From: Octopus vulgaris
Lineage: Eukaryota
DNA length: 64,000 nucleotides
Direction of reading: 5' to 3'
NCBI GenBank assembly: GCA_951406725.2
Contig: OX597814.1
Coordinates: 204,538,001-204,602,000 of the forward strand
The position numbers were made by a program, and so were the translations under genes. How positions within the stretch are numbered: position 1 is the stretch's first letter; every line of letters begins with the position of its first letter. This document shows positions 1 to 64,000 of this stretch, piece after piece. The notes below the pieces were generated by a model. That model ran no database searches. It worked only from the letters and a program-made list of their open reading frames with translations, and was not told the origin of the DNA.

Positions 1-8
1 TCTCCTAT

Positions 9-43
9 GTTTCCGACGAAGAGCTCCGCTCGAAACGTTAAAC
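9..43 (+). ncRNA. Minimal hammerhead-ribozyme-like motif (U4C core variant), Penelope-like remnant
   Basis: GTTT-CCGACGA-A-GAGC tcc GCTC-GAA-ACGT-T-AAAC: stem I, core, stem II and palindromic stem III. Confidence 0.65.
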
Positions 44-140
44 CCACCTTCTTCCCTTCCTTCATGAGCGTCCAATAATACTATATTTGCTCCACGTCCT
101 CGCGTTGTTGTGATTTCTCTTTGTGTTTTCATGTTTGTAT

Positions 141-190
<50 letters not shown>

Positions 191-191
<1 letters not shown>

Positions 192-844
192 TATAAGCAA
201 GGGCTAAAGAAGGTTATTCTAAAGCCAATATACTGATAATCCACGTTTAATCTACTTGCTACAGAAAGTTGAACTGAAATTCGGGCAACTAAACCTTTGG
301 AACCCTTAAATTTCGTTATCTCAATATTGAATCAATTTCGGAATTAACCACATAAGGGTTCGTTCGTCTTCAGTTAAGCTTACGAGAGAATATAAGTAAG
401 ATACTCACATGCGCCTCTGGAAAACAGCGGAAGCGAATAACACAAGCACATCTGAGTAACCCAATTATATCCAAAAATAAAAGTTCTTAGGTTAGTCTCA
501 GAACAACATGTTGACTTCCCGCCGCTACATATTGTAGTGGTTACAAGTCCCCCTGCAGCAAGCAGTAATCAATTTACTACTATTAAAAGGGATGAAGCCT
601 TTTTCTCTACAGAAAAAAACTCCATCAGGAATTGTGGCAGTATATTAAAAGAACCTTTACGGTTAAAAATTACAAATATGTTACAAGCAAGGGCTAAAGA
701 AGGTCATTCTAAAGCCAATATACTGATAATCTACGTTTAATCTACTTGCTACAGAAAGTTGAACTGAAATTCGGGCAACTAAACCTTTGGAACCCTTAAA
801 TTTCGTTATCTCAATATTGAATCAATTTCGGAATTAACCACATA
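191..844 (-). mobile_element. Probable Penelope-like fragment with partial tandem pLTR (191-354 repeated at 681-844) and a hammerhead motif at 320-378
   Basis: Near-identical ~164 bp direct repeat at offset 490. Minus strand reads CTTAA-CTGAAGA-imperfect stem II-GAA-ATTGATTCAAT-A-TTGAG. Flanked by (TA)n. Confidence 0.6.
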
Positions 845-959
845 TATATATGTGACGTCATAAAGCGTAAACAACAGGCTATATGAAATACAGAGTAAAA
901 GTCAACATGTCCACTGACATGAAAACCGATAGGTCAAATATTTTGATAACAAGCGATGC

Positions 960-1580
960 GTGACATCGGTGTATGAGATTAACGGTCAAAAACTTGTAGC
1001 AGGAAAGTCTTCATCCAGTCTACAAGAAACAACACAAATGCTAAGTATATTCATTTCTTGAAAATGAAACTGTAAAAGTTTGTAAACGTCGAATATGAGT
1101 TCGATGAAGAGCGATTGAATCAACGTCTTCACGAAAACCCGCGTCAAATGGCCAGAGAATTGGCGGAACAGACAGATTGTGATAAAAAAAAACTGTGGTG
1201 AAGTACCTTCCCTCAGTGGGCAAGGTTCATCGAACTCAGTTGGCCGACCGGTCTGTGATCCGTCCTTGAGGTCAAAATTCCTACTTTTGAAGCACGAAAC
1301 CCAACTGCTCCTATTCCGTACACAGCACAACTCTCACGAGCAGCTTCGGCGGGCTCAACACCGCGATTAAAGGCAAAAGGCAAATAATGTCGAAAATGCT
1401 GTTTTGTCTACTTCACTTTCCATTCTAATGATCTGAAAATACACAAAAATCAGTAAAATTAAAAAAGCAAAAAAAAAAAAAAAATTCCCTTTCATACATC
1501 ATAAAACATTTTGCCAATGCGTTTTATTTCTGCGTGCATTTTTAAATTTGAAGCAAACGCTCATGAATTATTCCTCAATC
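960..1580 (-). mobile_element. Degenerate mariner transposase 5' fragment
   Basis: Minus-strand FKSRNFDLKDGSQTGRPTEFDE resembles the mariner HTH-region F..GDFDL.D.PRSGRP. Frameshifted MESEVDK...FAFNRG start near 1423. Confidence 0.75.
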
Positions 1581-2304
1581 CATATTTTGAACTAGTCGGA
1601 TGCACTGCGATTTCCATGTAGTGTTCGAAAGTTTAGCTTGTTATTTTCTTTATGATACAGTTGAAACATTATCGCCAGGAGCTTCCATTTACCTTCTTGC
1701 AACGTTCAGAAAGTCGGCAATTTTTAAATCTTTGCGTTCCGCGCGTATGGCAACAATGAATGTCTTTTCGTTTGTTATGTTAGCATTTTATTTGCCATGG
1801 GGTATCCGAAAGAAATTGAATCCTTTCAATTGGTTTGAAGAGAGTAATATACTGATAATTAAGTGTCTTCAGAAGCACCCCCAAAGACTTTGTATAGACA
1901 CACAAACACACACACACATTATACATACACAAACATAAATACACAGACACACATGTATTTTTGCGTGCATGTGTAAACGATAGACACACATACATACACA
2001 CGCACACACATTATACATATACAGATACACGCATGTATTTTTGTGTGCGAGTGTAAAAGACACACACATACACACACATACACACACGGTTATAATCCAT
2101 CCCTCGTAAATACGTGTGATTGACATGACCAGATAAAGGGCGAAGTGGTCCAACCAACCAAACAGCAACCAAAATGACGCCCATCCTTATCTTAACCTAG
2201 AAGCAGCCGAAAAAGATTTTCTTAGTTGCTTGTAGGTCATCACTTTCCTCAGAAGAATCTGCGTACATTGTTGAACACCCATGTACATGAGGTTGTACAC
2301 ACAC

Positions 2305-2356
<52 letters not shown>

Positions 2357-2432
2357 ACACACACACACACACCACATGTATATAGATATATGTATGTGTG
2401 TATATACATATGTGCGTGTATGTATGTGTATG

Positions 2433-2492
<60 letters not shown>

Positions 2493-2629
2493 CGTATGTC
2501 TTTTTCCTTAAAACCTGTTTAAATTATATGTATGTATATACATATTTATCTTTCTATATATATGTATGTATATGTATTTATATCTATGTATATGCGTGTG
2601 TGTGTGCGTGTTGACCATATAGACACAAA

Positions 2630-2697
<68 letters not shown>

Positions 2698-3227
2698 CAT
2701 GTGTGTATATTTATTTGTATGTTTGAAGATATCTGTATGTGCGCGAGAGGGGCTAAATAAATTGGATAAGAAAGCAATTACAAATCCTGTCACGTGTTGT
2801 TCAAGTAGTTTTTCCTTTTTTAATTGGGCGGGAGTTTAATAATGACAGGAAATGTATTCTTGTGATCAGCACGAATACAAGTTGGTTGGAATCATACAAG
2901 TGCTTAGACGTCGCTGATATAACCAGAAAGCCATAGAATAACTTGGCGGCTAAACTGCTGACAGCGAAAAACCTTTGTCTTTAGAGAAATACCAGTTTGA
3001 AATTTTTGGCAGCAGTTTCAGGAAGGGAGCTAGAGGATTACATTGACTCCAGTACTCAGCCGGTACTTAATTCATCGATCCCCGAAAGGAGAAAAAGCAA
3101 ATTCGACCTCGGGTCAATTTGAATGCAGAACGAAATGCTGTTAAGCATTTTACTCGGCGTGCTTAACGGTTCTTCAGCATCGCCACCTTATCCTTAGAGA
3201 TATATTGATTTCTAATATTTATTGAGT

Positions 3228-3529
3228 GGAGGCATATGGCCTAGTGGTTAGAGCAGCGGACTCGCGGTCGAGGGATCGCGGGTTCGAATCTCAGGCCGGG
3301 CGATGCGTGTGTTCATGAGCGAAACATCTAAGCTCCACGCGGCTCCGGCAGAAGGTAATGGCGAACTTCTGCTGACTCTTTCGTCACAACTTTCTCTCAC
3401 TCTTTCCTCCTGCATCTTGTAGCTCACCTGTGACGGACCGGCGTCCCATTCAGGTGGGGAACCTATACGCCGCGGAAACCGGGAAACCGGCTCTTATGAG
3501 CCAGGTATGGCTCGAGGAGGAACAAACAA
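3228..3529 (+). mobile_element. tRNA-derived SINE, family B
   Basis: A/B boxes TGGCCTAGTGG...GGTTCGAATC. Related heads at ~5697-5940(+), 14195-14569(+), 16228-16545(+), 31709-32089(-) and ~50690-50980(-). Confidence 0.8.
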
Positions 3530-3542
3530 TATTTATTAAAAG

Positions 3543-5533
3543 GCCACATTGTTATGTGAAGTTTGGGTTCTAATGGGATAGACAACCAATATGAAAGCCA
3601 TTGTTATTGTTTATTGGATCCAGCCAGTGATGGTGTGATTTCTTCAAGGGTTGGAATTGGATGGTACTCTCTTTTTAATGCCTTGTTCAGGTCCCTTGGG
3701 TCGAGGCATATCCGTAGGGTACCATTGGGTTTTTCCTTGATCACAATTGAATTCACCCAGTCTGTTGGTCGTGTCACTTTGGTGATTATTTCTTTTTTTC
3801 CCATTCTGTCCAACTCTGTCTTCAGCTTCTCTTTTAGTTCTAGAGGGACGCGGCGAGGTGGGTGAACAATTGGTTTGATATTGGGGTCGACTGTTATATG
3901 GCATCGACATTTCACAAAGCACCCGACTGTATCGTCAAAGCATTCAGGGTACATGCTTATCAGTTCCTTTTTGTTTGTGATTTGTGGTCGGTCTTTGATA
4001 GGCATATCTCTGTCAATCCTGCTTGGAGCTGCTTTCACTTCAGCACTGATTGATACAATATTTAGCTTTTTGCAGGTATTGAGTCCAAGAATTGCTGGCC
4101 CTTCTGTTCTTGTGACATAAAAATAACACTTGATTGTTTTTCCTTTGTGTGTCCGTATGATAGTTGTTTTACCCAGTTGTGGAATCCTGGTACCTCCGTA
4201 CGCAATGAGGATTATATCACTTGGTGTGAGGATTCCTTCTTTGACTTTATCCCCTTCTGTCATGTGTTCTGGGAACATCTTTTTGTAGAGGTTGACAGGT
4301 AAGATATTACTCTGGGCTCCAGTGTCAATCTTCAGCCTTAAGTCAATGTTTATTCGTTTCTTACCAGACTTCTTTTGTATTCTTATTGTTGTGTATGCCT
4401 CATTTTTTCTCTGGTCGTCATTTCCCATCTCATGTACATTTATTGTGCCGACTGCCAAGAATTCCTCCTCTGAGGTGTTTTGTTCTTGTTGTTGGGCATG
4501 TATATCCCTTCTTCTATTTCCGCTCCTCTTTGAAAATTGGGGCTTGTTTTTCTGGGATTTTGTTAACCTACACATTTTTTCCCAGTGGTTAAGTTTTCCA
4601 CATGCTTTGCAGTGTGTACCGAATGCAGGACATTTCTTCCGGTTATCGAACTCATGCTCTGTACCACAGTACTGGCATGTTCTTTGTTTGCGGGTATGTT
4701 TTGTCCTGTGCCTAGATACAATATCTGCATGGCTGCCTAGTGAGCTTGTTTGTAAGGTAAGTGAGCCCATTTGTTTGGTAGTGGCTTCGAATGCTCTTAT
4801 AATGTCTACTGCTTCTATCAACTGGAGAGCGTCCTTACCTATGAGGGATTCCTGAACTTCCCATGTTAGTTGATCAACGATTCTTTCGTCCTTATTTTTG
4901 AATTTGCATTTTTCGGCAACATTCGTTAGTCTGGACAGGAAATTGTCAATCGTTTCTTGTGGGTCTTGTTTCAGGCCCTAGAATTCGTATCTGTGAATTC
5001 TATGGTTCGATCTGGGCTCTAGGTGCCTTTCAAATTTCTTTAAAAGTGTGTCTGGGTTATTGCAATCCGATTCTGACATATTCCGGCTATTGAATAGGTC
5101 TAGACCTTTATTGCCCGTCCATAATAGGATATAGCTTACCTTCTCATCGTCGGTTGTGCCTTTCAGGAAACTTTTGAAAGCTAGTTGAGTTTTCTGTTTG
5201 AATTTCTTAAATGCTTCTACGACATCAACGGAATCCCAGTTCATAATCGGATGTAGATTCATCTGTACGGCGACGGGGGTCGCCATCTTGGATCGTCGTG
5301 TATGTGCGTCCCCGAAGACGAAGCGATGTTTTGTTTGTTAAATTCCTGGTTCGTTGTGTTTCTGTTTTGTTGTAAAGGCAGTTTCCGATTAATTATTTAC
5401 CGCTGCCACATTGTTATGTGTAGTTTGGGTTCCAATGGGACAGACAACCAATATGAAAGCCATTGTTATTGTTTTACGTGTTTATTAACTATTCATGTTA
5501 CACGGACTTGTCAACATTCAGCGTAGTAATACA
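3543..5533 (-). mobile_element. Internally deleted Ty3/Gypsy LTR retrotransposon (5' LTR 5412-5533, partial LTR copy 3550-3612)
   Basis: 122 bp TG...CA LTR, adjacent PBS-like TGTGGCAGCGGT (tRNA-Leu-like 3' end), and a gag-pro-RT frame downstream. Confidence 0.9.
3604..5286 (-). pseudogene. Gypsy gag-protease-RT(N-term) frame with one in-frame TAG at 4978-4980, truncated in RT
   Basis: ORFs 4978-5286 and 3604-4821 share a frame. Two Cys/His knuckles (CQYCGTEH...C, CKACGKLNHWEKMC), protease LKIDTGAQSNILP, RT start PRRVP...EKPNGTLRICLDPRDLNKAL. Confidence 0.92.
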
Positions 5534-5983
5534 TTTTATACTTTACACACAGTTTGTACTGTTCACTAACAAAATTGTGCCAAAAGTGGGGATGTATTCT
5601 ATACAAGTGTGCCAACGTATACACACATATTTGAATGTGTAACACACATATTTAGGGTGAGGACAGCCGATGAAATCGGCCCAGTACGTGACTATGAGGG
5701 CGCATTGCTTTGTGGTTAGGGTATTGACTCACGATCGCAAGCTCGCGGTTTCGATTCCCCGACCGGGTGGTGTGTTTTGTTCTTGAGCAAAACACCTCAT
5801 TTCACGTTCTTCCACCCCACTCAGCCATAAACAAGTAACCCCGTGATAAACTGGCCTCCTGTTCAGGGGGAATGTTATGATCTCGGTCACTTACACATCG
5901 TGGAAACTGGGCAATCGGCCCTGAGCCCTAGAACTCGAGTCACTAATATCTATGGGACGAGGTGATGGTGGTGGTGGTGGTGG

Positions 5984-6019
<36 letters not shown>

Positions 6020-6505
6020 CGACGTTGTACTTGGCTCGTACTTTATTTATTTCACCGACTCTGCAATTTTGAGGGAAGGAGATTTATTCGAATACAATGA
6101 CCCCAGCCTTAGATTGGTTCTTCATTTCATCGACCCTGGAAGGATTTGACTTGGCAGGATTTGAACTTACAACGTAAAGAGTCAAAAGGAATACTGCATG
6201 GCAGTTTGCTACACGTTCTAATGATTCCAATCCACTGCTATGTCGACCCCGTAATAATGACGTGATTTGAACTCGGATACATTCTTTTAAAGTATCTAGA
6301 ACAAACATAGTTATTCGTGAAAGCGGAAGTGAAGGAGTGAACGGGGAAATAACCGTGAAAATGTATTTAGTTATGACGCCGGAGAACTCCTGCAATTTGC
6401 AAAGACCTGTTTCGAAGTAGTTTTGTTTCGATTGTAGCATGAATCCGGTTTAGATTCGAATCATAGTTCTCAGATTCTTCCTGTCTAGAATTATGACATA
6501 ATATA

Positions 6506-6897
6506 CAGGGTGTTTCAAAAGTCTATGTCACATTCTACGTATGTTCTCTTTGCTGGGCACAAACACCCCTCTTCCTTAAATTTTGCAATACCAATTTAAA
6601 ATGGAACGTCTGTCTGGTGCCTGCTTGGTAAACATTGTACGAAATTTGCGTTGAACTCGTGTCCGTGGATACAGTTTTAGCGTATTCCAGCGACTTTTCT
6701 TGTTTTGTGAATGGCATTACTGGATCTGAAAAGAGACAAGAAACAAAATTCAATTAAACTAATTAAGTTAAAATTAAATTAACAGAAGGAAACTTGACAC
6801 TTTTCGCTTTTAAATGTTACCAGTTCAATCATGCTACCGTTTGTAGTTCATGATATAAGAGTTCTTAGAATGTGATATAGACTTTTGAAACACCCTG
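6506..6897. mobile_element. Tc1/mariner-type non-autonomous element
   Basis: ~31 bp TIRs CAGGGTGTTTCAAAAGTCTATGTCACATTCT / AGAATGTGATATAGACTTTTGAAACACCCTG. TA on the left flank. Confidence 0.85.
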
Positions 6898-7060
6898 TTT
6901 TTCTATAAAAGAAAAAAAGATTTACCTTAAAAGTTATTAACGGTCATACGAATCAGAGGCGTAGACAGACCCTAAAGTTAGCGGGAGCGAGCACGTTAAA
7001 CAAAAGGCAATTTTAAACTCATTTCTCTTATATTACGCGAAATATTTCATTAGTTATAAT

Positions 7061-7226
7061 CGAAGTCGGCCCTAGGGTTGCTGGCGCCCCGGGCAAGGTG
7101 AACTTCGGCGTGTAGAAGCTGACAGTCGTGGAACTGTTCTTGTCTTTGTCAAGCCCTCCTTGGGGCCCCGTAGCACATGGCGCCCCGGGTGACTACCCGT
7201 GTTGCTGATACCTTGAGCCGGCCCTG
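7061..7226. mobile_element. hAT-type MITE
   Basis: Perfect 8 bp TSD GTTATAAT (7053-7060, 7227-7234). Right end GCCGGCCCTG with a degenerate left TIR. Internal GGCGCCCCGGG subterminal motifs. Confidence 0.75.
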
Positions 7227-8337
7227 GTTATAATATAGGTAACTGTATTCTACATTCAATAATTTCATGTTTCATTATGTATGAAACTTACAACTGCTGA
7301 TATAGATGTAACATGAAGCTACACGGTATCGTTGAGTGCTGAAAGGTTATGATGTCAGGGTTTGTTTTGGATCTTCACCCACCAACATATCACAGGAGAT
7401 TGAGCAAACAGTTCAAAAACCACGGGAGGCCGATCAAATAAAGTAATGACTCCAGAAAGTTCTTCCAAGGTCATGGGGGTAACGAAAAAAAAAATCGACT
7501 TTCGTCGATTAACTAAAGGCGCCAATTTTGAAAAATATGCTCAAGGAAATGGGCCACTCCCCTTGTTTCCCAATTAGCTACACCACTGATATATATATGA
7601 TCTGATTCAATCAGCATTGGACAGTCTTATTCACAAACTTGAACTAGTTGTGTCAATCACCAAATATTCATCATATTAATTCATAATGCTCTCTGCCACA
7701 TTCACAATATTAATTCATTGGACGTGTAGCTGTAAACTAAGCATGGCAGGTAAACAATATATTCCTTTCTGTTATAGACACAAGGCCTGAAACTTTGGGG
7801 GCTGAGAGTAGTCGATTACATCGATCCAAGTGCTCAACTGGTAATTATTCTATCGACCCCAAAATGATTAAAGGCAAAGTCGACCTCAGCAGAATGACGG
7901 ACAAAAGGGCGCCAAGCATTTTAGTCGGCGCGCAAACGATTCTGACAGTTCGTTGCTTTAGGTAAATAATATATTGAGAAACTCAAATTTTTGTGCAGAT
8001 AGTTTCAAAACTACCTATGTGACAATGAGAACAGCTAAAGAAAATAAAACTACTAACCGCACTAAACTATCAACATTTCTTTGAAAAAAAAAAAAAAAAA
8101 AAGAAAAGCTACCGTTGTTTCTGCATACAACAAAAGTGGGAAATTTTATAAAATGAGATTCAGTAATAGACGAACGTCTAGGATTACCAAAGCAGCAAGT
8201 GCCTATGTTATACGTAAGCTACTGAATTCACAAACGCTCATATATAGTTTCCACGACTGAGGACAGCGAAATTTAATACCAATTGAATTTCAGTGTCATT
8301 TTGTAGAAATACTACAAATATTATATCTAAAACTGAG

Positions 8338-8548
8338 ACGGCGAGCTGCCAGAAACGTTAGCATACCGGACAAAATGCTTAGTAGCTTTTCTTCCGGCTT
8401 TTCGTTCTGAGTTCAAATTTCAGGTCGACTTTGCCTTTCATCTCTTGGGGCCAATAAAGTAAATACCCGTCAAGCATTGGAATCAATGTGATCGATTTCC
8501 CCTACTTCCCACAAATTTCAGGTTTTGTACCTAAAGTAGAAAGGATTA
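8338..8548 (+). mobile_element. SINE family C with a Nin/Deu-like central domain
   Basis: GGCGAGCTG.CAGAAACGTTAGCA...GAGTTCAAATT...GTCGACTTTGCCTTTCATC. Other copies at ~3020-3190(-), 7765-7960(-), 18730-18950(+), 21740-21930(-), 25563-25795(-) and 38231-38463(+). Confidence 0.75.
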
Positions 8549-8707
8549 CTTCTAGAAGCCAGTTAAAGCCAATGAGTTATTTTAAAAGTTATTTATTGTC
8601 AAAAGTTATTTCAAAGCCAAGCTAATATTGCAAGGATAATGATAATAATAACAATTTAGATATATTCAAAAGTTAGAGTCACTCAAGAATATCATATTTA
8701 TAAATTT

Positions 8708-8791
8708 AGTTGGCATTGACTTCGAAGTTTCGGCTTACTTGCTGTCATCTGATGATAACTAGCAAGTCGAAATTTTGAAGTCACTATAACT
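8708..8791. ncRNA. Palindrome centred on a hammerhead core (two back-to-back partial hammerheads)
   Basis: TGACTTCGAAGTTTCGGCTT...TCATC-T-GATGA...AGTCGAAATTTTGAAGTCA. Confidence 0.5.
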
Positions 8792-8829
8792 TATTTTTCG
8801 TTAAAAAAAATTATGCATGCATAATTTAT

Positions 8830-9522
8830 GGTGAAGCACGACCTTTGAACGTTGGGTCCCACAAAGGCAATAACATGAGACCGAGACCTCTGGAGATATG
8901 CTGTGATTGAGAAGACCCGGCGAGTAAAGTGAGGTCACAGTCGTAGCTTATACCAATGTCGCATAACCAGCCCATTAAAAAAATACCTTTGAATCGTCGG
9001 GCGACATACCTTGCTTGAGGAGACCTATTGAGTCAAGTAAAATCAAAAGTCAAAATCAGAATCTCAATCGAATCGAAATCAAAAACAGAAATTGTAGTTG
9101 TAGCCGATGCCATTGCCGCCTGACTGGCTCCCATGTTGGTGGCACGCAATAAGCACAATTCATGCGTGGGTCATTGCCAGTGCCATCTGACTGGCTCCCC
9201 GTACCGGTGACACATAAAAATCATCATCCGAACCTGGCCGATGCCAGTGCCACCTGACCGGCTCCCGTGCCAGTAGCATGTAAAAAGCACAATCCGAACG
9301 TGGCCGATGCCCAGCCCACCTGACTGGCTCCTATGCTGGGGGCACATAAAAAGCACCCACTACATTCTTGGAGTGATAGACATTAGGAAGGGCATCCAAC
9401 TGTAGAAACTCTGCCAGAGCAGATTGAGCCTGGTGCAGGCGCTGGATCTCCAGACCTCAGTCAAATAGTCCAACCCATGCCAGCATGGAAAACGGACGTT
9501 AAACAATGATGATAATGATGAT
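8830..9522 (+). mobile_element. RTE-clade LINE 3' end (ORF terminus, tandem-repeated 3' UTR, (GAT)n tail)
   Basis: Homologous to the 3' end of the RTE ORF at 36424-36660. Repeated ~60 bp GGCAC(G/A)TAAAAAGCACC units, ending GGACGTTAAAC(GAT)n. Confidence 0.8.
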
Positions 9523-9852
9523 ATACATATGCATACATACTCTCTCTTTCTCTCTCTCTCCCCTCTATCTCTCTCTCTCACACACACACACACACAGACT
9601 CACACACGCTTAAAAGCTTAGTCGTCACTCGTGATCGAATGATATCTGAGAGTCTGTAGCACACTTTTGCTAGATGTTTAAGGCGCCTGTGTAGTCACGA
9701 ACAGACAGTGGAGCACCGTGGATGTCACAAGCTAGAAGGAGAGAGAAAGGGATGCACCATCTCAAGACTGCAACTTATTTACAGAAGTGTAGACCGTCGG
9801 TGTATATGTATTTGCTTGTATGCGCTCGTGTGTATGTGTCTCTCTACACTCA

Positions 9853-9922
<70 letters not shown>

Positions 9923-10105
9923 TACACACATACACACATGCACACAACACACACATGTGAGTGTGTCGTGTGTTGCAAGTCAAGGCGCTGCGGCCTAGGG
10001 ATTAAGGTATTGGGTTCGGGATTCTATGGTCATGGGTTCAATTCTCGAACCAAGCATGTGTTGTATACTTGAACAGGGCAATTCATATCGTGCACGCATA
10101 CACAT

Positions 10106-10500
10106 AGGAGTGGCTGTGTGGTAAGTAGCTTGCTTACCAACCACATGGTTCCGGGTTCAGCCCCACTGCGTGGCATCTTGGGCAAGTGTCTTCTGCTATA
10201 GCCTCCGGCCGACCAGAGCCTTGTGAGTGGATTTGGTAGACGGAAACTGAAAGAAGCCCGTCGTATATATCTATATATATGTTTATATGTATATGTGTGT
10301 ATGTGTGTGTGTTTGTCCCCCTAGCATTGCTTGACAACCGATGCTGGTGTGTTTACGTCCCCGTAACTTAGCGGTTCGGCAAAAGAGACCGATCGAATAA
10401 GTACTAGGCTTACAAAGAATATGTCCTGGGGTCGATTTGCTCGACTAAAGGCGGTACTCCAGCATGGCCACAGTCAAATGATTGAAACAAGTAAAAGAGT
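10106..10500 (+). mobile_element. tRNA-derived SINE, family A, with an internal TA/TG microsatellite
   Basis: GGAGTGGCTGTGTGGTAAG...GGTTCAG.CCC head, CTTGGGCAAGTG CORE-like segment, GTAAAAGA tail. At least ten copies in the window. Confidence 0.85.
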
Positions 10501-10808
10501 ATATACTTATACGAACAATAATAAATTCAGTGATAATAAACTAATTACACTAATTACACTAATTACACTAATTACAATGTTAAGTATAACTGCATACCCA
10601 TACCCAAATACAAGGTTAATTAATTTTAGATAGTGCGGGTCAGTAGCAAAGACTGTCTGAGAAGCAGCTATACTGGTTTTATAACGCCTCTAACGATTGG
10701 TCGCTTGTCATACGAGAAGTAATGACCACATCTCGCTCAAATTATATCCCATCCTTAAGAAAGAACATAATTTGTAGCAAATCCCTGCCTCAATTTGATC
10801 TGTTTTCA

Positions 10809-12121
10809 GATCTTTTCCTTTTGATAGCCAGATTTCAACACAATTTCTAGTTAACTAAACACTTTAAAACTTCGTATACTGGTAGAATGTGCCAAAAGAA
10901 AACATTATTTTCACTTGGCTTTTTTGATAAATTTGTAATTTGTTTGTTTAACGAAGTTTAATTTTTCGAATTTTAACCAATCCTATGCTCCCTTTTGAGC
11001 TGAAATCATTTGCTGCGTTATCGATATGATAAACAAACGAGGGGGGGGATTGTGTTGGCATGTGCTAGAAACAACAGCCATATTTCTTAAATCGATGAAT
11101 TTCGTCGCCCAATAAAAATATTAACGATATTTTTTGAATATTTTCTTTATTTTTTTTTTTTTTACCAAAAAGGCTTCTCCCATGGTTTTGAAGGGCCAAA
11201 AACAACAAAAACAAAACAATAATATGCCTAAATCGGTCTAGAGTGGGATCTGAGGGTGCGTGGAGTGTGGGTCGTATTGTAAAAATTTGCGAAATATTTT
11301 TTCATTAAAGGATGCCCCAGCTTGTTGGAGGCTGTGATATAAATTGGGAAAAAATCCTCGACACCAGTACGTAATTAGTACTTAATTTATCGACCCCGAA
11401 ACGAAGAAACATGGATCCCCCATTTCTGGTTTATTTACCTTTTGTGTAAATTTGTTCCGGCAAGGGGCTCTATCGACACCAGTGCATGCGTGCGTAACTG
11501 GTACTTAATTTATCCCTAACCCTGACCATAACCCTAAACTTAACCCCTAATCCTGAACCTAACCCCTAACCCTAAACCTAACCAAAGCTAGCGACCAATG
11601 CCGGAAGGCTGTCACGAGATAGGGTTAGGGTTAGGTTTAGGGTTAGGGGTTAGGTTTAGGGTTAGGGTTAGGGGTTAGGGTTAGGGGTTAGGGTTAGGGG
11701 TTAGGGTTAGAGTTAGGGATAAATTAAGTACCAGTTACGTGCTGGGGCCGGTCTAAACAACGGCAGTAATTCGTTATCGATATTGATAAATAAACGTGAA
11801 TTTACTAATAATCGTAAAGAAAAAAAATCCCACCGTGGGGCCGGTAGGTTAGCCTGATATCGAACTCACGAACACTACATTACGAACAAAACGGATGGTG
11901 TCTCAGTTTTTAGATGCAGCAAATGATTTCAGCTCAAAAGGCATAGGATTGGTTAAAATTCGAAAAATTAAACTACGTTAAACAAACGAATTACAAATTT
12001 ATCAAAAAAGCCAAGTGAAAATATTGTTTTCTTTTGACACATTCTACCAGTATACGAAGTTTTAAAGAGTTTAGTTAACTAGAAATTGTGTTGAAATCTG
12101 GCTATCAAAAGGAAAAGATCC
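10809..12121. mobile_element. Non-autonomous long-TIR DNA element (Mutator/hAT-like) with an internal telomeric-repeat palindrome
   Basis: ~205 bp TIRs (10810-11016 and 11915-12120). CTGTTTTC duplicated on both flanks. Confidence 0.85.
11514..11718. repeat. Interstitial telomere-like arrays: degenerate (CCCTAA)n, ~36 nt spacer, (TTAGGG)n
   Basis: C-rich tract 11514-11583 and G-rich tract 11620-11718, read directly. Confidence 0.9.
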
Positions 12122-12449
12122 CTGTTTTCTTCCCAATTAGGAGGCTTTTGTAAACACAAACAAAATACATCGAGCGAGGAATGAACACAGTCATATATCA
12201 GCTCAGACACTATTGACAGTCGGAGGATAGGAACGACCGAATCTGCTCCTAATCTAAAAGTGGCTGGGGACACACATGTACCATCTTCTCCTCTACGCAG
12301 TCACATAAGTTGTTCAACTAAATCACTAAGATGAAAACAACATTTTCTTATAGAATCAAGCAATAAAATTAATCTCATTTTCCGACGTTATTCTATTAAT
12401 ATATTTTCTTGGAACAGTCATGTTCCATTTCCGCCCTTTATCAATAAAA

Positions 12450-12836
12450 CTAGCAGCATAGCCCGGCGTTGCCCGGGTATGTAAGAGTCCCTAGTAGGCA
12501 ACGACTAATCCCAATCTAGTCCTTTCCCTCTAGGGAACGAAGGCGCATGTGTAGGTTGCAATGTATTCTCTTCACTCAAATACTTCTATGTATATGATGT
12601 TCCTAGCTGTCTCCCGACAGAAAATGTGTTGCATATAAAAAGCTTAGATTATCGACCCCATGTCGAATTTATCGATTTTTTCAGAACTGGGGAAATTTTT
12701 CAAAATTTTCACTGCGTTAGTTTTGAATTATGACATTGGGCTATGTGTGTGTCAAGTTTCATCAGAATCGGTTGAAAGCCATGGCCAGGGTGAGAGTACA
12801 ACCTGACAGACAAACTGCCGTTTATATATATAGAGA
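12450..12836 (-). mobile_element. Non-autonomous Helitron
   Basis: Minus strand A|TCTCTATATATATAAA...CCCGGGCAACGCCGGG hairpin...CTAG|T: TC 5' end, subterminal hairpin, CTAG 3' end, AT target. Confidence 0.8.
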
Positions 12837-13478
12837 TAGAGGTTGAACGACATACTGCCCTCTTTATTTATTTTTCCTCTTTCATTATTGTTGCATTAAT
12901 CTTAATTAATACAATATTCCTAGATAAAATTAAGTCTGGAAAATAAGTACAATAAGCCAGAATGCAATCAGTTTGTGAGTGGAAGAGGTTGTGACGGTTG
13001 AAGTTTATTTTGTAAACAATAATATGGAACGTTGGAGTTGTAATAAGTTTGTAAGGGTTGGTTCTTCGTTGATTGCCATTATGCAAAGATGAAAGAACAG
13101 TGAATGAAGTTGTGAAGAAAATATTTATTTTACCGTTACATTGTAAAATACCTTTCCTCGACGGGCAGGTGATAAAATCGTAAATCATTCAAAGTAAAGA
13201 TAGATGTCGTAGATTTTCCCTGTATAGTTTGTGTGTGTTCTCGTTATTGTGTAATAGTAATTGCAGATAGAGATGGAGTAAAGTTCTAAAAAGAAAGTGA
13301 GCTGAGCTAGTGATAGTGAGAGAGTCGAGGGAATTTGTCTCGCATAGTCGCTGATTGTAACTTTCTTTTTCCCTCTGGCCGTTTGTCTTTAGTGGCTGCC
13401 AGCTTGTAGCCATGATTCTAGTGGTCCGTTCACTAACTGATGGTCGCTCTCTCTAACTCGGGTTCTCACTAACTCACT

Positions 13479-13512
13479 AACTGACTTTTGCTTGGGGGTT
13501 CTTGTTTTTATA
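13479..13512 (-). promoter_or_regulatory. Candidate TATA plus initiator core promoter (antisense), possibly within a solo LTR at ~12845-13758
   Basis: Minus-strand TATAAAA begins at 13512 and the A of TCAGTT is at 13482 (30 nt spacing). AATAAA lies downstream near 12870. No TSD found. Confidence 0.35.
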
Positions 13513-14194
13513 ACTATCCATAAGGATAGACATATCATTGAGAACAATAGATTTCGTTGGTGGTACTTGTTATCTTAATTCTAGCTTTTGGTGGCTTATA
13601 AGAGGTTAGAAGGGTCAAGTGGCGGAGACATCATTTTACTTAGCTAAGGCATCTGGAAAATGTAAACTGCTGTTTACAGAAAAACTATTGTTTTACTGTG
13701 AGAAAAGTGCTGTTGAAGTGTTAATTTAAATTTGGCTATCTAGGATCAAATCTACATCATGCTTGCAAGATCCACTACAAGATGAATGATTGGTTGGTGC
13801 TATTAACCAATGGTATCTCGCTGTTGGAAGTTCGGTGAAAATAATATCACTGCATTTGACACAAGAAAAAACTTTATCATGTTAACCAGTGTGTCAATTT
13901 GTGTCCCTTTATATCAAAGAAGTAACTTAGTGAATCGGTTAATAGGGAGCCATAACTGGGGTCAATGTGGTCGGTTAAAATCCTTGACAGTGGTGCTGAA
14001 GGGTGGTAACTGTCAAATGACTGGAACGTGTGACAAAGTAAAAGAATATATTATTTTCTTACTGCCGTTTTGAAATGTTTTATATTACAACGAGTCACCA
14101 AGAATAGTATTATCTTGAATTAAACTGAATCTCGTCTGAGGTCCGGATTTTCAGCTGAAATTTAATATATTTTCATAACTAGTAATATCTATCA

Positions 14195-14569
14195 GGAGGC
14201 GCAATGGCTAGTGGTTAGGGCAGCGGACTTCGCGGTTTCGATTCCCAGACCGGGCGTTGTGAGTGTTTATTGAGCGAAAACACCTAAAAGCTCCACGAGG
14301 CTCTCGCAGGGGATGGTGGTGATCCCTGCTGTACTCTTTCACCACAACTTTCTCTCACACTTACTTCCTGTTTCTGTTGTACCTGTATTTTAAGGGGCCG
14401 GCCTTGTCACTCTCTGTGTCACGCTGAATATCCCCGAGAACTACGTTAAGGGTGCATGTGTCTATGGAGTGCTCAGCCACTTACACGTTAATTTCACGAG
14501 CAGGCTGTTCCGTTAATTCGGATCAACCGGAACCCTCATCGTCGTAACCGACGGAGTGCTTTCATCCAA
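14195..14569 (+). mobile_element. tRNA-derived SINE, family B
   Basis: Near-collinear with the reverse copy at 31709-32089. Confidence 0.85.
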
Positions 14570-14768
14570 TATATATCAGCAATTAAACAGACCTCTTGGG
14601 AGAAATAAGTGGAACTATGAAGAACATTGGCCACTCAAAAACAATAATGGTTTTAAAAATGAAAACTGTATTTTTTTTATATTTCAAAATGTTGCTGACG
14701 AATTTTTCAAAATGACTCTTGCTGCAAAAAACATTTTTGTTAAAACAAACCTCTTTTCTTTTGTACAG

Positions 14769-14839
14769 AATGTCCAGGTGGCGCTGATAACCCATGTTAT
14801 GGAAATGGCGCTTGTGCGGATGGAAAATGTACCTGTTAT
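14769..14839 (+). CDS. Stabilin-like EGF/FAS1 receptor, internal exon 1 of 18 seen: (E)CPGGADNPCYGNGACADGKCTCY
   Basis: Pyrimidine tract plus tacag| acceptor and |gtaagt donor. CPGG..NPC.G.G.C is the stabilin-type EGF motif. Phase 1 to 0, matching the next exon. Confidence 0.9.
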
Positions 14840-15312
14840 GTAAGTTCTTGAATTAAAAATAATAACTGTTTCAAATTTTCGTACACGACCAGCAACTTAA
14901 GGGTATGGAGGTGAGTCAATTACATTGATCTCAGAATTTGATTGTATTTTATCGATCGCGAAAGGACGAATGGCAAAGTTGATAACGGCAGTTACGTTAT
15001 ACGATAGAAATAGTCAAATGGAAAAATATAAAGTAGTATGAAATAACGCGTACGTGAATTTGGGTACATATATATACATGCACAAAAAATATGTGTGGTA
15101 TAGAAGTTATGAAAGATAATGAATTAAGTGGATTTAACAAAAATCTAAAAAATGTATTTAGTGTAGTTTATTTTGGGGGTGGGGTGGGTGGGTATATTAA
15201 GTTAAATCTAAATGTGAATACGTTTTTCTCTTTCCGGAAACTTACATAAAGGGAATTCAATCATTCGTGTAATGTCCTAAGGCAAATAGATTTTAACATT
15301 AGTTAACAAATT

Positions 15313-15688
15313 AGGAGTGGCTGTGTGGTAAGTGGCTTGCTTACAAACCACATGGTTCCGGGTTCAGTCCCAGTGTCTTCTACTATAGCCTCGGGCCCAC
15401 CAAAGCCTTGTGAGTGGACTTGGTAGACGGAAACTGAAAGAAGCCCATCGTATATATCTATATATATGTTTATATGTATGTATGTGTGTGTATATGTTTG
15501 TGTGTCTGTGTTTGTCCCCCCAACATCGCTTGACAACCGATGCTAGTGTGTTTATGTCCCTGTAACTTAGCGGTTCGGCAAAAGAGACCGATAGAATAAG
15601 TACTAGGCTTATCTGGGGTCGATTTGCTCGACTAAAGGCGGTGCTCCAGCATGGCCACAGTTAAATGACTTAAACAAGTAAAAGAGTA
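15313..15688 (+). mobile_element. SINE family A
   Basis: Collinear with 10106-10500, with small deletions. Confidence 0.85.
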
Positions 15689-15939
15689 ATATGATATAAT
15701 ATAATATAATACAATGCAATTATCGCTATCTTCAGATGCTTAAAGTGCGATTTAATTTTGCTTTAGAGTTCTTTTCATTTCCAAATGAATCATGCAACAG
15801 GTATTCTAGCCATTTCAACTTTAAAAGTTTTTCCAATACAATCTCTTCTCCTACTTCTAATTTCATTACCTTAAATATTTACCCTCTTAATGATAATTGC
15901 TTTGCAAAGGCCTTAGTATTATGTGATCGGGTACAAATA

Positions 15940-16205
15940 GACAATAACGAGAATTCTATCAAGGCACGTGTTTATCAGCACATTCATTCAATCAAGAAAT
16001 TTGTAAAAAATTATAACAAGCATTACTAAGTATATTTGGTGTTTGAAAGAATCACATTTGAAGCATTCAAAGTCAAACAGCCAATCCTTGAATATGCTTC
16101 CCCACATGTAACTGTCAATTTCTATTTGGATTTTTGATGTAACTTATTCCTCAGTAGAATCTATGACTTCAATGAAAGGTCTCAAAATAAAGCTTTTATA
16201 GATCT
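15940..16205 (+). pseudogene. Degenerate Penelope-like GIY-YIG endonuclease C-terminal fragment
   Basis: Frameshifted peptides ENSIKARVYQHIHSIK, KYIWCLKESH and ILEYASP...CNLFLS match the order of motifs in PLE endonuclease C-termini (from memory, no search run). Confidence 0.55.
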
Positions 16206-16590
16206 AATCTTGTGCGTGCATGTATCAAGGCGCGTAGCTTAGTGATTAGGGTCTTCGGCTCACGATCGGAAGGTCGTGAGTTTGATTCACGGCGACGCGT
16301 TGTATCCTTGAGCAAAACACTTTATTTCACGTTGCTCCAGTTCACTCAGCTGACAAAAATGAGTAACTCCTGTATTTCAAAGGTTCGTCCTTGTCACATT
16401 CTGTGTCACGCTGGATCTCCCTGAGAGCTACGTGAAGGGTACGCATCTCTGTGAAGTGCTCAGCTATTTGCACATTAATTTCACTGGCAAGCTGTTTCAG
16501 TGATCGGATCAATTGGAACCCTCGTCGTCGTAGCTGGCGGAGTATCAGCATATAGAAGTATGTGTGTGTGTATACTATGTATCTGTGTGT

Positions 16591-16637
<47 letters not shown>

Positions 16638-16691
16638 TGCAGTAGTAGTAGTTGCAGTAGTAGAATTAGTAGCAGTAGAAGTAGTAGTAGT

Positions 16692-17238
16692 AAGTTAAGT
16701 TAATTTTTTGGCTCAAAAAGCAAAAAGCAAAGCCATGTAGGGGGACATGGAGTTATGTACAGGGAGGATGTTCATGCAAAGAGTTCAGGCCATTTCTGGT
16801 CAAGAGAGACTTTGAACCGAGCGGTCGTCGGCATCTTCACTATCTCGTCCGGCAGCTTATTCCACGGATCCGCAACCCGGACGGAGAAAACCCCTCTCCT
16901 TCGATTGAGATGAAATCGTCGCAGATAGAGCTTTTCGGAGTGACCCCGCAGCCGACACTCTGGAGCAGGAGTGAAGAACAGCTCTTTCGAGAGGTTACAC
17001 TTTCCGCTTATGATGTTGTGAGCGAGAATGAGATCACCACGGCGTTGTCATTTTTCTAGAGAATAAAGGTCGAGCGTCTTCAGCCGAGGAGATAAGGAGA
17101 AGAGGCTTGAATCCCGTACTCCAATATGGGTCTCACCAGCGTGACATAGAGTGTTAGGAATATGGCTGCTGTGAGCATTCCGAATGACCGTTGAATCAAA
17201 AACAACTCCGCGTGCTTTGTTGGCAGCATGGACGCACT
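16692..17238 (-). mobile_element. 5'-truncated CR1-clade LINE with a ~80 nt internal deletion
   Basis: Reverse-complement homolog of 26150-26790. Encodes LYVTLVRPILEYG. Confidence 0.9.
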
Positions 17239-17292
17239 AGTAGCAGTAGTAGCAATAGTAGTAGTAGTAGCAGCAGTAGTAGCAGCAGCAGC

Positions 17293-17339
<47 letters not shown>

Positions 17340-17361
17340 CAGCAGTAGTAGCAGCAGCAGT

Positions 17362-17393
<32 letters not shown>

Positions 17394-17400
17394 TAGTAGT

Positions 17401-17462
<62 letters not shown>

Positions 17463-17634
17463 CAGTAGTAGTAGCATTAGTAGTAGCAGCAGCAGCAGCA
17501 GCAGTAGTAGCAGCAGCAGTAGTAGTAGCAGCAGCAGCAGCAGTAGTAGCAGTAGTAGCAGCAGCAGTAGTAGTAGCAGCAGTAGTAGCAGCAGTAGTAG
17601 CAGCAGTAGTAGCATTAGTAGTAGCAGCAGCAGC

Positions 17635-17678
<44 letters not shown>

Positions 17679-17784
17679 CAGTAGTAGCAGTAGTAGCAAT
17701 AGTAGCAGTAGTAGTAGTAGCAGTAGTAGTAGCAGTAGTAGTAGTAGCAGTAGTAGCAGCAGCAGTAGTTGTAGTAGTAGTAGT
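17237..17784. repeat. Compound (TAG)n/(CAG)n trinucleotide repeat, ~550 bp
   Basis: Read directly. Explains the poly-S, L, T and V ORFs. Confidence 0.97.
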
Positions 17785-18138
17785 ATCCTGCAAATCCAGT
17801 CACATGTCAAAGAAGTCCATTTAACGCAGTGTAATTTATAACATTATGTAAGTTCGTGTTTTCATAAAGCGCTACTTCTTCGTGATATACGCCTAAAAAT
17901 TAATTTTAGGCGATATTTTAGCAAATATTCAAATATTTAGTGATATATGACAATTCAGTGAAAGGATTCAACATATAGAGAATGCTGAATTTGAGGAATT
18001 TAGAAACGGTGGAGTTGTATATTTAAAACAGCAACCAGACAAACCCATTAGTTTCACACCCAAAACAGACTCATTGTATGCATTATTTGAGCAGGGGATG
18101 GCCAAAATAATATTCCCTATTCATTGGAAATGAATCAT

Positions 18139-18518
18139 ACTCTTTCTCTTTTACTTGTTTCAGTCATTTGACTGTGGCCATGCTGGAGTACCGCCTTTAG
18201 TCGAGCAAATAGAACCCAGGACTTATTCTTTGTAAGTCTAGTACTTGTTCTATAGGTCTCTTTTGCCGAATCGCTAAGTTACAGGGACGTAAACACACCA
18301 GCATCGGTTGTCAAGTGATGTTGGGGGTACAAACACACACACACACACACATACATATATACGACGGGCTTCTTTCAGTTTCCGTCTACCAGATCCACTC
18401 ACAAGGCTTTGGTTGACCCGAGGCTATAGTAGAAGATACTTGCCCAAGGTGCCACGCAGTGGGACTGAACCCGGAACCATGTGGTTGGTAAGCAAGCTAC
18501 TTACCACACAGCCACACC
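18139..18518 (-). mobile_element. SINE family A
   Basis: Reverse complement of the 10106-10500 consensus. Confidence 0.85.
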
Positions 18519-19310
18519 TATGCCTATGGTGAGGAGTGGCTGTGAGAGAAAAATCTATTGTCCATAGATTACAATTAATTATGGTATCTATCACTCTTTA
18601 TCGATGGGGGCCGCCTGCGGCTTTTCAGCCAAATCTGAAACCAAAGAAATTGGCGCCAAGAAAGAAATTAGCAAGTCTTTTGTTAGAATGTTATTGTCAA
18701 GGGGATAATGTTTCAGTAACTGCGTGTAATGGTGATGCGCTAGCAGAGTCGTTAGCACGCCACGCAAAACGCTTAACGATACTTCATCTGTCTTTATGTT
18801 CTGAGTTCAAATTCCGCCGAGGTTGACTGTGCTTTTCATCCTTTCAGAGTCGATAAAATAGGTACCAGTTATATACTGGAGATCGATGTAATTGACTCAA
18901 TCCCCCTCCCCGAAATTACTGGACTCGGACCAAATTTAGGAAATAATATTTTACTGCGTGTGGAGATTATTATAATTGAGTGCATTTGCCGTAATGCGAA
19001 GACACACGCGCATGGAAACACACACACACACACACACACTCATGGAACGGTTAAGTTGGAAATTACGTTTTATTTGTATTAATGTTTTAAGAAGTACTTA
19101 AATTCGTCTGAATGGGAAATGAAGAGTTAACCGAAATAAGATTAACTTGGAGGAAATAAATAGTTCATAGTACTGGAAGAAAAAACAAGGGATGATGTTA
19201 AACTGAGAAGACCCGTCAAGCAGAGTTCCTGTCTGCACAATATACCTCCTCATCTGCCGTGACCATGCGGCATGTGGTCAACCAACTGGATCCTTAGTGA
19301 AGAGAACACA

Positions 19311-19373
<63 letters not shown>

Positions 19374-19689
19374 TGTATATGTAGGTGTATAATAGACTAG
19401 TCTTCTAAGCGTGTAGACATGAATCTGTAGGTACGCATACGTATGTGTATATATGTGAATGTATGTAGATGTATGTATGTATGAATATAACGCGTACGTG
19501 CGTGTATGTGTATGAGTGTGCGAATGAGTGAGTGTGCGTGCTAATGAGGGTGCGTGCGTGAGTGAGTGCTTGTGTTCAAGTAGAAAGATAAATGGACTTG
19601 CTGTCGTAGCCAAGATGCTTGTGACCAGCGGTCAAAGATAACAAAAGTAATAAATGAAGATAATAAAATTAAAATTAGGGAATGGGTTT

Positions 19690-20125
19690 GTATTTGTATA
19701 TATGTATATATATGTGTGTATGTGTAGGTATGTATAGGTACACATATATATATATATGTATATATATATGTGTGTGTGTGTATATGTATATATGTGTATA
19801 TAGGGACTTGTGTGTGTTGTGTGTGCATGTGTGTATGTGGATATGTGTGTGTATGTGTGTATGTGTATGTGTGTGTATGTATATATTTTTTTGTGTGTAT
19901 ATGTATGTGTGGTCGTGTGTGTATATATACATGTGTGTGTGTATATGTATATGCATGTGTGTGTGTATATATGTATATATATGTATATATTTATATATAT
20001 ATATATATATATGTAGATATATGTATGTATATATATGTGTATGTATATATATGTGTGTGTGTGTATGTATGTGTGTATGTATATGTGTGTGTGTGTATGT
20101 ATATATGTATACATATGTGTATAGG
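19690..20125. repeat. Degenerate TA/TG dinucleotide tract
   Basis: Read directly. Similar tracts at 1900-2730, 28910-29215, 32845-33165 and 60520-61045. Confidence 0.95.
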
Positions 20126-20638
20126 TATAAGTGAGAATCTCCTTATTTACCTAAAACTCTATTCTTCTATATATTTTTTATTCTTTTATTTATTCTTTTA
20201 TCTAATTTACCACTGACTCCTTGACCACTCCCCCAAGTATGATATTTTTGCGCTATGCCTACCCCCAAAAAGTCCCCCACCACCACCCCTTTAAACCTGC
20301 CTAAATGTATAAATGCCAATACAATTCTTGTTAACTAGCTTCCTGAAGATTTCTCTTGAATGAAACAGTTCTAGTCCTGTAGAAGCTCCTTCTATATAAT
20401 AAATTAATTTTACTCTGCTATGTATTGAGTACCTTATTTACTGTGGTTAACCCCGAATCAACCCGGGACCTACATATATATATATATATAAAGGTATATA
20501 ATCGGTCACTTGAAATATATACACACATACATTGATATATGTGGGCAGTGGTTTCATATATTCTATAGCCATTCATGGTTTTAAAAAAAAGATGAAAAAC
20601 GTAATTAAATTTCTCATTTTACTTTTAAATATTTTCAG

Positions 20639-20705
20639 CCAAAATATGCTGGAGAAGAATGTGAACGTTGTTCTGAAGAACTTGTCTTTGGACCAAACTG
20701 CACAG
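20639..20705 (+). CDS. Stabilin-like exon 2: PKYAGEECERCSEELVFGPNCT
   Basis: ttttcag| acceptor, |gtgaga donor. Laminin-EGF-like CE.C...FGP.C. Phase 0 to 1. Confidence 0.9.
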
Positions 20706-20840
20706 GTGAGATTATATCTTGAGAATATACCTATATAGAATGTAAGCTCCTTTTAGGTTACCTGCAAATTAGAAGCATTATTTAAAGGAAGTAATGTTTG
20801 GAATATTTTGTCCCTTTTAAATTATAAATTCTTTTGTGTA

Positions 20841-21513
20841 CGAGGGGTACCCAAATAAAGCCGGAATTTTGCAATGTCATTTTATTCACTTAGTTTTACA
20901 TGTTTACTCTTTTATCGTCTTCAAAGTATTCTCCATCGAAAAAAGATCCGGATCAACTTCCAACTGTTCTTTTAGTTCTCGCCATTATTCAGTCGTGACT
21001 GCTTTTGATCTTCCGTGAGCAAGTGAGACACAAATTTTGCTAACACTCTTTTCAGTTGCAATTCCTCGCTCAAATTCGTTGGCAGGAGCTCCAGGACACA
21101 CCAGTCATATCGACAAGTTCGTCAATTTATTCGGTGACGGTCCTCTAAGATTAGTTCATGAATTTTCATGATGTTTTCATTCGTTCGGGTGGTCGACGAT
21201 CGTCCTGAACGATGTTGGTCCTTGTAAGCTATTTGAAGTATGACGGCTGTTTCGGTTGCCGTTTTCCCCAGTGGAAAACAAAATTTCAGGGAAGCACACT
21301 CATCCTCGTTTTAGCCATCCCCAAAATCGAGGAACAGGGAAGAAACACTGCAAAACAAAGACGCACCACGTGACAGAACGACTTCATCGGAGGACGCCAG
21401 AAGACGGACTGATGCTTGATGGTCACATCAAGTGGCTTCTTGCAGCGGAAGCCTGAACTACAACGAGTTTGTCCCACGGAGAACGTTTCCGGTTACTTTA
21501 GGGCACCTCCTCG
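20841..21513 (-). mobile_element. Internally deleted mariner element
   Basis: TA|CGAGGGGTACCCAAATAAAGCCGGAA ... TTCCGGTTACTTTAGGGCACCTCCTCG|TA. Degenerate transposase remnants on the minus strand. Confidence 0.8.
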
Positions 21514-21692
21514 TATTAGCAGAACATATAATTTCCGGCATATGTGAAAGGGCCATAGTCAATCATATTTGTATGACAAGTGTTTTAGGGTAAAGATTTT
21601 AAGTTATTCCATTTCAAGTTACCGCCCAAATAAACCTGGATCTGATTTCATGTACCCTTGTTCTACTACTACTATTACTGCTGCTGCTGCTG

Positions 21693-21736
<44 letters not shown>

Positions 21737-21950
21737 GATAATAATCCTTTCTACCATAGGCACAAAGCCTGACATTTTGGGGCAGGGGTTAAGTTGATCA
21801 CATCGACTCCAGCACGTAACTGGTACTTATTTCATCGACCCCAAAAGGATGAAAGGCAATGACGACCTTGGTGGAATTTAAACTCAGAACATAAAGTTGG
21901 ATGAAATGCCGTTAAACATTTTACCTGCTGCCTTAATTACTACTATTACT

Positions 21951-21984
<34 letters not shown>

Positions 21985-22017
21985 CTACTACTACTACTAC
22001 TACTACCACTACCACTA

Positions 22018-22065
<48 letters not shown>

Positions 22066-23001
22066 ATAATAATAATAATAATAATAATAATCTTTTCTAC
22101 TCTAGGCACAAGGCCTGATATTTTTTGGGGAGGGGGCCAGTCAATTAGATTGACCCTAGTATGCAACTGGTACTTAGTTTATCGACCTTGAAAGGATGAA
22201 AGGCAAAGTCAACCTCAGTGGAATTTCAATAATAATAATAATAAATGCCTTAATGTAGTACCAGGCAATGGCTCTCATGGCTTTTGATCTTAACTGAATG
22301 GAAATGTTATCATGTACATTGTTTTGTCTTGGTATAAAAGATGGGCTACACCAAATATTCTGCTCAATACAACAGATTTGCTTGTCAGTTGTTTGACCTT
22401 AACCAGTTCAGCATGTCCCTTAGTGGCTGATGATATGTGCATCCCTGATCATGAGCAGGAGTAGTGGAGGAGCATCATAGCCATGTTTTGAAAGGAATTC
22501 TTTGGAGTTTGGATAATTTACCTCCGGAAACTTGGGTGTATCATTCCTCATCCTTAAACAACCCTTATTCAGGGACCTTTTGAGCAGGATGGGATACTTG
22601 TCCTGATGAAAATTCTAACTGGGCCCCACCTGCAAGGTCATGCACTGTTTATCTTGATATGAGATCATCATGTCACACACATATGGTTGTGATGCATATG
22701 CCTGGTGTACCCTTATCAGAGGGGTAGTCATGATGGGTATACTGGGCTTCATTTATTTTACCCCAGTGTCACTTTGATGGCATGCACTGCTGTCTCACTC
22801 AATAATAATAATAATAATAATAATAATCTTTTCTGCTAGAGGCTCAAGACCTTTTTAATCCGAAAGAAATGATATAAGAGAGACTTGACTGCTGTTTCTT
22901 GCATGGCTCTTGTAGCAATTCTGTTTGTTTCCATGCATAAGAAGCTTACTAGAACTCCATGCATTGTAAAGAAATATTAAATAAAATCTTATTTATTTCA
23001 G

Positions 23002-23097
23002 ATTGCACATGTCTGCATGGTACCTGTGACAGTGGAATCCTTGGAACTGGCAAATGTGAATGTGAATCTGGATTTAAAGGCCCACTTTGTGACGAGG
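23002..23097 (+). CDS. Stabilin-like exon 3: DCTCLHGTCDSGILGTGKCECESGFKGPLCDE (EGF)
   Basis: tttcag| acceptor, |gtaaga donor. Resembles the C.C.HG.C.SG..G.G.C.C stabilin EGF. Phase 1 to 1. Confidence 0.93.
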
Positions 23098-23239
23098 GTA
23101 AGAGTTCCAGCAATTTTATCTATCTATCTATCTATCTACATACATACATACACATGATAAATATATGTATATGTATATATATATGTGTGTGTGTGTGTGT
23201 GTGACATATATATATACACACACACCATAAAAATACTCC

Positions 23240-23755
23240 TGATGCATTGGGCAATACGATATGCTTGAGTCAAGTAAAATCAATATCGTAGCTGGGGCAG
23301 GTGCTCTCTGGCTGGCTCCTGTGCTGATGGCACATCAAAGGCACACTGTCCCAATGTGGTTGAAACCAGGTTCACCTGGATGGCTACTGTGCTGGTGGCA
23401 CATAAAAACCACCTACCAATCGTGACTGATGTCAGTACCCGCTTGACTGGCTCCTGTGCTGGTAGCACTTAAAAAGCACCATTTGAACTTATTTGTTGCC
23501 AGGCTTGCCTTACCGACTCCCGTGTTGCTGGCATGTAAAAAGCACCAACCAACCATGACTGATACCAGTACCTCTGTACTGGTTCCTGTGCCGGTGGCAC
23601 GTAAAAAACACCATCTGAACATGATCGTTACCAGGCCCGCCTTACTGACTCCTGTGCCAGTGGCATGTAAAAAAGCACCCACTACACTCTCAGTGGGTTG
23701 GTGTTAGGAAGGGCATCCAGCTGTAGAAACTCTGTCAGACAAGACTGGAGCCTGT
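23240..23755 (+). mobile_element. RTE LINE 3' UTR fragment
   Basis: Same tandem GGCAC.TAAAAAGCACC units. Further copies at 24490-24842(+), 35660-36420(-), 42330-42930(-), 53300-53690(+), 54910-55520(-), 58940-59160(-) and 62480-62990(+). Confidence 0.8.
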
Positions 23756-23831
23756 CCTGTCAAACGTCACCTCTTTCACGTATAAATACGCAAATTGTTT
23801 ATACACTATTATAAATGAATATATATATATA

Positions 23832-24234
23832 GGCGCAGGAGTGGCTGTGTGGTAAGTAGCTTGCTAACCAACCACATGGTTCTGGGTTCAGTCCCACTGC
23901 GTGGCATCTTGGGCAAGTGTCTTCTGCTATAGCCCCAGGCCGACCAATGCCTTGTGAGTGGATTTGGTAGACGGAAACTGAAAGAAGCCTGTCGTATATA
24001 TGTATATATATATAAGTGTGTGGGTTTGTGTATCTGTGTTTGTCCCCCTAGCATTGCTTGACAACCGATGCTGGTGTGTTTACGTCCCCGTCACTTAACA
24101 GTTCGGCAAAAGAGACCGATAGAATAAGTACTGGGCTTACAAAGAATAAGTTCCGGGGTAGATTTGCTGCACTAAAGGCGGTGCTCCAGCATGGCTGCAG
24201 TCAAATGACTGAAACAAGTAAAAGAGTAAAGAGT
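23832..24234 (+). mobile_element. SINE family A, full length
   Basis: Collinear with 63577-63981. Confidence 0.88.
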
Positions 24235-24448
24235 ATATATATTATGTCATATGTAAACAAACAAGTTTGTTTTTGAAGCGTTAAAATGTATTGTAGAACA
24301 AGAAGAAAGATATATCTTTTTTTCAACATGTAAATACTGAACAGTATATATAAAGGATAAAATCCTTTTAAGAGCAGAAAAATTTGCTGGCAAATTTTTC
24401 TGCTCTTCAGTATTTATGTGTTGAAAAAATATATATCTTTCTACTTCT

Positions 24449-24491
<43 letters not shown>

Positions 24492-24926
24492 AGCGCCGCC
24501 TCGACTGGCTCCGTGTCGGTGGCACGTAAAAAGCACCATCCGAATCGTGGCCGAAGCCAGTGCCACCTCGACTGGCTTCCGTGCAGGTGGCACGTAAAAG
24601 GCACCAATCCGACCGTGGCTGATGCCAGCCTCGCCTGGCACCAGTGCAGGTGGCACGTAAAAAGCATCCACTACACTCACGGAGTGGTTGGCGTTAGGAA
24701 GGGCATCCAGCTGTAGAAACATTGCCAGATAAGACCGGAGCCTGGTGCAGCCTTCTGGCTTCCCAGATCCCCGGTCGAACCGTCCAACCCATGCTAGCAT
24801 GGAGAACGGATGTTAAACGATGATGATGATGACGATGATGATATATATATATATATATATTTATAGCAGTAATAAATCTCTCAGCGAGAAATAAACTATA
24901 GCAGCATGGAATCGTGAAGTATATTT

Positions 24927-25140
24927 ACTACTTAAATGTTGCGGACTCATAAGGGATGACGCTATTGTTGTTTATAGCCCTAGGAAGACATCTCCACCAG
25001 CTGGCTAACGACACACTGTCTGTGTCCAATTAGTATTTGCGACACAGACAGTGTGTCGTTAGACAGCTGGAGGAGATGTCTTCCTGGGGTTATTAACAAC
25101 AGTAGTGCCATATCCTATGGGTCTACCACGTTTAGGTGGT
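24927..25140. repeat. Foldback (inverted repeat, ~100 bp arms)
   Basis: ...CAGCTGGCTAACGACACACTGTCTGTGTC / GACACAGACAGTGTGTCGTTAGACAGCTG... with a 14 nt loop. Confidence 0.85.
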
Positions 25141-26045
25141 ATATATATATATATATATATATAAACACATGATATAATACCATCTAAGAATCCATAAGTC
25201 AGAAAAAACATGCAGTCATATACTTGTCATTAGAGTGGGCTTATTAATCGAGGTGTACTCTTTTATGTATCCACTATGGCCAATCTTGCCAATTGATTTC
25301 ACACTAGGGGTTGAATGGAGTGTTAGGTAACTGCCAAATTATGCAATCCGACTCTCTTCAGAGATTGCAGTTATGGGATGAAATATGGCGACTGGTCTCT
25401 ATTGTTGGAGGTGTCTGGTCTTAATTATTTTGTTTCATATGTTATTTTGGGCCAATTGGAAACTAAACTAATTTTTTTCTTTCTTATTTTCCAACAATGA
25501 GCAGTCATGAGGCAACTATTCTACTTCATCCTTCCTTTTTTTAGCTTTTAGGTCTTTGTTTCTTATTTCTTTACTACCCACAAGGGGCTAAACATAGAGG
25601 GAACAAACAAGTACAGACAAAGGGATTCAGTCGATTACATCAACCCCAGTGCATAACCGGTACTTAATTTATCGACCCCGAAAGGATGAAAGGCAAAGTC
25701 GACCTCGGCGGAATTTGAACTCAGACCGTAGCGGCAGACGAAATACCACTAAGCATTTCACCCAGCATGCTAACATTTCTGCCAGTTCACCGCCTTAGCT
25801 CTTAGGCCTCTGTTTTGTCTCGATAGAATGGACATGTGGTCGTCTTAAATCACAAGCAACATTAAACTGAACAAGAAATAAAAAAAGTATTGTAATTTGC
25901 TTGAAGTATTGTAATGTGTAAATGATAGAAATGTTTTTTCTTTAGAAGCAAAACCTTTAAGCATTGTGGGTTACAAATTAGGCAGAAATATGTAAGGTTA
26001 TGCCAATAAATACAAACAAAGAGAAGATATATGTCGGCTCTACTC

Positions 26046-26793
26046 CTGCTACTCAACTTGATTTCGAGCCGGGTCGTCTGCTGCTGGAGAGGACCAATCA
26101 GGTAAAGGACCTGGGTATCTTGGTGGATTCCTCCTTTTCGCCTTCGGCCCAGTGCGTCCATGCTGCCAACAAAGCATGCGGAATTCTGTTCTTGATTCGA
26201 CGGTCATTCGGAATGCTCACAGCAGCCATATTCCTACCACTCTATGTCACGCTGGTGAGACCCATATTGGAGTATGGGATTCAAGCCTCTTCTCCTTATC
26301 TCCTCAAAGACATACAGCATCTCGAAAGAGTCCAGAAGCTGGCTACCCGCATGGTTCATGGTCTCAAAAATTTGTCCTACGAAGAAAGGCTGAGGACGCT
26401 TGACCTTTATTCTCTTGAAAAACGCCGCCGCCGTGGTGATCTCATTCTCGCCCACAACATCATAAGCGGAAAGTGTAACCTCTCGAAAGAGCTGTTCTTC
26501 ACTCCTGCTCCAGAGCGTCGGCTGCGGGGTCATTCCGAAAAGCTCTACCTGCGACGATTTCATCTCAATCGAAGGAGAGGAGCTTTCTCTGTCCGGGTTG
26601 CGGATCCGTGGAACAAGCTGCCAGACGAGATGGTGAAGATGCCGATGACCGCTTTGTTCAAAGCCTCCCTGGATCTCAAGTGGCCTGAACTCTTTACATG
26701 AACACCACCCTGTACTTAACTCCATGTCCCCCTACATGGCCTTGCTATTTGCTTTTGAGCCAAATTAACTAACTAACTAACTAACTAACTAAC
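26046..26793 (+). mobile_element. 5'-truncated CR1-clade LINE (RT C-terminus, ORF to 26701) with a (CTAA)n tail
   Basis: VKDLGILVD, LYVTLVRPILEYG, LERVQKLATRMV.GL..LSYEERL..L.LYSLEKRRRRGDLI and FSVRV...WN.LP are CR1 ORF2 C-terminal motifs. Confidence 0.93.
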
Positions 26794-26835
26794 ATATTAC
26801 TTCACATAGATTATTTGTTTCTGTAATGTCAGTCA

Positions 26836-28110
26836 GGTAGTGGTGGTAGTGGTGGTAGTGGTTGGGTGGCGGTAGTGGTTGGATGGTGGTGGTGATTGGG
26901 TGGTAGTAGTGGTTGGATGGTGGTGGTGATTGGGTGGTAGTAGTGGTTGGATGGTGGTGGTGATTGGGTGGTGGTAGTGGTGGGGTGGTGGTAGTGGTGG
27001 TGTGGTGGTATTAGTTGGGTGGTGGTAGTGGTGGTGGTGGTAGTGGTTGTGTGGTGGGGTGGTAGTGGTTGGGTGGTGGGGGTAGTGGTTGGGTGGTGGT
27101 AGTGGTTGGGTGGTGGTAGTGGTGGGGTGGTGGTAGTGGTAGGGTGGTGGTAGTGGTGGGGTGGTGGTAGTGGTGGGGTGTGGTAGTGGTTGGGTGGTGG
27201 TAGTGGTTGGGTGGTGGTAGTGGTGGGGTGGTGGTAGTGGTGGTTGGGTGGTGGTAGTGGTTGGGTGGTGGGGTGGTGGTGGTTGGGCGGTGGTAGTGGT
27301 TGGGTGGTGGTGGTAGTGGTTGGGTGGTGGTAGTGGTGGAGTGGTGGTAGTGGTGGGGTGGTGGTAGTGGTTGGGTGGTGGTAGTGGTTGGGTGGTGGTA
27401 GTGGTTGGGTGGTGGTAGTGGTTGGGTGGTGGTAGTGGTTGGGTGGTGGTAGTGGTTGGGTGGTGGTGGTTGGGTGGTGGGGGTAGTGGTTGGGTGGTGG
27501 TAGTGGTGGGGTGGTGGTAGTGGTGGGGTGGTGGTAGTGGTGGGGTGGTGGTAGTGGTGGGTGGTGGTAGTGGTTGGGTGGTGGTAGTGGTTGGGTGGTG
27601 GTAGTGGTTGGGTGGTGGTAGTGGTGGGGTGGTGGTAGTGGTAGGGTGGTGGTAGTGGTAGGGTGGTGGTAGTGGTGGGGTGGTGGTAGTGGTGGGGTGT
27701 GGTAGTGGTTGGGTGGTGGTAGTGGTTGGGTGGTGGGGTGGTGGTAGTGGTTGGGTGGTGGTAGTGGTGTGGTGGTGGTAGTGGTTGGGTGGTGGTAGTG
27801 GTTGGATGGTGGTAGTGGTGGGATGGTGGTAGTGGTGGGGTGGTGGTAGTGGTGGGGTGGTGGTAGTGGTGGGTGGTAGTGGTTGGGTGGTGTGGTGGGG
27901 TGGTGGTGGTGGTTGGGTGGTGGTAGTGGTAGGGTGGTGGTAGTGGTTGGGTGGTGGTGGTGGGGGGGTGGTGGTAGTGGTTGGGTGGTGGTAGTGGTTG
28001 GGTGGTGGTAGTGGTTGGATGGTGGTAGTGGTGGGGTGGTGGTAGTGGTTGGGTGGTGGTAGTGATTGAGTGGTGGTAGTGATTGAGTGGTGGTAGTGGT
28101 GGTAGTGGCG
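26836..28110. repeat. G-rich minisatellite, ~17 bp unit GGGTGGTGGTAGTGGTT
   Basis: Read directly. Explains the P/T/H-rich minus-strand ORFs. Confidence 0.95.
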
Positions 28111-28761
28111 GAGTGAAAGATTCCTCGGTAGGTGTTGTATGGTCAGCAGTTCCATATATAGTTGTGGACAGTGTTGACATTGCACTATTCCTGGAAAGCC
28201 CCTAATCAGTGGTGTTCCAGCTGTGACTATCCGCATTTTGAATACGTAGAAGTACGTTATTTATTCTGTGCTTCCACTTCAAATAGAGTGAAGTTAGATC
28301 TGAGGAGTATTTGGCTGTTCTTTCTAGCAGTTGAAGCAACTACGTGAAGACTCTCATGTTGACTCAAAAAGCTCATTGCCAGATTGGCCAAAAGTCTCTC
28401 ATTAGCTCAGTAGAGAATCCCTTACTGGTAGAGACACTCGCTATTGGCTTGGTAGAGGCACCCTCACCATATCGATTGAAGATCTCATTGGATTAGTAGA
28501 GATGGTCATTACTGGATAGGTAGAGAATAATCCAAAGAAACTCACTTACTATAATGATAGAAAATCCCTCTTTGGATTAGCAGAGACTTCTTTGTTGTGA
28601 TTTCCATGGTCTCTCACTAAAGATGACTTACACTCATGTGATATCTGAATATCCGATTTTGCTGACCCCTAAATCTCCTTAATTCGTAAATGATCAAATT
28701 GCTAAAATGATGAGTGGACGTCTTATTTCTGAATTATGACATTTATTGTTGATTTTCATAG

Positions 28762-28884
28762 AAATACCCAGATGTGGAAATATACACTGTGGGAAAAATG
28801 AATCCTGTAGAGAAGACAACGAAGGAAATCCTGTTTGTAAATGTGAAAATGGTTACGAGAAAAACGAGAATGGTGAATGCCAAG
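28762..28884 (+). CDS. Stabilin-like exon 4: EIPRCGNIHCGKNESCREDNEGNPVCKCENGYEKNENGECQ (EGF); GC donor
   Basis: ttttcatag| acceptor and six-Cys EGF spacing. The only frame-compatible donor is CAAG|GCAAGT. Confidence 0.85.
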
Positions 28885-30129
28885 GCAAGTATCAAGACAT
28901 TTGTAGTTAACACACACACCAGTATGCATACATACATGCATGCATACATACATACATGCATACATATATGCATACATATACATACATATGCATACATATA
29001 CACATACATACATACATATATACATATGTAAAATATTCATGAAGTTTATTATGTAATAAAATCTTCATTTGCAATACTATCCATGCCTGCGTCCATATCT
29101 GCAAGTGCACATACACATGTATATGCATACATGTGTATATGCATTCATGTGCACATGCATACATACATATGTGTATACCTGCATACAGACATGCACATCA
29201 TACATACACACACACATAACCTCAAATATGTGAGATGAAAATCCAATCATCCAAATACAATTATGAATTCTTTAGTTAGGAGTGTCTCCCTTAAAATCTT
29301 TAAAATTTCAGCGACTGAAAAATAGTTAAACAAAACGAGAAATACAATAATTTAGCTTTAACTGAAGCTGGTTCCGAGGAGAAAATTCATTATATTTCAA
29401 ATGGTGAGAATAAGAGTATACGTTAAGATGCAGAAATAATGGACCGAATGAATAATGGTAGCGATCACCATGACGATAAAAATTATTCAATAAGAGAAAT
29501 AATAAGAATAAGATAATAGATATGTCAATGTAGATAAAGTGATAAAAAAAAAAACTAATTAATAAAAATAGTGAAATGAAGAGCAAAAGTAGCTATGTGA
29601 ACCTATGTGGCAAATTTAGTACTAATAAGACCATTATAACAACCAAGCAATCTACTGATTATAATAGGGATGATTATAGTGAGGTTGATAATGATAATAA
29701 TAACTGCTCTGCTGAGAACAGCTAGGGTTTTTGAGATTGGTTCTTGGGTATTGAATGTCTTCCACGATAATTAACAACTGATCATCAAAGCTTATAATGT
29801 GCAGAAAGAGACCCTGTGAAACTCCCTGACAACAGGCTGCCGTCTGCTCTCACAGAATCAGCCTGAGCAGACAAGACCAAGCACTCTGAGAAGTAAAACA
29901 ACAACAACAACAATAATAATAATAATGGCAATATGAAGTATAATAATAAAAAAATAATCTTGGGTTATATATAATGAATCTGAAATACCAAGCTTGAATA
30001 GGGAAAACACGTCCATATCAAATGTAACAAATCTTATTACAGAAGAGATTCCTAGATCAAAACCTAATATTGACAATAGATGGAATGTGTACTGCTCGGA
30101 TGAAAAATCTCTCAGTAATAGGTCTAACT

Positions 30130-30240
30130 GGTTATGTAATCTCAAAAATCGTCCAAAATAGCTTTTAAGCTATGATTAAAAGAGACTTAATATATAAATG
30201 CTCAGTAACAGGGGAATCTAAATACTATTATGTAGATATT
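30130..30240 (+). pseudogene. Possible Penelope-like GIY-YIG motif remnant (DLIYKCSVTGESKYYYV) after an Asn-rich degenerate region from ~29300
   Basis: LIYKC.V...YYV resembles the PLE GIY-YIG signature. Flanking frames are broken. Confidence 0.45.
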
Positions 30241-30595
30241 TGCACAACTAATTTGAAGTCAAGATTATAGAACCATGTTTCTTAATCCATGAATTTCTTG
30301 GATGCACATTTATGACTATAACAATGCAGGTTAAACTATTTGAAAACTCAAATTTTAGTCTACACATGCAACCTGCCTTACTTAGGGAATAGTCTGAGAA
30401 GAATATATGACTAACCATCACACTAGAATGGTTCTTCATATTTTCATATTTGATTTTTAACATTTGTTTTTTACTTCATGGAGCAAGTTATAAAGCTTTT
30501 TGTTTTCAATGGTGTGTTTTTTTTAGAATTAATGGTTTATCATTTCTTATTCATTTTCATTGCCTTTAGATATTAATGCAAATGTTTATTTTCAG

Positions 30596-30795
30596 CTCAG
30601 AGTGCCTGTGCCTCCTCACCTTGTCCAGTAAATAGTAACTGTATTGACTTAGCACCAGGAAAATATGACTGTATTTGCCATGAAAACTACAAAAATATTG
30701 GGCGTCGAAGATGTGCCCCGATCAATCCTTGTGCTATGAACAATGGTGGGTGTCAGGCAGAGAACTCATACTGTGTGTTTCTTGGCCCAGGACGG
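30596..30795 (+). CDS. Stabilin-like exon 5: AQSACASSPCPVNSNCIDLAPGKYDCICHENYKNIGRRRCAPINPCAMNNGGCQAENSYCVFLGPGR (EGF repeats)
   Basis: ttttcag| acceptor, |gtaagt donor. INPC..NNGGC motif. Phase 1 to 0. Confidence 0.93.
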
Positions 30796-31708
30796 GTAAG
30801 TTAATAATTGAAAATAGCTTGTCAGCCGCTGTCAGATATCTCCTACCATGTAAGAGAAAATCTCTAAACCTGTATAATAATCAACTTGCTTCTATTTTCA
30901 TTTCTGCAGCTGAATAAATCTGCAAAATTTCAAGACAAGCAATAACCATATTGACCTCATCAACAGTAAAAGACCAGTAAAGGTTATGGATAATACTCCT
31001 CAGACTAAAATGCTAAATAGAAATTATGATTAGCCTTTATAAATGAACAAATATTTTCCTATTTATATGATCTTTAATTACTTCTAATCCTGAACAACAG
31101 TTGGTAACCGTTATTTTAATCCATCAAAAACAGCATTCGTTTCTAGAATTGACTCAAAAGCATTTCATGGAAAGTAAGGCCATGATGTCAGCTGAGAAGA
31201 GCAATGAAGAGTCAAGCCTGTATATGCTCTGATGTGCCTCAGAAATCTCTGAAATTAGCAGGTAGAAGCTGAAGTTCTTTTTTCAGAATTTTGAGGCTTA
31301 TGATAAATTTCCAGAGATATACACAGTATATATATCATACTCAGCTTAGAGGAATTTTTTACATTTATTCCAGGTATGTTTACCGTTTATACAAGATTAT
31401 ATAATTTATTATATTAGTTTTTATATAACCTTGAATTGGTTGATATAATTTATTATATTAGTTTTTATATAACCTTGAATTGGTTGTGTTTTCTATGAGG
31501 GAAGGTCATGACATTAACATGTCCATTATAGTTACTGACTTTTTCATTTCATCATCGTTTTATTGTTGAACAACAGTGGGTTATATGTAGATCATTCATA
31601 GATTAATGTGCACTACTACTACTACTACTACTATATATGCACCATTCATGGTTTAATATGCTCTCTCATATGAGCATTACTCACAGTATAAGATGTATGA
31701 CTCATATG

Positions 31709-32089
31709 TGGAAGCACTCCGTCGGTAACGACGATGAGGGTTCTGGTTGATCCGAATCAACGGAACAGCCTGCTCGTGAAATTAACGTGTAAGTGGCTGA
31801 GCATTCCACAGACACGTGCACCCTTAACGTAGTTCTCGAGGATATTCAGCGTGACACAGAGAGTGCCAAGGCCGGCCCTTTGAAATACAGGTACAACAGA
31901 AACAGGAAGTGTGAGAGAAAGTTGTGGCGAAAGAGTACAGCAGGGATCACCACCATCCCCTGCCGGAGCCTCGTGGAGCTTTTAGGTGTTTTCGCTCAAT
32001 AAACACTCACAACGCCCGGTCTGGGAATCGAAACCGTAATCCTACGATCGCGAGTCCGCTGCCCTAACCACTGGGCCATTGCGCCTCCA
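31709..32089 (-). mobile_element. tRNA-derived SINE, family B, full length
   Basis: Reverse-complement head GGAGGCGCAATGGCCCAGTGGTTAGGGCAGCGGACTCGCG...GTTTCGATTCCCAG. Confidence 0.88.
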
Positions 32090-32692
32090 CTATGACTCAT
32101 ATGTATCACCTACAGACTAACATGCAACACCCCAAATATCCTGACTGAAAGCCCTATGTGCAGCACCACAGACACTAATTAGGAACCACAGACACTAATT
32201 CAACTTTGAGAAATAAATTGCTTTTAAAATGATAATTTCCTTAGAATGGATTAGGCGGAGCAGGAAGATACACATGGATGTAAAGGGTTGCTGAAGAGGT
32301 CACAGATGTGTGATAAAAGATTTCCCGACAATAGACATAAGATAAAATAAGAAAATAAGAACAATAATAAACGAGTGAAGAACAAATATATGGTGCATGT
32401 GTTTATCTGTCAAAAAACAAAAACAAACGACCATTCTGATATATAACAATAACTGTTTCAACACACAATTTCACATCAGGAATCAGGCAAAGCAAATCCA
32501 TAAACGTAATTTCCTAAGTCTACTCTGCTTTTTCCTCAGCAGTTGCTCAAATTTACCAAGGATTGTTCAGTTTTCGTATTTATTTCCATGAACAATGTCC
32601 AGATTTGTATTTTACTTTCCAGAGAAAATCTCCAGATTTATCAAATGTGTCTACTTTCCCAGAAAACGTTAATTTTTGTGTTCATTTTCCAG

Positions 32693-32826
32693 AGGCTATG
32701 TAGATGTAACGACGGTTATGAATGGATTGATGGAACTGGGTGCCGTCTCAAAGATCTTTGTCTTACCAACCCATACCCGTGTCATAAATATGCCATGTGT
32801 AAAACAATTCCACCAGAAGAATTATT
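32693..32826 (+). CDS. Stabilin-like exon 6: RLCRCNDGYEWIDGTGCRLKDLCLTNPYPCHKYAMCKTIPPEEL
   Basis: ttttccag| acceptor, |gtaagt donor. EGF Cys spacing. Phase 0 to 2. Confidence 0.92.
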
Positions 32827-32915
32827 GTAAGTTGAAGAGAACTATCACACACACACACACACACACATACACACACACACACATACACACACACACACAC
32901 ACACATACACACACA

Positions 32916-32950
<35 letters not shown>

Positions 32951-35166
32951 ACTTTCTCTCTCTCTCTCACACATACTCTCACACACACTCTTTCCCTTAC
33001 TCTCTCTCTCTCTCACACACACTCGCTCTCTCTCTCCCACACATTCTTTCTTTCTCTCTCTCACAGAGAAACAAATACAGTCTATCTCTTTCTCTATCAC
33101 ACATACACACACTCTCTCTCTCCTTCTCACACACACATACACGTACACATACACACATACACATATGGTCAGATAGCTATACTTATAAGAACAAGGGATT
33201 CGCCTCATGGTCACTCTGCTCGACTCGGAACCAAAGTTCCTTTAAATCACACTACAATGTTTTACAAAAGAAAGGATACACAGGACAATGTAGTTTGGGG
33301 GTTTTATTCCTGAGAAAAAGGTAAAAAGAGACATAACCACAAATTGGTCCACACCATACAACTTTTTTTCCTCATAACTTCCCCAAAATTGCCTATTTTT
33401 TAACGAAAAATGCAGCAGTAACATTTCAAGATGGTTACAATTATAATGACAGCATTAAAAAATTTTTCTGAAGGATTTGTTAATAATAAAATGAAAACAA
33501 TCGCAACAAAAACTGAATTGAAAAATAAAAAGTTCCAAGTAGCGTTTAGGGTGGTAGTGAAGTTCAAAATAGTGGTTTCGATACCTGAACAGAGATCATT
33601 ACTCACCTCAATTTTTTGGGTCTTAATTGTCTTTAAATATATATTTTTTAAAACAACATTTTGCAGACATACGCTTCCCTGAGTGTAGCTCATATAATGT
33701 TGATGCTGCAAACATATAAATCTGGGAAAAGTGAAAATACCAAAGACATGAAAATTGGTGGCAACAAGATAAAAGGACAAGAAAAAGAAATGATCCGACT
33801 CTCATCTAAACTCTTTTCTAAATTCTGTCCATTTTATTGTAACCTACATTCTTGAAAATATATGGCTGTAAAATTTCTTTAAAGAATATCAATTTTTGAC
33901 AAAGTTATGTAGAAACAAAGTCGTATCATAGTTAAGTCAAAAAAGGAAAAAATAAGATAACTTGATGGTCAGTCATTATTCATCATAATTCTTGCTCAGT
34001 CAGGACTAATCTAGGACTAAACAACAGCAGCAACAATATATTCCTATACTCTTCCAAAAAACTGTTGCTGTGGTTGTTGCTTATCCTAAGTCAGTCCTGA
34101 TCAAGCAGAACTATGACCAAAAACTATGATCCATTGCCTTTTTCTTTGACACACTCTTCTACAACTTCATTATTTAATGTGTGATGGAGAGAGATTTGAT
34201 TGTTATTTCTACAAAGTCAGGTGACCATGTAGAGGTGCACTGGTTGGCTCACTATTACTCTTGTTTAATCCCAGGTTAACTCCACTCGAGCAGACTTCTG
34301 GTCAAGAGCATTGAATCTGTGGTCATCCTGCACTTTTAGGGCTAAGGTCATCGTTAGAATCTGAACTGCCGTATACATGAATGCAAGAGCATATACAAAA
34401 GTGAATCTGAATATGCTATGGTACTGAATTATGTGTATATTCAAGTAAAGTACCAAAGTGCATATACATGTGAGTGCAATCTTCCAGTGAGTCTGAATAT
34501 GGTGCAGTGCATAATATTCAAGTGAATCTGAATATGGAATTTGCATTGCAAGGTGCTGAAAAAAGTGTTTACTCAATCTATAATTTCTGGCAATATATCT
34601 GTACAAACTGTGTACTGGTTGGTGCCTTGAAATTTCTACATAAAACTTGAAGTGTACAGATTAAAGAATACCTCTTCCAAAATGAATGCAACAATAATGG
34701 CTACAGTTTTTGCAAACCGGAATAATTTGTGACTAAATTTGTTGCAGTTGAGATTCTTGTTGAATTGTTAATTGCTATTGATGTTAAGATCCAATTTAGC
34801 ACTGATGAATCAAGCCTATCATCATAGACGCTCCATCTTTGACCATCTCATCTTTTATATATCCCTATTATGTTATTCACTGTCTTCTAAGGCAGTGATC
34901 AAGGCAGATTTGACTGCTATTTATAACAGCTCAAGTCTGGATGCAGAGACTTCTTTCATTGGATTGCAGATGTTCATTGAGATGAAGAGAATTGATTGAG
35001 AGAGTTTGTAATTAACTAATTAACTCATTAATTACATAGCTCATTTAACTTTTGTCAATGGTTTTTGGCTTACATATTTTTTTAAAGTATGCAAAAATAA
35101 CAAATGCTATGTGCTATAACAACACACAAAGAATGAAATAAAACAATTGTTCTCCATTTCTTTAAG

Positions 35167-35230
35167 GTGTGTCTGTAAAGAGGGATATATTGGGAATGGA
35201 CGTACAGAGTGTATTGGAAATCTGGTCGAT
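35167..35230 (+). CDS. Stabilin-like exon 7: (L)CVCKEGYIGNGRTECIGNLVD
   Basis: tttaag| acceptor, |gtaagt donor. C.CKEGY.G.G..C.GN is the EGF-to-FAS1 junction. Phase 2 to 0. Confidence 0.92.
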
Positions 35231-35609
35231 GTAAGTATTTTTCTAAAAGGTTCCTAATATTCTACAGTAATTTATGTTGTATCCTTACTCCTGTCCCTTA
35301 TCACCTTCTCCTCTTCTTGCTCCTTCCTGACTCCTATTTTCTTTCCTTTACTCCCCATTCTCAAACTGATATTTACTGTATCCACTTCTTAGCTGTTTAA
35401 GAATCTATAAGTTAGAAAGAAATATGCACTCATATATTTGTTGATAGAGTGGGTACATTAATCAATATTATATATCCATTACAGCTGATCTTACCAATCG
35501 GTTTTGCACAGGTGGTTCAACAGGATGTTAGGTAACAACATGATTATGTAACTCTATGCTCTTCAGAGTTGGCTGTCATGGAAGAAAATATGGTATGTGT
35601 GTGTATGTG

Positions 35610-35659
<50 letters not shown>

Positions 35660-36423
35660 AAGTGCCAGTAAGGTGACGCTGGTAATGATCATGCTCGAAT
35701 GGTGCTTTTTATGTGCCACTGGCATGGAAGCTAGTTAACTACTCTGGCAACGATCATGCTCGGATAGTGCCCTTAGCACTCCACTAGCACGGATGCCAGT
35801 CATCGAATTTGATTTCGATTTCACTTGCCTCAACAGGTCTTCACAAGCAGAGTTTAGTGTCCAATGAAGGAAAGGTATGCATAAGTGGGCTGGTTACACC
35901 CCTGGCATAGGCCACGAGGTTATGATCTCACTTGGCTTGTCGGGTCTTCTCAAGCACAGCATATTTCCAAAGGTCTCGGTCACTAGTCATTGCCTTGGTG
36001 AGGCCTAATGTTCGAAGGTCATACTTCACCACTTCACCAGGCTCCAATCTGATCTGGTAATGTTTCTACAGCTGGATGCTCTTTCTGATGCCAACCACTC
36101 CAAAAGTGTAGTGGGTGCTTTCTAAGTGCCACTGGAACAGGAGCCAGTCAGTGGGCCTGGCATCAATCATATTCGGGTAGTGTTTTTTACATACCACCGG
36201 CACAGGAGCCAGTCAAGGGGTACTGGCACTGGCTACAATTTGGATGGTGCTTTTTATGTGCCATCAGCCTGGGAGCCAGTCAGGTGGACCTGGCATCGAT
36301 CATGCTTGGATGTTTTTACATGCCACCAGAACAGGAGCCAGTCAGGGAGCACTGGCCATAGCTACAATTTTGGTTTTACTTGATTCAACAGGTCTTCTCA
36401 AACATATCATATTGCCCGATGCA

Positions 36424-37105
36424 TCAAGGGCTGTGATCCCACTTTAGTTGCCAGGTCTTCTCGATTACAGCATATATCCAAAGGTCTTGATCTCCTGTCA
36501 TTGCCTCTGTGAGGCCCAATGTTCGATGGTCATGCTTCACCACCTTACCCCATGTCTTCCTGGGTCTTCCTCTTCCACAGGTTCCTTCCACAGTTAGGGT
36601 GTGGCACTTCCTCACACAGCTGTCCTCATCCATACGTAACCCATGGCCATACCAACACAATCATCTCTCTTGCACACCACATTTGATGCTTCTTATGTCC
36701 AGGGTGCTTACACTCTGTCATGTATGCACACTGACATTACACATCCAGCGGATCATACTAACTTCATTTCTTTCAAGCCTATGCATGTCCTCAGCAGTCA
36801 TGGGCCATGTTTCACTGCCATGTAGCATGGCAGTTTGCACACATGCATCATGCAGTCTACCTTTTATCATGAGCAAGAGGCCCTTAGTTGCCAGCAGAAG
36901 TAGGAGCTCCCTGAACTTTGCCCAGGCTATTCTCATTCTGGCCGCTACACTCTCAGGGTAACCACCCCCACTACAGACTTGGTCACCTAGGTAGCGGAAG
37001 CTATCAACTACTTCTAGTTTTTCCCCATTGCATGTAATAGAATCTTCAGTGTTTATTGCCCCTGTGCATCTGCCATACACAAAAACTGTCTTCCCAGTTA
37101 ACCTT
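36424..37105 (-). mobile_element. RTE-clade LINE, RT C-terminal fragment (frameshifted)
   Basis: LEVVDSFRYLGD, RIAWAKFREL, LHGSETW, WYGH.LRM and GRGRPRKTW are RTE ORF C-terminal motifs. Confidence 0.9.
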
Positions 37106-37961
37106 CTATAATAATAATGAAATCTGCCTTAATACATAATCACTGACCATATCTACATGCTTAGTTTGTCTACAGAATCTATAGTTGTAATACACTCTAT
37201 AACAGATTGCCTCATTATTTTCATCATTGTTGTTGTCACCATCATCATAATCGCCAACATTGTTGTTGTCGTTGTCCTCCCCCATCTTCACCCCCCTATC
37301 ATCATCAACATCATCATCTTTTAACGTCCATCTTACATGCTGACATGGGATGAAGTGAGAAGATCTGATAAAATCATCTTGGGCAAGCCCCTAGGTTGAT
37401 TCTCTTGAGTGGATTTGGCTGACAGAAACTGAAAGGAGTCTGTCGTGTATACATGTTCGTGCATGTATATTTGTGTGTGTGTGTGCACACATGCATGTGT
37501 GTTTCTTTGTCTTGACATCGTATGATATTGTAAACGAGAGTCACAATCATATATGCAGTGTCATTCTTGCTGGTCTTCTGTGAATTTGTATTCTGGTCAT
37601 AGAGAAATGATACCTTGCTTGGAAAAAGATAAGGGTTGGCAACAAGAAGGGCATCAGGCCGTAGAGAGATTTGCTTCCACTGATTCCATCTAACTCATGC
37701 AAGCATGGAAAGTGGACGTTAAAACGAAGATGGCGATAAAGACGATAATGGTAATAATGATGATGATGATGACAATGATAATGACGAAAATGATGATGGC
37801 GATGATGATGATGATAGTGATGAATTTGCTGCAATTAGCTGGCAATTAAACCTTGTTTTCTAAAAAAATCATTCTTCACGCTTCCTTTAGCTTCTTAAAT
37901 ATTCACATTACCATTAAGACATGATTCTTGTTCAGGTAACAATTTTTTTATTTCCTCATAG

Positions 37962-38126
37962 CAAATTGCAGACATGAATGACGAAGATGAAATTGGTAAG
38001 AACCGGTTAAATAATTTCCTAATGATGCTGCAAAAAGTCTACAAAGGTGAATTAACGAAACACGGGAATTATACAGTTTTTGTGCCATTAGATCGTGGCT
38101 TTAGTAACTTGCTTCAGGACACTACT
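37962..38126 (+). CDS. Stabilin-like exon 8, first FAS1 domain start (QIADMND...HGNYTVFVPLDRGFSNLLQDTT)
   Basis: ctcatag| acceptor, |gtaagt donor. FAS1 H1 motif YTVFVP. 165 nt, phase 0 to 0. Confidence 0.92.
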
Positions 38127-39945
38127 GTAAGTAAGCGTTCAGATATTATTGCTTAGAATCATATTTCTCTCTTCTCTCCTCTCTCCACTCCCTTGTGTGT
38201 GTATGTGTGTGTGTATAGATGTATGTTTTCGCGGTGAGCTGGCAGAAACGTTAGCATGCCAGGCAAAATGCTTAGTGATATTTCGTCTGCTGCTACGTTT
38301 TGAGTTCAAATTCCGCCGAGGTCGACTTTGCCTGTCATCCTTTCGGGGTTGATAAATTAAGTACCAGTTACGCACTGGGGTCTATGTAATCGACTTAATC
38401 CCTTTGTCTGTCCTTGTTTGTTCCCTCTATGTTTAGTCCCTTGTGGGCAATAAAGAAATAAGAGGTATGTTTTCGCTCTATTTGTATATAAGTCACAGAC
38501 CAGAGATTCAATTCATTTCAGTTTTATCTGAGTGCATGGTATTAATAATCCAAAATAATGATGAAATATTGTTATCTACCATACTCGGTTTCAATCCGAG
38601 GTGAGTTGTTTCACCTGGTGCATGGTATTCAGGTGTCCTTTAATACCCAGCCTTGTGTAGGGAGCTATATCGGATATTATCCTGCAGCAAATTTGGTGTA
38701 TAAACAAAACACAAAACTTTGTTTATTATGGTATTATCAAAATTTGCTTATTATAATTATTTGGAATCTTTCCTGCTTGGCTGCACCTGTGGAAATTTTA
38801 ATGTTTAGTGAAAATTTTAAAATTTGATGTATTGGTGTAATTTTCCATGCTGAATCTCAGGAGATACTTCACAGTTCCAGAGGTTTAAATTCTGATGATT
38901 TTTACCTGGTCAGAAAACTGGATTTGGAAGCTGTAATTTTATGCATGACAGCAAGTGTTGTCAACTGTAAACAGATGAAATATTGGCAGAATTCTACTTT
39001 ATGCATGTCTCATATAACCCATCATAACTTTTTTTTCCTAATTTTCAGAAATTTTTTGTGAATTTAAATTCTACACAGGGAAATTCATATAATTATGCAA
39101 ATTCATAATTCATATAATTATGCAAAAAAAAAAAAAAAGTTTGCATGTGTGATTTAAGGTCAATTTAGCTGTTATATCTCATACCACATGTGTTTTAAGT
39201 ATGTCATGCTGCATGTGTTTTAAGCATTTAATAAGCGCCAAAAAGAACACATGGTAAATAGCTTGGTAACAGCTTGGTTTGTTACCAAAGAAACAGGTAC
39301 CTATATATCTGTGACTTTTGACTGGCTAAGATTACTCACAATTTGCAAATTTTAAAAAGCTGTTAACTCTTTATTTATTGATTTATAGTGAAAATGAATA
39401 TCATGTCAATGATCACTTTACAAAACTACACCAATATACCAAATATGAAATCAAATGGAACAAAAATTGAAGAAACTGAAAAGTGCCAACCAAACAGAAA
39501 AGATCTGTTATTTGTTTATCACACTATTATTCTCATTAAATTCCAGTCTAACATATGTTTCTGCTGGAATTTAATGAGAGTAATGCTATAAAAAACAAAT
39601 TTTGAAGATGTATAATTCTCCATTCTTGTTTGTGATGTCTTGATTATATACACTGTATACTGTGTGAAATCCAATGAAGTGAATTTGGGAGTTACTTATT
39701 GAGTGAAGCACCATTTAATTGTCTATCATTAGCAATTCTGTACATTTCCTATCATTCGATGTGGTTAGCGAGATCTTGATTATATCATAATGTTAATAAG
39801 TGACCCACTCAGATTCCAAATCAATTTTCACTTCGAATTTTGTGTAAACTGGCCTTGCAAACAGAGTTGGTACAGAAACAATTGTAAATGATCATTAAAG
39901 ACGTGTTAAAGTATTTCTTTGTCTTATTATTTGGATTACACACAC

Positions 39946-39982
<37 letters not shown>

Positions 39983-39987
39983 TGTGT

Positions 39988-40062
<75 letters not shown>

Positions 40063-40200
40063 GAGAATGATAAGTTATTAACTGTTTCATAAAGTGATCA
40101 ATGAGATGAAAAGTTTACTGATTCATGGGTCAAAATCATATTTGAAAAAAAAAATGATTATTAAATATTAAGATATTCACTTTAGGATGATTTAAATTCA

Positions 40201-40483
40201 GAGTAAAAATTATTTGCCAACATAACATGGCAGTCCTGGTTTAGGACGAATGTTGCTGTAATTTAGTCCCAGGAGACATTGTCTCCAGCTGGCTATACAA
40301 CATGATGTGTGTCTTTATATTTTTCAAACAAGGGAATCTAGCAACCCCACTCATTGTTCGAAAATATAAGGACACAGATCATGTTGCATAGCCAGCTGGA
40401 GACAATGTCTCTTGGGGCTAAATTACAGCAACATTCGTCCTAAACCAGGACTGCCATGTTATGTTGGCAAATAATCTTTACTC
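40201..40483. repeat. Foldback (~130 bp arms), same family as 24927-25140
   Basis: GAGTAAAAATTATTTGCCAACATAACATGGCAGTCCTGG... / ...CCAGGACTGCCATGTTATGTTGGCAAATAATCTTTACTC. Confidence 0.9.
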
Positions 40484-40551
40484 CAAAGTACTGTTGCTGA
40501 ATATCTCTTGTTGTGAGATTTACAAATCGTAATTTTCTGATTTAATTTCAG

Positions 40552-40692
40552 TTTGGAAAGTTTCTGGAAAATTCAGACCATGTAAGACAAATTCTACGCC
40601 AGCACATTTTTCCTGTAAGAGTGTATATAGATGATCTCACAGACAACACGTTCTATACATTACAAGGAAACTTTGCCCGTTTCTTTTACAAG
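40552..40692 (+). CDS. Stabilin-like exon 9, FAS1 (FGKFLENSDHVRQILRQHIFPVRVYIDDLTDNTFYTLQGNFARFFYK)
   Basis: tttcag| acceptor, AAG|gtaaaa donor. ILRQHI and YTLQG FAS1 motifs. Phase 0 to 0. Confidence 0.9.
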
Positions 40693-40946
40693 GTAAAACA
40701 AAAATTTAGTTTTCAATCTCTGATCAGAATATCAAAAGTAACACATCTTGAAATGTGTCGTATTTGAACACAAAGGTTATAAATCCAGATACACTTAGTA
40801 TGTGGAAGTTGTGAGGTTCACGCATTTTTGAAGAGGAGTAAATTGTCATTCTATACAAATGTAATGAGTGTTTCACTGGCATAAAATTACTTTTCTTCTG
40901 CAAAAGTTCTGTGCTATTTTGATGATTCTGGAGCAAGATTTTCTTC

Positions 40947-41564
40947 TTAACCCTATTGATACCAACCCAGCTGAAACTACCCCTGGCTCTGTAGTACAAA
41001 TGTTTGTTTTCATAAGTTTTGAATCAAAATCTTCCACCAAACTTGAGTCGCAATTTACATTCCTAACATTAGCTTAATGATAACTAAGTTATTTTACTAA
41101 ACTCTTTGTTATATTTAAAATTAATTGAAAGAAACACAGAACATCTCAACAGAAATATGGTAACAAAAGGGTTACCAAATGATTAATTTAACCATTTTGA
41201 TTACCAGCCCTGCTGAAACTGCCTCTGTTTTGTAAGTTATTTTACTAAATTCTTTGTTATATTTAAAATTAATTGAAAGAAACACAGAACATCTCAACAG
41301 AAATATGGTAACAAAAGGGTTACCAAATGATTAACTTAACCCTTTTTATACCAACTTGGTTCAAACTGCTCTGGCTCTGTAGTACAAATGTCTTGTTTTC
41401 AAAAGTTTTGAATTGAAATCTTCCACCAAACCTTAGTCACAATTCATGATCCTAACACTAACTTAATGATAACTAAGTTGTTTTACTAAATTCTTTGTTA
41501 TATTTAAAATTAATTGAAAGAAACACAAAATATTTCAACAGAAATATGGTGACAAAAGGGTCAA
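40947..41564 (+). mobile_element. Three tandem piggyBac-type MITE units (middle unit internally deleted)
   Basis: TTAA|CCCT...AGGG ends. Units at 40951-41171, 41192-41319 and 41340-41560. Confidence 0.8.
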
Positions 41565-43158
41565 AGCTTATATAATAGTATATGTATATGCATATATATA
41601 TATGGATGTGAGTGTTTGTATTTGTGTCTTTTTGCCTTGATGTCATCATCATTGTCATCATCATCATCATCGTTTGACATCTTCTTTCCATGCTGGCATG
41701 GGTTGGACAGTTTGACTGAGGACTGGCAAGCCAGAAAGCTGCACCTGTCCTGTCATACAAGCAGTGTCATTCATTTCCAATATTGTGCGAGAGCATGTCT
41801 GGCCATGGGATAATATTACTCTGCTTGAAAACAAGTGAGGGTTGGTGACAGGAAGAACATCTGGTAGTTGAAAATATACCTCGATAAACTCCATCCAATC
41901 CATGCAAGCATGGAAAAGAGGATGTTAAAAAGAGGATGATGATGGTGATAATGATGATGGTGATGATGATGATAGGATCACCTGATAATGTTGGGAGGAA
42001 GAGAGGAAGTTATTTTCAGGCTGAAGATGTATTGCAAATGCTTGCTACAGAGTAGACCCTGTTAAATATACTAAAGGTAGTGGTGGTATTAAATTGGGTG
42101 ATAAATTCAGTTAACCACCCCAAAACAGAATTGGTCTTTCTATACAGTTCTGTTTCCCAAATTTCACTCATAAGATTTGGGTCACCCTGACATTGCAGTA
42201 GAAGATCTTGGCCCAAAATAATATGCCAAATGATAGAACTCAAACCATGACATTTGGAAACAAACTTCATGACTACATAGTCATGCTGACACCCAAGTTA
42301 TAAACTCCAGAATATGAATGCATGTTTCATCACTATCATCATCGTTTAACGTCCGTTTTTCATGCTGGCATGGGTTGGACGGTTCGACTGGGGTCTGGGA
42401 AGCCAGGAGGCTGCACTAGGCCCCAATCTGATCTGGCAGTGCTTCTACAGCTGGTTGCCCTTCCTAATGCCAACCACTCCGAGAGTGTAGTGGGTACTTT
42501 TTATGTACCACTGGCACAGGGGCCAGAGGAGCTGGCGTCGACCACATTCGGATGGTGCTTTTTAAGCACCACCTGCATGGAAGCCAGTCAAAGCGGCACT
42601 GGCATTGGCCACGTTTGAATGGTACTTTTTACGTGCTACTAGCATGGGGCTCACAACTACAATTTCCATTTGATTTGATTTTGATATTGATATTGATGTA
42701 CTTGACTCAATAGGTCTCCTCAAGCACAGCCTGTCGCCCTACAATCCAAGGTACTTTTGAGTTGGCTAGTTATGCTACACTGGTGTAGGTTACAGCTGTG
42801 AACTCACTTTATTTGCTGGGTCTTCTCAGTCACAGCATACCTCCAGAGGTCTCAGTTTTTTGTCATTGCCTCTGTGAGGCTCAATGTTCAAAGGTCATGC
42901 TTCACCACCTCATCCCATGCCTTCCTGGGCCTGTTATTATTTGTATATTTAGAACAAGAGCTCCAAAGTTTGCCATGATTTTAGTAAGAAATATACCCAG
43001 AAATATATAGAAGTATTTGAAAATATGTTTCAAATAGTATGATAAAAGTTGCATTTGTATATCATGTGCTGAAATAAATATTTAAATCTAAGAGAATATA
43101 AAGCTGTGTATCTTTTTGATGAATTTACTGATTTTAGAATCTCTACTTCTCATTCTAG

Positions 43159-43305
43159 GGTAAAAAACTAATTTTAAAATTCCAAGGTTCAAGCAGGCGA
43201 AGTCGTGTGCTTAGTATTTATCGTGATATTAGAGCCTCAAATGGACTGATCCATATCGTCAACAACCTTATGATGAATGAACCAGAAATACCAGGAAACC
43301 TCAAT
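43159..43305 (+). CDS. Stabilin-like exon 10, FAS1 H2 (GKKLILKFQG...DIRASNGLIHIVNNLMMNEPEIPGNLN)
   Basis: ttctag| acceptor, |gtaagt donor. FAS1 H2 motif DI.ASNGLIHIV. Phase 0 to 0. Confidence 0.92.
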
Positions 43306-44084
43306 GTAAGTTGAATTTATATCTATTTTAATCATCCTTAAATGCATGATTACCTTTGATGTAGCTTCAATAATTACTCTGTGCTGCTGCCACGTAAAAA
43401 GCATCCCTGCTGGTGCCACACAAATAGCACCTGTGCTGGTGCCATATCAGAAGTACCTAGTACACTCTGTAAAGGAGTTGGCATTAGGAAAGGCAACCAG
43501 CTATAGAATCCTTGCCAAAACAGACAATTGGATCATGGTACAGCTCTCTAACCTGCCAGCTCCTGTCAGCTCGTCCTACCCATGCCAGCATGGAAAACGG
43601 AGGCTATAGGCTGATAATGATGAATCAGTAATACTGGCAAGGAAAAACACATGAGCCAGTGTGGGAGTAGCTATGAAATAGTTGCCAAGTCTCCCTCAAA
43701 TCACACAGCACCCACTAAAATTTGAGGCAGATACTTAATGAAATAAGTTGATGTAGGAATGGAATTCCCTGTGTGATATGTCAGCCATGGCTTATTATGT
43801 TATTAAAACGAAGTTGATTACGATGGACCAAAAGAGAAGAAATTTGAAAATATAGCACAGAACAATAGCAGTTGTGTCAAAAAATTCATAGTCACAAAAA
43901 TGTGGTAGAGTTCATATTAACAGAAAAGCTCACAAGGAAATAAATACAGAATTAACAGTGACCATTGAAATTCCAGGATTATTTTGAAAATTTTAAGATG
44001 GAACTTTACATTTTTCTGCAGCATTTGATTCATGAAATGGTGTAAAAATCCTCTTAGGTAGCATTTTTTTCAATTGCATGAACT

Positions 44085-44835
44085 AAAATTTGGAGGAGGA
44101 TGGAATTAACTACCTGCATCAACTTGCTATAAAAGCAGGTAGTAAGTTTACTTTATCCTTATTCTTAGTGAAAGTTTTGAAGAGTGCAGTTCAATTTTAA
44201 CAGTTATTTTTTTAAAGCTATAATGGGAGTGACAATGGAGCATATTCGGCATATTTTGCTTTATGAGTTCAATAAAGGCAACAACGCAATGGAAAGTGTG
44301 AGGAATATTAATGCAGTATATGGAGATCGGACAATAAATGTAAGCCAGTCTCAATGGTGGTTCCAGAAATTCTGAGTCAGAAACTATAGCCTCAAAGACA
44401 AGCCTCATCCTGGAAAATCTTTAGAGCTCGGCGAGGACATCCTGCAAACCCTGGTGGAACAAAATCCCATCATAGCTGTTGAGGAATTAACAAAGAAGCT
44501 TGGATTTGGTCATTCAACCATTCATTGGTACCTGTATACCATCGGAAAAGTCAGCAAATTGGGTCAATAGGTTCCTTACAAACTTTCTGAGTCTAATCAC
44601 ATGCAGAGAGTGAATGTGTGCTCTTCTTTGCTGTCACATCTCATGAATGAACCTTTTTTTGGACCAAATAGTGACTGGTGATGAGAAATGGATTCTCTAT
44701 AAAAATGTCAAGCACTGAAGACAGTGGACAGGGAAGGGAGAAACCCTAGCACCCCAGGCTAAAAATAGGTCTTCACCCACGTAAGGTGTTGTTACCTGTT
44801 TGGTGGGATATGAAAGGCGTAGTCCACTTTGAAGG
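44085..44835 (+). mobile_element. Degenerate mariner transposase, N-terminal half
   Basis: EHIRHILLYEFNKG...INAVYG...WFQKF, a WVPHEL-like remnant, and IVTGDEKWILY (first catalytic D). Stops and frameshifts present. Confidence 0.88.
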
Positions 44836-45115
44836 TAAGGTACAAGAAGCCAGTCTGGTTGGTTTGAACATAAAACAGGTGGAATATGTTAACCAGATAT
44901 GACCAGTTTAAAATGCTGAAGAGTTAATCACATTATCTACTTACAGCGGTTCTTATTTTCCAGTCTTGGAAGACTTAAGTTAACAAGAACACTGTCCGTT
45001 TCAAAATTGCAAAAATCTTCAAACTTTACATGAATGCCAGGACTTTTGATGATGATTGCTTTTATCTAACCAACATATGTTTTCTGAATAAAACAATCAT
45101 TTTTTTATATTGTAG

Positions 45116-45178
45116 CAAGATTTCGTGACTTTCATCATGGGGCATCCTGACTTCCAAGAATTTGGATCCTGGATTACG
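45116..45178 (+). CDS. Stabilin-like exon 11 (QDFVTFIMGHPDFQEFGSWIT), second FAS1 start
   Basis: ttgtag| acceptor, ACG|gtaagt donor. 63 nt open, with a P.F..F..WI helix typical of FAS1 N-termini. Confidence 0.85.
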
Positions 45179-46989
45179 GTAAGTTCAATCTATTCTAAGG
45201 GAAAAGGTTTGGCTTATCTTTAATGGAAATGAACGGTTTTTTTTCAGGTTACACAGGGGAAAATATTTTGTACATGTTCACTTAGCATGCTAGAAATAGC
45301 TATCAAATATCTCTTAAATAATTCACAATCACCTTCAAAAGGAAGGACACATTAGATAATATTACTATGCATACATTTTATCTGGAAAACAAAACATGGG
45401 GTGGTTATAGTTGGAATAAACCACAACAAATACTTTGTGAATATCGTTTTATTGTTGCTGAGATTCTGATAGTTTGTAATTCTTAAATCAAAACGTCTGG
45501 AAGTCTCTTAATAACATTTTCTCCTGGCCCAACATTTAATAATTCCAACTAAATATTAAAATATTTTTTAGAAGAATTAGAATTTTTATGAATTCTAGAA
45601 CCTTTTTGAAAGGTTAAAATTGATTTATCTGTTATCTTATATTTCTTTCAGTCGCTAGGCTGTGGCCATGCTGGGGCATCCCCTTGAAGAATTTTAGTCG
45701 AATGAGCAGACATCAGTATTTATGTCTTTTTAAGTCTGGTACTCATTCTATCGGCTGTTTTGCCAAACTGCTATGTCAGGGGGAAGCAAACACACCAACA
45801 TCGGTTGTCAAATGTTGGTGGTGGACAATACAGACATAAGGACACACAAACACACACACACACTCACACAAAGGGCTTCTTTCAGTTTCCATCTAGCAAA
45901 TCAGAAGACTTTGGTCAGCTTAAGACTATTGTGGAAGATAACTGCCAAAGGTGCCACACAGTGGGACTGAATCCAATTTAATTTTGTTTTGAATTTCGAT
46001 GGTGAGGAAGTGAGAAAGAGAATGAAAGAGAGAGACTTCAGCCATACTGTATATGATGGCTAACTTGGATGCGGTCACTATTGCAGTTTCCAATCTTGCT
46101 TCCTTTCCTTCCTCTCTCTGTCTCTCCTTCATTCTATGCACCCCCACCTCTTCCATACAGACTCACTTCTCCACCTGTCTTTGTATTGTTCTTATTAGTA
46201 GCAAAATGGCTATAAATCAAATTATGAAGACTTTTTAAGTATGATGCAATCATGATAGTAACACCTTTCAGTTGCTTCTTTTTAAATATAAGTCCTTTTA
46301 TTGAATAAATGCAAGCTAACAAATGATAGAAATATACTTCTGAAAGAATCTGTAGGTAATTAGAAGATGATTAGTGAAATTAAAGGTGGCTGTCTATCCA
46401 GAATTATGTTGCTACCTTTTAACCCCATTTTGTTTGTGGGTTAAAGCAATATAAATGACACAACTGGTGGTTTGTAATGGGACAGAAATATTACAGATCT
46501 TAATTTACAAGGCAAAGTTTACATTAACGTGTTTGTGAGATTGTACATAGATGTTTTCGTGTTTTACAATCAATTGAATAATGTAAAATAGGAAGTGTCA
46601 AATCCACTGAGAAGGATTTGGACTGGTCTGCGGATTTAGTAGAAGACACTTGCTCAAGGTATCACATCATGGAACTGAACTGCAAATCACATGATTGGAA
46701 AGGAAACTTTATAGCCACACAACCATATCTGCACCTATTCTTAGTCACACACTCAGGTCTACACCTACCACAACTAGAAGTATTCCTTTCTAATAAAAGC
46801 ATAAGAACCAAACTTTTGGGTTGGTTAGGGTTGATTACACTAATTCCGAAAGAAAAGGATAGGAAGCAAAATAGGCCTTTTGTAGATTTGAACTCTAAAT
46901 GTATTTCATGGAAGAATATGTATTTCAGTTGCCTCAAAGAACACTAAGCTGAGCTAGAAAAATAATAATTTACTTTTGTTAGGGGAATG

Positions 46990-47049
<60 letters not shown>

Positions 47050-47272
47050 GAACACCCCCTCCCACATGAGAAGTGGTATGTGCTAGTCATTACAAATACT
47101 CTGATGTAGGAAGTTGAGTCGTTGAGAAGTTGAAGTCGGTCATAAATAGTCATGTCTTTATTTGTCTAACTATACTGCTACACTGGAGCAGACGTTATAA
47201 CAGTCCAACGTTGGATTACAACAAGGTTTTAAAAAATGAGTTGTGCAATTTACTTGAAGCAATGTAGTACAA

Positions 47273-47374
47273 AAGTAGAATAATGAATGAAATGAAGAAT
47301 AAGGAAATCTTCTGACAAACTTTCTGCATTGTTGGAAGCTTTTCTTATTTCACATTTCATTTATTATTCTACTT
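47273..47374. repeat. Imperfect hairpin ending ~38 nt upstream of the exon 12 acceptor
   Basis: AAGTAGAATAATGAATGAAATG... / ...CATTTCATTTATTATTCTACTT. Confidence 0.7.
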
Positions 47375-47412
47375 CAATAAGTTTTTAATATTTTCTGTTT
47401 TATTCATTACAG

Positions 47413-47526
47413 CGCACTGGATTGGAGAAACAGTTTCGACGACAAAATATCACAGTTTTTCTTCCAAGTAAAACCTCTTTGGATAAAATACCAAAAAATG
47501 TGATGGATTATTTGAAGTCTAAAAAT
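47413..47526 (+). CDS. Stabilin-like exon 12 (RTGLEKQFRRQNITVFLPSKTSLDKIPKNVMDYLKSKN)
   Basis: ttacag| acceptor, |gtaaat donor. FAS1 H1 motif ITVFLPS. Phase 0 to 0. Confidence 0.9.
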
Positions 47527-47844
47527 GTAAATACATTCTATCATATTTTTATGTATCATTTATCTTTTGTTGTTTCAGTTATTGGACTGTGGCCATGCTG
47601 GGGCATCACCTTGAAAGATTTCAGTCATAAAAAGTACCCCCAGTACCTATTTTTTTAGTCTGGCACTTATTCTGTCTGTTTCTTTTGCTGAAATGTTAAG
47701 TTGAGTGGACACCAACAAACCAACACCAGTTGTCAAGTGGAAGGAGCCAAACACAAACACACACTCACACATGGACACACAGACACACACATATATATGA
47801 CAGGCTTCCACACAGCTTTTGTTTACCAAATATAACCAAAGGCT

Positions 47845-48398
47845 ACAGAAGAAGTCACTTGCCATAGATGTCTTTTGGGACCAGCATGGAGTAGTGATGA
47901 TGGATTTTCTGGCAATGGGTACCACAATTAATGGGGGTATATTATGCTTCTCTGCTACAGAAATTTCAGGATGCCATCAAAGCAAAGAAGCATGGCATGC
48001 TGACAAAGGAGTCCACCTCCTCCAAGATAACACCCCAGTTCACAATGCACATGATGCCCAGGTGAAAGCACACTCCTGTGCCTATGAAATCCTTCCTCAT
48101 CCCCCATACTCTCCCAACTTCACACCATCTGACTTCCACCTCTTTCCAACCATGAAGTCTTTTTTGAAGGGGAAGCACTTTCAGATGATTATGAACTATT
48201 TCTGAGGTAAAGTCTTGGCTCCAGACGCAACCTACCGACTTCTACAGATGAGGTCTTCACAGCTGCATAAAGCAATGAGAGAAGTGTGTTACCATTGGTG
48301 GTGGCTATGTAGAGAAGGACTAATAATTATACCAAGTCTTGTTTATCCCAGTCCTTGGGAAGGGGATCAGGGGAAATCTTTAATGACCACCCCTTGTA
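47845..48398 (+). mobile_element. Mariner transposase C-terminal fragment with right TIR
   Basis: VFWDQHGV, LLQDNTPVH and HPPYSPNFTPSDFHLF (YSPDLAPSD-like). Ends GACCACCCCTTG|TA. Confidence 0.88.
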
Positions 48399-49344
48399 AG
48401 TAGCAGCTGAACACTGGAGTTTACTGTAATCAACTTACCTTCCTCTATGAAATTGCCGGCCTTGTGCCAAAATTTGAAACTCTAATTTGCTCTATCATCA
48501 ACATTTCACTACATTTTTAGGTTCTTTACATTTGGCACAGTTTTGAATTCTTAAACTTTTATTGCAGCAATATAAAAATAACATTTCTTGTCAAACATTA
48601 CTTAATCCAACCTTAAATAACTTATTTGGCAGCAAAGAATAATGCCTTATTCAGTTTGTGGCCATTTCATGCTGCTGCTTGGCCAGACCATCATTAGTAT
48701 TCCCAGAGTCTTCAGCTTTACTTATTAATTACCATATTTAATTGTGTATAAGTTGCACAGTTTTATAGCTTTGATCTTTTTCTTGGTTCAGTCCTTAGAC
48801 TGCAGCCATGCTGGAGCCCTGCTCTGATTAATCGACCCCAGTACCCATTTTTTCCCTTTAAGCCTGGTACATATTCTATTGGTCTCTTTTGCCAAATTGC
48901 TAAGTTACGGGGATATAAACATACCAACACCAGTTACCAAGTGATGATGAGGGACAAACACATACACACATGCACACAGACACATGCGCACACACACACA
49001 CGCACACACACAGTCGCACACACACACATGCACGCACACACACAAACACACACACACACACACACAACAGGTTTCCTTCAGCTGCTGACTACCAAATCCA
49101 CTCTCAAGATTTTGGTCAGCCTGAGGCAAAAGTAGAAGACGTTTGCCCAAGGTGCCCTGCAACGGGAATGAACCTAGAACGATATGGTTGAGAAAACACA
49201 CAGCTGTCTTGTGCCTATACTGGATTTTAACTGAAAAAAATTTGGGTTGTGACTTATACATAGGGCAAAGCTAAAACTATGAACAGAAAAAAAAATTTTG
49301 TATCAGGATTTAACAGTTAATTAGGGTTGTGACTTATACACAAG

Positions 49345-49535
49345 TAAATAAGTAATTATTTACATTTAACGGATATTTGTCCTCATCTTGTTTGTTGTTA
49401 ACACAGTGTTTCGGTTGATATACCCTCCAGCCTTCATCAGGTTAACAACAAACAAGATGAGGACAAATGTCCCTCAAATGTAAATAATGTACATAATTCC
49501 TCATCCCTTAAATATAGAACTATAAATAAGTAATT
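49345..49535. mobile_element. Hammerhead-bearing foldback insertion (Penelope-like), 13 bp TSD
   Basis: TSD TAAATAAGTAATT at 49345-49357 and 49523-49535. Decayed minus-strand hammerhead at 49400-49442. Same family as 56451-56910. Confidence 0.75.
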
Positions 49536-49610
49536 GTTTCTAACATCGTTTTATTTATCAATTAATGCTGTTCATTTGTTTGCTAACACACAATATTTTC
49601 TCTGTTGCAG

Positions 49611-49661
49611 GGAATCGGGACATGGATTGGTCTTGTGAAAAACCATCTACTTCAAACAAAA
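49611..49661 (+). CDS. Stabilin-like exon 13 (GIGTWIGLVKNHLLQTK); 3' boundary uncertain
   Basis: Strong acceptor ttttctctgttgcag|. LVKNHLL fits the FAS1 L..H(I/L) motif. Donor AAA|gtacaa is weak but phase-compatible. Confidence 0.7.
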
Positions 49662-49746
49662 GTACAACAGAATGCCATATTTGTTATTTTAACTTTTTTT
49701 TATGTCTGATACTTTTTACTTGTTATTATTTCACAATTATAAATAA

Positions 49747-50146
49747 CTAGCAGTATCGCCCGGCGTTGCTCGGGTTTGTAAGGGAAATAACTATATAAGC
49801 ATTTTTAGAGAGTTATAGCCAAAAAATAGCAAAAAAAGGCATTAAAAATTGGAAAAAAATGATGGTAAATTTTTTTTAAATCGTTGACTCATCGTAGACA
49901 TTTTTAGAGAGTTACTTCCCTTATATAATAGCGAAAAAATGCATTAAAATGGAAAAAAATGGTGGTAAATTTTTTTTTAAATCGTAGACTCACCGTAGAC
50001 GCATGCTAATACCCAGAAGGGCTCGATATGAATCACAACTGTAAGATACCCGGTTTTGGTTAAACTGCACCGCAAAATGTGGGAGTAGTTAGGAATCTAA
50101 ATCGTAGGAGACAGACAGCACACAACCTCTCTTTTATATATAAAGA
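49747..50146 (-). mobile_element. Non-autonomous Helitron with an internal ~110 bp duplication
   Basis: Minus strand A|TCTTTATATATAAAAG...CCCGAGCAACGCCGGG...CTAG|T. The 3' terminus is shared with 12450-12836. Confidence 0.8.
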
Positions 50147-50508
50147 TCAGATGAAGGGCTCCAAGACTGTTGATGGCATGGGATTTATCTCCAGACTGGC
50201 AGCTGGGTCTGAATGCTTGCAATACCATGGCCCCACTGAAGGTATCCAAAGGGCAGGCAGAGGTATCAGAGTGAGAAATGGAGTCTGTCACCCAATAACA
50301 GTAAGGGTTTGGCCTCTCCAACTAGTTTTGTGCAACACAGTTTTCATAAAGCAAATTTCCCTCATAACACTTTGGTCAACAAAAAATTATAGTAGAAAGC
50401 AATTTTCCAAAGTTTCCATGCAGCTGGATTGAACCCCAAATCACACTGCTGTAAAGTGACATAAAAACAGCAGTTCTTATCAGGTTATCAACAACAGATT
50501 CAGTGTCT

Positions 50509-50549
50509 GCAGCTGATGAAGCATAACAATGCAGAAATATGTGTCTTAC
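50509..50549 (+). ncRNA. Degenerate minimal hammerhead motif
   Basis: CTGATGA-A-GCAT aaca ATGC-A-GAAA-TATGTGTC. Stem I is poorly preserved. Confidence 0.4.
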
Positions 50550-51219
50550 AATCTGAAGACACTATTTATGGCTGCATGGTGTGTTTTTCACACACCATTG
50601 TCTATAAAGAATTTCTCTCCTGAGATAGTATCTGCAGCCAAGGTCTTTCCATCTTTGAGTGTTCATGAATGTGCTTACTGTAAGTTTCATGTGATCACAT
50701 GATCAAACAGACTATTTGATATTTTCATACACTGCTAGTCCACAATGTGCTCTGTGTCATTTTTTAGCTTTCGAATGATGCCACCCTGCTGGTGAGGTGA
50801 GGAGGCCAATATCTCCATGATCAGAAGACCAGTCCATCTTAGGGTGTACCCATTTACAGTTGAGTGGACTGGAACAATATGAAATGAAGTGTTTTGCTCA
50901 AGAACACAACTTGCCCCTTGCTCAGGGAATCAGACCCATGACCTAGAAATCATGAGTACGTCACCTTAACGACCAGGCCATCTGCCTTTATGACTATAAT
51001 TGTACACACCTTTATTTCAATCATCATAGCTCAGTATGCCTCTGGTTACTAGAATTCACATTTCTTATTTCAAATTTAAAAAGAAAATAATTGTATTCTA
51101 AAACAATTGGCATGTTAATTATAACGAAGTAAAACAAATGTCATCCTTAGTTGGAAGTCAATCCTTTTGTGTGTAAGAATAATTTAGAACTTCAATGATT
51201 TTATATTTATTTCTACCAG

Positions 51220-51300
51220 CGAACTATCACTGATCTGATTGATTCAAAGAAAATGTATTCATTGGGCAGAACTACATTCCGCATTAAAATATCAAGTAAT
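51220..51300 (+). CDS. Stabilin-like exon 14 (RTITDLIDSKKMYSLGRTTFRIKISSN)
   Basis: ttctaccag| acceptor, |gtaagt donor. 81 nt open, with the YSLG motif at the TLQG-equivalent position. Confidence 0.85.
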
Positions 51301-51508
51301 GTAAGTGAATTTTCTTTACCCGGTTTCAATAATAAGATTTTTTTCTTTCATGTGGTTATTTATTTATATGTATATAGACAAATATAGGTACATATGTATG
51401 TGTATATGTATCTATATATATAGATATATACACACATTCATTCGCTAAGCTGGACTGCTGAAATCTACAATTTTTTGTCAATCTCTCTCTGTTTATTTTC
51501 TCTTATTC

Positions 51509-51544
51509 CTTTCTGTCGAAGAGCGTAGGCTCGAAACGTAAAAG
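51509..51544 (+). ncRNA. Minimal hammerhead-like motif (A6U core variant)
   Basis: CTTT-CTGTCGA-A-GAGC gtag GCTC-GAA-ACGT-A-AAAG. Confidence 0.6.
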
Positions 51545-51857
51545 ACTTTTTCATTTTCTCAAGTGTCAAACTAATGCACTTGCTTGTTCTTCATACACCT
51601 GTCTTCATCTTTTGTATAAAATTCAACTATATATATATATATATAAATAAGTATATAATAAATATTAGGGAATGAATCCAAAATTACAGGGAAAAATCAG
51701 ATTTAGGGTTAAATCCAATTTTATAGTAAAATATTATATGATATAATTCGAGACAAAACCACTATTTTAAAACCAAACAAGGAAAGACTTAATCAATACA
51801 TAAAATTTTAATATAAATTAAGTAAACCGCCACTACAAATGTTTCATGTCTGCTACC

Positions 51858-51982
<125 letters not shown>

Positions 51983-51984
51983 TA

Positions 51985-52020
51985 TATATAAATATGTTTG
52001 GAGAACGGACGTTAAACGAA

Positions 52021-52073
<53 letters not shown>

Positions 52074-52111
52074 TATATATAAATAAGTTTGGAGAACGGA
52101 CGTTAAACGAA

Positions 52112-52152
<41 letters not shown>

Positions 52153-52190
52153 TATATATAAATAAGTTTGGAGAACGGACGTTAAACGAA

Positions 52191-52237
<47 letters not shown>

Positions 52238-52275
52238 TATATATAAATAAGTTTGGAGAACGGACGTTAAACGAA

Positions 52276-52311
<36 letters not shown>

Positions 52312-52378
52312 GTATATATATAAATAAGTTTGGAGAACGGACGTTAAACGAATGATATATATATATATATATATATAT
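51985..52378 (+). repeat. Minisatellite of five units, GTTTGGAGAACGGACGTTAAACGAATGA + variable (TA)n
   Basis: Read directly. The core equals the RTE 3' terminus. Confidence 0.9.
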
Positions 52379-52909
52379 CTTTATACACACACATACCTAT
52401 ATGTATATATATTTGAATGACATGTTTCACTGGACATTTAAGACAGTAAGACAAACAACAATTAACCTCTTGCATCATATTTCTTCTGAAATACGCTGTC
52501 TTTTGTTTCAATTAAACTTGAAAATAATGAAGAATTTAGTAAGACATCTATGCCATAAATTGTTATTTGGAATAAAAATTAACTTGAAATTTTCATGGAG
52601 GGGTTTAATCTAGAGCCCTTTAAAGCAGGAAGTTTGTATCATAGACTTGGAACCGTCTTGGGTGGGTTAGTATCTAAAAAGGTAACAATTAATATTTCAG
52701 TCCATTATCAAGGACATAGTTAATTCACTACAGTGCAGCTTCTCTGAAATGCCAGTGGTAGCATTCTGAAGAACAGTACAACTTTATTAAAAGCTTTAAA
52801 ATAGAAAACAAATAACTAAATAATATTCCATATTAACTATTTTTTTTGTTTGTATTTAAATTTCATAATGAATTTCAGTGCTTACAAAATATTTTGTGTC
52901 TTTGAGTAG

Positions 52910-53065
52910 GGTCAAATTCATTTTGGTCCGAATGCAAACATGACTCAATCAGGTGTTCCAGTGAAGAATGGAATTGTTCACTTAATCGAAGGTTTACTCT
53001 TTCCTGATGATTTGGAAACTCTGGTGCCCCATAACTGTGATAATGTAACCATCAAAGCTGTTCAT
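52910..53065 (+). CDS. Stabilin-like exon 15 (GQIHFGPNANMTQSGVPVKNGIVHLIEGLLFPDDLETLVPHNCDNVTIKAVH)
   Basis: gagtag| acceptor, |gtaagt donor. FAS1 H2 NGIVHLIEGLLFP followed by the stabilin-like PH.CD linker. Confidence 0.93.
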
Positions 53066-55774
53066 GTAAGTATTAAAGATTTTGGAATAATATTGTTATA
53101 TTATTATTTTTCGTGGATGCAGGCTTAGCTGGGTGGAGGTTCTTGTCTCCCCCTTGTAAACATAAGGACACAGAAAATGTGTCAAGGCCGACAGGAAGCG
53201 TTGATGCTTCGTAGAGCTAAATAGTGGTGGTGTGATTCCTTTCATGGGACTGTCACATTGAGCTGACACTACTGCTTATATCTCCCTGAGGATCAGAATC
53301 GAAATCGATCAATGGAAATCGATCAATGGAAATTGCAGATGTGTTACCAGTGCCGGTGGCATTTAAGAGAACCTTCCGTTTCGCGACCGTTGCCAGCACC
53401 GCCCCGTTTCGTGTCTGTTGCCAGCCTCGCCTGGCCCTCGTGCTGGTGGCACATAAAAAGCATCATCCGTTCGTGGCCGTTTGCCAGCTCTGTCTGGCAC
53501 CTGTGCGGGTGGCACGTAAAAAGCACCCACTACACTCACGGAGTGGTTGGCGTTAGGAAGGGCATCCAGCCGTAGAAACACTGTCAGATTTGACTGGGCC
53601 TGATGAAGCCTTCTGGCTTCACAGACCCCAGTAGAACCGTCCAACCCATGCTAGCATGGAAAACGGACGCTAAACGATGATGATGATGATATTTAGAAAT
53701 GTAATATTTCTATTATTGTTATATTATTTTATAAAAAACATTGCAGAGACTTAGAGGGAAAATACAGAAAACATTCTCAACAATTTAAAGTATTAGACAC
53801 AAACTTAAAGAGATTTCATAATAAAAAGAAGTGTCAAGTGTTAGTGTTTGTATTTGAACCTAAACAGGTGCTGCATTGAACCAAACTGGGGTAATTTCGT
53901 TTTATCATATTGTTGTAGAACAATATGATAATATAACTGTTGTAAATGGTATCTTGTAAAACTGGGAAGGAACAATGCGTAGCTTTTCTCATGTTTCTAC
54001 ATATTTACAGTTGAACACATCAAAACCTATCAATGTAAGGTTTAGTTATAATGTTCCTCATCAGAATATACATCTGGTGGTACCAGGACAGGTTTGCTTT
54101 CATTGCTTTGATGATTTCTTGGACTCAAAGTTAAAGGGTAGAATCTTACAATCACTTGTATTTTCGATACAATTCCTAAATGTTCCTGGTCTAAATTCAT
54201 CCCATGACATCCCCTAAACTTTGAATGTGATGCCCTTTGTTTCAGGAGTCAGTGATCTAAATATGCAATGAAATTACTTGAACTCAAACTTAGCTAATTC
54301 ACACATTGGGATGGTCATGGATGGAATGTCTTTAATCATAGGTCTTCTCAACCAAGGTGGTATTGAGATTAACTGACAACCTAATAATGAGTAGTCTCAG
54401 TAATACAATGAATTATATCAGAATCTATTCAGTTTTAAAACGGTAAAAGTTGGTATCTCAAAGAGAAAGTTGTTTTGCCTTAGTCTTCTGAGAAAGAACA
54501 GCTACTGGTGGGCCTTCTTAACTGTGGCATCAGTGTTGCAGAACATTAGATTAGGAAACTGTCACAAGGAAAAATATAAATCTGTGGTGACTTTTCATTT
54601 GTTTGGTGTTAACTTGAATAGAAAACATCTAAATATTTTGAGTTGTTATAAATATGATAAAAGAATGTTAGATCTTGATAAAAGAAATGTTGGGTTGTTG
54701 TCCTTGCATTAATTCATAAATGTCTGCAATGCCTTACTGCAAACTGACTTGACATTCTCAGCATCTAAACATAGAATGTGATTTCCTTTGCTACTTTATG
54801 GTATTGATGGATTGGGAGAATAAAAAAGGAATAAATAGAATTCAGAATATGATGTTCATTAAATATTAGTGGGGTGTTTCAGTGCTGAGATTAATAAAGG
54901 AGAACCATCATCATTATCCTTTAACGTCCGTTTTCCAGGTTTAGATGGTTTGACAGAGGACTGGCAAGCCAGGAAGCTGCACCAGGTTCTAATCTGATCT
55001 GGCAAGGTTTCTACAGCTTGATGCCCTTCTTAATGCCAACCACTCCGAGCGTGTAGTGGGCGCTTTTCACGTGCCACCAGCACAGGAATTAGTCAGGGGG
55101 CATTGGCATTGACCACGTTTGGATGGTGCTTTTTAAATTCTGTGGCACAGGAGCCAGTTTGTGCGAGGGGGGGGGCATTGACCATGTTCAGATGGTGCAT
55201 TTTACTTTCTACCGGCAAGGGGAGCCAGTTAGGTGGCACTGGAAACGATCCACGCATGAATGGTGTTTATTGCATGTCACCAGCATGAGAGCCAATCAGG
55301 TGACACTGGCATCGGCCACAACTACAGTTTCCATTTGATTGTGATTTGATTTGATTTTGATTTTACTTGACTCAGTAGATCTCCCTAAGCACAGTGTGTT
55401 GCCCAACGATTCAAAGGTACTTTTTAAATGGGCTGGTTATGCAACACTCGTGTAGGCTACGGCTGTGATCTCACTTTACTTGCCGGGTCTTCTCAATCAC
55501 AGCATATTTCCAGAGGTCTTGGAGGTCTTGGATATACAAGGATTATTGTTATCCACAAAGGAGTTACTGTTTGTGCAGTCTAATACAATGATGTTGTATA
55601 CTAGACAAGCCAAATTACTTAATGTTTGTACAAAACACTGCAAAATTTGAGAAAGACACTCGTAATAATCTGACATGATGACAAAAAAACATTTCTAGCC
55701 CTTTTAGCATTCAAATTTCTTTGTCAAATGCATTATTTAATTAGTTAACATTGTTTTGAATTAGTCACATATCA

Positions 55775-56118
55775 TTTTACTCTTTACTCTTTTGCTCTTT
55801 TACTTGTTTCAGTCATTTGACTGCAGCCATGCTGGAGCACCACCTTTAGTCAAGCAAATGGATTCCAGGACTTATTCTTTGTAACCACTAAGTTACGGGA
55901 ACGTAAATACACCAACATTGCTTATCAAGTGATGGTGGGGGGGATGAACACAGACACATACATACATACATATACGACAGGCTTCTTTCAGTTTCTATCT
56001 ATGAAGTCCACTCACAAGGCTTTGGTCAGCCAAGGCTATAGTAGAAGACACTTGCCCAAGGTGCTACGCAGTGGGACTGAACCCAGAATCATGTAGTTGG
56101 CAAACAAGCTTCTTACCA
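55775..56118 (-). mobile_element. SINE family A nested in a piggyBac-type MITE (~55698-56225)
   Basis: Family A reverse complement flanked by CCCTTTTAGCATT ... AATGCTAAAGGG|TTAA. Other family A copies at 45645-45974, 48785-49216, 57025-57447 and 61541-61909 (all minus). Confidence 0.75.
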
Positions 56119-56311
56119 TGAATGACATTGTTGGGTAGGTATGAGAGGCTGGATCTGGTCAGTTTTAACGTAATACAGGGAGAATATTTGGGTCCGATAT
56201 GGCTGGATTAAATGCTAAAGGGTTAAAAGGTTTTTTTTTATTGAAACTAAAATTTTAAACTTAATGTTATTATTTCCTCCAATAATCGCAAAGCAAAATT
56301 CTATATTGCAG

Positions 56312-56371
56312 GGAGAATGTGGTCTGTGCGAGAGTGATCTCCATTGTTTGCAGCCTTCTGATATACCAACA
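56312..56371 (+). CDS. Stabilin-like exon 16 (GECGLCESDLHCLQPSDIPT)
   Basis: ttgcag| acceptor, |gtaagt donor. G.C..C.....C Cys-rich linker. Phase 0 to 0. Confidence 0.87.
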
Positions 56372-56450
56372 GTAAGTAGTGTTTCTGTTTTGATCAGGGT
56401 TAGTATTGTAAATATCTCAAATGAATCAAGAGGTTTGAAGTAAAATGTCT

Positions 56451-56614
56451 ACTGTAATCATTTATACATTATTTACATTATTTGCATTTGATGGATATTT
56501 GTCCTCATCTTATTTGTTGTTAACACAACGTTTCAGCTGATATACCCTCCAGCCTTCATCAGGTGTCTTGGGGAAATTTCAAACCTGGGTTCTCATTCCC
56601 AAGGTATTTTTCGA

Positions 56615-56650
<36 letters not shown>

Positions 56651-56910
56651 CATTATTTAGGTCACTGCCTGGAATCAAACTTGGAATCTTGGGGTTAGTA
56701 GCCTGTGCTCTTAACATCGAAAAAATACCTTAGGAATGAGAACCCAGGTTCGAAAATTCCCCAAGACACCTGATGAAGGCTGGATGGTATATCAGCTGAA
56801 ACATTGTGTTAACAACAAATATGATGAGGACAAATATCTGTCAAATGTAAATAATGTAAATAATGTACATAATTCCTCATCTCTTAAATATAGGACTGTA
56901 ATCATTTATA
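56451..56910. mobile_element. Hammerhead-bearing foldback insertion (Penelope-like), ~150 bp arms, 16 bp TSD
   Basis: TSD ACTGTAATCATTTATA at 56451-56466 and 56895-56910. Hammerheads at 56522-56567(-) and 56765-56810(+). Confidence 0.85.
56522..56567 (-). ncRNA. Minimal type I hammerhead ribozyme motif, intact core
   Basis: GACAC-CTGATGA-A-GGCTG gagggtatat CAGCT-GAA-ACGT-T-GTGTT. Confidence 0.78.
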
Positions 56911-57237
56911 ACAATATAAAGAGATTAAAGGAGATGCCTCGTTGGCAAATTTGGATTACTGTCATCTGCTTCTTTAATAATATCCGTGGGGATGGTCGGA
57001 TAATATATCTGTTATCTTTTATTATTTTACTTGTTTTAGTCATTAGACTGTGGCCAAGCTGGGGCACCACCTTGAAGAACTTTTAGCTGAATGATTTGGA
57101 CCGACTACTTGTTTTTTTTTTGAAGCCTGGTACATAATCTATTGATCTCTTTTGATAAACTGCTAAGTAATGGGGACATAAACAAACCAACACCTGTTGT
57201 CAAGTGGTGTTAGGAGACAAAGGCCAAAAGTACAAAG

Positions 57238-57278
<41 letters not shown>

Positions 57279-57499
57279 ACACACACATGACAAGCTTTTT
57301 TCAGTTTCTGCCTACCAAATCCACTCACAAGGCGTTGGTTGGCCTAAGACTTTAGCAGAAGACACTTGCCCGAGGTGCTATGCAGTGGGACTGAACCTGG
57401 GACCATGTGGTTGGGAAGCAAACTTCTTACCATGCAGTCATGCCTGCATCTAGTTTATGGATGTAGTGTCATTTTTCAGGGGCCAACTTGAAATGTATT

Positions 57500-58370
57500 T
57501 TAACCTTTGTGATCCCATATTTCGGCTGAATTACTCTGACTTTTCCTTTGAATTAATTTTGAAAGCAATGAAGAATTTAGTAAAATAATTATGTCATTAT
57601 TAACCCTTTTGACCCCAACCTGGCTGAAACCGGCTCTGGCTCTGTAGTACATATGTCTTATTTTCAAAAGTCTTGAATTAAAATCTTCCACCAAACCTTA
57701 GTCACAATTTATGTTCCTAACACTAGCTGAATGATAACTAAGTTATTTTACTGAATTCTTTGTTATATTTAATGTAATTGAAAGAAACACAGAGCATTTC
57801 AACATAAATGCAGTAACGAAAGGGTTAAGCTGGTGTTTGAAACATAACCATGAAATTCTTTAGAAGATTTTAATTTAGGGAGATGTACTTGCATAGCAAA
57901 TGACCTGATCTAAGTTCATGTGCTGGAACGAAAACGATTACAGCGTGGAAGGTGTTTATAAGGCATTTAAGAAACACACAAAAACCGTTAGATTCACATC
58001 AACATTTAAATTTAATTTGCCAAAATATTTTCATCACTTTGAGACCACAACCTGTTCACTGACAAAATTCTATGCTGCATCTGAGAAAGTAACAGTTAGT
58101 TCATGATTTAACAGTTACTAACTGTTACTTTCTCAGATGCAGCACAGAATTTTGTCAGTGAACAGGTTGTGGTCTCAAAGCGACGAAAATATTTTGGCAA
58201 ATTAATTTTAAATGTTGAAGTGAATCTAACGGTTTTTGTGTGTTTCTTAAGTAGCTTATAAACACCTTCCATGCTGCAATTGTTTATTTTGATTTAGATC
58301 ACATTAAAGCCAGGAATTTGTATCATAGAGCCAAAGACAACTTCAGACAGATTGGTATCAAAAGGGTTAA
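57500..58370. mobile_element. piggyBac-type MITE containing an inverted nested MITE (57604-57824, TTAA TSD) and a foldback insertion (57879-58285)
   Basis: TTAA|CC...AGGG|TTAA at both nesting levels. The inner foldback is flanked by ATTTT(A/G)ATTTAG. Confidence 0.8.
58151..58201 (+). ncRNA. Minimal hammerhead motif with a G3/C8 swapped core (mirror copy 58016-58066 on minus)
   Basis: TTTGTCA-GTGAACA-G-GTTG...CGAC-GAA-AATATT-T-TGGCAAA, with a 7 bp stem I. Confidence 0.65.
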
Positions 58371-58408
58371 ACACGAAATATATTTTTAATTCCTTATTCT
58401 TTTCTCAG

Positions 58409-58504
58409 GATAAAATATATAAAAACTGCACCTACCAAATAAACCTGAAATACACTTATTCTAGGCGGAAAGGTTGTCAACGAATTTGTCGTCGAAAAGT
58501 AATT
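58409..58504 (+). CDS. Stabilin-like exon 17 (DKIYKNCTYQINLKYTYSRRKGCQRICRRKVI)
   Basis: ttctcag| acceptor, |gtaagt donor. C.Y...GC...C linker motif as in stabilins. Confidence 0.9.
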
Positions 58505-59404
58505 GTAAGTACATTCTATTCTTTCTTTCTCAACTCTAAGCACAGACATTAGATATAAAATACACTATTCCATTCTATGAGACAAAGAACTTGTCCTTCA
58601 GTTAACATGCCATATATCATTGCTCTTACTGTTTCTTCCTTTTCCTCCCTTTGTCATAAAATTGGTCTCAAAGTTTTAAAATAGAGATTATGCATGTGTA
58701 ACTCTTCAAAATAGGGGGTAAAGAAAATGTGGCTGTTTACTAATTTTAATATAATTTTCTGATGGATCCTTCATAGCGTTTGGTACTTTTGGTGCTATCT
58801 ATGGCAAATATTTTGGAGTTTTATATATATATAGGATTATATTATTGATATATATAGGATAAATATTGGTGAGTATAGAGGAGTGTATGCACATGCATGT
58901 GCATGCACACATACACACACACACACAAGCATATACCATCATCATCATCATCATCATCTTTTAGCATCTGCTTTCCATGCTGGCATGGGTTGGACGGTTT
59001 GACTGAGGACTGGCAAGCCAGGAGGCTGTATTAGGCTCCGATCTGTTCTGACAAGGTTTCTACAGCTGGATGCCCTTCCTAATGCCAACCACTACGAGAG
59101 TGTAGTGGCGGCTTTTTACGTGCCACCAGCATGGGAGCTAGTCAGGTGGCACTGGCATATATATGTATACATTTGATGGGATTTGAACTTAGAAACTTAG
59201 CTCTTTTTGAACATAGCTCTTTTGGCTTTCTGCACTAATACTTTTCTACAGCTTTGTTAACAACAACAACATTTTCATCTAGTTCCCCACTCACCCTCTT
59301 CCCCCTGCTCCTCCCCCTTCTCCTCCCCTCCTCCACCTTTTCATCATCTTCGTGAACAACATCAACAACAATTATTTACTCAAACCATGATTTCTCTCTT
59401 TCAG

Positions 59405-59491
59405 GATCGTCAGTGTTGCCAGGGCTTTTTTGGTCCTAACTGTGAACCTTGCCCAGGAGGCTTAAACAACCCTTGCTACGGACGTGGCACG
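59405..59491 (+). CDS. Stabilin-like exon 18 ([29 protein letters not shown])
   Basis: tttcag| acceptor, ACG|gtaaat donor. CC.GFFGP.C..CPGG..NPC.G.G hallmark, repeating the motif of exon 1. Confidence 0.94.
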
Positions 59492-60224
59492 GTAAATTAA
59501 ACAAATTACAATCTTCATTATTTCTCTGCCATAACCTTATATATTTATATGTTTATATGGATTTTCAGCAAGGAAAGAGTTAACCCATGGCCCATATTTC
59601 CTTACTGGAAAGTTAAGTCTGAATCTTTTATCTTTTACTTGTTTCAGTCATTGAGCTGTGGCCAAGCTGGGGCAACACCTTGAAGAATTTTTAGTTGAAT
59701 AAATCAACCCCAGTACTTGCTTTTTTGTTTAAGCTTCATGCTTATTCTATCAATCTCTTTTGCCGAACTGCTAAATTTTGGGGACATAAACACAGCAACA
59801 CCGGGGACATACACAAACACAAAAACACACACATAGAAATATATATATATATATATATATATATCATCATCATCGTTTAACGTCCGTTTTCCACGCTAGC
59901 ACGGGTTGGACAGTTCGACCGGGGTCTGGGGAGCCAGGGGCTGCTCCAGGCTCCAGTCTGATCTGGCAGTGTTTCTACAGCTGGATGCCCTTCCTAATGC
60001 CAACTATATATATATATATAAGACAAAGTATGGAAACAAGTCCATGTAGATAACAATTTGGTCTAAATTTGGTTCTAATCACACATAGTATTAATTCCAG
60101 TTAAAATACTTAATGTAAGTCCCAAGAAAATGTAACAAGGTAGACAATGGAAACAGACAACAAATGTTCAAGTCAGGCAAACATTTCATGTCATATACAT
60201 TATTATTATTGGAAAAAATTCAAA

Positions 60225-60280
60225 GTCTTACAGCTGTTTCTGGGATTTCCCAGAGTATGGGATATTCCATCATCAGAGAC
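60225..60280 (-). ncRNA. Minimal type I hammerhead ribozyme motif, intact core
   Basis: GTCT-CTGATGA-TGGAATATCCCA tactc TGGGAAATCCCA-GAA-ACAGCTGT-A-AGAC. Confidence 0.82.
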
Positions 60281-61384
60281 AAATAGGGAGAATGAAAAGA
60301 GTATAGATTAATGAAATGACGACATAGAGGACAGGAGTAAAAGAATAAGGAGATGAAGAAAGAGAAGGTACCAAGGTACCATGCAGTGGGATTGAACCCA
60401 GAACCATGTGGTTGGGAAGCAAACTTATTTCTACACAGCCTGTTCTTGTGTATTGAACCTTTTTATTAGTTGAGGAAAATTACTAAAACCATGAGCAAAT
60501 GTGTAAATTTGTTTTGGACTATATGTGTGAGTATGTATTTATGGGATTATGTGTATGTTTGTGGGTGTATGTGTATGTGTGTAAGTATATGTTTATGTAT
60601 GTGTGTATGTGAAAGTGTATGTCTGTGTGCATGTTTATTTGTGTGTTTGTAAACATGTGTATGTATATACATGCGTGTGTATATATGTCGAAGTTTATAG
60701 GTATATCTCAGTGCATGTGAGAGTGTATGTGTATGTACATATGTGTGTATGTGTGTGTGTGTGTGAATGTGTGTGTAGATGTGTTTGTATGTGTCTACAA
60801 GTGTGTTTCTGCAACTATATTGAGAGTTGTATTGAAAATCCCATTGAAGACATATGGTCTCCCATGCTTGTGAACGCAGTGTATATGCATATATTTGTAT
60901 ATGTGCCCATGTATATACACATACATACTCATGTATATGTATGTACACGAGTGTATGTTTGGTGTATGACTTCATTTATGTGTGTGAGTGTACACGTGTG
61001 GGTGTATGCATGTAAATATGCAGGTATGTTTGTGTGTGTGGGTATATGGGTTCTTTTAATACATATTTTTTACAAAAATGTTAAATCTGTTTAGAGAATT
61101 ACATAAAAAATTGCAAAAAATCCCATTATGAATGTATGCGTCACTACTGAAATTATTGTGAGACAGAAATTCCTGAAGTCCATTTACGGAGAGATTTCTT
61201 ATCTAGTTTTAGATTTATTCTATTTTAATCCCTCCACTTTATGTAAAAATGACTGAATTCCTCATTCAGCTCATGGCTGAGATTTTCATTAACTGATTCC
61301 CAGGTGGTTCTTTCAGCCAGGAATGTTAAAAACATAAATAAATATCTAAATTACCAAATCATTTTATGTTGCAAAAAAAAAAAA

Positions 61385-61970
61385 AAACATACATTTTTCA
61401 TTATTTACATTATTTACGTTTGATGGAAATTTCAAACCCGGGTTCTAAATTTCCATAGGACACCTGAAGAAGGCTGGAGAGTACATCAGCCGAAATGTTG
61501 TGTTAACAACAAACAAGATGAGGACAAATATCCATCAAATACTCTTTTATTTGTTTCAGTCATTTGACTGCGGCCATGCTGGGGCACTGCCTTCAGTCGA
61601 GCAAATTGACCCCAGGCCTTATTCTATCGGTCTCTTTTGCCGAGCCGCTAAGTTACGAGGACATAAACACACCAGCATCGGTTGTCAAGCGATGTTGGGG
61701 GGAACAGACACACAGACATACACATACACATAAATATACATATATACTATAGGCTTCTTTCAGTTTCTATCTACCAAATCCGCTCACAAGGCTTTGGTTG
61801 GCCCAAGGCTATAGTAGAAGACACTTGCCCAAGGTGTCACGCAGTGGGACTGAACCTGGAACCATGTGGTTGATAAGTAAGCTACTTACCACACAGCCAC
61901 TCCTGCACCTATATGTAAATAATGTAAATAATTCCTCATCTCTTGAATATAGAGCTGAACATAAATTTTT
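61385..61970. mobile_element. Third copy of the hammerhead foldback family, interrupted by a family A SINE
   Basis: Flanks AACATA(C/A)ATTTTT. Hammerhead at 61459-61504: GACAC-CTGAAGA-A-GGCTG...CAGCC-GAAATGTT-GTGTT. Confidence 0.7.
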
Positions 61971-62289
61971 AATTTATTCTTTAGAAGAGGAAGGAAACCT
62001 GCTTGTGTGTGTATGTAAGTATGTATGTGTACATGTGTGTGTGTGTGCATGTGTATTTTATTCTTTGTCTTTTACAGGTTTCAACCATTAGACTGTGGCC
62101 ATGCTGTAGCAGTGCTCTGAAGAATTTTTTGTTGATCAAACTGACCCCAGTACTTATTTTCTCTCTTCTCTTTTAAGCTTGGGAATTCTTCTCTCAGCCT
62201 CTTTGGCTAAACCACTAATTTAGAGGAACATAAACACACCAGCACCTGTTGTCAAAGAGGTGGGGTGAGGCACAAATGCAGACTAAAAG

Positions 62290-62322
<33 letters not shown>

Positions 62323-62428
62323 GATATAGATATTTATATGCAGTTAAGTATATGTCTGGTTTTAACTGCTCTATTCTTTAGAGTGTGCTTCTTTCTCGGA
62401 TATATGATACAATGATGATATATAAGTA

Positions 62429-62473
<45 letters not shown>

Positions 62474-62949
62474 AAATATCAATGGAAACAGTAGTTGCCC
62501 ATGATACCTGTGCCAGGTGACACATAAAAAGCACCATCCGAACGTGGCCGTTGCCAGTGCCGCCTTGACTGGCTTCTGTGCCGGTGGCACATAAAAAGCA
62601 CCATCCGAACGTGACTGATGCCAACCCCGCCTCGATTGGCTTCTGTGCCGGTGGCACATAAAAAGCACCATCCGAATGTGGCCGATGCCAGCACCGCCTC
62701 GACTGGCTTCTGTGCTGGTGGCACATTAAAAAGCACCAACCAATCGTGGCCGATGCCAGACCCCTCTGGCACCTATGCAGGTGGGACATAAAAAGCACCC
62801 ACTACACTCGCGGAGTGGTTGGCGTTAGGAAGGGCATCCAGCTGTAGAAACACTGCCAGATCAGACTGGAGCCTGGTGCAGCCAGTCTGGTTTCCCAGAC
62901 CCCGGTCGAACTGTCCAACCCGTGCTAGCGCGGAAAACGGATGTTAAAC

Positions 62950-62991
<42 letters not shown>

Positions 62992-63063
62992 ATATATATT
63001 GATAAAAATGGTAAGACAACAAAAGAAAGAAAGAGACCTCGATGTTATGTAAATAGAAGAATT

Positions 63064-63294
63064 TATCTGTAAATGCAATACGTGACAATTATTCGGTAGC
63101 CATGATAAAACTCCGAGATTTGGATGGTGAGGTGGAAATCCACGCTGCCATCTCTTCACTTATCCGGCCATTGGAAAATCCGATGGCCGGATAACTGAAG
63201 AGATGGCAGCGTGGATTTCCACCTGGAGTCCTGTCACATAACTCTGAGTTTTATCATAGCTACCGAATAATTGTCACATATTACTTTTCAGATA
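63064..63294. repeat. Foldback with two damaged hammerhead copies
   Basis: Near-perfect inner palindrome GGTGGAAATCCACGCTGCCATCTCTTCA...TGAAGAGATGGCAGCGTGGATTTCCACC, with ATAA-CTGAAGA-GATGG on the right arm. Confidence 0.8.
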
Positions 63295-63315
63295 TATATA
63301 TATATACATATATAT

Positions 63316-63376
<61 letters not shown>

Positions 63377-63576
63377 TGTTAAATAAAATGAGACAACAAA
63401 GACAAGGGTGTGTGGAATTTTCAGGACATTTATGAAGAGACAATGTGAGATGGTTAAATAGAGGGAAATATTAGTTATTTTTAAAAAGGAAGAAAGGAAG
63501 GAAATAAAGAGTATAGAATGAAATAGGAGAATGAATATAGTAATATAAAGAAGAAAAAAATATATAAATATTATAT

Positions 63577-63742
63577 AGGCGCAGGAGTGGCTGTGTGGTA
63601 AGTAGCTTGCTAACCAACCACATGGTTCCGGGTTCAGTCCCACTGCATGGCATCTTGGGCAAGTGTTTTCTGCTATAGCCCCGGGCTGACCAATGCCTTG
63701 TGAGTGGATTTGGTAGACGGAAACTGAAAGAAGCCTGTCGTA

Positions 63743-63781
<39 letters not shown>

Positions 63782-63981
63782 ATGTGTTTGTGTGCCTGTG
63801 TTTGTCCCCCTAGCATTGCTTGACAACCGATGCTGGTGTGTTTACGTCCCCGTCACTTAGCAGTTTGGCAAAAGAGACCGATAGAATAAGTACTGGGCTC
63901 ACAAAGAATAAGTCCCGGGGTCAATAAGTCCCAGCATGGCCGCAGTCAAATGACTGAAACGAGTAAAAGAGTAAAAGAGTA
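63577..63981 (+). mobile_element. SINE family A, full length
   Basis: Collinear with 23832-24234. Confidence 0.88.
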
Positions 63982-64000
63982 TACATATTTACATATAAAC

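Follow-up and report, generated by a model that had tools for sequence, protein, structure and literature searches.

An outward-facing telomeric palindrome in a probable Merlin element of Octopus vulgaris, with a likely donor array on another contig

How do two arrays of telomeric repeats come to lie back to back inside a mobile element, pointing outward like the two ends of a linear chromosome? The question is raised by a 64,000-nucleotide stretch of the Octopus vulgaris genome (GCA_951406725.2, contig OX597814.1, positions 204,538,001 to 204,602,000 of the forward strand; hereafter the window). The original prediction, made from the letters of the window, had offered two answers: a mobile cassette that spreads telomeric repeats, or a relic of telomerase-mediated healing that resembles a mini-chromosome. 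Our analysis of the copies of this element and of a related host locus leads us to a reading that we consider probable, in which the element is of probable Merlin origin, template switching filled its interior with a patchwork of host DNA from a contig C16 locus, and the palindrome arose when copying jumped between inverted SINE pieces.

The element is non-coding and 1.3 kb long (Table 1). Its terminal inverted repeats (TIRs), 10809-11016 and 11916-12120, span 208 bp at 96% identity and its true bounds are 10808 and 12121, the right end reading ...GATCC and the left end having A in place of the family's first G. Inside it lies a second inverted repeat (11493-11739) in which a C-strand array and a G-strand array, separated by about 36 nt, adjoin the same SINE-like piece; this piece matches free copies at 38335-38382, 21803-21854 and 25640-25691 of the window and belongs to a dispersed repeat. 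The original prediction had described a TIR element with a flanking duplication, an inner repeat with outward arrays and the same SINE fragment at each array, and all of this is borne out by the TIR alignment, by the 8-bp target-site duplication (TSD) CTGTTTTC on either side of the element, by the coordinates of both arrays and by the alignment to the free SINE copies. The arrays sit internally, 390-700 bp from the element ends, and their order is the reverse of that at an end-to-end chromosome fusion, where (TTAGGG)n is followed by (CCCTAA)n. The G-strand arm is predicted to contain two canonical G-quadruplex motifs, and the cassette has nine matches to YTAGGGTTR, a TRF-type site. The cassette is also predicted to form a long hairpin (-84.8 kcal/mol, computed without a shuffle control), as any palindrome would be expected to do. 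Elsewhere in the window, related units of 66-68 bp form five short tandem arrays (9103-9356, 23389-23679, 24489-24666, 36115-36356 and 62508-62764), and there is a G-rich minisatellite with strong GC skew (26836-28100; about 75 copies of a 17-bp unit).

Table 1. Parts of the element and its flanking duplications, in window coordinates
Feature	Position	Strand	Remarks
Left 8-bp TSD CTGTTTTC	10800..10807	.	8-bp TSDs also in other copies
Left TIR, 208 bp, Merlin-type GGATC end, first base A here	10808..11016	+	
Probably captured host segment A	11016..11360	+	88% to C16 source (L229 923-1262)
SINE-derived tandem pieces	11358..11513	-	
Degenerate (CCCTAA)n array, 70 bp	11514..11583	+	Variants ACCTAA, CCCCTAA, CCCTGA
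Spacer, CpG-rich satellite fragment with 32-nt internal deletion	11580..11621	+	
Degenerate (TTAGGG)n array, 99 bp, 12 perfect hexamers	11620..11718	+	
Probably captured host segment B, SINE piece and unique tail	11718..11796	+	94% to L229 869-947
Filler, source not found	11797..11892	+	12-13-nt stretch (11862-11873) in common with sister subfamily junction
Right TIR (11916-12121) and 23-bp inner extension in common with sister subfamilies	11893..12121	-	
Right 8-bp TSD	12122..12129	.	

The spacer shares its ends with the two arrays, AACC (11580-11583) on the left and TA (11620-11621) on the right. Of the 28 exact matches to an 18-mer taken from the spacer, 17 lie in cassettes, and the other 11 belong to a CpG-rich satellite-like repeat that has no telomeric arrays; the spacer is a piece of this satellite from which the 32 nt between two GCG motifs have been deleted. 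As a structured RNA it found no Rfam match in five sources. The idea that the satellite is a subtelomeric repeat was rejected, there being no match at 20 contig ends or beside four other long telomeric arrays; a terminal array was present at only one of these 20 ends (the start of C22), so the check is a weak one. This satellite-like repeat is complex and unusually GC-rich (55-60%) for an AT-rich genome. It occurs at L034-L036 (C2:57.26 Mb), at L053-L054 (C22:50.78 Mb) and in six dispersed pieces, forms kilobase arrays with inverted blocks and likewise has no Rfam match.

The cassette is not confined to the window. We searched the genome assembly (2.8 Gb in 227 contigs), where the TIR gave 1809 first-look candidates, 40 of which were scored. 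The SINE-telomere junction has 25 exact matches spread over many contigs, compared with none for a control pattern. Because these junctions lie on many contigs and whole cassettes occur elsewhere with TSDs of their own, the palindrome is neither a product of chance nor an assembly artefact. We catalogued 22 cassettes at 21 loci (two stand in tandem on C28) and one single-arm remnant, and the other copies share the cassette, its SINE junction and a single spacer common to all. Both ends are retained in 14 copies of 1216-1428 bp; the 8-bp TSD is perfect in nine of these, matches at seven of eight positions in two and at six of eight in two, and in the remaining copy, on C24, it is perfect at an outer end, which if counted brings the perfect ones to ten. 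The mobile multi-copy cassette dispersing telomeric repeats that had been proposed from the window is thus borne out by these copies. With the arrays removed, pairwise distances average 0.055 (range 0.027-0.105), and 11 copies lie within 0.052 of each other. The tree of copies, from which the C28 copy was left out, is star-like, with nine of its 11 inner branches open. The small distances and the star-like tree suggest that the subfamily spread mainly in one burst. In the 17 copies of the majority type one arm measures 2-162 bp and the other 10-84 bp.

Public sequencing runs bear on the window locus itself. Contigs from three of them align up to the last base of the TSD, with 9 differences and 7 gaps, and then run on for 328 letters that are not those of the TIR; this evidence from the left side suggests that the site may be empty in these runs. 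Two further copies deserve mention. At L176 (C28:20,402,800-20,403,750) the two tandem cassettes lie in one truncated element, and at L177 (C18:83.683 Mb) the B side of the cassette copy carries a microsatellite-rich filler like that of a telomere-less sister subfamily, which suggests exchange between subfamilies.

The spacer is not always oriented in the same way. Relative to segments A and B it lies in one direction in 20 of the 22 cassettes and is reversed in the window copy, a feature that the original prediction had not recorded, and in the first of the two C28 cassettes, the second having the majority orientation. In the window the CTCTAA marker remains at the outer end of the B arm and the CCCTGA marker is now on the A side; because one stayed while the other moved, the exchange must have fallen within the arrays. 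The inner part of the window's left array is the arm that most copies have on the opposite side. The two reversed copies differ by a 26-bp indel, itself patchy among copies, and in array markers, and this sequence comparison suggests that their flips were separate events; the tree neither groups nor parts them.

To which superfamily does the element belong? The definition of Merlin given by Lopes et al. 2021 (PMC8101967) comprises TIRs of 24-462 bp, a 5'-GG end and a TSD of 8 or 9 bp. The TIR length of 208 bp falls in this range, GGATC stands on both ends of most copies and the TSD is 8 bp. The genome holds at least 150 matches to PF12762, with a score of 53.7 bits at the L117 locus; stop-free pieces of the open reading frame (ORF) scored 26.7 and 26.1 bits, just below the cut-off of 27. 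Among 60 loci examined, one family (L117, L124, L114) is linked to GGATC TIRs, and a search with the ORF of this family gave 52 matches from the 40 scored of 206 candidates. Thirteen loci are independent, at least 78% identical and contain the 5' part of the ORF; one 3'-only locus, a cluster of 3' fragments on C15 and loci below 78% were omitted. At nine of these 13 a GGATC-type TIR, 70-83% identical to that of the window, lies about 380-575 bp upstream of the ORF and faces it, and by these loci an IS1595-type DDE transposase is associated with related TIRs. It is the constant distance between TIR and ORF that counts, because GGATC MITEs are common and also adjoin unrelated Merlin loci by chance. 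Even the best partner TIRs, found upstream of the transposase genes at L138 and L139, reach no more than 80-83% identity with the left TIR of the window.

The GG ends, the 8-bp TSD and a transposase family with the same type of TIR make it probable, as far as sequence can indicate, that the window element is a non-autonomous Merlin, and the subfamily would have been moved in trans by this one transposase family. The original prediction had proposed a search for an autonomous partner, and this transposase family is the candidate, but none of the 13 extended regions combined two TIRs with an intact ORF and a TSD. The Merlin ORF copies that we read carry stops or rearrangements; in L172, where both TIRs are present, the left end is broken and the ORF has been rearranged. 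Several other candidates were rejected as partners: a transposase fragment on C7, 900 bp from a TIR match, lies outside the TIR pair, and L116, L125, L101 and L135 are chance neighbors or belong to another Merlin family. Merlin families elsewhere in the genome differ in their termini (GGCAC..., GGTTA...). At L117 (C18:64.461 Mb) the Merlin ORF is followed immediately by a 114-bp tandem array of many near-identical units (4210-6401 and beyond), and clusters of Merlin transposase fragments occur at L155-L161 (C15:74.48-74.51 Mb) and at C19:44.41-44.49 Mb.

The interior of the element has its likely source in a single-copy host locus, L229, at C16:14.33 Mb. Here segment B is followed by segment A, by about 590-640 bp of extra sequence, by a SINE tandem in opposite orientation, by an array and by a piece of the satellite. 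The array is one-armed, a single run of 933 bp of (CCCTAA)n that begins at the very SINE base at which the last SINE piece of the window element (11490-11513) meets the left array, and the satellite piece joins it at the same TA junction as in the element. A second SINE flank, inverted and without telomeric repeats, stands 1.2 kb from the array, and segment B still continues into native upstream SINE bases at the point where the element turns telomeric. The extra 590-640 bp are absent from every copy of the element, and a TCG microhomology marks that point. The 23-24-bp stretch that opens segment A and recurs in the window at 11773-11796 is single at C16. No GGATC TIR was found in the roughly 55 kb around the locus.

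Several comparisons connect this locus with the cassettes. The whole 101-bp junction of B and A is matched by C16 alone (one of the 40 scored among 137 candidates), the matches of element copies ending at position 88 or earlier. The satellite-array junction occurs 21 times, 20 times in element copies and once at C16. A 26-nt pattern of array variants has 25 exact matches, 15 in cassettes, six in the C16 array and four in other long arrays. The C16 variants CCCCTAA and ACCTAA are those of the cassette arms, both of which open with the C16 variant series; the one terminal array seen, at the start of C22, is richer in other variants. Like the parental copy of a Pack-TIR, C16 is TIR-less and 88-94% identical to the element over A and B, and microhomology is found at the breakpoints (TCG, GCG, AACC and the doubled 23-24-bp stretch), the short ones being given without a formal test against chance. 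Segment A and the array are not recognizable as transposable elements, and the cargo also includes SINE and satellite pieces. These similarities make it likely that C16 holds the donor array of the cassette. Its present sequence is not the exact template but that of a relative which has diverged or been rearranged: the first 14 nt of the spacer are missing, and identity over A is no higher than 88%, compared with 95-97% among copies. Public contigs at C16 are fragmentary, and on one side of the B-A junction they extend for just 20 letters, below the standard of 31. Other long interstitial telomeric arrays occur at L186 (C8:17.87 Mb), L203 (C17:54.14 Mb), L204 (C19:43.70 Mb) and L205 (C23:26.17 Mb); that on C17 immediately follows an assembly gap and could represent a chromosome end put in the wrong place. 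A CCAGG pentamer satellite (L225, L227, L203) fills two scaffold ends and borders a gap beside a telomeric array.

We envision the following scenario for the capture and doubling of this array. Telomeric repeats would first have been added at a break in the CpG-rich satellite and joined to the SINE tandem, producing a one-armed array, and the TIR-less locus at C16 has this one-armed form together with both flanks. Gap repair or fork stalling in an element with GGATC ends could then have copied the region through several microhomology jumps, with the array shortened and subsequently duplicated in inverted orientation. One pass would copy the satellite, the array, the SINE tandem and segment A; another would copy segment B as far as the SINE base at which the inverted homologue meets the array, and jump there. 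After this jump the array would be read in the other direction and joined to the satellite at AACC. The product would be an outward-facing palindrome in the order SINE, array, spacer, array, SINE, for which one original telomere addition suffices. The chimera would next have multiplied in the burst indicated by the TSDs and the star-like tree, presumably driven in trans by the Merlin transposase family. Slippage in arm length and the spacer flip in two copies are seen among the cassettes and would be the last steps, the flip perhaps through recombination between the inverted arms. Two observations do not sit easily with this scenario: at the left junction of the spacer 4 nt are in register with the telomeric repeat, as could also be expected from telomerase priming, and the capture model leaves unaccounted for the short outward CCCTAA or TTAGGG runs in the arms of several sister subfamilies.

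These runs bear on whether the arrays serve the element. Outward telomere-type sites could recruit a host telomere-binding protein that aids end pairing, escape from repair or silencing, or targeting, so that the palindrome is kept or regained by selection; we consider this unlikely. It would fit the predicted nine YTAGGGTTR matches and two G-quadruplex motifs of the cassette, and short runs of CCCTAA or TTAGGG, in differing contexts, are also found in three or more other GGATC subfamilies. Such arm runs were seen in MITEs at L080 (3879-4594), L084 (4538-4954), L086, L087, L090, L092 (2231-3047) and L068; they face outward in palindromic subfamilies and occur in at least two unrelated sequence contexts. 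However, a palindromic MITE puts any G-rich run on both arms, a geometry that needs no selection, and the cassette arms vary between 2 and 162 bp. Moreover, exact matches to the junction of an array-less sister subfamily, which also contains segment A, number 55 (one or more of them lacking TIRs), compared with 21-22 cassettes. Of the 30 loci that match segment A best, 17 belong to this subfamily and are without a cassette, and 25 transposase loci have 0-3 scattered hexamers each and no arrays. Since the array-less sister subfamily has more copies, no benefit of the arrays is shown, and they are most likely neutral cargo. In public RNA runs only 0.04-0.17 of the words were present. A broader version of the same idea, in which the Merlin clan repeatedly gains outward telomere repeats and host telomere-binding proteins help the excised element to survive, to pair its ends or to find its targets, strikes us as improbable; if true, it would amount to a cut-and-paste element disguised as a capped mini-chromosome with an invertible core.

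The array-less subfamily also touches on the source. We considered whether it derives from the cassette by deletion, as the common 12-13-nt junction hinted, but this idea was weakened and set aside when the same junction was found without TIRs 20 kb from the C16 source, in a 118-bp piece that is 97% identical to the sister subfamily's filler. By a rough estimate, such proximity would arise by chance about once in 1000 for 55 matches. The neighborhood of C16 thus probably served as a template more than once, or the 118-bp piece could be a stray fragment.

A second reading takes the resemblance to a mini-chromosome literally: telomerase would have capped both ends of a short satellite fragment, which was later inserted into the transposon. 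Both spacer junctions are in telomeric register, by 2 nt and 4 nt, a signature reported for telomerase-type insertions in PMC2246262, and the first 14 nt of the spacer are derived from the satellite yet missing at C16. The two arrays nevertheless meet their SINE pieces at an identical base, and the variant series of the one-armed array at C16 recurs in each of them; because both arms have this junction and these variants, the second arm looks copied. Two independent healings followed by two identical fusions are unnecessary to explain it, and the two-armed form is found only in element copies or their truncated remnants. The one-armed source largely refutes this reading, which we regard as quite improbable, and the picture of a mini-chromosome with two separately healed ends is not supported. 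The broader notion of a telomerase-healing relic survives in one respect: at the source, the TA of the satellite-array junction is in register with GGGTTA where satellite copies continue otherwise. Because only 2 nt are in register (by chance about 1 in 16), this sequence match gives weak support to a telomerase origin of the C16 array.

Alternatively, C16 could itself be a decayed and rearranged remnant of an element whose array later expanded, with the palindrome formed from the element's own telomere-like arm motif. The 88% identity, the missing part of the spacer and the native short CCCTAA runs of sister MITEs would agree with such a history. The C16 locus, however, has native SINE sequence at the B junction, an undoubled stretch, extra sequence at TCG and no trace of a TIR, each of which would require a reversion, and we judge a remnant very unlikely. 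As for a fold-back chimera of long reads, an error to which telomeric-repeat palindromes are prone, the chance is negligible: the 22 cassettes lie on many contigs with their own TSDs, substitutions and arm lengths, and a contig from one public run spans the left flank and 30 bases of the element, and so the left insertion junction, with one difference, although the flipped orientation of the window copy is known solely from the assembly.

Copying from a host array by template switching, our preferred reading, places the element among several known systems. The TBE elements of Oxytricha are also DNA transposons with outward-facing telomeric repeats. In TBEs these repeats form the very ends of autonomous elements, whereas here the arrays are internal cargo of a non-coding element whose termini are GGATC TIRs. 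In open-access full text, a scope that leaves out Repbase and Dfam, we found no prior description of an element of this kind. Short interstitial telomeric sequences (ITSs) inserted at breaks were described by Nergadze et al. 2007 (PMC2246262), and the source array, with its 2 nt in register at the satellite junction, is similar to the insertions reported there. Those, however, are single, one-directional and immobile, and here the array has been copied, doubled and dispersed. The review PMC6410037 presents a mobile-element route to ITSs as a possibility, supported by ITSs flanked by mobile elements. The window element offers a concrete case of that route at the level of sequence, with donor, carrier and about 20 dispersed copies identified. 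Internal tandem repeats are known in Merlin families, and Merlin has been proposed to spread tandem repeats (PMC8101967, in whose main text the string "telomer" does not occur); the repeat described here differs from those reported there in being telomeric, palindromic and traced to a host locus.

The closest parallel is with the multicopy Pack-TIRs and the FoSTeST model of Tan et al. 2021 (PMC8277862). As in the elements described there, host DNA lies within a TIR element, a parent locus can be identified, the breakpoints have microhomology, and copies amplified by transposition lie far from the parent. Unlike that cargo, which is gene sequence, the cargo here consists of a telomeric array with satellite and SINE pieces and has an internal inverted duplication. 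Neither "Merlin" nor "octopus" occurs in the main text of that paper, and Pack-type capture appears to be extended to Merlin by the present case. An outward telomeric palindrome can thus form without chromosome fusion or double healing, which matters wherever such scars are read as karyotype history, and the copies provide a natural series for studying the inversion and breakage of short telomeric palindromes and any binding of telomere proteins to them. Taken together, the element is best described as probably a Merlin Pack-TIR that carries a duplicated interstitial telomeric array, the source of which has been traced, and known processes explain it.
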